Shown piece by piece: positions 1 through 32,000 of a stretch of 32,000 nt of DNA. The notes under the pieces are model-generated. The model was given only the letters and a program-made list of their open reading frames with translations, ran no database searches and was not told the DNA's origin. The DNA comes from Promethearchaeota archaeon (lineage in GTDB: Archaea > Asgardarchaeota > Lokiarchaeia > Sigyniarchaeales > SOKP01): assembly GCA_030606485.1 (NCBI GenBank), contig JAUWGH010000003.1, positions 360,001-392,000 on the forward strand, written 5' to 3'. Position numbers and translations under genes: made by a program. How positions within the stretch are numbered: position 1 is the first letter of the stretch; each line of letters opens with the position of its first letter.

Positions 1-1
1 A

Positions 2-508
2 GCCCATGATGAAAGTGTTCAATACAATCCTGAAAGATTTCCAGGGTTAGTTATGAGAATTGAAAAGCCACGTGGCACCGCCTTAATATTTTCTACAGGA
101 AAAATGGTTATTACAGGTCTTAGAGCAGCATCTGAAGCAGACAAAGTTGTTCAAAAAATTATCAAGAATATAAAAAAAGTGGGAATAGAAATGAAAAATC
201 CTGTTATAACCGTTCAAAATATTGTAGCAAGTGGGGATCTCCATACAAACATAGATTTAAATATGGCTACTGTCGTAATGGACGATGCAATGTATGAGCC
301 TGAGGTTTTCCCCGGATTGATTTATAGAATGCAAGATCCAAAAACAGTATTTCTTGTTTTTTCAACTGGAAGAATTGTCTGTACTGGGGCAAAAACCAAA
401 CAAACAGTTCGAGAAGCAGTTCTCAAATTAAACAAGTATGTTCGAGAGATAGGAATTGCCAAGAAGAATTTAGAACCATATAATTATGGTGAATTTGATT
501 TTCTCTAA
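2..508 (+). CDS. tbp: TATA-box-binding protein (5' truncated by window edge)
   Basis: The frame is open from base 2 (AHDESVQYNPERFPGLVMRIEKP..ALIFSTGKMVITG). The second repeat reads YEPEVFPGLIYRMQDPKTVFLVFSTGRIVCTG. The ORF-track ATG at 53 is internal. Confidence 0.97.
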   Translation, partial: AHDESVQYNPERFPGLVMRIEKPRGTALIFSTGKMVITGLRAASEADKVVQKIIKNIKKVGIEMKNPVITVQNIVASGDLHTNIDLNMATVVMDDAMYEPEVFPGLIYRMQDPKTVFLVFSTGRIVCTGAKTKQTVREAVLKLNKYVREIGIAKKNLEPYNYGEFDFL

Positions 509-510
509 CT

Positions 511-540
511 ATTTTTATTTTTTTTTAAGTTTTTTTTTTA
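511..540 (+). terminator. Probable archaeal oligo-T terminator after tbp
   Basis: Long T tracts (atttttattttttttTaagtttttttttta) directly after the TAA at 506-508. Confidence 0.45.
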
Positions 541-614
541 ATACTTTGAGATTTATTATAAAATAATATATTACATTGAGTAAAATATTTAATAGAGATT
601 GACAATAATATTAG

Positions 615-1439
615 TTGAATTTATTATTAAAACTGATTAGAAACATGTCTTCAAAACTTTTCTCATACTTATTGAAAAATAATCAATGGATAAAGTCTGA
701 TGCGATTTCCATTGATGATGTCACAGTTTTAGTGGATACTACGAGAGATATCATCTGGTATTTAGAAGAAAAGAAAGCAACAGCAAGAAAAAAATTTGAA
801 GCTAGAGGGCTTTTAGGAGAATTAAAGAAAAAGTATGAACCATACAAATTTAAGAAAATAGATCATAGAGCCCCCATTGATGTTTTAGAAAAAATAGAGG
901 AATTGAAGAAAAGCACTTCACATCTAAGTATGAAATTTAGAGGTAAAGAGATTCAAGAATTTTCAAAATACTTGTATTTTTTAAATATTGTTGCTGGAGT
1001 ATTACAAGTAATTTGCATGATAATCATCACATGGGCACTTTCTTGGCCCCAGGTTTATGATTCACAATCTTATTTGAATTATATTATAAATTCTAATCAC
1101 TTTTACTTTTATATAGAATTAGATTCACTATTACTCTTTTTCTCCTTGATAATTTTTATATTTACATCATTTTTTGGAATAATAATTTTAAGAAGAAAAA
1201 TATTCACTACGAGTTCAATATTTTTAGCAGTAATAATATTTTTATCATTAATATATATTAGAATTGGACCTACATTATTATATTTTCAAGCCACCTCACC
1301 TTTTCCTAATATTTTAATAAGAGTAGATGCTTTCTTATTTTTCATTATTGGAGTAGATATAATTTTATTTGTATCTATTGTGGGCTCAATTATCCCAGGA
1401 ACTTATTGGTTAATAAAGAAGAATATTAAAAAAATTTAG
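615..1439 (+). CDS. Hypothetical membrane protein (soluble N-half, about 4 C-terminal TM helices)
   Basis: Charged N-terminal ~120 aa followed by about four hydrophobic segments. Start is uncertain (TTG 615 or ATG 645). Confidence 0.7.
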   Translation: MNLLLKLIRNMSSKLFSYLLKNNQWIKSDAISIDDVTVLVDTTRDIIWYLEEKKATARKKFEARGLLGELKKKYEPYKFKKIDHRAPIDVLEKIEELKKSTSHLSMKFRGKEIQEFSKYLYFLNIVAGVLQVICMIIITWALSWPQVYDSQSYLNYIINSNHFYFYIELDSLLLFFSLIIFIFTSFFGIIILRRKIFTTSSIFLAVIIFLSLIYIRIGPTLLYFQATSPFPNILIRVDAFLFFIIGVDIILFVSIVGSIIPGTYWLIKKNIKKI

Positions 1440-1472
1440 GATTTCATTTAAGTTATTTTTAAATGTAAAATA

Positions 1473-2105
1473 ATGCCATCAAAATTTCGATTACGCTACA
1501 TTTTTAGACCGCTAATTAATAAGTTAGCAAAAATATTAGGAAGAATTGGTCTTACTCCGAATTATGCAACTGCAATTATGCTCATTTTATCTTTTTTTTG
1601 TTTTATTTTTCTTACTGTTTTGAAAATTGAATGGCTATTTGGGATTTTTGTTTTTTTAGTAGGTATATTCGATGGAATAGATGGCGCAATTGCAAGACTT
1701 TTGAAAAAGGAATCAAAATTTGGAGGATTTTTGGATTCAATTGCTGATAGATTCTCTGAAATTATAATTTTCTTAGCAATTTTACTCTATTTTGGGAACC
1801 AAAAATTTTGGAATTTGATTGAAATTAATTTTATTATTTACATTTCATTGGGAGCCTCCCTTCTTATTAGCTATGCTCGAACACGAGCACAAAATATTTC
1901 TTCAGGAGATTTTGATATTGGATTAATGGGACGATCTGAAAGATTATTTTTTATCTCAATATCTTCTATTTTAGGGTGGCTTTGGGAGTGCCTTCCCATA
2001 TTTATGATATTAACGGTTAGCACGGCCATTTTCAGATTAGTTAAAGCCTATTCAATCATTAAAAAAGAAGAATTTTTAAAATCTAACTCGAACAGTAAAT
2101 TCTGA
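1473..2105 (+). CDS. CDP-alcohol phosphatidyltransferase (archaetidylinositol phosphate synthase-like)
   Basis: Signature DGIDGAIAR...GGFLDSIADR (D-G-x2-A-R-x8-G-x3-D-x3-D), N-terminal GLTPN and C-terminal R-x-ER motifs; hydrophobic. Confidence 0.92.
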   Translation: MPSKFRLRYIFRPLINKLAKILGRIGLTPNYATAIMLILSFFCFIFLTVLKIEWLFGIFVFLVGIFDGIDGAIARLLKKESKFGGFLDSIADRFSEIIIFLAILLYFGNQKFWNLIEINFIIYISLGASLLISYARTRAQNISSGDFDIGLMGRSERLFFISISSILGWLWECLPIFMILTVSTAIFRLVKAYSIIKKEEFLKSNSNSKF

Positions 2106-2300
2106 AATAGAATGATAATTTTGAGATAGAATAAAATTTTAAAATACTCCCCAAGTAATAATAATTTTTAATAACAATTATGTAAATCTATATAATAATC
2201 AATAAGATTAAAGAAATTTTTTTAAATATCACGATTAGTATATAATATATTAAGTTCAATGAAAGAATTATTTAAGATAATCTAATTCAAGGTGAAAAAG

Positions 2301-2831
2301 ATGCGAGATGCCGTTTTCAAGATGTTTATTTGTGGAGAGGGTGGTGTAGGGAAGACTACATTAACTAATCGATATGTTACAGGGATTTTTAAAGACCAAT
2401 CGATGACTATTGGACTTGATTTTTACCTCAAAGATGTTGAGATTGAAGATAGAAAGGTTTCTTTACAAATATGGGATTTTGCTGGCGAATCACGTTTCAG
2501 AGCTTTAATTGGTGGTTATGTGAGAGGAGCTACGGGAGGAATTTTCATGTATGACATCACAAGATATTCTACTTTAATAAATATAGATGAATGGCTTGAG
2601 ATAATTGGTCAAAATTTAAAAGATAGCTATGAGGATATTCCAATAATTTTAGTCGGGGGAAAAGCAGATTTAGATGAAATTAGATCTGTAACTAAAGAAG
2701 ATGCAATAGAGGTTGGAAAGTCTCGACATTTATATGGATTTATTGAATGTTCCGCAAAATCCGGTCAAAATGTAGAATCAGTATTTACAAGCTTAGCACG
2801 TGCAATGATGGAAAATGCTAATTTAATTTAA
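2301..2831 (+). CDS. Rab-like small GTPase
   Basis: G1 GEGGVGKT, G2 TIGLDF, G3 WDFAGE, G4 GGKAD, G5 ECSAK. The SD-like AAGGTGA at 2289-2295 favours ATG 2301 over the GTG at 2292. Confidence 0.95.
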   Translation: MRDAVFKMFICGEGGVGKTTLTNRYVTGIFKDQSMTIGLDFYLKDVEIEDRKVSLQIWDFAGESRFRALIGGYVRGATGGIFMYDITRYSTLINIDEWLEIIGQNLKDSYEDIPIILVGGKADLDEIRSVTKEDAIEVGKSRHLYGFIECSAKSGQNVESVFTSLARAMMENANLI

Positions 2832-2940
2832 ACTTGTATGTTTGCTTCTATAATTTATTAATTATCTCATTTTATAATAATAATAATAAGTTTAAATTAG
2901 TTTTATAAAATATTATAAAAACTCAAGGAATAGATGAAAA

Positions 2941-3615
2941 TTGCTTCAAAAATTTAAAAAAAAAATTGATGAAAAAGAAAAGAAATCTCGTAAAGTGAAA
3001 ATACAAGACCTCTTCATTCAATCTGCAGAAAAGATTGAAATATCTTTTAATAATATGAATAATGCCATTTACGCGTTATGTGACGGTAAAACAAAGGAGA
3101 TTAAAAAATATTGCGAAGCTACAGTAATAGCAGAAAAGGAAGCAGATAGAATATTCGAAGAGATTTCAGCACGCTTGTTTTCACGAGAAGTAATGGTTTT
3201 TTCGCGAGGAGATCGATTATACATCGCAAAACACATTGAGGAAGTTATAGACGCAGCAGAAACCGTCGCGCGGAGATTACTAATTCATAAACCCAAAGTT
3301 TTTCCAGATTTAAGTGAAATGTTGAAAGATGTAGCTGCCAAAGCAAAAAATATTGGGCAAATACTTAGGAAGGTAATAATAAAGATTTTCGACGATTTCG
3401 ATGAGGCAGAAAGGTTAGTTAATCAAATTCAGGATATTCGACGCGATGCAAGAGAGGTGGAATACCAATTTCTCGAGAAATTGTACGAATTTAAACCTGA
3501 ATACGCGGATTTTAGTTTTTATGACCAAATTATCAAAAAGATTTTATTAGCGATAAATAAAGCAGAAAATTTTGGCGATGGCATTCGAGGTTTAATTTGG
3601 AAGTATCGATTTTAA
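2941..3615 (+). CDS. DUF47/PhoU-like phosphate transport regulator
   Basis: All-helical, with repeated E-x-E-A-D-like acidic motifs (EKEADRI, SRGDR, EDV/AENFGD); lies directly upstream of a PiT gene, the usual DUF47-PiT pairing. TTG start. Confidence 0.88.
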   Translation: MLQKFKKKIDEKEKKSRKVKIQDLFIQSAEKIEISFNNMNNAIYALCDGKTKEIKKYCEATVIAEKEADRIFEEISARLFSREVMVFSRGDRLYIAKHIEEVIDAAETVARRLLIHKPKVFPDLSEMLKDVAAKAKNIGQILRKVIIKIFDDFDEAERLVNQIQDIRRDAREVEYQFLEKLYEFKPEYADFSFYDQIIKKILLAINKAENFGDGIRGLIWKYRF

Positions 3616-3655
3616 AATCAATTTTGTTTGAAAAGATAAAGGAATTAAATGGGAT

Positions 3656-4663
3656 ATGGACTGGGTTATAATAATTCTCATAGTTTTAGCATTTGCCCTA
3701 GCTTTTGGAATCGGGAGTAACGACGAGACTATGGCAAATGTAGTTGGAAGCGGGTCTTTAAAACTTAAAAGAGCAGTAATTCTCGGAGGAGTGCTGGCTT
3801 TTTTAGGAGTCATTCTTCTTTCTAGAAACGTCGGTAAGACAATCGGAAAAAGTTTGTTAGGTCCATCTGTAAATTATAATTCGTTCATGATGATCGCAAT
3901 CTTGCTTAGTACCTCTATTTGGTTGATCATTTCATCTAAATCATCTGTACCTATCAGCACAACACACAGCGTAGTTGGCTCAATTTTCGGGATTAGCTTC
4001 GTATGGGCGATTTCAACTGGAGAAAATTATTTCCTTAGCATTAATTGGGTAAAAATTAGTGAAGTTGTTTTGGGATGGTTTATTTCACCAATTTTAGGTT
4101 TTTTTGGTGCGATAGCGATGCAATTAATCATTAAACGGTTCATGAAATATCGTAGTGCGGGTTTATTAGAGGTGGAAAGTACCGAAAAATATTTGCAATA
4201 TGCCATTTTGACATTTGTCTGTATTAATCAAATTAGTCGTGGAGGTAACGATTCCGCTAACGCCCTCGGAGTTTTGATTGGTTTGACGGGACCTGATAAT
4301 TTGACGCAGGAAGTTGTTACGATCTTAACTTTTATTATTGGTCTTATGCTCATGGCAGGATTGATTTTTGTAGGAAAAAATGTTATCAGAAATATCTCAA
4401 CAACGACCGGTAAAATGAGACCTAGTGATTCATTGTCGGCAGAAGTATCCACTAGCATGATAATGCTTGGAGCGACAATATTAGGTTTGCCTGTATCAGG
4501 TAGTCATATTTTAATATTTGCTTTAATTGGCAGCGCTCGCATGAAAGGACAAAAACCCGATAGAAAATCATTCCGTAGAATGGTATCATCATGGTTTTTA
4601 ACCTTCCCTGTTGCGGCGATCCTTTCAGCTGTTATTTATTCTGTACTCTTATTTTTTGTCTGA
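3656..4663 (+). CDS. pit: PiT-family inorganic phosphate transporter
   Basis: Both PiT signatures are present (GIGSNDETMAN, GGNDSANALG), plus PISTTHS and GLPVSGSH; multi-TM. Confidence 0.95.
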   Translation: MDWVIIILIVLAFALAFGIGSNDETMANVVGSGSLKLKRAVILGGVLAFLGVILLSRNVGKTIGKSLLGPSVNYNSFMMIAILLSTSIWLIISSKSSVPISTTHSVVGSIFGISFVWAISTGENYFLSINWVKISEVVLGWFISPILGFFGAIAMQLIIKRFMKYRSAGLLEVESTEKYLQYAILTFVCINQISRGGNDSANALGVLIGLTGPDNLTQEVVTILTFIIGLMLMAGLIFVGKNVIRNISTTTGKMRPSDSLSAEVSTSMIMLGATILGLPVSGSHILIFALIGSARMKGQKPDRKSFRRMVSSWFLTFPVAAILSAVIYSVLLFFV

Positions 4664-4757
4664 TCTTTAAACTTAATTTAAAATTTTATCTATAAAAATA
4701 TTAAAAAAATTATAACAATTTTTATAAAAAATAAAAACATATAGGAGTTGATACTAA

Positions 4758-5021
4758 TTGCAAAAAGAATCTATTAAAAAATTTATTATTACCTATGGAA
4801 GTAAGATATCTTACTGTCTCTTAGGTGCATGTTTAGTAATAATTATCTTATTAATTATAAACATTCCTCTACAATTTTGGGATGATTCACTTTCAGATTT
4901 CATGGACAAAATTGTTAATAGAACTTTAATGATAGTAGGAATTAATACACTACTTTTTTCAGCAGTGATAAAAGCAATAGTTGCCAATAAAGAAGAAGCA
5001 GAGCAAAAGGAAGAAAAATAA
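4758..5021 (+). CDS. Small hypothetical 2-TM membrane protein
   Basis: 87 aa with two hydrophobic segments; GGAG at 4744-4747 precedes the TTG start. Confidence 0.6.
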   Translation: MQKESIKKFIITYGSKISYCLLGACLVIIILLIINIPLQFWDDSLSDFMDKIVNRTLMIVGINTLLFSAVIKAIVANKEEAEQKEEK

Positions 5022-5046
5022 TTAAAAATGATAATCCTATTTTCTT

Positions 5047-5757
5047 TTAATGTGTATTATTTAGCAATATAACTATTTTATCTCCATCCTTTATATTTAG
5101 GTGATCTCTTAGGTATGGTTCTGCAATGATTTCAACTACATGCTTTTTGTGGAAAGTTCTTTCAATTTGTAAAACTGCCCCCATACTTGTAATACTTGGA
5201 TTATGTAATTTGTAAACAATTGCTGGAAAACATAGAACAGCACCAAACCCACGATTTTCTTCTGTAAAACCTTCAATTATCACAGGTCTAATACGATCTA
5301 ATTTTTGCGTGAGGATCATAAAATGATGATCTGAGAGCTCCAAATTTAAAGTTCCTTTATAAGGATTATACCCTAATTTTTTTTTAAATTGCTCGTAATA
5401 TCCCTTAATGGAAACGTAATATCGCCCTTCATCGGCTCCAGAAATTAATATTCCAATTACATGAAAGCTCTCATAAATATCCTTAATTTTTTCATAGATC
5501 TTAAAAATTATTTGATAACCCTTATCAGTAATCTCAATTTGTTGAGCATTGAACATTTTTTTCCTAATGATCCATCCCTTTTTCTCAAGATTTTGAAGCC
5601 GTCTTGAAGCGGTTTGTTGACTTGTGCCCAAAGTTTTACAAAACTCTGTGCTTTTCACTCGAATTTCTGGTTTCTCAGTTAAAATATGAGCTAAATTGAT
5701 AAGTGCAAACCACTCAGCATAATCGTGATAATTAAATTTAGACTCTTTTTTCTTCAT
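5047..5757 (-). CDS. ribK: CTP-dependent riboflavin kinase with N-terminal wHTH (RbkR type)
   Basis: N-terminal wHTH (LGTSQQTASRRLQNLEKKGWI) plus kinase motifs GRYYV, LGYNPYKGTLNL, RTFH, VVEIIA..LRDHLNIKDGD. Confidence 0.95.
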   Translation of the reverse strand: MKKKESKFNYHDYAEWFALINLAHILTEKPEIRVKSTEFCKTLGTSQQTASRRLQNLEKKGWIIRKKMFNAQQIEITDKGYQIIFKIYEKIKDIYESFHVIGILISGADEGRYYVSIKGYYEQFKKKLGYNPYKGTLNLELSDHHFMILTQKLDRIRPVIIEGFTEENRGFGAVLCFPAIVYKLHNPSITSMGAVLQIERTFHKKHVVEIIAEPYLRDHLNIKDGDKIVILLNNTH

Positions 5758-5762
5758 TTAAA

Positions 5763-6227
5763 TTATGTCTTTTCCTTCTTATTTTTTAAATAATCTTTAA
5801 TAATTTTCTCTTTAATTAATGTAGATGAATGGAATTTGTGCTTATTATAAAATTTCTCTAATCTAATAATCTTAATTTTTTCAAGACCCTTTGCCTTTAA
5901 ACCATTTTTGATCATTTTAATAGTTACTTTCTGATTAGGGCCCAGCATAATAATATCGGGATTAATTTCTTCAATAATTTTCAAATAATCTGAATCTATT
6001 TTACCAAATATTGCTTTTTTAACATTTTTTAAATTCTGCACCATTTCAAGTCGTTGATCTTCAGGGAGTATAGGAGATTCACCCTTAAATTTTTTTACAT
6101 TAACATCCCTAGCTACAATAACATAGACTTCTCCTAATTCTGATGCTTTTTTTATTAAAAAAGTATGTCCGGGATGAACGAGATCAAATGTCCCCGTAAT
6201 TACAATTTTCTTTTTTATTTCTAACAC
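5763..6227 (-). CDS. ribL: Archaeal FAD synthetase (cytidylyltransferase family)
   Basis: GTFDLVHPGH (HxGH), VIVARD, PDIIMLGPNQ, SST; adjacent to riboflavin kinase. GTG start. Confidence 0.88.
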   Translation of the reverse strand: MLEIKKKIVITGTFDLVHPGHTFLIKKASELGEVYVIVARDVNVKKFKGESPILPEDQRLEMVQNLKNVKKAIFGKIDSDYLKIIEEINPDIIMLGPNQKVTIKMIKNGLKAKGLEKIKIIRLEKFYNKHKFHSSTLIKEKIIKDYLKNKKEKT

Positions 6228-6252
6228 CTAATTATTCAAATTTCATTTATAT

Positions 6253-6873
6253 TTAATCCTTCAATTCCTTTTCTTTAAGAGATGAATTTAACCGGTCCAT
6301 TTGAATTGATAAGGATATATTTCTTCTCAAATTTTCTAACGTTTTTCTTACACCGTCGATTTTCGATCTAAGATTTTTTAAAATTCCTTTTGGATAATCC
6401 AAATTAAACAAATTATCATAAATCAACTCCATTATTTCAAAATAATGATTTAATTTTGATATTTTCCCTTCTCTAATCATATTTAAACACATTCTGTTCA
6501 TTTCACCAATAAGATCCGCCATACCAAGAATATAAGAAAGAGGTTCTAAATTTAAATCCCTTGAAGAAGGAAAATCCTTATTTAATAAAACTGCTTCAAA
6601 AAGCACGGCTTCGGTAAATTCTTGCTCGGGAGTCCAAAGATATTTTGAAAAATAAAGCGGATTCTTATTAATAAGTTTTTTAAGCTGAATATGCTGCTCT
6701 TTAATCATCTTAATTTTTATTTTAAAATCTTCATAATCTTTACGATGCAGAGATTTAATAATCTCACTACAGTTTCTTACCATTTCACGAGAGAGCTTTA
6801 GTATTCCTTCTCTCACTGTATCTAATTCGTCAAGATCTTTAATTATTTCTGCAAAAATATTGTTTAAATTCAT
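6253..6873 (-). CDS. Translin/TRAX (C3PO)-family protein
   Basis: RE..LKLSRE..R.CS..I...H, QEFTEA, YILGMADLIGE..R, LRSKID: the helical translin pattern. Confidence 0.88.
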   Translation of the reverse strand: MNLNNIFAEIIKDLDELDTVREGILKLSREMVRNCSEIIKSLHRKDYEDFKIKIKMIKEQHIQLKKLINKNPLYFSKYLWTPEQEFTEAVLFEAVLLNKDFPSSRDLNLEPLSYILGMADLIGEMNRMCLNMIREGKISKLNHYFEIMELIYDNLFNLDYPKGILKNLRSKIDGVRKTLENLRRNISLSIQMDRLNSSLKEKELKD

Positions 6874-6944
6874 CTAAAAACAACCCAATAATAGAGATTT
6901 ACTACTCAATTAATATTAAAAAAAAGAACGAATAAGAATTAAAC

Positions 6945-9014
6945 TTATCTGAATTTTATCTTACTTGAAAATTTTCTAAAAGGAATCGGCAATTTGTGCT
7001 TTGGATATCCTTCTGTATCTTTTTTTAACATTTCCAATAAAAATTTGAGTTTAACATCGTTATAACTCACGGTTGTACTTTTATTTTCACCATATGGCTG
7101 ATTTATCAGTCTTTGCCGAATAGAGATAGTATTGCTTTCTAATTCTTTCTCACCGACAATTATTGTATATGGAATCCAATCAACTTCTGAATTTCTTATC
7201 TTCTTACCTAATTTCTCATTTCGGTCATCTAAATCTGCTCTGTATCCTAAATTATTGATCTCATTCATCAATTTTTCAGCGTAATCCAATGTTTTCTCTG
7301 AGATTGGCAAAATTCTAACTTGAATAGGAGAGAGCCAAGTCTTGAAACCAGGAATTAATTTATCTTGATTTCTTATAGCACTCTCTAATAAACCCCAAAC
7401 CACTCTTTCGACGGCTCCACTTGGTGAATTATGGAGAATAATTGGATGTTTTACTACTCCATCATCATCAGTGAATTTGATATTATACTTTTCTCTTTTT
7501 TTATCTCCTTGCATTATATAATCTAAACTGCTCTCAACATCAATTTGAATGGTCCCTAAGGTTGCACTTTTACCAAATTTACCAGCAGATACAACATTAC
7601 GTTCAAATTTCAATACGAAATAATAATACCTATCTTCCCATAACTCGAGCAATGCTGGAATTCCTTCTTTTTCTACTAAATCTAAAATCCATTCTCTATT
7701 TTGTTCATAAAATTCTCGTGTTGACCTAAAAGTGATGTAAGAAGGGAGACCAAAAGCATCTGAAATTTCTTTTACCACATCATATTGTTTTTTAAACTCA
7801 TCAATCGAAGATTTCAAATCTTTACAGAGCGTGTGTAGATCTGGCATAATGAATCCTCTTAAACGTCGGAGTCCGCTTAATTCACCTTCTTGCTCTCGTC
7901 TGAAAGCGTATTGCACGTATTCATAAAGTCGTAGTGGAAAATACGTTGGCTTTAAAAGCATATCACTAAACATCTGAAATTGAAGAAAATCTCCAGCAAA
8001 CCGTAATAAATAACGATTAGCCCCAGAAATAACCCAATAACTTTTTGCAGGAAAACGTGCAGTTTGAGCAATTAATTTTTTATTTTTCGCCGAATACATA
8101 ATTGGTGTATCAACAATAATCGCTCCAAAATCAATCACTTTATCCTTCACATACTCTCGAATAATTTCTTTTAAAATAACCCCTTTAGGATACCACCGAA
8201 AATTTCCACTATCTGTATTTTTATCAAAATCAACTAATTCAAATTTTTGCATATACTTAATATGAGCGGGTTCTTCACCTAAATCCTCCCTAGCCTTTCC
8301 TAGCTCAGAATCAAAAAAGAATTTAAGATCTCCATATCCTAGCTTCCTTAATTCCTCTGGAAATATATAGTTGCCATTTGAATCATACTCAATTTCAAAT
8401 TCTTTTTTCTCGGGAGTTAAAATCTTAAACACTGCGCTCTTAATATGTTCCTCTGGTTCAATATATAACTTCACATCCCTATACATTTCTGCTAATTCAT
8501 GCCCCAAACAATTAATTTTAAAAGCCTTATACCATCCGAATGGAGAATATGATGCGTCTATACCCCGATCCTTTAATAATTCGGCAATCTTAGGACATAC
8601 ATCCATAGCTTCCTTATCATTGCTTAAAAACTTGCTTAAATGAGCCCAAGGATATACTAATACTTTATCTACTTTATATTTGGATTCATCAAGGATTAAC
8701 TCCTTTTCTTTTCTGAGTTTTCCTTTTCTTTCACTCTTCTCAACTTTTAAATTGTATTTTTGAATTTCTTTATTTTGTTGGCGAATTTTTTCGGGAAATC
8801 CTTCAATCTGATAAATTGCATCTTCAATTACCTCTGCACCTTGTTTAGCAATGACGTCAGTATCATACGTATCTTGATCTTCTACAGAAACATATGCTAC
8901 AAGAATTAACCCGTCCAATTCAATTTTATCTTTCTCAAACTCCTGTGGTTTCGAAGTAGCTGGCTTTTTTTTATAGACTTCTAAGCCTTCTGAATGAATT
9001 AGTAATATTTTCAT
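6945..9014 (-). CDS. thrS: Threonine--tRNA ligase, archaeal type with N-terminal editing domain
   Basis: MKILLIHS, YPWAHLS, PFGWYKAF..C.GH.LAE editing domain; motif 2 FRREQEGEL.GLRRLR.F.MPD.H; motif 3 H.SPSG..ER; anticodon-binding domain DDR.EKLGKKIR. Confidence 0.98.
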   Translation of the reverse strand: MKILLIHSEGLEVYKKKPATSKPQEFEKDKIELDGLILVAYVSVEDQDTYDTDVIAKQGAEVIEDAIYQIEGFPEKIRQQNKEIQKYNLKVEKSERKGKLRKEKELILDESKYKVDKVLVYPWAHLSKFLSNDKEAMDVCPKIAELLKDRGIDASYSPFGWYKAFKINCLGHELAEMYRDVKLYIEPEEHIKSAVFKILTPEKKEFEIEYDSNGNYIFPEELRKLGYGDLKFFFDSELGKAREDLGEEPAHIKYMQKFELVDFDKNTDSGNFRWYPKGVILKEIIREYVKDKVIDFGAIIVDTPIMYSAKNKKLIAQTARFPAKSYWVISGANRYLLRFAGDFLQFQMFSDMLLKPTYFPLRLYEYVQYAFRREQEGELSGLRRLRGFIMPDLHTLCKDLKSSIDEFKKQYDVVKEISDAFGLPSYITFRSTREFYEQNREWILDLVEKEGIPALLELWEDRYYYFVLKFERNVVSAGKFGKSATLGTIQIDVESSLDYIMQGDKKREKYNIKFTDDDGVVKHPIILHNSPSGAVERVVWGLLESAIRNQDKLIPGFKTWLSPIQVRILPISEKTLDYAEKLMNEINNLGYRADLDDRNEKLGKKIRNSEVDWIPYTIIVGEKELESNTISIRQRLINQPYGENKSTTVSYNDVKLKFLLEMLKKDTEGYPKHKLPIPFRKFSSKIKFR

Positions 9015-9228
9015 TTTCCATACACGCTTATCATTAAATAAATATAATTTATTTTATCGAGCCTTTCAATAAAAAATTTGTTAAATTTTCCAGATTATTT
9101 CTCTTCTTAAATAGATTGAGATTTTAACTTAAATTAAGAATTCAATTATGAAGAGTATTCAAAATGAAAATATTTTAAAGAACGTAATTAGTTAGAAAAT
9201 AAGGGTAAATTTAATTTTAAAAAAAAAA

Positions 9229-9771
9229 TTACATTTGAGATTCCTCAAGACACCTTCTCGCGATAAATTGAAAAGCTTTCTCTACATTCTCGCCTGTCTT
9301 CGCTGAAGTTTCCAAATATTCACACTTTAGGCGCGTTGCTAATTCTTCACCTTCTTCATTACTAACTTTACGCTCGAGATCAATTTTGTTCCCAATCAAT
9401 ATCATTGGGATTTCCTTATTTACTGATTTATTAATTGAGCTAACCCAACCTGGTATTTTCATTAGAGAGTCAGAACTAGTAACGTCATAGACTCCTAAAG
9501 CGCCATTTGAACCCTTAAAGTAAATTCGTCTTAGCTTTTGAAATTGAGCTTGACCTCCTATATCCCACAAGAGGAGTCTTACTTTCTTATTGTCGATATT
9601 AACATCTTTGATAAGGAAATTACTGCCAATGGTCTTTTTGAGATCTTCATTAAAGGTTTTTTTTATGTAGCGCAACAGAAGACTAGTTTTACCAACTCCT
9701 CCTGTTCCAAAAAGAGTTATCTTATATTTATAAACGTCCTCAGACTGTTCTGTAATTTTAGTTCCCTCCAA
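9229..9771 (-). CDS. Rab-like small GTPase
   Basis: G1 GTGGVGKTS, G2 TIGSNF, G3 WDIGGQ, G4 GNKID, G5 ETSAK; no terminal CC/CXC/CAAX motif. Confidence 0.96.
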   Translation of the reverse strand: MEGTKITEQSEDVYKYKITLFGTGGVGKTSLLLRYIKKTFNEDLKKTIGSNFLIKDVNIDNKKVRLLLWDIGGQAQFQKLRRIYFKGSNGALGVYDVTSSDSLMKIPGWVSSINKSVNKEIPMILIGNKIDLERKVSNEEGEELATRLKCEYLETSAKTGENVEKAFQFIARRCLEESQM

Positions 9772-9946
9772 TCATTACAAACTTGGATCTTATATTATTT
9801 AGAATTGTTTTTTAAATGTTAATTATTTTATAATTATTTTCTTATTTAATAATTTACATTAAAATACTTATAAAGCCAATTTTAAAAAAAAAGATAGATT
9901 ATTATTAAGAAAAGATTATTATAAAGAAAAGAGAAAGTGGTTTAAA

Positions 9947-10414
9947 ATGTTGGCATCATTACTTTCAAAGGCTAAAGAGGTAAATTATTTTTCTTATATA
10001 GGTATAATAGGTGGGATATTTGTCATTTTATCTGAATTTTTATCATGGTTTAGTGATAATAATTTAATTTTGATATATTTTTTATCACCATTTGACCCAG
10101 AGGCGTTTGTGTATTTTTTTCCTCTTATGTCAGGTATAATATGCCTTTTCGGAAGCATTTTATATACATTTCGTCAAGATTTAAAGATTAATTCAATTAT
10201 AATCCAGTTAATTGGATTAGGATTTAACACAATATTCATTTTAGATTTTATTGTAAATCAAATAGCGTTTATTTTGACAATTCAACTTGGGTTTTATTTT
10301 TTTATAGTTGGATTTTCATTAATTTTTATTGAGATTATTGTTAAATTAACTTGGAAAGAAGAGATACCGGTAAATCAAATAAAAGAAAAAAAAAATACCC
10401 AAATCGAAGAATAA
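9947..10414 (+). CDS. Hypothetical membrane protein (about 4 TM)
   Basis: Four hydrophobic segments and a charged C-terminal tail. Confidence 0.7.
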   Translation: MLASLLSKAKEVNYFSYIGIIGGIFVILSEFLSWFSDNNLILIYFLSPFDPEAFVYFFPLMSGIICLFGSILYTFRQDLKINSIIIQLIGLGFNTIFILDFIVNQIAFILTIQLGFYFFIVGFSLIFIEIIVKLTWKEEIPVNQIKEKKNTQIEE

Positions 10415-10449
10415 TTAAAATTTTTTCTAAATTTTGGGTGGTATAGTTA

Positions 10450-11319
10450 ATGGATTCAGAAAGAAAAGAACCCAATCATAAAGAAGAGAATTTCTACTCA
10501 GCTTTGAGCCATGAAATTCGACGCAAAATGCTTAAAATTATTGGTGAGCAAGGATATTCATCCTTTACAAACTTTAAAAAAATATTAGGGACGAGTACTG
10601 GGACAATTTATCATCATTTAGAGGTACTAAAAGATTTAATTTTTCAAGAGAAGAATAAAAAGTATTATCTGACCATTCTTGGGGGTCATGCCTATAAATT
10701 CCTTGATCAAAATATAGATTCAATTGAATCCACGAAAATTACTGAAAAGGATATAAAGTCGCCTTTTTTAAGAGGTATTTTATCATTTACTCCGAAAAAA
10801 ATGTTTCTCGGTAATCCAAGAGAAAATATCTTAACTATAGTTATATCAATAAGTATAATGATAACAGGAGCCATTTTTGCGGGTTTATCCGGGTTAAGTA
10901 CATGTATTTTATTTTTTCAAGATTCTGTTGAATTTCCATTACTTTTAGATCCTTTTTCGCAACTTGTTTTAGGTCTTATTTTTGTTTTAAATTATTTCGC
11001 CCTTTTTGCTTTAGCTGAATTCTTTAGTTATTTGTTCTATGAAAAAAAAGAGAATTCTTTTAAAATTTTTCTTAATTTTGGGTTGATTTATCTTCCAATT
11101 TTAATATATCTAGTAATTCATTATATTTTATTAATTTTAAATCTTAATTATTTAAAGATTTTAGATAATATTCTACTGATCTTTTTTCAAATTTGGGCTT
11201 TGTGGCTTTTGACCTATAATTTAAGTGTAAATAAATATATAAAAATAGAGAGAGCCTTGATTATAAGTTTGGTTATTCACTATGGAGCGTTTATTGTATT
11301 ATTTATTATTTCTTTATGA
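10450..11319 (+). CDS. ArsR-family wHTH fused to a C-terminal multi-TM (possibly Yip1-like) domain
   Basis: ALSHEIRRKML..I....SFT......STGTIYHHL.VL.DLI....YYLT..G is an ArsR-type wHTH; the C-half has about 5 TM helices. Confidence 0.82.
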   Translation: MDSERKEPNHKEENFYSALSHEIRRKMLKIIGEQGYSSFTNFKKILGTSTGTIYHHLEVLKDLIFQEKNKKYYLTILGGHAYKFLDQNIDSIESTKITEKDIKSPFLRGILSFTPKKMFLGNPRENILTIVISISIMITGAIFAGLSGLSTCILFFQDSVEFPLLLDPFSQLVLGLIFVLNYFALFALAEFFSYLFYEKKENSFKIFLNFGLIYLPILIYLVIHYILLILNLNYLKILDNILLIFFQIWALWLLTYNLSVNKYIKIERALIISLVIHYGAFIVLFIISL

Positions 11320-11321
11320 AA

Positions 11322-12617
11322 TTATAAGAAATTTTTAATAGTATTTTTAATATTTTGCAGTTTCTTTTCCGAATCTATTAAAGACTTCTCGTTTGTCGCA
11401 ACAAATGACGAAAAATTAAACCCATCTATAGATATTGGAGGTGTGATAATTTCCGGAATATCTTTCAGAAAATGAATTTCAACTCTATTCGAATCTGGTT
11501 GTTTTTTAGAATTTATTTTTTCTTTTAAGGAAAAATCCAACCTGTGATAATGTGAAAAGTTAATTGGATGAGGATCAAAATCTTTTATATTACCAAGTTT
11601 GGAGTTATATATAATTTCGAAAATATTTTCTTTCAAAATATTTCGAATTCCCAAATAACTTGTTGTCAATCGGGGATTAATTTCAATAAAGTATAAGGGA
11701 TTTGGATTTGAAGTACATTTAATGAAATCAACGCCAAAATACCCTTCTACTTTGAATTTTGATAATGCTGAAACTAATTGGTTTAAGTAATTCATTGGAA
11801 CACTTGCTATTGGTGAATATCCACCAAAATATTGGCTTGGTTCATTTGATTTTGAAATATTTAGGATTTGGGCATTAATACAGATGGGTAAAGGTTTAAA
11901 AGAATTTTCAATTGAATTTAATTTCCTCCCAATAAAAGAAACACTGAGATCTTGTCCGGAGACATATTCTTGAATTATGAATGGTCTCATGATAAAACTT
12001 TCCTTATTGAAATTCATTTGTTTTATAAATGCATTTAGTCTTTCAACATTATCGATAAAAAAAATAGATTCTGCACCGACTCCATCTTCTGGTTTTAGAA
12101 TAATTGGTTTTCTTAGTTTTTCAAAAATGTTCTTTAAAACTTTAATATTTAAACCACTGTTATTAGATGGAATTAAATATGTTTTGGGAGTGTTTAGGTT
12201 CATCAATTGAAAAAATTCATATGTTTGATATTTTGAAGTGAATTGTTGAATAAAGTTTGAGCCGACACTTAAGAGATTTTTATCATTGTCTTCGGCCAAC
12301 TTCGTAAGATTATACAAAATATTTTGAAATTCTGGCGCAATTATAAATGCATAATCATTATTCAAGAGAATTTTTTTAAATATTTTAATAAAATCATCAT
12401 TTTCTTTTACAATTGAAATAGTATCTGCCACAAGAATTTCATTTAATTTTGAGATTCGATCATCTAGAAGGGTTTCAATTTCAAAATCGATTGACATAAA
12501 ATCTTCTATACATGCTCGAAGCATAGCAAATCCTTCACAAAATAAAGAAATTGGCAGAGTTTCCTTATTAAAACCACCTCCCGAAATAAACTCAAAAATG
12601 AAAATCTTATTAGACAT
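11322..12617 (-). CDS. ATP-grasp ligase, MfnD (tyramine--L-glutamate ligase)-like
   Basis: N-terminal FEFISGGG...EG.AML....DF and IIAPE as in MfnD-type proteins; ATP-grasp motifs KPEDGVG, QEYVSG, GYFGVD, IEINPRLTTSY. Confidence 0.78.
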   Translation of the reverse strand: MSNKIFIFEFISGGGFNKETLPISLFCEGFAMLRACIEDFMSIDFEIETLLDDRISKLNEILVADTISIVKENDDFIKIFKKILLNNDYAFIIAPEFQNILYNLTKLAEDNDKNLLSVGSNFIQQFTSKYQTYEFFQLMNLNTPKTYLIPSNNSGLNIKVLKNIFEKLRKPIILKPEDGVGAESIFFIDNVERLNAFIKQMNFNKESFIMRPFIIQEYVSGQDLSVSFIGRKLNSIENSFKPLPICINAQILNISKSNEPSQYFGGYSPIASVPMNYLNQLVSALSKFKVEGYFGVDFIKCTSNPNPLYFIEINPRLTTSYLGIRNILKENIFEIIYNSKLGNIKDFDPHPINFSHYHRLDFSLKEKINSKKQPDSNRVEIHFLKDIPEIITPPISIDGFNFSSFVATNEKSLIDSEKKLQNIKNTIKNFL

Positions 12618-12688
12618 TATTGATTAATGAAAAGCTCACATATTAAAATAAAATGAAAAGGATTATTTTATAAATAATAAGAGGATAT

Positions 12689-12736
12689 AAAAATCTATAA
12701 AAAAATCTAACAAAAAAAATCTAACAAAAAACTAAG
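12689..12736 (+). repeat. Imperfect short tandem repeat (A5-8 TCTAAC-like, about 4 units)
   Basis: AAAAATCTAT / AAAAAAATCTAAC / AAAAAAAATCTAAC / AAAAAACTAAG in the divergent intergenic region. Confidence 0.5.
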
Positions 12737-12749
12737 GATATTGATTGAA

Positions 12750-13967
12750 ATGCCTTTTTTTGAACAAGAAGAAGTGCAGAAAATAAGATTTCTGCATTTT
12801 ACTATTAAAAAATTAGAGGAGAAGTTGAAAAATGACGAAGATTTTACAATCGATGAATTAAACAATATTTTAAGTTATACTATGATACTAAACAAGAATT
12901 ACGGAAATATAAATCACTTAAGAATCTTAAATGAAATGGATATTACGAAAGAATATATTGATCCATTAGAAAATAAGCCAATCCAAATAAGAGACCTATA
13001 TTTTGAATGTGCCCGTGTATTAGAGGTATTGGGGCAAGGGTATGAGAAATTATCACAAAAAAGAGAAGAGGAAGATTTTCCCGAAGATGCGATAATTGCA
13101 ATGTTAGAGAGTAGTAAAATTTATAAGGCATCTGCATACTTTTCAGCTGCATCTATGCATCAAAATTACAAGGGAATATCATTACTTCCATTAAATTTAG
13201 AGATAGAATCTGAAGAAGCACGCTTATTTGCGCAAAGTATTTCTGCTCTAAATGAAGAAATGAAGGGAAATTTAATATTTGCTTCCAAATTATATGCTGG
13301 ATTAAGTACTTTATCAAAAAGAATTTTTTATTTGAAAGAACATGATGATATTAAGAAGCACCAATTAAGAGCACAAATGCATTTTGATATGGGAAAAGCT
13401 TGTATATTAGTTATTGAAGTTGCATCAGATTACAATATAGATAAGCATCGAGTAGATAGCCTCAAACAAAAAGCACACTTCTATTTTAATAAAGCAACGG
13501 AGATTTGGGAAGAAATGATTAACACAATACCAAATTTAAAAGTAGAAGAGATACATAGTATTAAAGATAATATTACCGTATCGAACGATATTTTAGAAGA
13601 AATAAAAATCGAAGATCTTCCTTATGAGAAAATTAAAAAGATCCAAGATCCAGAACCTATTATTATTATCCCGGAAAATCTTGCACCATTTGTGCCTAAA
13701 GCGACCATTTATTTATCTAAAATAGTCCCTAAAGATTTAAATATTACAAGGTTCAAAAAATTCAAAAATAAGAAAATCGAGAAAAAAACATCATATTCAG
13801 AACTCGAGAAATTAGAAAGCGAAAAATTTGGAATTTCCAGAACGATATTAGAACTAAAAAAAATGAAGAAAGAAGGAGAGATTAGTTTAGAAGATTATAC
13901 TGAGCAACATGAAAAATATAAAAAGAAACTTAATGAAATTGAAACGAAGATAAAAAATTTGAAATAA
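12750..13967 (+). CDS. Hypothetical alpha-helical (TPR-like) protein with C-terminal coiled coil
   Basis: About 405 aa open frame with an Ala/Tyr-rich helical-repeat-like middle and a K/E-rich C-terminus. ATG 12750 preferred over TTG 12741. Confidence 0.7.
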   Translation: MPFFEQEEVQKIRFLHFTIKKLEEKLKNDEDFTIDELNNILSYTMILNKNYGNINHLRILNEMDITKEYIDPLENKPIQIRDLYFECARVLEVLGQGYEKLSQKREEEDFPEDAIIAMLESSKIYKASAYFSAASMHQNYKGISLLPLNLEIESEEARLFAQSISALNEEMKGNLIFASKLYAGLSTLSKRIFYLKEHDDIKKHQLRAQMHFDMGKACILVIEVASDYNIDKHRVDSLKQKAHFYFNKATEIWEEMINTIPNLKVEEIHSIKDNITVSNDILEEIKIEDLPYEKIKKIQDPEPIIIIPENLAPFVPKATIYLSKIVPKDLNITRFKKFKNKKIEKKTSYSELEKLESEKFGISRTILELKKMKKEGEISLEDYTEQHEKYKKKLNEIETKIKNLK

Positions 13968-13982
13968 AAAATTATAAAAATC

Positions 13983-14129
13983 TTATTCAATTTTACCTAA
14001 TTTTTTAATGCCAAAGAATAGTAAGGGAATAGCAGTCCCACCTCCTATAAGGAATAAAGGAAATGATAAAATGAATTTTATTAATTCAAAGGGTGGATCT
14101 ATTATTTCAAATATAGTTATAATTATTTT
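13983..14129 (-). other. Unannotated 48-codon hydrophobic open frame (remnant, frameshifted tail or non-canonical small ORF)
   Basis: Own translation: KIIITIFEIIDPPFELIKFILSFPLFLIGGGTAIPLLFFGIKKLGKIE*. It has no ATG/GTG/TTG and overlaps the stop of the XRE gene. Confidence 0.4.
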
Positions 14130-14533
14130 TTATCAAATTCGATAAGATCTTCGAATTTACACTTTAATTGTTTTGCAATTTTTTCTATAAATTCTGGTGG
14201 CTTATCTTGATCTTTAAATTCTTCATTTTCTATTTTCTTTATTTGTTCTACTTTTACTCCAATTAAAGTTGCTAGCTGTTCTTGGGTAAGATTAAACTCT
14301 TCTCGTTTTATTTTCATTACTGACTCATATTCAAATATATCATCAATTGATTTTCCAAAATGCTTCGCAATATCATGAGCAATTTTCAATGATGGGTTAT
14401 AATCACCCTTTTCTAAATATGAGATGGTCTGTCGAGAAACTCCTATGGCATCCGCTAAATCTTGTTGAGTCATAAAATTATTTGCTGCTCTCAATTCCTT
14501 TATTTTGGATACCAGTTTTTTCGCTAATCTCAA
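14123..14533 (-). CDS. Tandem XRE/Cro-family HTH transcriptional regulator
   Basis: Two HTH units: MTQQDLADAIGVSRQTISYLEKGDYNPSL and LTQEQLATLIGVKVEQIKKIEN. TTG start. Confidence 0.93.
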   Translation of the reverse strand: MRLAKKLVSKIKELRAANNFMTQQDLADAIGVSRQTISYLEKGDYNPSLKIAHDIAKHFGKSIDDIFEYESVMKIKREEFNLTQEQLATLIGVKVEQIKKIENEEFKDQDKPPEFIEKIAKQLKCKFEDLIEFDKK

Positions 14534-14537
14534 AGAA

Positions 14538-14544
14538 TCACCTT
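14538..14544 (-). promoter_or_regulatory. Shine-Dalgarno-like site
   Basis: AAGGTGA on the minus strand, 4 nt before the TTG at 14533; the same heptamer precedes ATG 2301. Confidence 0.6.
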
Positions 14545-14587
14545 ACTATAAGCATATTAAATTAAATTTAAAAAAAAAAGATAATTA

Positions 14588-15436
14588 TTAAAATTTAAAT
14601 AAATCCTCGATTCTTACCTTAAACTCCTTCGCAATTTTATAAGCTAATGATAATGAGGGCGTATATCTACCTGATTCTAACTGTCCTATAGTTTCTTTTT
14701 TAACACCGACTTTCTCTGCTAAATCTAACATAGATAGATTTTGATTTTCTCTCAATTCTTTAATACTATTCTTTAGTAAATCATCTTTATCTCTCAATTT
14801 CGTTAAAATATATGATATAAAGTTATCAAACGCCAATTCTTGTGGCTTAAAGATTTTATCTTCTAGTCCAGATGGCAAGACGTTATATTTATCCAACATT
14901 TGTTTTAACTCTTTCTCAAATGTGAAGGGATCTTTTATACCTGGTATGTATCCCTCAGGTCTTCCATAACCTTTTGCTGCTTGGGTATAAGCGCTTCCTC
15001 CTGCAGTTTCAATTTTTACCGTATAAAGACCAAAAATTCTATCGAAAAGACCATTTACAATATTAATATTTTGAATCCGAGAAAAAGGTATTGTTGCCCT
15101 GTGCTTAGTCCAAATTCCATGTTTAATCTCCAAATGAGAACTCATCATTCTATACGAAAAATTTTTGAGATAATATTGTATATATATATCATTCAACACC
15201 AAGATAACAACGGTCGGAATTATTACGATATAGAATAATAGTTGTAGATTTAAAGATTGTAGAAAGGCTGGAGACACATATCCAATATCAGGGTCTAATT
15301 GCACTAACCACAATATCAATATTACACATAGCCATGAAAAGCTAAATATCACAGTGCAACCAAATATCGCCTTTATATCTACTTTTTTCCTTAAGGAATT
15401 ATCGATTCTTCTCTCTTCGGCTTCTTTTATTTCCAT
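14588..15436 (-). CDS. Membrane protein: 2 TM + bacterial PH domain (bPH_2/DUF304-like) + C-terminal XRE HTH
   Basis: GIWTK....IPFSRIQNI....G.F.R.FGL.T..IETAG is bPH_2-like; IKELRENQNLS..DLA.KVGV..ETI..LESGRYTPSL.LA is XRE. The real start is probably ATG 15436 (ORF-track residue 50), since the first 49 codons are low-complexity A-rich sequence. Confidence 0.88.
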   Translation of the reverse strand: MEIKEAEERRIDNSLRKKVDIKAIFGCTVIFSFSWLCVILILWLVQLDPDIGYVSPAFLQSLNLQLLFYIVIIPTVVILVLNDIYIQYYLKNFSYRMMSSHLEIKHGIWTKHRATIPFSRIQNINIVNGLFDRIFGLYTVKIETAGGSAYTQAAKGYGRPEGYIPGIKDPFTFEKELKQMLDKYNVLPSGLEDKIFKPQELAFDNFISYILTKLRDKDDLLKNSIKELRENQNLSMLDLAEKVGVKKETIGQLESGRYTPSLSLAYKIAKEFKVRIEDLFKF

Positions 15437-15622
15437 TTTTTTATTTTTCAACTCCTTTTTATTTTTATTTTTTTTTATGTAAATATTTTTGGAATGCAAA
15501 TATATTTGACATTTCCTATAGTTAATTATAATAATACTTACATATTTAAAGGTTTTGATTAAAATTTTAAATTGTATATTCAATAAAATTTTAGAAAAAA
15601 GTAAAAGATTTAATTTAAATTA

Positions 15623-16462
15623 ATGAAATTAATTATTATGAAGTCTAATTTACTGAAAGATAAAATTGCAATTGTAACGGGCGCTTCAGGTGGAATTGGT
15701 CGAGAGATTGTTAAACTATTGGATCGTACCGGAATTCGCTTAGTTATTACGGATATTTATGAAAAAAAACTTAATGAAATTGGAAAAGAACTTTCTCAGG
15801 AACCTTTAACAATTCAATGTGATATAACAAAACTTGATCAAGTTAAGAATTTAATATCTCATACATTAGAAAAGTATGAAACAATAGATATTCTTGTAAA
15901 TACAGTAGGGATCATAGTACCTGCACTTTTTGAAGATGCTACTTATAAGGACATAGAAAAACAGATCAATGTTAATTTAATGGGTATAATACGATGTATT
16001 AAAGAAGTAATTCCGGTAATGAAAAAAGCTGAAAAGGGAAATATTGTAACGATTTCATCTCTCGCTGGTATTGTCCCCGAAACTTATAGTTCTATTTATA
16101 CTGCAACAAAGTTTGCTCTTAGGGGGTTAGGCTTTACTTTAAACCTTGAGCTTAAAAAACACAATATAGTTGTTTCTACTATTTTTCCAGATTCAGTTGA
16201 TACTCCTATGCTTGAATTCGAAGCAAAACATGGAGGATCTCCTCTAACTTTTCGAGTCAAGCCAGTAAAACCTGAAAAGGTTGCGAAATTAGTATTAAAA
16301 GCTATCATTAAAAAAAAGGTTGAGCTGTATATTCCCAGATTTGATGCATTTTTCTCTAAATTTATTATGTGCTTTCCTAAGGTAATTCAAAAACTCTGGC
16401 CGAGATTTGAAAAGAAGGGAGAGAAGAAAAAAGAGGAATTTTTAAGAAATTTAGAAAAATAA
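15623..16462 (+). CDS. Classical short-chain dehydrogenase/reductase
   Basis: TGASGGIG, DILVNTVG, catalytic S...YTATK. Start may be ATG 15638. Confidence 0.93.
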   Translation: MKLIIMKSNLLKDKIAIVTGASGGIGREIVKLLDRTGIRLVITDIYEKKLNEIGKELSQEPLTIQCDITKLDQVKNLISHTLEKYETIDILVNTVGIIVPALFEDATYKDIEKQINVNLMGIIRCIKEVIPVMKKAEKGNIVTISSLAGIVPETYSSIYTATKFALRGLGFTLNLELKKHNIVVSTIFPDSVDTPMLEFEAKHGGSPLTFRVKPVKPEKVAKLVLKAIIKKKVELYIPRFDAFFSKFIMCFPKVIQKLWPRFEKKGEKKKEEFLRNLEK

Positions 16463-16480
16463 TTCAATAAAAGCTTAAAT

Positions 16481-17233
16481 TTATGGCATTTTTTTGCTTT
16501 GATCTTTTACTGCCTTAATGGCTTTCTCAATTTCCTTTGGATCGCCAAGATAATAATGTTTGAGAGGTTTTAGATCTTTATCTAATTCATAAATCAATGG
16601 TATGCCCGTTGGAATATCCAACTTTGGGATTTCTTCATCTGAAATATTATCTAGATCCTTAACTAAACCTCGTAAGCTGTTACCATGGGCAGAGATCAAA
16701 ACTCTTTTCCCTGATTTGATTGTTGGCGAAATTACTTCTCTCCAATATGGAAGAACTCGTGCTATAGTATCTTTAAGACACTCGGTTAAGGGAATATCTT
16801 CCTCTTTTAGATTTTTATATTTTGAATCATACCCAGGATATCGTGAATCTGATTTATCCAACGCTGGAGGAGGAATATCAAAACTTCGACGCCAAATATA
16901 AACTTGTTCTTCACCCTTTTCTATGGCGGTTTCAGCTTTATCCAACCCTTGTAGACTTCCGTAATGGCGTTCATTTAGCCTCCAAGAGCGAAATACCGGG
17001 ATCCACATTAAATCCATCTCTTCAAGAACGATCCATAACGTTCGAATGCCTCTTTTCAAAACTGAAGTATATGCAATATCAAAAGTATAACCTCCATTTT
17101 TTAGGAGAAGTGCTGCTTTCTTAGATTCCTCAATACCTTTTTGAGATAAATCAACATCTGTCCAACCAGTAAATTTGGATGGAATTTTATTCCACACACT
17201 TTCACCATGTCGCAATAAAACGAGTTTAAACAT
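16481..17233 (-). CDS. gpmA: 2,3-bisphosphoglycerate-dependent phosphoglycerate mutase
   Basis: [11 protein letters not shown]...[44 protein letters not shown]. Confidence 0.97.
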
Positions 17234-17395
17234 AATTTATAATCGACACCCTCGAAATTTTAATTTTGATAGATCAATAATCTTCAATTAATGTGAAATA
17301 CTTTATGATTCTTTTAAGATTATAACAATAGTATACAGAAAAAAATTATTATATATTAAAATACCTAAAATTATCCTATAATTAGTGATTCAAAT

Positions 17396-18445
17396 ATGAA
17401 TACTTTAGAAAAATTAGAAGAACTCAGGAAAAAGTTAGAATTTAGACCAAAGATTGATGAAGCAAGTTTCTCTAAGATTAGAATAAAAGATTTTACTATC
17501 CCTGAGGTAGATTATGATTCAATTGATTTATCAACAGAATTTCTCGGAAAAAAATTAAAAATACCTCTTGTAATTCTAGGATGGACAGGTGGTTCCGAAT
17601 ATGTAAAACAGATTAATGAAATTTTAGCTAGAGCAGCAGAAGAAATGGGAATTGGTATTGGATGTGGTTCTCAATATGCTGCAATAGAAAATCCGGGAAT
17701 TGAAAGTAGTTTTACAGTAATTAAAGATTTGGCTCCAAATGCACTAAAAATTGCCAATGTATCTGCTACACATCTGAAAAAAGAGAATTTCGGTGCAGAA
17801 GAATTAAATAAATGTATTGATATAATTGATGCAGATGCAATTGCCCTATATTTTGATACATTACAAGAGGTTCTCAAACCAGAAGGGGAAAAAAACTTTA
17901 AAGGGTTACTCGAGAAAATAAAAGAATCAATTCCAAATGTTAAAAAGCCGATTATTGTGAAAGGATATGGAGATGGAATAACCAGAATGGATGCTATAGC
18001 TTTACATGATATTGGGATTAAATATATTGATATTAGTGGATATGCGGGACCAAATAAATATGTAATCGAAGAATATAATTTATACAAAGATTCATATGAT
18101 TTTTCCAGAAATATAGCAAAGGTTTTTCAGAAATGGGGGACTTCTACCGTTCGTTCAATCTTAAATGTTAGTGGAATATATGACAATTCTCAGATGAAAA
18201 TTATTGCATCTGGGGGTATCAGAACTGGAATAAATATTGCAAAATGTATCTGCTTAGGTGCAAATATAGCTGGTGTTGCATCACCATTTTTAAAAACTGC
18301 TGAAAAGGATGTAGAAAATGGTAAAGGTCCTCTACAATCAATAAGATTGATTAAAACATTTTTGGAAGAATTAAAAATAGCTATGTTTGTATCTGGCTCT
18401 GAGAAAATTTCAGATCTGACCGTAGATAAAATTGAATCTTTTTAG
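17396..18445 (+). CDS. fni: Type 2 (FMN-dependent) isopentenyl-diphosphate isomerase homolog, divergent
   Basis: PE....IDLST.FLGK.L..P....TGG, G.GSQ, QE...PEG...F, P.IVK, WG..T, IASGGIRTG..IAK...LGA...G.A, EL..AMF..G. Several active-site residues differ (see findings). Confidence 0.8.
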   Translation: MNTLEKLEELRKKLEFRPKIDEASFSKIRIKDFTIPEVDYDSIDLSTEFLGKKLKIPLVILGWTGGSEYVKQINEILARAAEEMGIGIGCGSQYAAIENPGIESSFTVIKDLAPNALKIANVSATHLKKENFGAEELNKCIDIIDADAIALYFDTLQEVLKPEGEKNFKGLLEKIKESIPNVKKPIIVKGYGDGITRMDAIALHDIGIKYIDISGYAGPNKYVIEEYNLYKDSYDFSRNIAKVFQKWGTSTVRSILNVSGIYDNSQMKIIASGGIRTGINIAKCICLGANIAGVASPFLKTAEKDVENGKGPLQSIRLIKTFLEELKIAMFVSGSEKISDLTVDKIESF

Positions 18446-18486
18446 TTAGTATCTAATTTCCAAATTTTTTATTATTATACTATTTT

Positions 18487-20544
18487 TTGGTAAAAATCAA
18501 AAAACCGATGAATCTAAAATTAAATAGTTTCCAGAAAAAGGCAGGAATATTCTATACTCCAGAGTACATTACTGAATTCATGGTAAAAAACGCAATTTTT
18601 GAATATATATTAACATTCTTTGAAAAAAGATATCAGACTATTGATGAATTAATTTTATCAGACAATCTGGATGACTTAAAAAAATTAAACAACATTATTA
18701 TACATTTGAAAATCTTAGACCCAGCATGTGGAGCTGGCATATTTTTATTAAAATCAGGACAAATCTTATTGGAATTAACAAATAAAATTGCAAAAAGATT
18801 AAATCTTAGACAAATGATTTTCAAAAAACGAGTTGATATAATAGAAAAAAATCTTTACGGTGTTGATATATTTGAAGAATCTATTCAAGAATGCAAATCG
18901 CAATTGAAAAAATGGTTGATTTCAAACAATCAACTTAATTTAAATAATTATGGAAATAAAAATATAAATTTTAATCTAAAGGTTGGAAATAGTTTAATTG
19001 GCAGGTTAAACGAAGAAATAAATGGAGAAGATGTATTCAACAAAAATCTTTCAATAGAATGGAAGCCATTCCATTGGAGTAAAGAATTCCCTGAGATAAT
19101 TAAAAACGGAGGATTTGATATCATTTTAGAAAATCCACCCTATATTTTTACCCGTGGTGGAAATTTTTCTACTTTACAGAAAACCTACTTTAGAAATTTC
19201 ATTTCTAAATTAGGATTAATTCAATCACAAAAAGGAAAGCAATTCCAATCGAATAAATTAAATACATATTCTCTATTTATCCTAAGGTCTTTAGAATTAT
19301 TAAAAAAAGGTGCCAAATTAGCGGTATTAATTCCAAATAATTTTCTGCGCAACACAAATCTCGATATTTATAGAGATTACATCCTTAGAAATTATTGCAT
19401 CAATCAAATTGTTGATTTATCTAATAGTGTTTTTCGAAATGTAGTTGCATCTATTATCTGCTTATTTATTGATAAAAAAAAGCCAGATGGGGAATTTAAG
19501 ACGCAAATCATATCTAATATTGAGGATCTTAATGAAAACATTTATACAGAAAATAAAATAGCACAATCCAGCTTTCTGAAAAATAAAAGTTATGTAATTA
19601 ATATACATCTTGATGAAACATCACGTAAAATTTGTAAATATATTGTAAAAAATTCAATAAATTTAGGAGAAATCACTGAATATATTATTGAAGGAATCAT
19701 TTGCTCAAAGAAGAGAGATATCTATGAAACTCGGCTGAAGTCCATAGATATGCCCTTTTTAGAAGGAAAGAACATTGATAGTTATATTACTAAATGGTCT
19801 GGCAAATTTATTAGATATGATAGAGAAAATTTACATAGGGCAAGGTCTAATGAAGTATTTACTAGCAATAAATTAATAATACAAAGAATTAGTGGAGGAA
19901 CTAAGCCTTTAAAAGCAAATTATGACCCCGGGGTCTTTTATACATTTTCATCGATAAATAATATAATTATAAATGAAGAATATCGAAAGAAGATTCCTTT
20001 AAAACTTGTTTTATTAATTTTAAACTCCAATCTAATGAACTGGTATTATGCAATTAATTTCACAAACAAATCAGAACTTACAGTAAATATTTCAAAAACT
20101 TTTTTGGAAGAGATACCCGTTGTTAAACCGAAAAACAAATCTCTTTTTGAAAATATCGCCGATTATTTGATGTTTCTATTTCAGTATTATAATATTAAAA
20201 ATGAAAAGTTAATTTTCACTGATGATATAATCCAATTCTTTTACGTATTAAGCAATGGAATAATCTATGAATTATATCTAAAAGAAAAAATTAAATCAAA
20301 TTTAATAATCGATTTAGAAAACAAATTAACGCCAATTAGATTTGAAGATTGGATTCAAATGAAGTTTAATAATATTATTTTTAACAAAAAATTTCCAGAT
20401 TTTGAAAAAATTGAAAAGGAGAATCTTGAAAAAATAAAAAATGTATATCATAAATTGGTTAAAGATAACACAATTCAGATTAATTTAAAAAAGATTTATA
20501 AAAATAAATGGATAAAGTTTATTGAGAGAGGTGTTAGAAAGTGA
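18487..20544 (+). CDS. N6-adenine DNA methyltransferase (Eco57I/TaqI-like, gamma class) with TaqI-C-like target recognition domain
   Basis: GIFYTPEYIT, motif I ILDPACGAGIFL, NLYGVD, GNSL, motif IV FDIILENPPY; TRD-like region KLIIQRI...LLILNSNL. Start is TTG 18487 or ATG 18508. Confidence 0.92.
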   Translation: MVKIKKPMNLKLNSFQKKAGIFYTPEYITEFMVKNAIFEYILTFFEKRYQTIDELILSDNLDDLKKLNNIIIHLKILDPACGAGIFLLKSGQILLELTNKIAKRLNLRQMIFKKRVDIIEKNLYGVDIFEESIQECKSQLKKWLISNNQLNLNNYGNKNINFNLKVGNSLIGRLNEEINGEDVFNKNLSIEWKPFHWSKEFPEIIKNGGFDIILENPPYIFTRGGNFSTLQKTYFRNFISKLGLIQSQKGKQFQSNKLNTYSLFILRSLELLKKGAKLAVLIPNNFLRNTNLDIYRDYILRNYCINQIVDLSNSVFRNVVASIICLFIDKKKPDGEFKTQIISNIEDLNENIYTENKIAQSSFLKNKSYVINIHLDETSRKICKYIVKNSINLGEITEYIIEGIICSKKRDIYETRLKSIDMPFLEGKNIDSYITKWSGKFIRYDRENLHRARSNEVFTSNKLIIQRISGGTKPLKANYDPGVFYTFSSINNIIINEEYRKKIPLKLVLLILNSNLMNWYYAINFTNKSELTVNISKTFLEEIPVVKPKNKSLFENIADYLMFLFQYYNIKNEKLIFTDDIIQFFYVLSNGIIYELYLKEKIKSNLIIDLENKLTPIRFEDWIQMKFNNIIFNKKFPDFEKIEKENLEKIKNVYHKLVKDNTIQINLKKIYKNKWIKFIERGVRK

Positions 20545-20773
20545 ATGATATAATAATAGTCAAATTTTACTTTTTTAATCTCTTTTTAATAAATAGTATG
20601 ACTACTACTATTTTTGATTTTTAAATATAATAGAGATATAAATTTCTAAGTTTTAGTAATTTTGTCGGAAATACTTCTCTCGAAAATGATATTGGAGTTA
20701 AGGTTATTAATTCACAAAATATTAAATATTAGAATATATTCTTAATAAAATTAAATATTAAAGATCACAATAA

Positions 20774-22090
20774 TTGTGGGGAATTATCATAAAAAATTTA
20801 AATATAAATCTGAATAATAAACTGGAATATTTAATAATAAAAAACCCATTGGACTTGCAAATAGAAAGAAAAGATATATTTTATCGCGAATCTTATTCCG
20901 AAATTATTGATTATATAAAATTTTTATTGAGTTATGAGGCTGTATCATCAGAAACTAAAATAAAGAAGATCAAAGGTTCAATTTTAATTGATGCTCCATA
21001 TGGCTCTGATATATTAGGATATATTAAATTGATTGCAAAGACATTCACCTTAAAATTTGTAAAGTTAAATTTTCCCGAGATTAGAAAATCACCTAATGAT
21101 TTTATATTAAATTTTCCTAATATTTTTGATAATTTGGCTAAAATTTATAGAGAAGCTAAAAAAGTAGAGCAAGAAGTTAAAGAAAAAGATAAAACTATAG
21201 AAAGAGCTTTAAAATTTATATTTATTGTTGAAAATCAACAAGAATTATTTCAGAGAACTCAGAAAGATATTCATTTTGATCTATTCGAACACTTATATTA
21301 TGAGTTAAAAAATAAGATGGAAAATATTAATTTTATCGAGAATGGGATTATTTTCATAGGAATTAATCATCAAGAGAATACTTTATGCCAAGCAAGTTTT
21401 AAATTATTTGATTTTTATTTAAAAATTCCAACGATTACTGAAAATGAAAGAATAATTATTTTAGAAAAAATTAGTGAAGAGATATCTGCAAATCAGACTT
21501 TTAATGTGGGTAGAATTGCTTCCTTAACTGAAGGTTGGGAAGTGAGTGATATAAGGGAATTGATTAAAATCGCATACTTACGGAATGTGGCTAAATTAGA
21601 TGATTCTGTCAGCGATATTACAGAATTAACAGAAAAAATAATTGACAGAGGGGAATTTATTCCTTCATATTTGATTTCACTAAATTTTATTCAAAACAAA
21701 TTAGGGACATTTCAAACTTCTATAAATTCCTCAATACATCAATCGATAAATCAAAATAGAAAGTTTAATAGAGAAGTTTCAAAAGAAGAACATATTAAAA
21801 TTCCAGAACTTGAATCTCAATTAAGAACTGAAATAGAAAAGATTAGATCACAAAGAATATCAAATTTCATGGTACAACAATTATATGAGGATGCAGCCTC
21901 AGAAAATTATACAGAGCTTTTAGTTATATTAGATAAGATGAAAAAGAAAGAACCTCTTGAAGAATATGATCGAAAATTATTAGCAGAATATTCTTTTATT
22001 TTAAATGACCCTCCAAATATCGCCTTAATACTGTTAGAAAAGGCAAAAAAACGAATTGATAATATTAAAAAAGCATTTGGGAAGGAATAG
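20774..22090 (+). CDS. Degenerate AAA+ ATPase-fold protein (pseudo-ATPase) with C-terminal helical domain
   Basis: Colinear with classical AAA modules: KGSILIDAPYGSDI (Walker A position), FIFIVEN (Walker B position), IFIGINH (sensor 1), FDFYLKIP..TENER..IL, IASLTEGWEVSDIRELIK.A (lid). Start is uncertain. Confidence 0.7.
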   Translation: MWGIIIKNLNINLNNKLEYLIIKNPLDLQIERKDIFYRESYSEIIDYIKFLLSYEAVSSETKIKKIKGSILIDAPYGSDILGYIKLIAKTFTLKFVKLNFPEIRKSPNDFILNFPNIFDNLAKIYREAKKVEQEVKEKDKTIERALKFIFIVENQQELFQRTQKDIHFDLFEHLYYELKNKMENINFIENGIIFIGINHQENTLCQASFKLFDFYLKIPTITENERIIILEKISEEISANQTFNVGRIASLTEGWEVSDIRELIKIAYLRNVAKLDDSVSDITELTEKIIDRGEFIPSYLISLNFIQNKLGTFQTSINSSIHQSINQNRKFNREVSKEEHIKIPELESQLRTEIEKIRSQRISNFMVQQLYEDAASENYTELLVILDKMKKKEPLEEYDRKLLAEYSFILNDPPNIALILLEKAKKRIDNIKKAFGKE

Positions 22091-22093
22091 AAA

Positions 22094-25000
22094 ATTTCGA
22101 CAAAAACAATTAGGTCTAGATCATCATCGGACAAATTAAACCAAGAGGTTTACATTAAAGAGATTATATTAGAAAATTTTTTAGCTTTTTCTAGAGATAA
22201 AGCCGAATTTTCCAAAGGATTTACAATTGTAGTTGGTCCTAATTGGTCAGGTAAATCCACAATTTACCAAGGGATAAAGTTTGCTTTAGGTAGCAATGAA
22301 AGGGACGAAAGATATACAAAATGGTCCGATTTTATAAGAACCGGACAAAACCATGCTCTAATCGAACTTTATATTCAGACACCTGAGAATTTGATTGGAA
22401 TACGAAGGACTGTACTTAGAGGAAAAGCTCCTTTTTTTGAAATTAAGCAAAATAATGAAAAAGAATTCGAAAAAATTAATTCCCTTGAAATAAGAGAGCT
22501 TGTAAAATCATTAAATTATAATCCGGATAATCAATTTTCTTTTGTCAGTCAAGGCAAAATTGATGCGCTTAAAGATATGAAACCTGAAGAATTATGCATT
22601 TTCTTAGAGGAAGGAGTGGGCTTAAAAGGGTTAAGACATGAAATTTTAGAGCAAAAAACTCAAGTATTCAATTTACAAGAAAAATTAAAAGCATTAAAAA
22701 CAGAGCAAAATAGTTGGAATTTTGAATTAAAATTATTGGAACCTAAGTTAAAAAGATTAGAAGATAAGCGAATTTTGCTTAAAGACAAAAAAAGCCTAAT
22801 AGATGAGTTATTATGGGCAAATCGAGAAAAAATAGAAAAAGAGATTTATATTCTTGAAGAAAATATTAAGAAAATTGCTATTATAATTAATGATTTACAA
22901 AAGCAATTAGAAGATTTTACAACGCAAATAAATGAAATTACTGAAAAAATTGAAAAAATTGAAAAAAATTCAGAAAAACTTTCTGAGAATATAGGAAAAA
23001 TAAAGGGTAGAATTTCAGAATTAGAGAAAATTATTCAACAGTGGAAGATTAAACAACAAAGGATAAAGGTACGCTTAGAAGAATTAGAACAAAATAAAAA
23101 CAAATTAAAAGGTAAATTAGACAACCATAAGGCTAAAGGAAATAAGATCTCAGAAGAATTAAAACTCACACGCAAAAATATTAAAATACTAGATTCTGCA
23201 ATCTCTAATATTTTAAAAGAACAAAATGAATTATTGGACAAGGTATCTATTCACAAAGATTTTCTTGAGAGATTTAAGAAGACAAAAGCAGAATTAAGTA
23301 AAAAACAAGATGAGCTTATTCAGAATACCCAAAAAATAACAGAAATTAATGATGAAATTGATATAATTTTCGCTGAATTAAGAGATGTAAAGCATCATTT
23401 TGAGCAAAATAAATGGTTTCTTAAAAATAAGGATGAGAATTTACAAGAAAAGTTAATAAATCAGCGTAATGATTTAGATAATGAAATTCATGATTTAAAG
23501 GAACAACTAAGAGAAATAAGAAAGGATCAGGTTAAAAGAGTTAATGCTTATAAAAGATTAAATTATTCCATTAGAGAAAAAAGAGTATTCTTACCTCAAA
23601 ATGTCATAACTTTAAAAGAAGAGATTTACAATAGAAATCTAAATGCAAAAGGTCCAATAATTGAATTATTACAATATAATGATAAATTGGGGTTTGCAAT
23701 TGAATCAGTTTTAGGAAAAAAAGTGTTATTTAGTTTTATTGCAGGCGATTGGAACACATTTATTCTACTAAAAAAATTGAAAGATAGTTATAATGTTTAT
23801 TGCAATATATATATACCAAAGGAAGAAAATATTCGTCAATTTTCAAAATATGAGAAAATTGATGGAGTATTAGGTTATCTCGCAGAATTAATTAAAATTA
23901 AGGGCAATGATGAACATGTAAGGAAATTAATTTATTCTAAAGTGAAAAATTGTCTTGTAGTAGAAGATTTTACTACAGGAACACTTATGCATAAAAATTA
24001 CAAATTTAGAGGTAAATGTGTAACATTAAAAGGCGAGCAAATCATATCCTATGATTATGTGGTTGAAACACCATACTTAAAGAAATTAGAAGGATTATTA
24101 AGTCCTACTAAACAAATGGATCAATTATATCTGTTAGAAATGGAAATAAGTAAATTGAATGATGAAAGAAAGAATTTAGAATCCCTAAAAACTAAAATAG
24201 ATCAAAAATATCGAGAAGTTTCCAAGAAAATTGATGCTTTACCTACTCTTGAATTATTATTCCGGCAAGAACAAAAACTTTTAAGCAAAAAAGATAATCT
24301 CTTTGAAACAAGAAAAAATAAGAACGAATTGAATGATAATATTGAAATGCAAATCGATGATGTGGTAAAAGAAGTGGAAACTTTAAAAAAAGAACAAAAA
24401 CCAGAATTTTTTGAATGGCAGAAGAGTTTAGAAAATATTCCAGACGAATTTGATTTAAAAAACAATGAAAAGAAACATTGGTCAAAAATTAATGATGAAA
24501 AACAGAAATCCTTATCTGAAATTCAAGAAATTATAAATGAAGAAACAGCTGAATTTACAAAAATAAACATTAGTTATAAAACAACCAAAAAAGAGTTTCA
24601 AAGTAGAGATCAAAAGGCATTTGAAGTATTTCAGGAACTAACTGGACTTGAAAATCAAATTAAGGATTTAAAAATTCAGAAAGAAAAGTATGAGTTAGAT
24701 AAAAAGGCTCTTAAGGAAGAAGAAAATAAAATTAGACAAGAAAATCTTGAGTTTAATTTAAATTATGAAAGAAAACAAGACCAATTGAGTTCGCAGCAAA
24801 ATGATCTCCAATCCAAAATTTTAGATTTAGAAAAAGTAAATAAAGAGATTGGTCCAAAAATATTAAGTGAAGAAATAAAAATACGTCCAATTGAAGAAAT
24901 TGAAAAGAGTCTTCTCGAAGTGAATAAAGAATTAATGAAATACGCAGATATTGATGATACTTTAGAAGTAGAAAAAGAGAGAATTATTAAAATACTTAAA

Positions 25001-25549
25001 AAAATTGCTCAAAATCAAGCGCAAATTCAGAGAGACCTTATTGAAGCAGAAGAAACCGAAAAGAATTTAGAAAATACATATTACAAAAAGTTCAATAAAA
25101 TTATCAAAAAACTAGAAGATTTAATTAATAAAAAATTTGAAATATCTGAAATTAAAGCTCAGTGTTCAATTGATTTATCGGGGAAATTTGAAAATTTAGG
25201 CATAAAAATTAAAGCATCTTTATTAAAAGAACAACTACGAGATATAACCGCATTAAGTGGGGGGCAACGCTCTATTATTGCAATTTGTTTAATACTTTCT
25301 TTACAAGAATTTAAATCAAGTAGGATAATTGTATTAGACGAAGCTGAATTATACTTGGATGAAAATAATGCTGAAATCGCCTATAAATTGATAAAGGGCG
25401 CAATTCAGATGAATAAAACACAAATAATAATATTTGTGCCAAAAGCATCTAAATATATTTATTCAATGGCAGATAAACTCATTGGAGTTGCAAGAAATGG
25501 AGCAATAGGACCATCAACGATACTCCAACCTAAGATAATAAAGACTTAA
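22094..25549 (+). CDS. smc: SMC-family ATPase (full length, about 1150 aa), Smc5/6-like motifs; start codon non-canonical or unresolved
   Basis: The frame is open from 22091: VYIKEIILENF, Walker A GPNWSGKST (22235-22261), Q-loop FVSQGKID, long coiled coils, hinge GPIIELL...AIESVLG, signature LSGGQRS, Walker B IIVLDE. The ORF-track start at 22391 omits the N-terminal head. Confidence 0.92.
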   Translation: MSTKTIRSRSSSDKLNQEVYIKEIILENFLAFSRDKAEFSKGFTIVVGPNWSGKSTIYQGIKFALGSNERDERYTKWSDFIRTGQNHALIELYIQTPENLIGIRRTVLRGKAPFFEIKQNNEKEFEKINSLEIRELVKSLNYNPDNQFSFVSQGKIDALKDMKPEELCIFLEEGVGLKGLRHEILEQKTQVFNLQEKLKALKTEQNSWNFELKLLEPKLKRLEDKRILLKDKKSLIDELLWANREKIEKEIYILEENIKKIAIIINDLQKQLEDFTTQINEITEKIEKIEKNSEKLSENIGKIKGRISELEKIIQQWKIKQQRIKVRLEELEQNKNKLKGKLDNHKAKGNKISEELKLTRKNIKILDSAISNILKEQNELLDKVSIHKDFLERFKKTKAELSKKQDELIQNTQKITEINDEIDIIFAELRDVKHHFEQNKWFLKNKDENLQEKLINQRNDLDNEIHDLKEQLREIRKDQVKRVNAYKRLNYSIREKRVFLPQNVITLKEEIYNRNLNAKGPIIELLQYNDKLGFAIESVLGKKVLFSFIAGDWNTFILLKKLKDSYNVYCNIYIPKEENIRQFSKYEKIDGVLGYLAELIKIKGNDEHVRKLIYSKVKNCLVVEDFTTGTLMHKNYKFRGKCVTLKGEQIISYDYVVETPYLKKLEGLLSPTKQMDQLYLLEMEISKLNDERKNLESLKTKIDQKYREVSKKIDALPTLELLFRQEQKLLSKKDNLFETRKNKNELNDNIEMQIDDVVKEVETLKKEQKPEFFEWQKSLENIPDEFDLKNNEKKHWSKINDEKQKSLSEIQEIINEETAEFTKINISYKTTKKEFQSRDQKAFEVFQELTGLENQIKDLKIQKEKYELDKKALKEEENKIRQENLEFNLNYERKQDQLSSQQNDLQSKILDLEKVNKEIGPKILSEEIKIRPIEEIEKSLLEVNKELMKYADIDDTLEVEKERIIKILKKIAQNQAQIQRDLIEAEETEKNLENTYYKKFNKIIKKLEDLINKKFEISEIKAQCSIDLSGKFENLGIKIKASLLKEQLRDITALSGGQRSIIAICLILSLQEFKSSRIIVLDEAELYLDENNAEIAYKLIKGAIQMNKTQIIIFVPKASKYIYSMADKLIGVARNGAIGPSTILQPKIIKT

Positions 25550-25566
25550 AAGAAATTTGAATTATT

Positions 25567-26238
25567 ATGGAAAAAAATAACTCCTCTACCCCGTCTATTA
25601 TTGAAGAAATTCAAAAAATTTTTGAAACAGTTCGTAGTGGGTCTCTAGATGCTCTAAGTGTAGATTTAAATCCCATTTTTCAAAAATTTAAACGAGCTAT
25701 AAATGCACAAAATCTGAATGAATCATCTTCCGCATTTAGCAAGTTATGTGATATTATTGAAACAAAATTTAACGAATTACAGATGTATTTGGCCCTATTT
25801 GGTCAAGAAAAGAAGTTCTTAACATTTTTAGAATCAAATCCTTCTGATATTGAAGTATTCAGTCTTTTTAAAGGATGTTGGTATAAACCCTATAATTTAA
25901 ATGCATTATCTCTTGATTTTTTAGAGGAGTCTAAAAATTCCCTGGAAAGTAGAATAAGAGAAGGTTATATAATTGAAAATCTTGAAATCCCACTAAAAGA
26001 TGAGAATTTTATATTAGAAATACCTTCAAGTTCATTTCAAAAAACAATTGAAAACTATTTTAATAAAATATATAAAAAATTGCCATGTAATATGGACGAT
26101 CTCTTCGAAGAACTCGAGAGTCAGGAAGAGATATATGAAAAATTTATTATTATTTTACATTTACTTCAAAATGGAAAAATAATGTATCAAAAACAGACAA
26201 ATTTTATTTATATACCAAAAGGTGGAAAAGATGAATGA
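25567..26238 (+). CDS. Kleisin (ScpA/Nse4-like)
   Basis: Immediately downstream of smc. The C-terminal segment ..FIIILHLLQNGKI...Q...FIYI matches the kleisin C-terminal wHTH pattern; size is typical of ScpA. Confidence 0.72.
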   Translation: MEKNNSSTPSIIEEIQKIFETVRSGSLDALSVDLNPIFQKFKRAINAQNLNESSSAFSKLCDIIETKFNELQMYLALFGQEKKFLTFLESNPSDIEVFSLFKGCWYKPYNLNALSLDFLEESKNSLESRIREGYIIENLEIPLKDENFILEIPSSSFQKTIENYFNKIYKKLPCNMDDLFEELESQEEIYEKFIIILHLLQNGKIMYQKQTNFIYIPKGGKDE

Positions 26239-26746
26239 AATATCCTTATTGATGTATTTATTAAGTAAGAAAGACCAATTAGATGAGATGGGCTCAACTA
26301 AAGAAGAAGTCTTAGAAAAATTGCAAATTTCTGGGCGAAATAAAGGATTTATGTTTAAAAAACTAATTATTGAACTTTCTAAATATATTTCTCCCTTAGG
26401 ACTCGAAATTCAATATAATCCGTTAAATACCCATTGGTTCTTAACTTTTAAATCAAGTATGAATGATCTGATTTTAGCAAACCCATTTCAAGATAAACCA
26501 CGATTGGCTGCAACTTTATTTTGTGCAATAATTTTATGCTTAAAAAGTAATGGTATTGCAAAAATAGTTGAATTAAAGAAATTAAGAAATAAAAAAGAAA
26601 TCCGGGACGACCTAAAAGATTTAGAAAATCTAGGTTATATTAAAATTATTAAAAATTATAATGAAATTAATTTAACCCCACTTATTGGATACCAGCTAAA
26701 CCTCGAAAAATTATTTATGAAATTATCATTAAAATTAAATGTTTGA
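26231..26746 (+). CDS. KITE subunit (ScpB/Nse1/Nse3-like tandem wHTH)
   Basis: Overlaps the kleisin stop (ATGAATGA). The two wHTH-like halves (L..Y..PLGLEI......WFL; AATL...I.......EL..LR......L..LE.LGYI) follow the ScpB architecture. AGGTGG upstream favours ATG 26231. Confidence 0.7.
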   Translation: MNEISLLMYLLSKKDQLDEMGSTKEEVLEKLQISGRNKGFMFKKLIIELSKYISPLGLEIQYNPLNTHWFLTFKSSMNDLILANPFQDKPRLAATLFCAIILCLKSNGIAKIVELKKLRNKKEIRDDLKDLENLGYIKIIKNYNEINLTPLIGYQLNLEKLFMKLSLKLNV

Positions 26747-26847
26747 TCAAGATTGAATCTAATATTTGATTTTTGAGTAAATTTTAATGAAGAGATCCAT
26801 TAAATACAGTAATTTTTAAAAACTGTGAATTTTTTTAGTAGATAATA

Positions 26848-28278
26848 ATGCCTTCCTTAACATCTCAAAAAGAAGGTCGACCAACTAAATTTTTGGTTCT
26901 TTTTAAAAAGTTCTGGCCAAATTTCGTCGTATATAATTCATGGGCACTAACTATTTCATCCTTGTATATAAATATAATAATCGTTTCAAATATAATTTGG
27001 GCTGGAGAAGAGATTCATGTTGGAGAACTAGGAATTCTGTTTGGATTCGGAACATGGATGATGGGAATTTCAGGTTTGTTTTTTGGTTATTTAGCAGATA
27101 GGATTAATCGCATAAAACTTATGACATTAACTATGATAATGTTTGGAGTTGGTATGTTAATAAATGGATTTAGTCCAGAAGGGCAAGGATCCTTAACTTT
27201 TAACTTCTTTTTAGGATGCCTTTTATTCAGAAATTTTTTTTGTGGTGGGTTTTGGCCTATTATTCTCTCATATACAAACGATGCTGTAGAAGAATTTGAA
27301 CGTTCTCGGTTTTTTGGTGCTATAAATGCCACTTTTCAAGTTTTTCAGATAAGTGGGATGTTAATTTCCACCTTGTTATTTCAAAATCAATTTTGGCGTG
27401 AATTTATGTGGGGTATGGGATTGTTATATTTCATTGGAAGTATTATGATCTATCTAAAAGGTATTGAACCTAAGAGAGGAGGTACCCAAAATCAATTAAA
27501 AACAGTTTTATTCGAATCAAGGATCAAATATCAGTATAAATTAACAAAAAAAACATTTAGAACTACTATTTTAAAGCCTACTATTTGTATTTTATTTGTT
27601 GAGGGTATTTTTATTTCAATGTGTTTCTCATTGGTTGACTTTCTATTTATAACCTATTTACAATCACCACCTCATAACATTTCTCCCTTTATAACTACTG
27701 TATATCTGACTATATTTGGAATTTCTGGTGGCATTTTAGGATCTATCGGTTTTTCCAAGCTTTCTGATAGATTGGCAAATAAAAACTTCAAAAATCGTAT
27801 TTACTTAATTGTTTTTTCAATAGTAATAGTATTTTCGACATATATCTTTTTATTTTTTATTCCAATACAGAGTATGACTCCCGTTCAAGGAAATGATTTA
27901 GTATTTATAATAACTACTCCCGCATTTTGGTTACTTGGTATTGGCGCATTTATTTTTCGTTCCATTATAAGTATATATAGTATTAATCAACCACCACTTA
28001 TACAAAAAATTAATTTACCAGAAAGTCAAGGAATAATCAGTTCTTCTAGTCAATTTTTAGATTTTATAGGTCTCGGAACAGGACCAATAATAGCTGGTGT
28101 GATTTTGGAGTTATATAATAGAAATTATCAAATTACAGTGCTAATTTCAATGATTATTGGAATTGCAGGTGTACTCTTTTGGTTAATAGCAATAAAATGG
28201 ATTGATAAAGATATAGAAACAATTAAATCAATACTCAATCAACGAGCTGAAGAGATGGCTAGAATTAATGGGAAGTGA
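26848..28278 (+). CDS. Major facilitator superfamily transporter
   Basis: About 12 TM; motif A GYLADRINR and second-half SKLSDRLA; ERSRFFG loop. Confidence 0.92.
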   Translation: MPSLTSQKEGRPTKFLVLFKKFWPNFVVYNSWALTISSLYINIIIVSNIIWAGEEIHVGELGILFGFGTWMMGISGLFFGYLADRINRIKLMTLTMIMFGVGMLINGFSPEGQGSLTFNFFLGCLLFRNFFCGGFWPIILSYTNDAVEEFERSRFFGAINATFQVFQISGMLISTLLFQNQFWREFMWGMGLLYFIGSIMIYLKGIEPKRGGTQNQLKTVLFESRIKYQYKLTKKTFRTTILKPTICILFVEGIFISMCFSLVDFLFITYLQSPPHNISPFITTVYLTIFGISGGILGSIGFSKLSDRLANKNFKNRIYLIVFSIVIVFSTYIFLFFIPIQSMTPVQGNDLVFIITTPAFWLLGIGAFIFRSIISIYSINQPPLIQKINLPESQGIISSSSQFLDFIGLGTGPIIAGVILELYNRNYQITVLISMIIGIAGVLFWLIAIKWIDKDIETIKSILNQRAEEMARINGK

Positions 28279-28888
28279 TAATTTTTAATATCATGGCCGC
28301 CAAGTTGTCATTATAATCTTCCATACCTTCTAAATGTTCTCCTACAGTGTTGAAGAAATCCACAATTTCTATTTTTCTTTTTTCAAAGAAAGCCTGAATT
28401 TTTTCTCTTGCTTCTTGAAGCTTCTTATCTCTTTGAGCTTTACTCCCCTTCACCAAATCAACCTTATTAATACACACATAGATTTTTTTAGGAAAGAAAC
28501 GGACATCATTGAAAAATTCAAATTGTTTTTCAATAGGGCGATCCAAAGCAAATACAGCAATAATCTGTGAAGCGATCCGGCTAATTGTAATGATCCCCAT
28601 TCTAACAACTGCCCGGGCTTTATCTCCCCCAGGTGCGAATATCGTATGTGCTTTTTTTTCAGTTTCATCTCTAAAAATAACGCGATTGGGATGTATGGTT
28701 TTAGTTTCCTTTTTCTCTGTAGCTTCTCGAGGTAAAGTTGCCTCTCCAGAAAAGTCGGTCTTTACAATTACACATTTTCTTCCACCTTCCAGTGTTTCGA
28801 GTTTTTGTTTATTAATATAACTTACAAATAATCTTAAGAGGGTTGTTTTTCCTACAGAAATATCACCTAATAACCCTAGATTCACCAT
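28265..28888 (-). CDS. Atypical small P-loop GTPase
   Basis: G1 GDISVGKTT and G4 INKVD are clear. The G3 position reads FAPGG (no Asp) and the switch-I region is long. Confidence 0.78.
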   Translation of the reverse strand: MVNLGLLGDISVGKTTLLRLFVSYINKQKLETLEGGRKCVIVKTDFSGEATLPREATEKKETKTIHPNRVIFRDETEKKAHTIFAPGGDKARAVVRMGIITISRIASQIIAVFALDRPIEKQFEFFNDVRFFPKKIYVCINKVDLVKGSKAQRDKKLQEAREKIQAFFEKRKIEIVDFFNTVGEHLEGMEDYNDNLAAMILKIITSH

Positions 28889-28889
28889 C

Positions 28890-29705
28890 TTAATCTTCCT
28901 CCTCCTTTAATAATTTATTTAATAGAGTTTCATAATCAGGTATGAGATATTGTTCGAGTAGTGCACTATTATGGGCATTAATTAATCCTACAAAAACTTC
29001 CTTTAAATTCTTTGAATTTTTAAGATATTTTATTATCGTTTCAGATTCTACTCCAGCTCTTAGTGGTTTTGGTTCAGTATCAAATCCGAAATTTTCACTC
29101 GGAGGTAAAGAATTAAAAAATCCGAATGCAGTGTAGCCTTCATAAGCATAATAGCAAAAGAATCGAGATTTAATTGATTGAATAATCCTCGTCATATATA
29201 CACTTGGATATAACTCTCCAAGGGTCATACTTCCATCATAAGTTATGAGATAATAGGGGCTTATAGGAGATTTTCTTAAGCCAAACATTTCTTGAGGAGG
29301 TAAACAAACAAAAGGAATTTTTTCTTCGATAATGGCCCATAAATCCCATCGTTCTGCATCATTTAAAATTTGTTTAACTTCATCGAAAGCATAGTAAAAA
29401 TCTTGTTGAAAACTAAGTAGAGAACTTAGATAGACAGATAGAGATGCAAAAGTTGCTTCTAATACCGGCTGCTTTTTACTATCTTCGCTAGGTTTTATTG
29501 CACCACGCCAACTTCTTACTGCTGAATATGCAAATCCTTGAACATCAAAAAAATTCCCAGAAAGTATTATAAATTGTGGTATTTCCCCTTCTTCATCCGT
29601 GAGTAATTCTCTGGTTTTATTTAACAAAGCTACTTCAAGATTTATCTCTTTGTAGCCAGAATGCAATTGTGGCATTATCAGCCATTTATATTTCTTTTTT
29701 ACCAT
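28890..29705 (-). CDS. Hypothetical protein, probable inactive calcineurin-like metallophosphoesterase fold
   Basis: 271 aa open frame coupled to the GTPase. Degenerate motif series in the correct order: LIMPQLH, FIILSGNFFD, FVCLPPQE, LITYDG, LINAHNS. Confidence 0.55.
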   Translation of the reverse strand: MVKKKYKWLIMPQLHSGYKEINLEVALLNKTRELLTDEEGEIPQFIILSGNFFDVQGFAYSAVRSWRGAIKPSEDSKKQPVLEATFASLSVYLSSLLSFQQDFYYAFDEVKQILNDAERWDLWAIIEEKIPFVCLPPQEMFGLRKSPISPYYLITYDGSMTLGELYPSVYMTRIIQSIKSRFFCYYAYEGYTAFGFFNSLPPSENFGFDTEPKPLRAGVESETIIKYLKNSKNLKEVFVGLINAHNSALLEQYLIPDYETLLNKLLKEEED

Positions 29706-29809
29706 AGATCAAAGCCCCTTCATTAATAATACTATTAAAATTTTTGAACTCTTAAAAATAATACACAAGAATTGACTAATAAATTTTCTTTTTTTAATAT
29801 TTATTGAAT

Positions 29810-30376
29810 CTAAAATTTCGAATTTAAAACTTTCCTGATTCCAAATTCAATAAGGTCAAAATATTCTAATTTACTTACATTATTTATTTCAATTCTTTGA
29901 ATAGAATCGAGATTTTTGCATTTATCTATTTTCATTTCGAGGCGAGGTTCATTTTCTTTAATTTTAATTAGAATTTGTTGAATAAAATCATTAATAAAGA
30001 TTTCAGATTTTTCTCTCACGTCAATCTTCTCTGGTTCGACAAACAGAATTTCCACTTTTTTAAAATCAAAAAACTTTAAAATGCAGAGAAGGTCGTTATT
30101 TTTTGAGAATAATTTTCTTTTTATTAAAGTCCCTCTACCTTTATTTCCTATACTTTCTTTAAATAAATCTTCAGCACTCAATAAATTACTAGCAGTAGTA
30201 AAACTCTTTCCCGAGATTACTTTATTCAGTTGATTTATTACCAACTTGAGTTCATTGACTTCCTCAGTAAGTTTTTGGATTAGTTCTTTTTTATCAAGAT
30301 ATTGTTTATTAAGTGTTCTGTGAATATTTACTAATTTTTCAATTTCGTTTTTACCATCTTCTTCCTTGAAATTCAT
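29810..30376 (-). CDS. Hypothetical protein with N-terminal coiled coil
   Basis: 188 aa; heptad-like N-terminal ~55 aa followed by an alpha/beta-looking domain. Confidence 0.7.
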   Translation of the reverse strand: MNFKEEDGKNEIEKLVNIHRTLNKQYLDKKELIQKLTEEVNELKLVINQLNKVISGKSFTTASNLLSAEDLFKESIGNKGRGTLIKRKLFSKNNDLLCILKFFDFKKVEILFVEPEKIDVREKSEIFINDFIQQILIKIKENEPRLEMKIDKCKNLDSIQRIEINNVSKLEYFDLIEFGIRKVLNSKF

Positions 30377-30449
30377 ATATTTAATTTAAAGTGTTTCTAC
30401 TATATTAAATTATTATACTGATTAAATTAAGTGATAAAAGGTAATTAGA

Positions 30450-31343
30450 ATGAAGACTGCGATTATAACTCCAAATCCATCTGATATGGAGGTTAAAATT
30501 ATTACCAAGGAATTTCAAAAGAAAGGATTCGATGTTAAAACAATAATTCCCGGGGAAATAAATGTTTCTGTTGGTTTAAATGTTGAGAATGAACCAAATT
30601 CAGAAAAATTTCTATGCAATATTTTTGAAGATATAGAACCAAGAGGAGCCTTAGTAAGAGGTTTTGGGATGAATGTTACACAGAAAATATTTTTCCGATT
30701 AGATGTTTTAAGAATTCTAGAAAATATGGATATAAAATTAATAAATTCCCGAGAATCTTTAGAACTTGCCACAGATAAACTATTAACCTCCTTTTTATTT
30801 GAAAAGGCAAATATTCCAACGTTAAAAACAATAATATGTGAAAATCCCAATGATGCATTAGAAGCTTTTGAAATATTAGGAGAAGATATTGTTTTGAAAC
30901 CTATTTTTGGCTCGAAGGGTATTGGACTCACTAGAATAAATGATAGAGGTTTTGCAGAGAATGTCATTTATAAATTATCACGATTAAATGAGATTTTTTA
31001 TCTCCAAGAATATGTTCGACACAATAACCGAGATATTAGAATTCTAGTTTTAGGGGATGATGCAGTTGCAGGAATGTATCGTATTAGCGATAGTTGGAAA
31101 ACAAATATATATACTGGAGCAAAACCAAAATCAATAGAATTAAATAACGAATTGAAAGAATTAGCAGTTAAGGCAGCTCAAGCAACTAAAACTGAGATCG
31201 CAGGGATTGATATCTTAGAGACAGATAAAGGATTAAAAGTGATAGAGGTAAATTCGATACCAGGATTCACTGCACTTCAAAAAGTTACAGAAATAAATTT
31301 AGCTGAAAAAATAGTTGAATACTATCTAAATCAGATAAAATGA
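30450..31343 (+). CDS. RimK-family ATP-grasp alpha-L-glutamate ligase (MptN/CofF-like)
   Basis: DKL.T..L......P..T, VLKPIFGSKGIG, YLQEYV....RDIR..V.G, W.TN...GA, GIDIL......VIEVNS.PGF. Confidence 0.9.
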   Translation: MKTAIITPNPSDMEVKIITKEFQKKGFDVKTIIPGEINVSVGLNVENEPNSEKFLCNIFEDIEPRGALVRGFGMNVTQKIFFRLDVLRILENMDIKLINSRESLELATDKLLTSFLFEKANIPTLKTIICENPNDALEAFEILGEDIVLKPIFGSKGIGLTRINDRGFAENVIYKLSRLNEIFYLQEYVRHNNRDIRILVLGDDAVAGMYRISDSWKTNIYTGAKPKSIELNNELKELAVKAAQATKTEIAGIDILETDKGLKVIEVNSIPGFTALQKVTEINLAEKIVEYYLNQIK

Positions 31344-31371
31344 GAAAAAAAGAAAAAAAATCTTTATTAAT

Positions 31372-31698
31372 TTATAAGACATCAATAAGTGCAACAAGCC
31401 CACCGATAATAACAATAATACCAGCCACTAAACCCCCTGTTAAACTTGGTAAACCCGCAAAGATGGCTATTAATATGCCAAATATAATAAATAGCAGCCA
31501 GTGATAAGGGATCGGATCATCCGGTTTTAAGACTTGAATTAATACAACTACTGAAAATACTAGTCCAAGAAAACCATATAATATACTTTCAAGGTCAAGA
31601 TTAACTATTTTCAATATTGCAAAGACTACTCCAACAAGAGCCCCAATTACGCAAATAAAGCTTATCAGTTTTGAATTTTTATAATCTTTTTTAGCCAT
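31372..31698 (-). CDS. Small hypothetical membrane protein (4 TM)
   Basis: 108 aa, almost entirely Gly-rich hydrophobic helices. Confidence 0.7.
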   Translation of the reverse strand: MAKKDYKNSKLISFICVIGALVGVVFAILKIVNLDLESILYGFLGLVFSVVVLIQVLKPDDPIPYHWLLFIIFGILIAIFAGLPSLTGGLVAGIIVIIGGLVALIDVL

Positions 31699-31782
31699 AT
31701 AAATCCATTTTATTCAATTTTTTATTGCATGTATTTTATAAAAAGAAAAAACTTTTTCTAATAAAGTTTAAGAAAATGAAAT

Positions 31783-31998
31783 TCAAATTTTTTTGGATAA
31801 TAAATTATAATTAAATTCATTTTTTAAGATTAAAAACAATTTATGCATAGGAATTCCTATTACATTAGAGGGGGAACCTTCTATTTTATCAATAAATAAC
31901 GATGCCTTATTTCGTATAGAATATGCTCCAGCTCTTTCCTTCCATTCACCGGTTTTAATATATGCTTTAATCTCATCTATAGATAAATCTAAAAATCT
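31783..31998 (-). CDS. maf: Maf/YhdE-family nucleoside triphosphate pyrophosphatase (3' part only; not in ORF track)
   Basis: Own translation from the window end: RFLDLSIDEIKAYIKTGEWKERAGAYSIRNKASLFIDKIEGSPSNVIGIPMHKL...KKI*. This matches the Maf C-terminal pattern F..L...EI..Y..TGE...KAGAY.I......I.G...NV.G.P. Confidence 0.88.
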   Translation of the reverse strand, partial: RFLDLSIDEIKAYIKTGEWKERAGAYSIRNKASLFIDKIEGSPSNVIGIPMHKLFLILKNEFNYNLLSKKI

Positions 31999-32000
31999 AA

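Follow-up and report, generated by a model that had tools for sequence, protein, structure and literature searches.

Chromosomes are organised by SMC complexes in every domain of life, and the kleisins, KITEs, HAWKs and loaders that work with the SMC proteins define how these complexes are loaded and how they act. Among prokaryotes, the Asgard archaea are the nearest kin of eukaryotes, and their extra SMC complexes have been considered as precursors of the SMC repertoire of eukaryotes. Additional archaeal operons that carry genes for an SMC, a kleisin and a kite protein have been described in TACK and Asgard archaea (Yoshinaga and Inagaki, 2021, PMC8665677; van Hooff, Raas, Tromer and Eme, bioRxiv 10.1101/2024.01.07.573240). 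Some Asgard archaea have up to three such SMC-kleisin-kite sets, with three subunits encoded per operon (10.1101/2024.01.07.573240).

Here we describe a locus of this kind in a window of 32,000 nucleotides from a Promethearchaeota archaeon of the Lokiarchaeia (assembly GCA_030606485.1, contig JAUWGH010000003.1, positions 360,001 to 392,000). As in the published extra operons, SMC, kleisin-like and kite-like genes are found in one operon, which is additional to the canonical SMC, and the genome has three sets. Whereas the published operons encode three subunits, the cassette in the window adds an AAA-type gene, and it is an SMC-kleisin-KITE operon with an added, apparently undescribed pseudo-AAA component. 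The term 'AAA' occurs 0 times in the texts of PMC8665677 and 10.1101/2024.01.07.573240, and full-text literature searches returned no description of a pseudo-AAA protein. An earlier note on this DNA, written from the sequence with no database searches, had not recognised the protein as described, in agreement with the literature searched. On balance we lean towards the pseudo-AAA protein being a non-enzymatic accessory subunit or adaptor of a third SMC complex of this organism.

All features of the cassette are on the forward strand. The pseudo-AAA gene is its first gene (20774..22090, 438 aa) and opens with TTG directly 3' of an in-frame TAA and closes with a TAG stop. The earlier note stated that this gene abuts smc, which is the case: the next open reading frame (22094..25549) encodes a divergent SMC of ~1151 aa with intact Walker A, signature SGG and Walker B DE, as identified with Pfam, NCBIfam and alignment A7. 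This SMC matches the Pfam models SMC_N (7e-13) and hinge (0.002). It also matches TIGR02169 over its full length at 4.7e-55, yet scores only 187 bits against a cut-off of 729. The Walker A motif GPNWSGKST, the Q-loop Gln, the signature SGG and the Walker B DE are invariant in 24 SMC orthologues (A7). Raw similarity places the SMC head nearest to prokaryotic Smc (1e-16); the value for Smc6 is 1e-7.

In the genus to which the window belongs the SMC gene is without a canonical start, and ATT or ATA is found 3-6 nt past the upstream stop. The probable start in the window is ATT at 22094, 3 nt past the TAG of the pseudo-AAA gene. Recoding of this in-frame TAG was considered and rejected, as no tRNA with a CTA anticodon was found in the genome using aragorn. 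In a 56%-identical relative the pseudo-AAA and SMC genes are in different frames, so a read-through fusion is not conserved, and no fused pseudo-AAA/SMC forms were found among proteins of 768-2190 aa, which is weak evidence. Contigs from a metatranscriptome library of a 97%-identical strain cover parts of both genes, without bridging the junction.

Two small genes follow the SMC gene. The first (25567..26238) encodes a 223-aa protein that is termed kleisin-like on account of its conserved position in the cassettes and weak matches to the ScpA winged helix. These matches are to the C-terminal ~55 aa (residues 162-214), with E 0.004 in NCBIfam, and two P. furiosus ScpA C-domain chains weakly match the same region (E 0.55-1.1); the search of Pfam with this protein gave no match. 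The second gene (26222..26746, 174 aa) overlaps the kleisin-like gene by 17 nt and is termed KITE-like (ScpB-like) from Pfam matches of its orthologues, two of six of which match SMC_ScpB (PF04079; best E 3.7e-6). The window's own protein has no PF04079 match, and its profile found nothing in the PDB. Both identities are therefore putative, based as they are on weak matches for the window's proteins.

The canonical SMC set is encoded elsewhere in the genome and consists of a 1194-aa SMC with a strong hinge match and an adjoining ScpB gene. In a second further set, genes for ScpA-like and ScpB proteins come after that for a 1475-aa SMC. With these two other SMC operons present, the cassette in the window is a third, extra and divergent complex. 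This qualifies the proposal that the pseudo-AAA protein partners an Asgard SMC complex: an SMC gene does adjoin it, but encodes a third divergent paralog rather than the canonical smc of the organism.

The first protein of the cassette had been read in the earlier note as a classical AAA module, and its fold was set beforehand as a point on which the reading could be refuted. An AF2 model from a 62-sequence family alignment has a mean pLDDT of 80.7, with disorder limited to residues 1-13 and 309-343. Searching this model against the PDB with Foldseek gave p97 D2, FtsH, Vps4 and PAN (E 5e-9 to 7e-8, probability 1.0), and the matches include 8xku, the Ycf2 motor with FtsHi. A family profile that includes less degenerate relatives matches Cdc48, VAT and p97 at 1e-49, with ~85 bits to each of both rings of these proteins. 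Because of the Foldseek matches and the profile score, the AAA alpha/beta and helical lid fold is confirmed, and this part of the reading was upheld. The ESM Atlas neighbours of the family are also AAA clusters.

In searches with the single sequence, the lid subdomain (21440..21673), in which a TEGW..SD motif is nearly invariant (alignments A1 and A6), matches archaeal Vps4/CdvC and VAT among PDB sequences with E 0.002-0.015 (phmmer). The NCBIfam CdvC model reaches E 1.2e-5 and 24 bits, against a model cut-off of 650. A Pfam search of the window's pseudo-AAA protein gave nothing at E <= 0.01, PF00004 included; PF00004 does score the Thor-type relatives. Among active proteins, those closest to the family are classical AAA modules of the Cdc48/VAT type.

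All motifs quoted in the earlier note are present in the translated 438-aa reading frame, followed by the polar linker and helical C-terminal domain that it described. These are DAPYGSDI at residues 73-80 (20990..21013), FIFIVEN at 148-154 (21215..21235), ASFKLFDF at 207-214 (21392..21415) and, in the lid, IASLTEGWEVSDIRELIK at 248-265. From the family alignments and the profile alignment to Cdc48, the first three are degenerate remnants of Walker A, of Walker B without its DE pair, and of the second region of homology, respectively. The P-loop shows graded decay between family members (alignments A1, A2 and A6), and reads GPLGTGKS in P0149 (a single metagenomic protein in which it is kept), GPPGTDF in the Thorarchaeota-type clade, PGTDI in the Loki-type clade and PYGSDI in the window. 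In the profile alignment GppGtdf of the family is opposite GPPGTGK of Cdc48, with an Asp and a hydrophobic residue facing the Gly-Lys, and Asp79 in the Walker A remnant is nearly invariant across the family. In a motif scan of 178 proteins, comprising the family members and a few generic AAA matches, P0149 alone combined GK[ST] at the true P-loop position with possession of the C-terminal domain (1/178).

P0149 is itself without the Walker B Glu and without Arg fingers. Indeed, the Walker B DE pair was absent from every family member, P0149 included, in both the alignments and the motif scan. The RRFGRFD of Cdc48 has shrunk to l..fD in the family with the loss of both arginines, and the Asp of the classical RFD (D213) is invariant. 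The aromatic-hydrophobic-Gly motif of pore loop 1 was not found after strand 2 in alignment A1 or the model, and a long charged helix is present there instead, between strands 2 and 3 (residues 107-147, 21092..21214; helix 107-136 in the model). Read from these alignments, motif degeneracy is a trait of the whole family and no local accident, which extends the claim of degenerate catalytic positions from the window's protein to its family. With Lys/Thr missing from Walker A, Asp-Glu from Walker B, and both Arg fingers and pore loop 1 gone, the pseudo-AAA protein is predicted to be incapable of normal ATP binding or hydrolysis.

The pseudo-AAA gene is under purifying selection and is still a working gene. 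Compared with two congeners its overall dN/dS is 0.21-0.25; the AAA part has a value of 0.25, the linker is highest at 0.46-0.59 and the C-terminal domain lowest at 0.05-0.11. The linker (21674..21802) is polar, disordered (pLDDT 33-56) and variable in both length and sequence. The C-terminal domain (residues 344-438, 21803..22087) is ~95 aa long, helical and family-specific, and is the best-conserved part of the protein (alignment A5). In the most distant relatives it is often the sole part picked up by a single-sequence search. Modelled in isolation from 29 sequences, it forms a confident helical bundle (pLDDT 90.4).

Searches for relatives of this domain gave little. Its profile against the PDB had a best E of 0.068, to a short stretch of the Fft3 helicase, and Pfam searches of 29 members returned scattered chance matches and no MIT domain. 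An ESM Atlas feature search gave no usable match, the best Foldseek match of the isolated model had E 1.0, and an exhaustive structural scan (VIA-align wide) reached a best Z of 5.0, far below the chance level for helical bundles. The idea of an MIT-like domain was thus unsupported by any of these searches, and no likeness to known SMC-binding modules was found by sequence or fold searches. The pseudo-AAA protein is acidic (family pI ~5) and its C-terminal domain is near neutral, which suggests protein binding rather than DNA binding. For the same reason a ParB-like loader that binds DNA via a basic terminal helix was dropped as a candidate.

A dead AAA module with a conserved tail could serve as a dedicated, transient assembly factor or chaperone, in which the AAA shell would hold either nascent SMC, with its long coiled coils and split head, or kleisin, and then leave the mature complex. 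This would suit its descent from an unfoldase-type AAA, its constant position as the first gene with translational coupling to SMC, and its flexible linker and conserved terminal domain, which are like a tethered client-binding module. However, the pore loops and ATPase motifs that AAA chaperones need are missing, and we consider this role unlikely. The protein might instead link SMC, as an adaptor, to an active ATPase from another locus (Cdc48/VAT or MoxR-type), through a mixed ring or by docking, such that SMC rings are dismantled or extracted from DNA. Its closest active relatives are Cdc48/VAT, and inactive FtsHi sits with active subunits in the Ycf2 motor, one of the fold matches (8xku). 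Yet there is no MoxR, VWA or other AAA gene near the cassette in the window, and the Arg fingers, which make nucleotide contacts between subunits, are lost; coupling to a separate ATPase is therefore quite improbable. An accessory subunit of the SMC complex itself is preferred because of the gene linkage, co-occurrence and purifying selection.

Approximately 90 homologues were found at both 90% and 50% clustering, and all are annotated as hypothetical. Those that are named are all labelled as Asgard (Promethearchaeota/Lokiarchaeota, Thor-, Hod- and Hermodarchaeota), the remainder being unlabelled, and a scan of 1.84 billion representative proteins found no members outside Asgard. The SMC gene is directly downstream of the homologue in 6/6 public contigs, in which the homologues have 21-37% identity or match mainly via the C-terminal domain, and both small genes are present in all five contigs that are long enough. 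The order pseudo-AAA, SMC, ~190-270 aa gene, ~150-200 aa gene was detected automatically in 28 of 31 loci, and in a 29th by eye. Syntenic loci span Loki-type, Thor-type and other clades, and the pseudo-AAA proteins of some of these clades are only ~20% identical to that of the window. The P0149 gene is also upstream of SMC, with a 4-nt overlap with the SMC start, and across the loci the two genes commonly overlap at stop and start or are separated by a few bases. Linkage to this smc clade across Asgard, which the earlier note had asked for as a check and as a point of possible refutation, is seen at every locus with enough sequence.

The neighbourhood of the cassette is a housekeeping one, with threonyl-tRNA synthetase, dehydrogenases and a conserved downstream block common to other Lokiarchaeia. 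Thor-type loci have a fifth gene, encoding a Zn-ribbon/wHTH protein, for which no clear orthologue was found in the window's genome. At locus L014 there is a weak precomputed ScpB match for the KITE-like gene.

Co-occurrence was assessed in 200 Asgard genomes from 25 sampled families. In six of the 25 families (f1 41/45, f2 4/4, f9 41/48, f10 3/4, f11 1/1 and f26 1/1) the C-terminal-domain profile matches exactly once in each genome that has it, and it was found in none of the 19 others; f9, a clade with 357-aa proteins, is Thorarchaeota according to its ESM Atlas neighbour cluster. In the same 200 genomes the cassette kleisin profile is found in f1 (43/45), f2 (4/4), f9 (41/48) and f26 (1/1). 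It missed f10 and f11; in f10 at least, a kleisin-like gene exists but has diverged beyond the reach of the profile. Both f1 genomes that have no kleisin have no pseudo-AAA either, and single mismatches between the two patterns are mostly at contig ends. The phyletic patterns of pseudo-AAA and the cassette kleisin thus match, joint absence included.

Operon linkage alone can reflect co-regulation, and the pseudo-AAA gene could merely share its regulation with the SMC complex, to which it would then be tied neither physically nor functionally, a view with which the lack of a known SMC-binding domain in the protein is consistent. However, synteny persists in clades whose proteins are ~20% identical to the window's, start/stop overlaps are frequent and the phyletic patterns match even in absence, all of which makes simple co-regulation very unlikely. 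That the cassette is a mobile SMC system directed against plasmids or phages (Wadjet/Lamassu-like), with pseudo-AAA as its sensor or effector partner, is most improbable of all: the SMC weakly matches the PADLOC models mad3, LmuB and JetC and a type IIG-like restriction-modification methylase gene is directly upstream in the window's genome, but this methylase is not conserved at other loci, PADLOC gave no match for the pseudo-AAA, kleisin-like or KITE-like proteins, there is no nuclease or effector gene with the cassette, and the cassette is single-copy, nearly universal in its families and set in conserved housekeeping surroundings.

As an accessory subunit or adaptor, the pseudo-AAA protein would descend from one classical AAA module of the Cdc48/VAT type and would now be catalytically dead, with the alpha/beta and lid scaffold kept. 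It would be expressed from the operon of a third, Asgard-restricted SMC-kleisin-KITE complex, often with translational coupling to SMC. The conserved C-terminal domain, on its flexible linker, may act as an anchor, and the rigid AAA shell may provide a platform for protein-protein interactions that controls how SMC is loaded, how its heads engage or how it is turned over. A complex prediction with SMC residues 20-255 and 925-1152 (head and neck), kleisin-like residues 1-105 and pseudo-AAA residues 14-438, using an own alignment for each chain, gave a score of 0.00; controls were not run, and the result counts neither way. The earlier note had proposed a non-catalytic fourth subunit, loader or adaptor. 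Its non-catalytic nature stands on the evidence of the sequence and the linkage is strong; the physical role is what we infer.

A more specific model can be put forward tentatively. Loki- and Thor-type Asgard archaea may have a four-subunit SMC holocomplex in which a domesticated, ATP-blind Cdc48-type module is a stable regulatory subunit that gates DNA loading or head engagement, and which descended from an ATP-binding AAA partner already wired to the SMC gene. If true, such a subunit would represent a class of SMC cofactors that are neither kleisin, KITE nor HAWK and have no bacterial or eukaryotic counterpart.

Compared with bacterial and archaeal Smc-ScpA-ScpB, the window's cassette has the same SMC architecture (head, hinge, Walker A/B and signature), followed by small kleisin-like and ScpB-like genes. 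However, its SMC is far below curated cut-offs, the kleisin and KITE are barely recognisable, and there is a fourth conserved gene. The cassette is not classed as Wadjet or Lamassu, as its PADLOC matches are generic SMC-head ones only. Extra proteins that are encoded with SMC-type complexes or act on them include Nse5/Nse6, MatP, ParB, JetD/MksG and the C-terminal helices of Mre11. Our searches found no sequence or fold kinship between any of these and the pseudo-AAA protein. In layout the protein is like Mre11, whose C-terminal helices bind Rad50: both have a conserved helical module at the C-terminus, behind a flexible linker. A conserved fourth gene product would change both the reconstitution and the interpretation of these Asgard SMC complexes.

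The pseudo-AAA protein shares its two-subdomain fold with the classical AAA proteins (Cdc48/p97/VAT, FtsH, PAN and Vps4/CdvC). A TEG(F/W)SGAD-like lid motif and the Asp of RFD are retained from the Cdc48 pattern, but unlike Cdc48/VAT the protein has one AAA module in a total of 438 aa, with no N domain and no tandem D1-D2. In contrast to Vps4/CdvC it has no MIT match and only ~60 residues ahead of the AAA core, and the additional C-terminal helical domain sets it apart from the classical AAA ATPases in general. AAA-type folds without hydrolysis are used as structural or regulatory subunits in several systems, including LAP1/LULL1 with Torsin, the clamp-loader delta and delta-prime subunits, and FtsHi, and each of these works in a ring alongside active AAA+ subunits. 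In the case of the pseudo-AAA protein no active AAA gene is linked in the window, and the conserved partner is instead the ABC-type SMC ATPase. It would be a further example of a dead AAA module that has been recruited to an ABC-type motor.

In the window, the pseudo-AAA gene and the divergent SMC gene that follows it share one frame and are separated by a single TAG, and the same TAG and junction are present on independent metagenome contigs. Upstream of the SMC Walker A motif, the sequence (window 22088-22400) contains no ATG, GTG or TTG. A canonical start at the conserved SMC N-terminus is likewise found in none of the four genus members compared, one of which has an ATG about 10 codons downstream of this position. 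The peptide (K/N)ISTK(S/T) is conserved directly behind the pseudo-AAA stop in each of the four, and its Ile codon is ATT in three members and ATA in the other. Two routes to the SMC protein can be considered, namely read-through of the TAG, or termination at the TAG followed by reinitiation at the ATT or ATA codon. A search with aragorn found no tRNA with a CTA anticodon in the window's genome. In a relative with 56% identity the pseudo-AAA and SMC genes lie in differing frames and, because of this and of the conserved post-stop peptide, termination-reinitiation at ATT/ATA is likelier than read-through.

One member of the pseudo-AAA family, the metagenomic protein P0149 (L067 483-1607), scores with Pfam AAA and has a complete Walker A motif (GPLGTGKS), but both the Walker B Glu and the Arg fingers are missing. 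Its gene, too, overlaps the start of an SMC gene. P0149 has the appearance of an intermediate stage through which an ATP-binding AAA protein linked to SMC decayed.

Directly upstream of the window's cassette lies a gene for an Eco57I/TaqI_C-type N6-adenine methylase of 685 aa, resembling type IIG restriction-modification enzymes (window 18487-20544). It is missing from the equivalent position in the other loci examined, and is therefore probably a local insertion. On the 3' side, a block comprising a GTPase-like gene and two genes without family hits (all on the minus strand), together with a RimK-type ATP-grasp gene (window 28265-31343), is also conserved 3' of the cassette at two further loci (L001 and L002), the one belonging to a complete Promethearchaeota genome, the other bearing a Thorarchaeota label. 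In the window, the block is separated from the cassette by an inserted MFS transporter gene (26848-28278).

Thorarchaeota-type cassettes have a conserved fifth gene 3' of the KITE gene (L039 7911-8267, L041 4705-5067, L042 4599-4970 and L043 7334-7720). Its product of about 120 aa carries a CPxCG zinc ribbon in its N-terminal part and, in its C-terminal part, a motif that ends in GQxWGY. The window's genome yielded no clear orthologue of this gene.

At the DNA level, the sequence occurs in cold-seep, marine-sediment and hydrothermal metagenomes from about ten studies. In a metatranscriptome library (run X19), contigs with about 97-99% identity match window 21207-21844, within the pseudo-AAA gene, and window 22356-22671, within the SMC gene.

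With the window's cassette included, this Lokiarchaeon-type genome (G000) encodes three SMC complexes. The others are a canonical SMC of 1194 aa with an adjacent ScpB-like gene (C10:788372-792542, L027), and an SMC of 1475 aa followed by genes for a ScpA-like protein of 328 aa and a ScpB of 331 aa (C2:361963-368372, L028).

What the first reader, a model, noticed from the sequence alone, without database searches (positions are those of the whole stretch)
22094..26746. Archaeal SMC-kleisin-KITE operon with Smc5/6-like signatures
Seen: the H-loop is QIIIFVPK with no His (Smc5 has QYF..TPK; canonical Smc has I[ST]H). The signature is LSGGQRS (Smc5/6 SGGERS). The D-loop is DEAELYLD rather than DEVDAALD (Smc6 DEFDVFMD). 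The hinge GPIIELL...AIESVLG...FSFIAGD lacks the GRATFLPL motif of canonical prokaryotic Smc. The Q-loop (SQGKID) is still prokaryote-like. Known: only Smc5/6 among eukaryotic SMCs uses KITE subunits, and Smc5/6-related archaeal SMCs have been noted in phylogenetic surveys. Inference: a complete single-SMC, single-KITE proto-Smc5/6 complex, informative for the origin of Smc5/6 and possibly acting on extrachromosomal or viral DNA as Smc5/6 does.
Basis: partly seen in the sequence, partly recalled or inferred. Interest (0 to 1): 0.75.

Follow-up and report, generated by a model that had tools for sequence, protein, structure and literature searches.

The report
Asgard Smc5/6-related SMC operon, known type
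This Asgard archaeon carries, besides two ordinary SMC systems, the already published "SMC5/6-related" SMC-kleisin-kite operon. It is a new member of a known kind, and the only part I did not find in the papers searched is a dead AAA+ gene that always sits directly in front of it.

Summary
One frame is open from 22094 to 25549 and encodes a full-length but divergent SMC. A 223-aa protein with kleisin architecture and a 174-aa tandem winged-helix (KITE) protein follow it.

The SMC lies outside canonical Smc: 34 canonical rows, including this genome's two other SMCs, split off with 100/100 support. It belongs to a clade whose named members are all Asgard. In that clade a proline replaces the H-loop histidine in all 34 rows.

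The Promethearchaeum syntrophicum counterpart of the kleisin is DSAG12_00498. That gene sits in the operon that van Hooff et al. (bioRxiv 10.1101/2024.01.07.573240) call SMC5/6-related. Yoshinaga & Inagaki (PMC8665677) defined this class of SMC in 2021. So the core idea is in print, and this scan had already met the same operon in at least 20 other genomes.

My own tests show no special similarity to eukaryotic Smc5/6, Nse4 or Nse1/3. The C-terminal head scores best against Pyrococcus Smc, and the kite model fits ScpB best. I could not obtain eukaryotic sequences, so the Smc5/6 sister relation rests on the literature.

I found no sign of a role against foreign DNA. The cassette really has four genes: an AAA+-derived gene sits upstream in 79 of 80 loci and in all eight distant lineages sampled. 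It reaches Pfam's AAA model in three of these (its motifs read as intact in Odin) and has decayed here.

The parts
20774..22090 (+). Degenerate AAA+-like protein (438 aa), first gene of the cassette and candidate fourth subunit
   Evidence: It lies directly upstream of the SMC in 79 of 80 related loci and in all 8 distant Asgard subclades sampled. hhalign of the family against the Odinarchaeota upstream gene gives probability 81%, E 1.2e-5, over 247 columns. That Odin gene is a true PF00004 AAA at 127 bits with GPPGTGKT. Language-model features place it with AAA clusters at 0.96-0.97. The P-loop has decayed to NPGTD in the family consensus.
22094..25549 (+). Divergent SMC ATPase (about 1150 aa), probably starting at ATT 22094
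   Evidence: The frame is open and all motifs are present. The tree places it outside canonical Smc with 100/100 support. Other loci have ATG, TTG or ACG followed by GCT at the matching place behind a Shine-Dalgarno-like run.
22235..22261 (+). Walker A (GPNWSGKST)
   Evidence: Read from the translation. G48-K54 are invariant in the family alignment.
23648..23980 (+). Hinge domain, weak Pfam match
   Evidence: PF06470 scores 23.2 bits at G000:C8:383648-383980. This genome's canonical Smc scores 117 bits.
25253..25273 (+). Signature motif LSGGQRS
   Evidence: Read. S1055, G, G, Q and S1060 are invariant.
25337..25360 (+). Walker B end and D-loop (DEAELYLD)
   Evidence: Read. D1082, E1083, L1088 and D1089 are invariant.
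25421..25444 (+). H-loop position, QIIIFVPK, with Pro1116 in place of His
   Evidence: Pro is invariant in the family and in all 34 non-canonical rows. Canonical rows have His or Leu there.
25567..26238 (+). Kleisin candidate (223 aa)
   Evidence: The gene is present at this place in 72 of 80 loci; nearly all of the rest run off a contig end. The model has mean pLDDT 74.5 and shows an N-terminal helical domain with one long helix, a disordered middle and a C-terminal winged helix. The top full-length Foldseek rows are kleisins (Brn1, Nse4, JetA, ScpA C-domain), all at E above 0.01. The C-terminal winged helix matches the ScpA C-domain 4i99_C at Z 7.8, rmsd 2.0, 61 residues, within the general winged-helix background. 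The P. syntrophicum counterpart is DSAG12_00498, which I match to the gene called an Nse4-related kleisin.
26222..26746 (+). KITE protein (174 aa from GTG 26222; an ATG follows at 26231)
   Evidence: The model has mean pLDDT 81.6 and shows two winged-helix domains in tandem. VIA-align gives ScpB 3w6j_C Z 12.1 (rmsd 3.7, 152 residues) and 4i98_C Z 12.0, Nse1 7dg2_A Z 9.6, and Nse3 Z 8.4-8.5. Foldseek's top rows are ScpB, MAGE-G1/Nse1, JetB and MukE. The gene is present in 66 of 80 loci; nearly all of the rest run off a contig end.

Best explanation
Bases 20774-26746 hold one co-directional four-gene operon: a catalytically decayed AAA+-like protein, a divergent SMC ATPase, a short kleisin and a single small KITE protein. 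It is the counterpart, in this uncultured Promethearchaeota (Lokiarchaeia) genome, of the archaeal "SMC5/6-related" complex already described in TACK and Asgard archaea.

The likely mechanism is inferred from the SMC field and not shown here. Two copies of the SMC would join at the hinge. The kleisin would bridge the neck of one head and the cap of the other through its N-terminal helices and its C-terminal winged helix. A KITE dimer would sit on the middle of the kleisin. The ring would then hold or move DNA in an ATP-driven cycle.

Walker A, Q-loop, signature and Walker B are intact, so the SMC is probably an active ATPase. The H-loop His is replaced by Pro throughout the clade.

The complex works beside two canonical-type Smc systems in the same genome. 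This points to a separate chromosomal task, such as repair, replication-linked junctions or a second mode of folding, and not to bulk segregation. The AAA+-like protein is probably a non-enzymatic partner or regulator.
For: - Motifs and open frame.
- Family of more than 480 members in Asgard MAGs, 41-45% identical.
- Four-gene synteny: AAA-like in 79, kleisin in 72 and kite in 66 of 80 loci, nearly all of the gaps being contig ends. The same order holds in 8 further subclades.
- Tree: 34 canonical rows, including this genome's C10 and C2 SMCs, form one side of a branch with 100/100 support and length 1.3. The window family has 100/100 support.
- Clade members with a name are Promethearchaeota, Hodarchaeota, Baldrarchaeia, Thorarchaeota and Odinarchaeota.
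- KITE fold: Z 12.1 to ScpB over 152 residues.
- Kleisin architecture, with kleisins at the top of Foldseek.
- Link to the literature: genome G143 is P. syntrophicum (4,324,194 bp), and its cassette kleisin is DSAG12_00498. The cassette lies about 323 kb from the long-SMC operon, on the opposite strand. This fits the paper's genes 495-497 (+) and 810-808 (-).
- Language-model neighbours include eukaryotic SMC6 clusters at 0.98. This is a lead only.
- The kite is present in 120 of 134 genomes of the same family and in 221 of 400 Asgard genomes.
Against: - I could not place eukaryotic Smc1-6 in my own tree, so the Smc5/6 link rests on two papers. One of them could not reject monophyly of all eukaryotic SMCs (p-AU 0.317).
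- Profile-to-PDB scores do not favour Smc5/6.
- The kite is structurally nearer to ScpB than to Nse1 or Nse3. In a relative it even reaches the Pfam ScpB cut-off (28.4 bits).
- The kleisin fold matches are weak (E above 0.01; Z 7-8 within the winged-helix background).
- No canonical start codon is present.
- Function and binding are wholly inferred.
Confidence: 0.8

Rival explanations
1. It is a fast-evolving, Asgard-specific paralog of archaeal Smc-ScpAB with no special kinship to eukaryotic Smc5/6. Under this reading, the published sister relation is a long-branch effect.
For: - The C-head profile scores best against Pyrococcus Smc (91.5-98.6 bits) and only 47-59 bits against Smc5/6.
- The N-head scores about equally against everything, Rad50 included.
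- The kite fits ScpB best and reaches the ScpB Pfam cut-off in one relative.
- The best 150 representatives include canonical Smc but no recognised eukaryotic Smc5/6.
- The paper's own topology test is not decisive.
Against: - Two independent published phylogenies place such archaeal SMCs with SMC5/6, and one reports that removing long branches or recoding changed little.
- Nse4 groups with the archaeal kleisins with strong support in the paper.
- Language-model neighbours include SMC6 clusters.
- The H-loop Pro is clade-wide. From memory it is shared with Smc5/6 (TPK/TPQ); I did not test this here.
Confidence: 0.15
2. It is an SMC-based defence system against phage or plasmid DNA (Wadjet-, Lamassu- or MADS-like), working with the neighbouring DNA methyltransferase.
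For: - The PADLOC mad3 model hits SMC residues 20-256 (E 9.5e-23), and weak LmuB and JetC hits follow.
- An Eco57I-type methyltransferase lies two genes upstream at 18487-20544.
Against: - The PADLOC hits cover only the generic head or coiled coil.
- No nuclease or Toprim partner lies in the cassette.
- The methylase is present in only 2 of 80 loci, both near-identical relatives.
- The cassette is present in 120 of 134 genomes of the family and keeps the same chromosomal neighbours in 52-56 loci. This is unlike a mobile defence island.
Confidence: 0.04
3. The SMC gene is a decaying pseudogene, because it has lost its start codon.
For: No ATG, GTG or TTG lies before 22391, so the Walker A motif sits upstream of any standard start.
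Against: - A 1151-codon frame stays open in DNA of about 27% G+C.
- A 97% identical relative keeps the same ATT, and at least 9 other loci have ACG-GCT where most have ATG-GCT or TTG-GCT, behind a purine-rich ribosome-binding-like run.
- All catalytic motifs are intact.
- Independent contigs show no indels.
Confidence: 0.02

Closest known systems
Archaeal "SMC5/6-related" SMC-kleisin-kite operon (Yoshinaga & Inagaki 2021, PMC8665677; van Hooff, Raas, Tromer & Eme, bioRxiv 10.1101/2024.01.07.573240), e.g. P. syntrophicum NZ_CP042905.1_495-497
   Same: - Same gene order: SMC, short kleisin, small kite.
- It is a second or third SMC system beside canonical ones.
- The P. syntrophicum cassette found with the window's profiles carries DSAG12_00498, which I match to the paper's gene _496.
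   Different: - The papers read do not mention the AAA+-type gene directly upstream (one search found no paper on it).
- This genus uses ATT instead of a standard start codon.
Eukaryotic Smc5/6 holocomplex (Smc5, Smc6, Nse1-6)
   Same: - An SMC ring with a kleisin and winged-helix KITE subunits rather than HEAT-repeat subunits.
- Pro at the H-loop position and an SGG[EQ]RS-type signature. That these are shared with Smc5/6 is recalled from memory and was not tested here.
   Different: - One SMC gene and one kite gene instead of pairs.
- The operon holds no Nse1 RING, Nse2 SUMO ligase or Nse5/6.
- Sequence profiles score no higher against Smc5/6 than against other SMCs.
Prokaryotic Smc-ScpAB
   Same: - Overall architecture.
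- The kite model superposes best on ScpB (Z 12.1).
- The C-head profile scores best against Pyrococcus Smc.
   Different: - SMC_prok_A scores 187 bits against a cut-off of 729.
- The hinge match is barely detectable.
- The window's kleisin and kite give no Pfam ScpA or ScpB match.
- The tree separates it from canonical Smc with 100/100 support.
- The genome has its own ScpA/ScpB-type genes elsewhere.

Membership tests
SMC proteins in the broad sense | Split ABC head (Walker A, Q-loop, signature, Walker B), long antiparallel coiled coil, central hinge | tested here: met
   SMC_N scores 48 bits. The hinge scores 23.2 bits against a cut-off of 22.5. The end-to-end alignment to SMC_prok_A covers residues 20-1135.
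Canonical prokaryotic Smc (TIGR02169/TIGR02168) | Score above the equivalog cut-off and grouping with canonical Smc in a tree | tested here: not met
   It scores 186.9 bits against a cut-off of 729.4. The canonical rows form a separate side of a 100/100 branch.
Archaeal SMC5/6-related SMC complex (published class) | SMC distinct from canonical archaeal Smc, co-occurring with one | tested here: met
   Tree. Two canonical-type SMCs lie on contigs C10 and C2 of the same genome.
Archaeal SMC5/6-related SMC complex (published class) | Its own kleisin and kite genes directly downstream | tested here: met
Archaeal SMC5/6-related SMC complex (published class) | Correspondence to a published member | tested here: met
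   The kleisin of the P. syntrophicum cassette is DSAG12_00498. Distance and strand relative to the other SMC operon fit the paper's gene numbers. The match of locus tag to gene number is inferred, not read from a record.
Archaeal SMC5/6-related SMC complex (published class) | Sister position to eukaryotic SMC5+SMC6 in a tree | not testable with these tools
   No tool gave me eukaryotic SMC sequences that I could put in a tree. I rely.
Eukaryotic Smc5/6 holocomplex | Heterodimer of two SMC paralogs and two kites (Nse1, Nse3) | tested here: not met
   The cassette has one SMC gene and one kite gene. The kite profile finds only one copy in the genome.
KITE proteins | Two winged-helix domains in tandem, encoded next to a kleisin | tested here: met
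   Model. ScpB matches at Z 12.1 and 12.0 over 150-152 residues. Nse1, Nse3, JetB and MukE are also listed.
Kleisins | N-terminal helical domain, flexible middle, C-terminal winged helix that binds the SMC cap | tested here: inconclusive
   The architecture fits, and the top full-length Foldseek rows are kleisins, but at E 0.02-0.3. The C-terminal winged helix scores Z 7.8 to the ScpA C-domain, within the generic background. The NCBIfam ScpA C-terminal match has E 0.004. Binding was not tested.
SMC-based defence systems (Wadjet, Lamassu, MADS) | Dedicated nuclease or effector partner and a patchy, island-like distribution | tested here: not met
   The cassette has no such gene. It occurs in 120 of 134 genomes of the family, with stable neighbours.

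The most novel reading that the evidence does not exclude
The AAA+-derived protein encoded directly in front of the SMC gene is a true fourth subunit or dedicated regulator of the Asgard SMC5/6-related complex. It would be ancestral to the clade: its motifs read as intact in Odin, it still reaches Pfam's AAA model in Thorarchaeota and one unnamed lineage, and it has turned into a non-enzymatic adaptor in Lokiarchaeia and Hodarchaeia. If so, the closest prokaryotic relatives of eukaryotes pair a proto-Smc5/6 ring with a protein-remodelling module that the papers I searched do not describe.
Probability: 0.5. Interest if true: 0.6.

Novelty: new member of a known kind. Interest (0 to 1): 0.35.

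Why it matters
Eukaryotes have three families of SMC complexes, and how Smc5/6 arose is an open question. Asgard operons of this type are the best candidate for its prokaryotic forerunner.

This window adds one more well-assembled example, in a genome that carries three SMC systems side by side. It also adds three clear details:
- a proline at the H-loop position across the whole clade;
- weak or non-standard start codons for the SMC gene;
- an AAA+-type gene that is always attached.

None of this changes the published picture. The AAA+ partner could be tested directly in the cultured relative P. syntrophicum, and it would matter if it proves to be part of the machine.

Tried and rejected
- Sequence profiles of the kleisin and kite families against all PDB sequences gave only chance-level hits.
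- Pfam scans of every family member gave no ScpA, ScpB, Nse or MAGE match.
- hhalign against this genome's own ScpA-like and ScpB-like proteins was not significant (E 0.14-0.52).
- The complex prediction of the AAA-like protein with kleisin and kite returned "no answer" (score 0.31, mark 0.32). I do not count it either way.
- I could not obtain eukaryotic Smc5/6 sequences. The best 150 library representatives held none that I recognised, and PDB searches return no reusable sequences. No tree with eukaryotes was therefore built.
- I first took G135 (4.36 Mb, one contig) for P. syntrophicum. It is Ca. Harpocratesius repetitus, and G143 is P. syntrophicum.
- Searching the paper's supplement for my contig accessions found nothing.
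- PF28256, listed for one homolog, is not in the local Pfam copy.
- The kite's language-model neighbours (MAGE 0.81, MksE/DUF4194 0.77) are below the level that counts.
- Two metatranscriptome contigs lie on the AAA-like gene and on the start of the SMC gene. They come from a related strain, and DNA carry-over cannot be excluded, so I do not claim expression.
- The MADS/mad3 PADLOC hit was rejected because it covers only the head.


Full report
**What is there**

The window is G000:C8:360001-392000 of a 3.75-Mb, 13-contig genome. The window itself has about 27% G+C. Homolog names place the organism in Promethearchaeota/Lokiarchaeia, an Asgard lineage.

One frame is open from 22094 to 25549.

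- Pfam sees SMC_N at 48 bits and a weak hinge, at 18.8 bits or 23.2 bits against a cut-off of 22.5.
- NCBIfam SMC_prok_A aligns end to end but scores 187 bits against a cut-off of 729.
- Two small ORFs follow: 25567-26238 (223 aa) and 26222-26746 (174 aa). Neither has a Pfam match.

**The start codon**

No ATG, GTG or TTG lies between the TAG at 22088-22090, which ends the upstream gene in the same frame, and 22391.

- In most of the 80 related loci the SMC starts with ATG-GCT or TTG-GCT behind a purine-rich run.
- At least nine loci have ACG-GCT at that place.
- This genus has ATT at 22094, seven bases behind GGAAGGA.
- Contigs from other metagenome studies cover the junction without indels.

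I read this as use of weak, non-standard start codons, not as gene decay.

**The downstream genes**

I aligned about 30 orthologs of each protein from related loci and folded both.

*The 174-aa protein.* The model has mean pLDDT 81.6 and shows two winged-helix domains in tandem.
- Foldseek's best rows are ScpB, MAGE-G1/Nse1, JetB, MukE and Nse1/Nse3.
- VIA-align gives ScpB Z 12.1 (rmsd 3.7, 152 residues) and 12.0, Nse1 9.6, and Nse3 8.4-8.5.
- It is a KITE protein, and its shape is closest to ScpB.

*The 223-aa protein.* The model has mean pLDDT 74.5. It shows an N-terminal helical domain with one long helix, a disordered middle and a C-terminal winged helix.
- The top full-length Foldseek rows are kleisins (Brn1, Nse4, JetA, ScpA C-domain), but at E 0.02-0.3.
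- The C-terminal domain matches the ScpA and Scc1 C-domains at Z 7.2-7.8, which is within the general winged-helix background.
- Kleisin identity therefore rests on architecture, gene position and the literature. I rate it at about 0.9.

Sequence profiles found no solved relative for either protein. They found no significant link to this genome's own ScpA/ScpB-type proteins either.

**Other SMC systems in the genome**

There are two more.
- Contig C10 has a 1195-aa Smc with a strong hinge (117 bits) and H-loop LITHKE, followed directly by a 196-aa ScpB-like kite. A stand-alone ScpA-like gene lies on C1.
- Contig C2 has a 1476-aa SMC (H-loop VISHRE) followed by a 328-aa kleisin with weak ScpA and Rad21/Rec8 matches and a 331-aa protein with a strong ScpB domain.

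**Where the SMC belongs**

A profile of the family searched against 1.84 billion representatives gave a graded series of full-length relatives at 320-750 bits, and then canonical Smc at 190 bits or less.

I built a tree on 500 head and hinge columns (68 rows, LG+C20+F+G4, careful search).
- All 34 canonical rows, bacterial and archaeal and including this genome's C10 and C2 SMCs, fall on one side of a branch of length 1.3 with 100/100 support.
- The window family has 100/100 support and sits in a 16-row group with 100/97 support (the quick version is).
- The non-canonical rows that carry names are Promethearchaeota, Hodarchaeota, Baldrarchaeia, Thorarchaeota and Odinarchaeota.
- All 34 non-canonical rows have Pro at the H-loop position. 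Canonical rows have His or Leu.

The refutation test "branches inside canonical archaeal Smc" therefore fails.

**Link to Smc5/6**

This part is already in print.
- Yoshinaga & Inagaki 2021 defined "SMC5/6-related" archaeal SMCs.
- van Hooff et al. describe complete SMC5/6-related SMC-kleisin-kite operons in TACK and Asgard archaea. They name P. syntrophicum genes NZ_CP042905.1_495-497 as an example.

I tied the window to that example as follows.
- The kite profile finds a cassette in genome G143, a single contig of 4,324,194 bp.
- That genome has the same four genes in the same order.
- Its kleisin is DSAG12_00498 of P. syntrophicum.
- The cassette lies about 323 kb from the long-SMC operon, on the opposite strand. 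This fits genes 495-497 (+) and 810-808 (-) at about 1 kb per gene.

**What my own tests add is sobering**

- The family profile scores Smc4 at 97.6 bits, Pyrococcus Smc heads at about 80, Smc6 at 79.7 and Smc5 at 77.7.
- The C-head profile scores Pyrococcus Smc at 91.5-98.6 bits and Smc5/6 at only 47-59.
- The N-head profile scores all SMCs, and even Rad50, at about 72-84 bits.
- Language-model neighbours do include eukaryotic SMC6 clusters at 0.98, which is only a lead.
- No tool gave me eukaryotic sequences for a tree, so the sister relation to Smc5/6 rests on the papers. One of them could not reject monophyly of all eukaryotic SMCs (p-AU 0.317).

**The cassette has four genes**

The 438-aa gene at 20774-22090 lies directly upstream of the SMC in 79 of 80 loci. 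A gene of 315-478 aa holds the same place in all eight distant subclades I sampled.

- In Odinarchaeota it is a true AAA ATPase: PF00004 at 127 bits plus a lid domain, with GPPGTGKT and a DEF Walker B.
- In Thorarchaeota and in one unnamed lineage it still matches PF00004.
- The window's family aligns to the Odin protein at probability 81%, E 1.2e-5, over 247 columns. Its P-loop has decayed to NPGTD.
- Language-model features agree on AAA.
- The preprint does not mention it, and a literature search found no paper on it.
- A complex prediction with kleisin and kite gave no answer.

**Context and function**

- The Eco57I-type methyltransferase (18487-20544) and the MFS transporter (26848-28278) that flank the cassette here occur only in the two nearest relatives.
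- In 52-56 other loci the cassette is followed directly by the convergent gene pair found at 28265-29705 in this window.
- The kite is present in 120 of 134 genomes of the same family and in 221 of 400 Asgard genomes.
- The cassette contains no nuclease.

This is the pattern of a widely conserved chromosomal machine, not of a mobile defence system. The suggestion of action on viral or extrachromosomal DNA has no support here.

**Earlier work of this scan**

The same operon, with its dead AAA+ gene, was reported before on other DNA. Twenty-six notes in at least 20 genomes hold the search words, and the eight shown describe this operon type. Those notes named the same two papers as closest known. 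I reached the papers and the synteny independently and then found that they agree.

**Verdict**

The feature is real and correctly recognised. It is a new member of a published kind. The Smc5/6 reading is reasonable but not strengthened by my tests. The attached AAA+-derived gene is the only element that may be new.

Noticed in passing
window 22088-22100; loci L044, L051, L054, L058, L066, L074, L085, L087, L057: The SMC gene of this family often lacks a standard start. Nine loci have ACG-GCT where most have ATG-GCT or TTG-GCT behind a GGTGA/GAGG-like run. This genus has ATT. This suggests deliberately weak initiation or coupling to the upstream gene.
   Followed up: partly
window 18487-20544 and 26848-28278: The Eco57I-type DNA methyltransferase (with a TaqI_C specificity domain) and the MFS transporter flank the cassette only in this genus. 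They look like insertions on either side of an otherwise conserved neighbourhood.
   Followed up: partly
window 28265-28888 (-) and 28890-29705 (-): A GTPase-like gene (206 aa, weak GTP_EFTU match) and a 270-aa gene without a Pfam match form a convergent pair. This pair follows the kite gene directly in 52-56 related loci, with a median gap of 35 bases. All these loci may belong to one family, so shared ancestry could explain the pattern.
   Followed up: partly
G000:C2:361962-368374 (L101) and G000:C10:788372-792542 (L102): The genome has three SMC systems. The C2 SMC is unusually long (1476 aa) and has no Pfam hinge match. Its kleisin shows a weak Rad21/Rec8 C-terminal match (E 0.006), and its kite is 331 aa. 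The C10 Smc is followed directly by its kite, with no kleisin between them.
   Followed up: partly
L109 1-809 and 814-2595; L110 19-1716; L111 8019-9842: MoxR-type AAA_5 genes, with a large neighbouring ORF in L109 and L111, lie next to the four-gene cassette in 3 of the 8 distant Asgard loci sampled. Earlier notes of this scan report the same pairing.
   Followed up: no
L011 4994-5494; L015 11090-11626; G225:C42:266-778: A few kite genes carry in-frame stop codons: one TGA in L011, four stops in L015, and three TGA plus one TAA in G225. These may be decayed copies or assembly errors.
   Followed up: no
L013 5103-5516 and 44 other loci: An ArsR-type HTH gene (about 131 aa, HTH_5 at 57 bits) lies upstream of the cassette on the same strand in 45 loci. 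This window lacks it.
   Followed up: no
window 21207-21844 and 22356-22671: Two contigs of a metatranscriptome run lie on the AAA-like gene and on the start of the SMC gene, at 97-99% identity. This is a weak hint that a related strain expresses both genes. DNA carry-over is not excluded.
   Followed up: no

Follow-up and report, generated by a model that had tools for sequence, protein, structure and literature searches.

A co-inherited gene pair of one Lokiarchaeial order joins an atypical small GTPase to a predicted roadblock-like partner

Asgard archaea encode dozens of small GTPases together with many roadblock and longin proteins, and the matching of these regulators to their GTPases is largely unsettled. 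Because the GTPase genes of strain MK-D1 are generally not found in operons with roadblock or longin regulators (Tran et al. 2024, PMC10933270), such pairings are hard to predict. The window analysed here, a stretch of 32,000 nucleotides from a Promethearchaeota archaeon (contig JAUWGH010000003.1), holds a gene for an orphan small GTPase of the TRAFAC class (G, 28265..28888, a 207-aa ORF) placed immediately behind a gene of an orphan family (X, 28890..29705, a 271-aa ORF); these and all other features given below lie on the minus strand. The question raised by this locus is whether the two genes form one unit and, if so, what kind of partner X is for G.

Read on the minus strand, the X/G junction (28886..28905) runs AAG GAG GAG GAA GAT TAA G ATG from the end of X to the start of G. 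The purine run GGAGGAGG (28898-28905) sits inside the last codons of X, 9 nt ahead of the G start codon ATG (28886-28888), and the TAA stop of X (28890-28892) is separated from this ATG by the single base 28889. The tight coupling claimed for this TAA-G-ATG arrangement in the first-pass annotation is present and recurs across loci. Among 80 loci from other species, 78 have G immediately downstream of X. The X stop and the G start are separated by a gap of −4 to +3 nt in 67 of these, and 73 of the 78 have a GGAGG-like purine run at most 22 nt from the G start; at locus L023, X is intact with no G downstream. The overlapping or abutting stop and start codons, together with the internal Shine-Dalgarno-like run, show a gene arrangement by which X and G would be co-translated from one message.

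In a search of 400 Asgard genomes, X and G were both confined to one order of Lokiarchaeia. X was found in 119/134 genomes of family f1, 14/14 of f3 and 3/4 of f4, and was absent from the phylum's 243 genomes that lie outside this order. With a threshold of E ≤ 1e-10, G was present in 121/134 genomes of f1, 1/1 of f2, 14/14 of f3 and 3/4 of f4, and in none of the remaining genomes. The two are thus co-inherited as single-copy genes within this order. They are also the slowest-evolving genes of their neighbourhood, with mean distances of 0.31 (X) and 0.29 (G) compared to 0.38-0.66 for the neighbours, and their distance matrices give the highest correlation of the neighbourhood (r 0.877, partial r 0.54, for genomes that are related and not independent). 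The junction, the identical order-restricted distribution and this top matrix correlation bear out the earlier proposal of a two-protein module: X and G are tightly coupled and inherited together, and among the Asgard genomes searched the pair is conserved within one order.

G itself was described in the first-pass annotation as an atypical GTPase, which its motifs confirm. The G1/P-loop GDISVGKT (residues 8-15, 28844..28867; G13, K14 and T15 invariant) and the guanine-specificity motif NKVD at G4 (residues 141-144, 28457..28468) are intact, but G3 reads APGGD: the G3/switch II segment FAPGG (residues 84-88, 28625..28639) is directly followed by an invariant D89. Across the family this segment is F-A/G-P-G-G-D, with Ala or Gly at the Mg-water Asp position and D89 at the position of the catalytic Gln. 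Switch I is long and conserved and contains K63-T64. The protein is a bare G domain, without translation-factor domains II and III and without a lipidation tail. G is therefore predicted to be a TRAFAC GTPase competent for nucleotide binding, in which the G3 Asp and the switch-II Gln are both missing. Two candidate Rosetta-stone fusions of G were rejected; one, with the neighbouring EPSP synthase, occurs in a 74%-complete MAG and probably reflects a lost stop codon, and in the other a degenerate G paralogue is fused to 670 aa without similarity to X.

X gives no such direct clue. Its 217 homologues (55-63% identity) are all annotated as hypothetical, and a profile run against 1.84 billion representatives recovered its own family alone. 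No match was obtained against Pfam, NCBIfam, PADLOC or PHROGs, including the Robl_LC7 model of Pfam, and searches of PDB sequences with phmmer and with a profile returned nothing relevant. The AlphaFold2 model of X has a pLDDT of 81.5 and a pTM of 0.80, the five models spanning a pLDDT of 81.5 to 55 with a shallow input alignment of low diversity. It presents a single-sheet sandwich in which three successive beta-hairpins lie in one sheet. The roadblock fold has the order alpha1-beta1-beta2-alpha2-beta3-beta4-beta5-alpha3, its sheet lying between alpha2 and alpha1/alpha3 (PMC3199381), and the modelled order of X, alpha1-beta-beta-alpha2-beta-beta-beta-alpha3 plus one extra strand, is predicted to be a sandwich of this type. 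Into this core of X, an alpha/beta/alpha sandwich of roadblock/longin/GAF-like type, a long helical hairpin would then be inserted. The hairpin (residues 81-129, 29319..29465), composed in the model of a long helix 81-116 and a return helix 120-129, stands at the position of roadblock alpha2 and is the best-conserved element of X, with 21 of its 49 residues invariant. It is followed by a Pro-rich loop, IPFVCLPPQEMFGLRKSPISP (residues 130-150, 29256..29318), in which 10 of 21 residues are invariant and the pLDDT is below 50. On these grounds, we consider the hairpin as a candidate GTPase-docking face and the loop as a candidate partner-binding or trans-acting element.

The first-pass annotation had read X otherwise, as a pseudo-metallophosphoesterase of the calcineurin-like fold, analogous to Vps29, that had lost its metal ligands and become an adaptor, GAP or GEF of the GTPase. 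The five peptides quoted for this reading are indeed in X (LIMPQLH 9-15, FIILSGNFFD 45-54, FVCLPPQE 132-139, LITYDG 152-157 and LINAHNS 241-247), as strand-plus-turn strings that follow one another as the phosphoesterase motifs do, and H15, G50, P136, P137, E139, D157 and N246 within them are invariant, D54 and H245 being conserved at 90% or above; the strings thus fall in part on conserved columns (H15, G50, D54, E139, H245, N246). However, the metal-ligand motifs DxH, GDxxD(R), GNH[DE], H, GH and GHxH were not found in X. In the proposed register the ligand positions are occupied by Q13 (variable), H15, N51 (variable), D54, P137, Q/K138 and H245-N246, which leaves at most H15, D54 and H245 as possible ligands, and the divergent f4 orthologue, with G at 54 and Y at 245, has lost two of these. 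Neither Metallophos nor Metallophos_2 matched any of 35 X members at E ≤ 10, no Metallophos model matched the X of the window at E ≤ 1, the profile search of PDB sequences returned no phosphoesterase, and hhalign of the X alignment against 4 Metallophos_2 proteins of the same genome gave a probability of 0.1%. An ESM feature search gave viral Metallophos clusters as its only best matches, with a score of 0.80, but a third of shuffled sequences reach that level, which by the tool's own statement is that of chance. The model differs as well, since its three hairpins in one meandering sheet are neither the beta-alpha-beta-alpha-beta start nor the double sheet of a phosphoesterase. Foldseek searches with it gave no match in PDB or BFVD at E ≤ 0.001, and no phosphoesterase was among the matches listed from Foldseek-PDB, BFVD or the VIA search of 48,161 chains, residues 131-148 of X being unmodelled and such listings being able to miss a fold. 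The 'motif III' segment belongs to the Pro-rich loop with its pLDDT below 50, a part in which the model is possibly incomplete. As far as these searches reach, they gave the outcome that the first-pass annotation had named as refuting, namely no metallophosphoesterase fold. The likeness of X to PF00149 and PF12850, Vps29 included, is thus limited to the order of short hydrophobic strings and a chance-level language-model lead, and we regard a degenerate phosphoesterase as highly improbable. What stands of the earlier idea is the role and not the origin: by its coupling, distribution and matrix correlation, X is most plausibly a partner or regulator of the GTPase, and its model resembles a roadblock-type regulator and not a dead phosphoesterase.

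Among known systems, the closest parallel is MglB-MglA of Thermus and Myxococcus (3t1q, 3t1r, 5ymx), a roadblock/LC7 GAP and its Ras-like GTPase, which share the operon order of X and G, regulator gene first and GTPase second. The alpha2 'two-helix side' of dimeric MglB is the MglA-binding face (PMC3199381), and it corresponds to the most conserved part of X. MglA has an Asp-less G3 (TxPGQ), a catalytic Gln, an intrinsic Arg finger preceding the Thr of switch I and the extra strands beta0 and beta2* (PMC3199381). Like MglA, G lacks the G3 aspartate and has PG in G3, and the extra strand before beta2 in its model may resemble beta2*. However, G has Ala/Gly instead of Thr in G3 and no N-terminal beta0 strand, and the intrinsic catalytic pair of MglA is absent, because Asp (D89) replaces Gln and Lys-Thr (K63-T64) replaces Arg-Thr. 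X also departs from MglB: it has 271 aa compared to ~130-160 aa, a 49-residue hairpin in place of the short alpha2, the Pro-rich loop, the extra strand and additional C-terminal elements, and it is without sequence or profile similarity to Robl_LC7, the hhalign probability against 12 Robl_LC7 proteins of the same genome being 0.5%. At other places, this genome shows 17 ordinary Robl_LC7 matches. The Mgl complex has the stoichiometry MglB2:MglA; X and G were modelled here as monomers.

In the Rag/Gtr proteins and the Asgard Rag-like ones (LokiRagO 8yl2, LokiRagM 9m28; RagC in 6nzd), a G domain is fused to a C-terminal roadblock domain, whereas X and G are separate polypeptides in the reverse order, the roadblock-like part first. 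Gtr1_RagA matched 6/29 G members weakly (best E 0.0096), below the cut-off, G3 of G is APGGD instead of DxGGQ, and nothing points to roadblock-mediated heterodimers. With the multi-subunit eukaryotic complexes, namely Ragulator LAMTOR2/3 (MP1-p14) and the longin-domain GEF/GAP platforms Mon1-Ccz1, GATOR1 Nprl2/3, BLOC-3 and CPLANE, X has no detectable sequence relationship, and no ancestry to them is implied, as X is absent from Asgard lineages outside one order.

The pair is best read as an expanded, cryptic platform of the MglB/Rag type with its GTPase. In our estimate, there is an even chance that X and G make up, as its two subunits, a lineage-specific GTPase switch whose plan is that of MglB-MglA and of the G-domain/roadblock-domain pair of Rag. 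In such a switch, the alpha2 hairpin of X would dock on the face of G formed by switch I, beta2/beta3 and switch II, a single X chain mimicking the 'two-helix side' of dimeric MglB. Control over the nucleotide state of G would fall to X, most likely through stimulation of a hydrolysis of which G is incapable alone; to this end, X would either order residues of G itself, in the manner of MglB, or contribute one from its own invariant loop.

A third gene, U (29810..30376, 188 aa), lies 104 nt upstream of X and encodes an N-terminal coiled coil followed by a small alpha/beta domain. It adjoins X in 75/80 loci and stays in the cluster in f3 despite different flanks; its occurrence in 118/134 genomes of f1, 13/14 of f3 and 0/4 of f4 makes it part of the cluster in two families, and one genus has it placed after G. 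Comparison of U with roadblock, X and phosphoesterase profiles gave nothing, and its family and fold searches gave no assignment, the ESM Atlas returning unnamed archaeal clusters only. The partial correlation of its distance matrix is 0.52 with X and 0.08 with G (again from related, not independent genomes), and U would probably be a third partner touching X rather than G. A bolder version of the switch, which we think unlikely, makes X a new single-chain roadblock-derived GAP, in which the alpha2 hairpin replaces the two-helix face of the dimer, the Pro-rich loop (or another invariant residue such as R64, R119, R181, Q100 or N246) completes the active site of G in trans, and the three proteins, U included, form an essential, order-specific switch.

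Three other explanations of the pair were weighed against this. X could be a client or effector, with G as a GTPase of the EF-Tu-like or assembly type that serves in the loading, folding or localisation of X or of a U-X unit, or both could act in one pathway without stable contact. GTP_EFTU (PF00009), a broad G-domain model, is indeed the sole Pfam model above its cut-off for G (31.7 bits compared to 26.5) and matches 29/29 members at E ≤ 0.1; in the fold search, MglA, EF-Tu and Rag G domains are the closest and tied, SelB and other translation-type G domains tying as well; and family f3 has a G paralogue without any X-like neighbour, this second copy being preceded, over a 129-nt spacer, by an unrelated helical ORF of 107-117 aa and followed by a TraB/PrgY gene. 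However, the absence of domains II and III from G speaks against this explanation, and a stoichiometric complex accounts better for the coupling of X and G, for their very high conservation and for their 1:1 co-distribution as single-copy genes; we judge the explanation unlikely. That X is instead a small-molecule sensor of the GAF or LuxR-ligand-binding type, coupling a metabolite or signal to the GTPase, appears quite unlikely. Its model has six main strands, a count nearer to that of GAF than to roadblock's five, but in the VIA search the scores of GAF/LuxR and roadblock/longin proteins are tied in the grey zone, roadblock/longin GTPase platforms make up ~22 of 50 among the matches listed, and coverage is ~97% for whole roadblock proteins compared to ~80% for LuxR and GAF domains. 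Conservation, moreover, peaks in the alpha2 hairpin and the surface loop that follows, with no identifiable pocket-lining set, and the genomic partner of X, in 78/80 loci and with the same distribution, is a small GTPase, the classical partner of roadblock and longin domains (PMC3747258, PMC3199381).

Adjacency could also be no more than the general synteny of a region that rearranges slowly, X and G having no functional connection. In f1, a RimK-like gene (68/80 loci) and the kite gene of an SMC operon (69/80) are kept nearby too, and adjacency alone is weaker evidence there because the synteny of the whole region is high. Nevertheless, the flanks in f3 and f4 are entirely different, and X still neighbours G there, with stop and start codons that overlap or abut; the two genes also share their order-restricted distribution, which makes this explanation barely credible.

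The expanded MglB/Rag-type platform thus remains the preferred reading. To our knowledge, the order in which the pair is found is the only Asgard lineage with cultured members. It includes Promethearchaeum syntrophicum MK-D1, with DSAG12_01607/01606 as X/G, and Lokiarchaeum ossiferum, with NEF87_004038/004039. In both, X and G are annotated as hypothetical, and their accession numbers were not found in the searchable literature. Single-copy, near-universal in the order and very slowly evolving, this operon of a GTPase and its partner is an exception to the MK-D1 pattern. Being present in both cultured Asgard archaea checked, annotated as hypothetical and absent from the literature, it is therefore a directly testable GTPase-regulator pair. 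Its restriction to one order makes the pair relevant to the cell biology of Lokiarchaeia and not directly to how eukaryotic trafficking arose; should X turn out to be a roadblock derivative in cryptic form, roadblock regulators would be known in a wider range of structures. Finally, the two proteins carry opposite net charges, −8 for X and +8 for G.

The two open reading frames and the reading of their junction bear out the first-pass annotation, which had described an upstream gene ending TAA-G-ATG into a GTPase gene. On the minus strand of the window, X (an orphan-family gene, 28890..29705, 271 aa) precedes G (an orphan TRAFAC GTPase gene, 28265..28888, 207 aa). On this strand the junction is AAG GAG GAG GAA GAT TAA G ATG, so that one base separates the X stop from the G start, and GGAGGAGG is found at 28898-28905, 9 nt ahead of the G ATG. 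Every peptide string quoted for X is present in its sequence, and the initial observation of two abutting genes and these strings is confirmed.

A pattern scan for relatives of X in one genome per GTDB species yielded 135, and 80 loci were kept. The G orthologue lies directly 3' of X on the same strand in 78 of these loci, one exception being cut by a contig edge and the other being L023. The latter (L023:4656-5471) is the sole locus with an intact X and no G after it; small, unrelated ORFs stand there instead over about 1.4 kb, an arrangement that points to a rearrangement or a chimeric contig. The X stop and the G start lie -4 to +3 nt apart in 67/78 loci, -1 (TAATG type) being the most frequent, and a GGAGG-like run stands no more than 22 nt from the G start in 73/78. 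In a search of 400 genomes of the phylum, X was present in three families of one Lokiarchaeia order (f1, 119/134; f3, 14/14; f4, 3/4) and in 0/243 genomes outside this order; G, at E ≤ 1e-10, was found in f1 (121/134), f2 (1/1), f3 (14/14) and f4 (3/4) and was absent beyond these families. The X-G adjacency is kept in f3 and f4 despite differing flanking genes. The conservation of the pair across Asgard genomes, proposed earlier as a check, was observed in one order only.

Exact-sequence look-up identified the X/G orthologues, all annotated hypothetical, as DSAG12_01607/DSAG12_01606 in Promethearchaeum syntrophicum MK-D1, NEF87_004038/NEF87_004039 in Candidatus Lokiarchaeum ossiferum and K9W44_16815/K9W44_16820 in Candidatus Harpocratesius repetitus. 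The pair is present in both cultured strains checked, and testing of binding, of GAP/GEF activity and of the process under control is therefore feasible. Neither the searchable literature nor the supplement of PMC10933270 contains the accession numbers of the two MK-D1 genes. The MK-D1 GTPase genes generally lie outside operons with roadblock, longin and TRAPPC3 genes, so that regulator pairings are hard to predict (Tran et al. 2024, PMC10933270). In the available portions of the Asgard Ras-superfamily GTPase surveys, taxon-specific divergent groups are mentioned, the G group not among them.

The neighbour that abuts G in most f1 genomes is the kite gene of an SMC5/6-like operon. In the genus studied here only (3/80 loci), an MFS transporter gene (26848-28278, plus strand) lies between them; it is convergent with G, and the two genes share 14 nt at their 3' ends. 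The full RimK-like / U / X / G / kite synteny was also seen in DATKTW010000069.1 (L073), filed as 'Candidatus Nanopelagicaceae bacterium' (actinobacterial MAG); this contig most likely comes from an Asgard archaeon and was binned with a bacterial genome by mistake.

X had been read as a dead calcineurin-like metallophosphoesterase, parallel to Vps29, acting as a GTPase adaptor or regulator. The single favourable lead came from an ESM feature search of X, which gave as best matches viral clusters, part of which carry Metallophos, with a score of 0.80; according to the tool, one third of shuffled proteins score as high. None of the 35 X-family members matched the Metallophos models, even at E ≤ 10, and hhalign of X against four Metallophos_2 proteins from its own genome gave 0.1%. 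In the predicted model, the strand past FIILSGNFFD, quoted as phosphoesterase-like motif II, pairs as a hairpin and does not lead into a helix, and the f4 orthologue is without D54 and H245. The phosphoesterase and Vps29 reading is not supported and is very improbable, with the caveat that FVCLPPQE (motif III) falls in a loop that AlphaFold2 left unplaced. The GTPase partnership is retained, comparative genomics supporting X as a putative partner of G.

X showed no match in Pfam, NCBIfam, PADLOC, PHROGs or PDB sequences, its homologues (55-63% identical) are all unnamed, and a profile of the 35 members recovered only its own family from 1.84 billion representative proteins; judged by sequence, X belongs to a tight orphan family. 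In the AlphaFold2 model (pLDDT 81.5, falling to 55 across five models; pTM 0.80), a short strand (residues 13-16) and a helix (21-35) are followed by a hairpin of strands 45-50 and 58-65 and by a long helix of 36 residues (81-116), after which a return helix runs from 120 to 129. Residues 131-148 form a loop left unmodelled; beyond it come two hairpins (151-156/160-165 and 182-188/191-197), helices at 221-229 and at 234-246, another short strand and a last helix. This predicted order follows that of roadblock proteins, i.e. alpha1, two strands, alpha2, three strands and alpha3 (PMC3199381), with one extra strand and inserts. The fold matches listed include the Asgard roadblock proteins 9jue_D, 7yh1_D and 7f8m_A and the longin platforms of Mon1-Ccz1, GATOR1, BLOC-3 and CPLANE. 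Conservation within X is highest in the alpha2 hairpin (21/49 residues invariant) and in the Pro-rich loop that comes after it in the chain (10/21). The distal half of the alpha2 helix is amphipathic (hydrophobic moment up to 0.57), and residues 89-114 (29364-29441, minus strand) gave weak NDH2_C matches in 14/35 members, below cut-off (best E 0.005).

X and G evolve more slowly than any other gene of the neighbourhood and give its best distance-matrix correlation (r 0.877; partial 0.54 with three neighbours removed), with net charges of -8 and +8, respectively. Taken with the conserved parts of X and with the parallels to Rag-like and Mgl proteins that follow, these data would fit a stoichiometric complex, X being a putative roadblock-type platform for G. 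The roadblock half of the Asgard Rag-like chain 8yl2 is matched by X, and its G-domain half by G; mglBA has the same regulator-first gene order, and the MglB dimer binds MglA through its alpha2 'two-helix side' (PMC3199381). The pair is best described as a new, expanded, sequence-cryptic variant of the roadblock-regulator-plus-small-GTPase theme, found in one Lokiarchaeia order only.

A third gene, U (29810..30376, minus strand, 188 aa; coiled coil and small alpha/beta domain), lies upstream of X on the same strand in 75/80 loci, and in one genus after G instead. It is kept in the f3 cluster though flanks differ, and is distributed as f1 118/134, f3 13/14 and f4 0/4 (absent or undetected in f4). 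Its partial distance-matrix correlation is 0.52 with X and 0.08 with G, and family and fold searches gave no assignment. U is a third cluster member in f1 and f3.

G retains G1 (GDISVGKT) and G4 (NKVD). Its G3 reads F-A/G-P-G-G-D and so lacks the Mg-water Asp as well as the catalytic Gln. The switch-I region (KTDFSGEAT ... KETKTIHPNR) is long and almost invariant, and mean column identity is 79%. Only the broad Pfam model GTP_EFTU exceeded its cut-off, and PDB sequence searches gave no significant match; the model (pLDDT 84.8) predicts a TRAFAC G domain in which an additional strand (39-45) precedes beta2. A second G-type copy (E about 1e-70; L105:3982-4608, minus strand; L106:4041-4664, plus strand) is present in family f3 (Harpocratesius, L. 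ossiferum); it has no X-like neighbour and is followed by TraB/PrgY/GumN-family and C69-type peptidase genes. An f1 genome encodes an 878-aa protein (L115:1033-3669, minus strand) that opens with a G-like domain in degenerate form (P-loop GGISVGKK, G3 FAVGGD); the ~670 residues fused to this domain match no Pfam family and are not similar to X. In a MAG of the MK-D1 genus that is 74% complete, G and the neighbouring EPSP synthase share one 677-aa frame (L114:1556-3589, plus strand); since these are two genes in MK-D1, the apparent fusion is probably due to loss of a stop codon or to faulty assembly.
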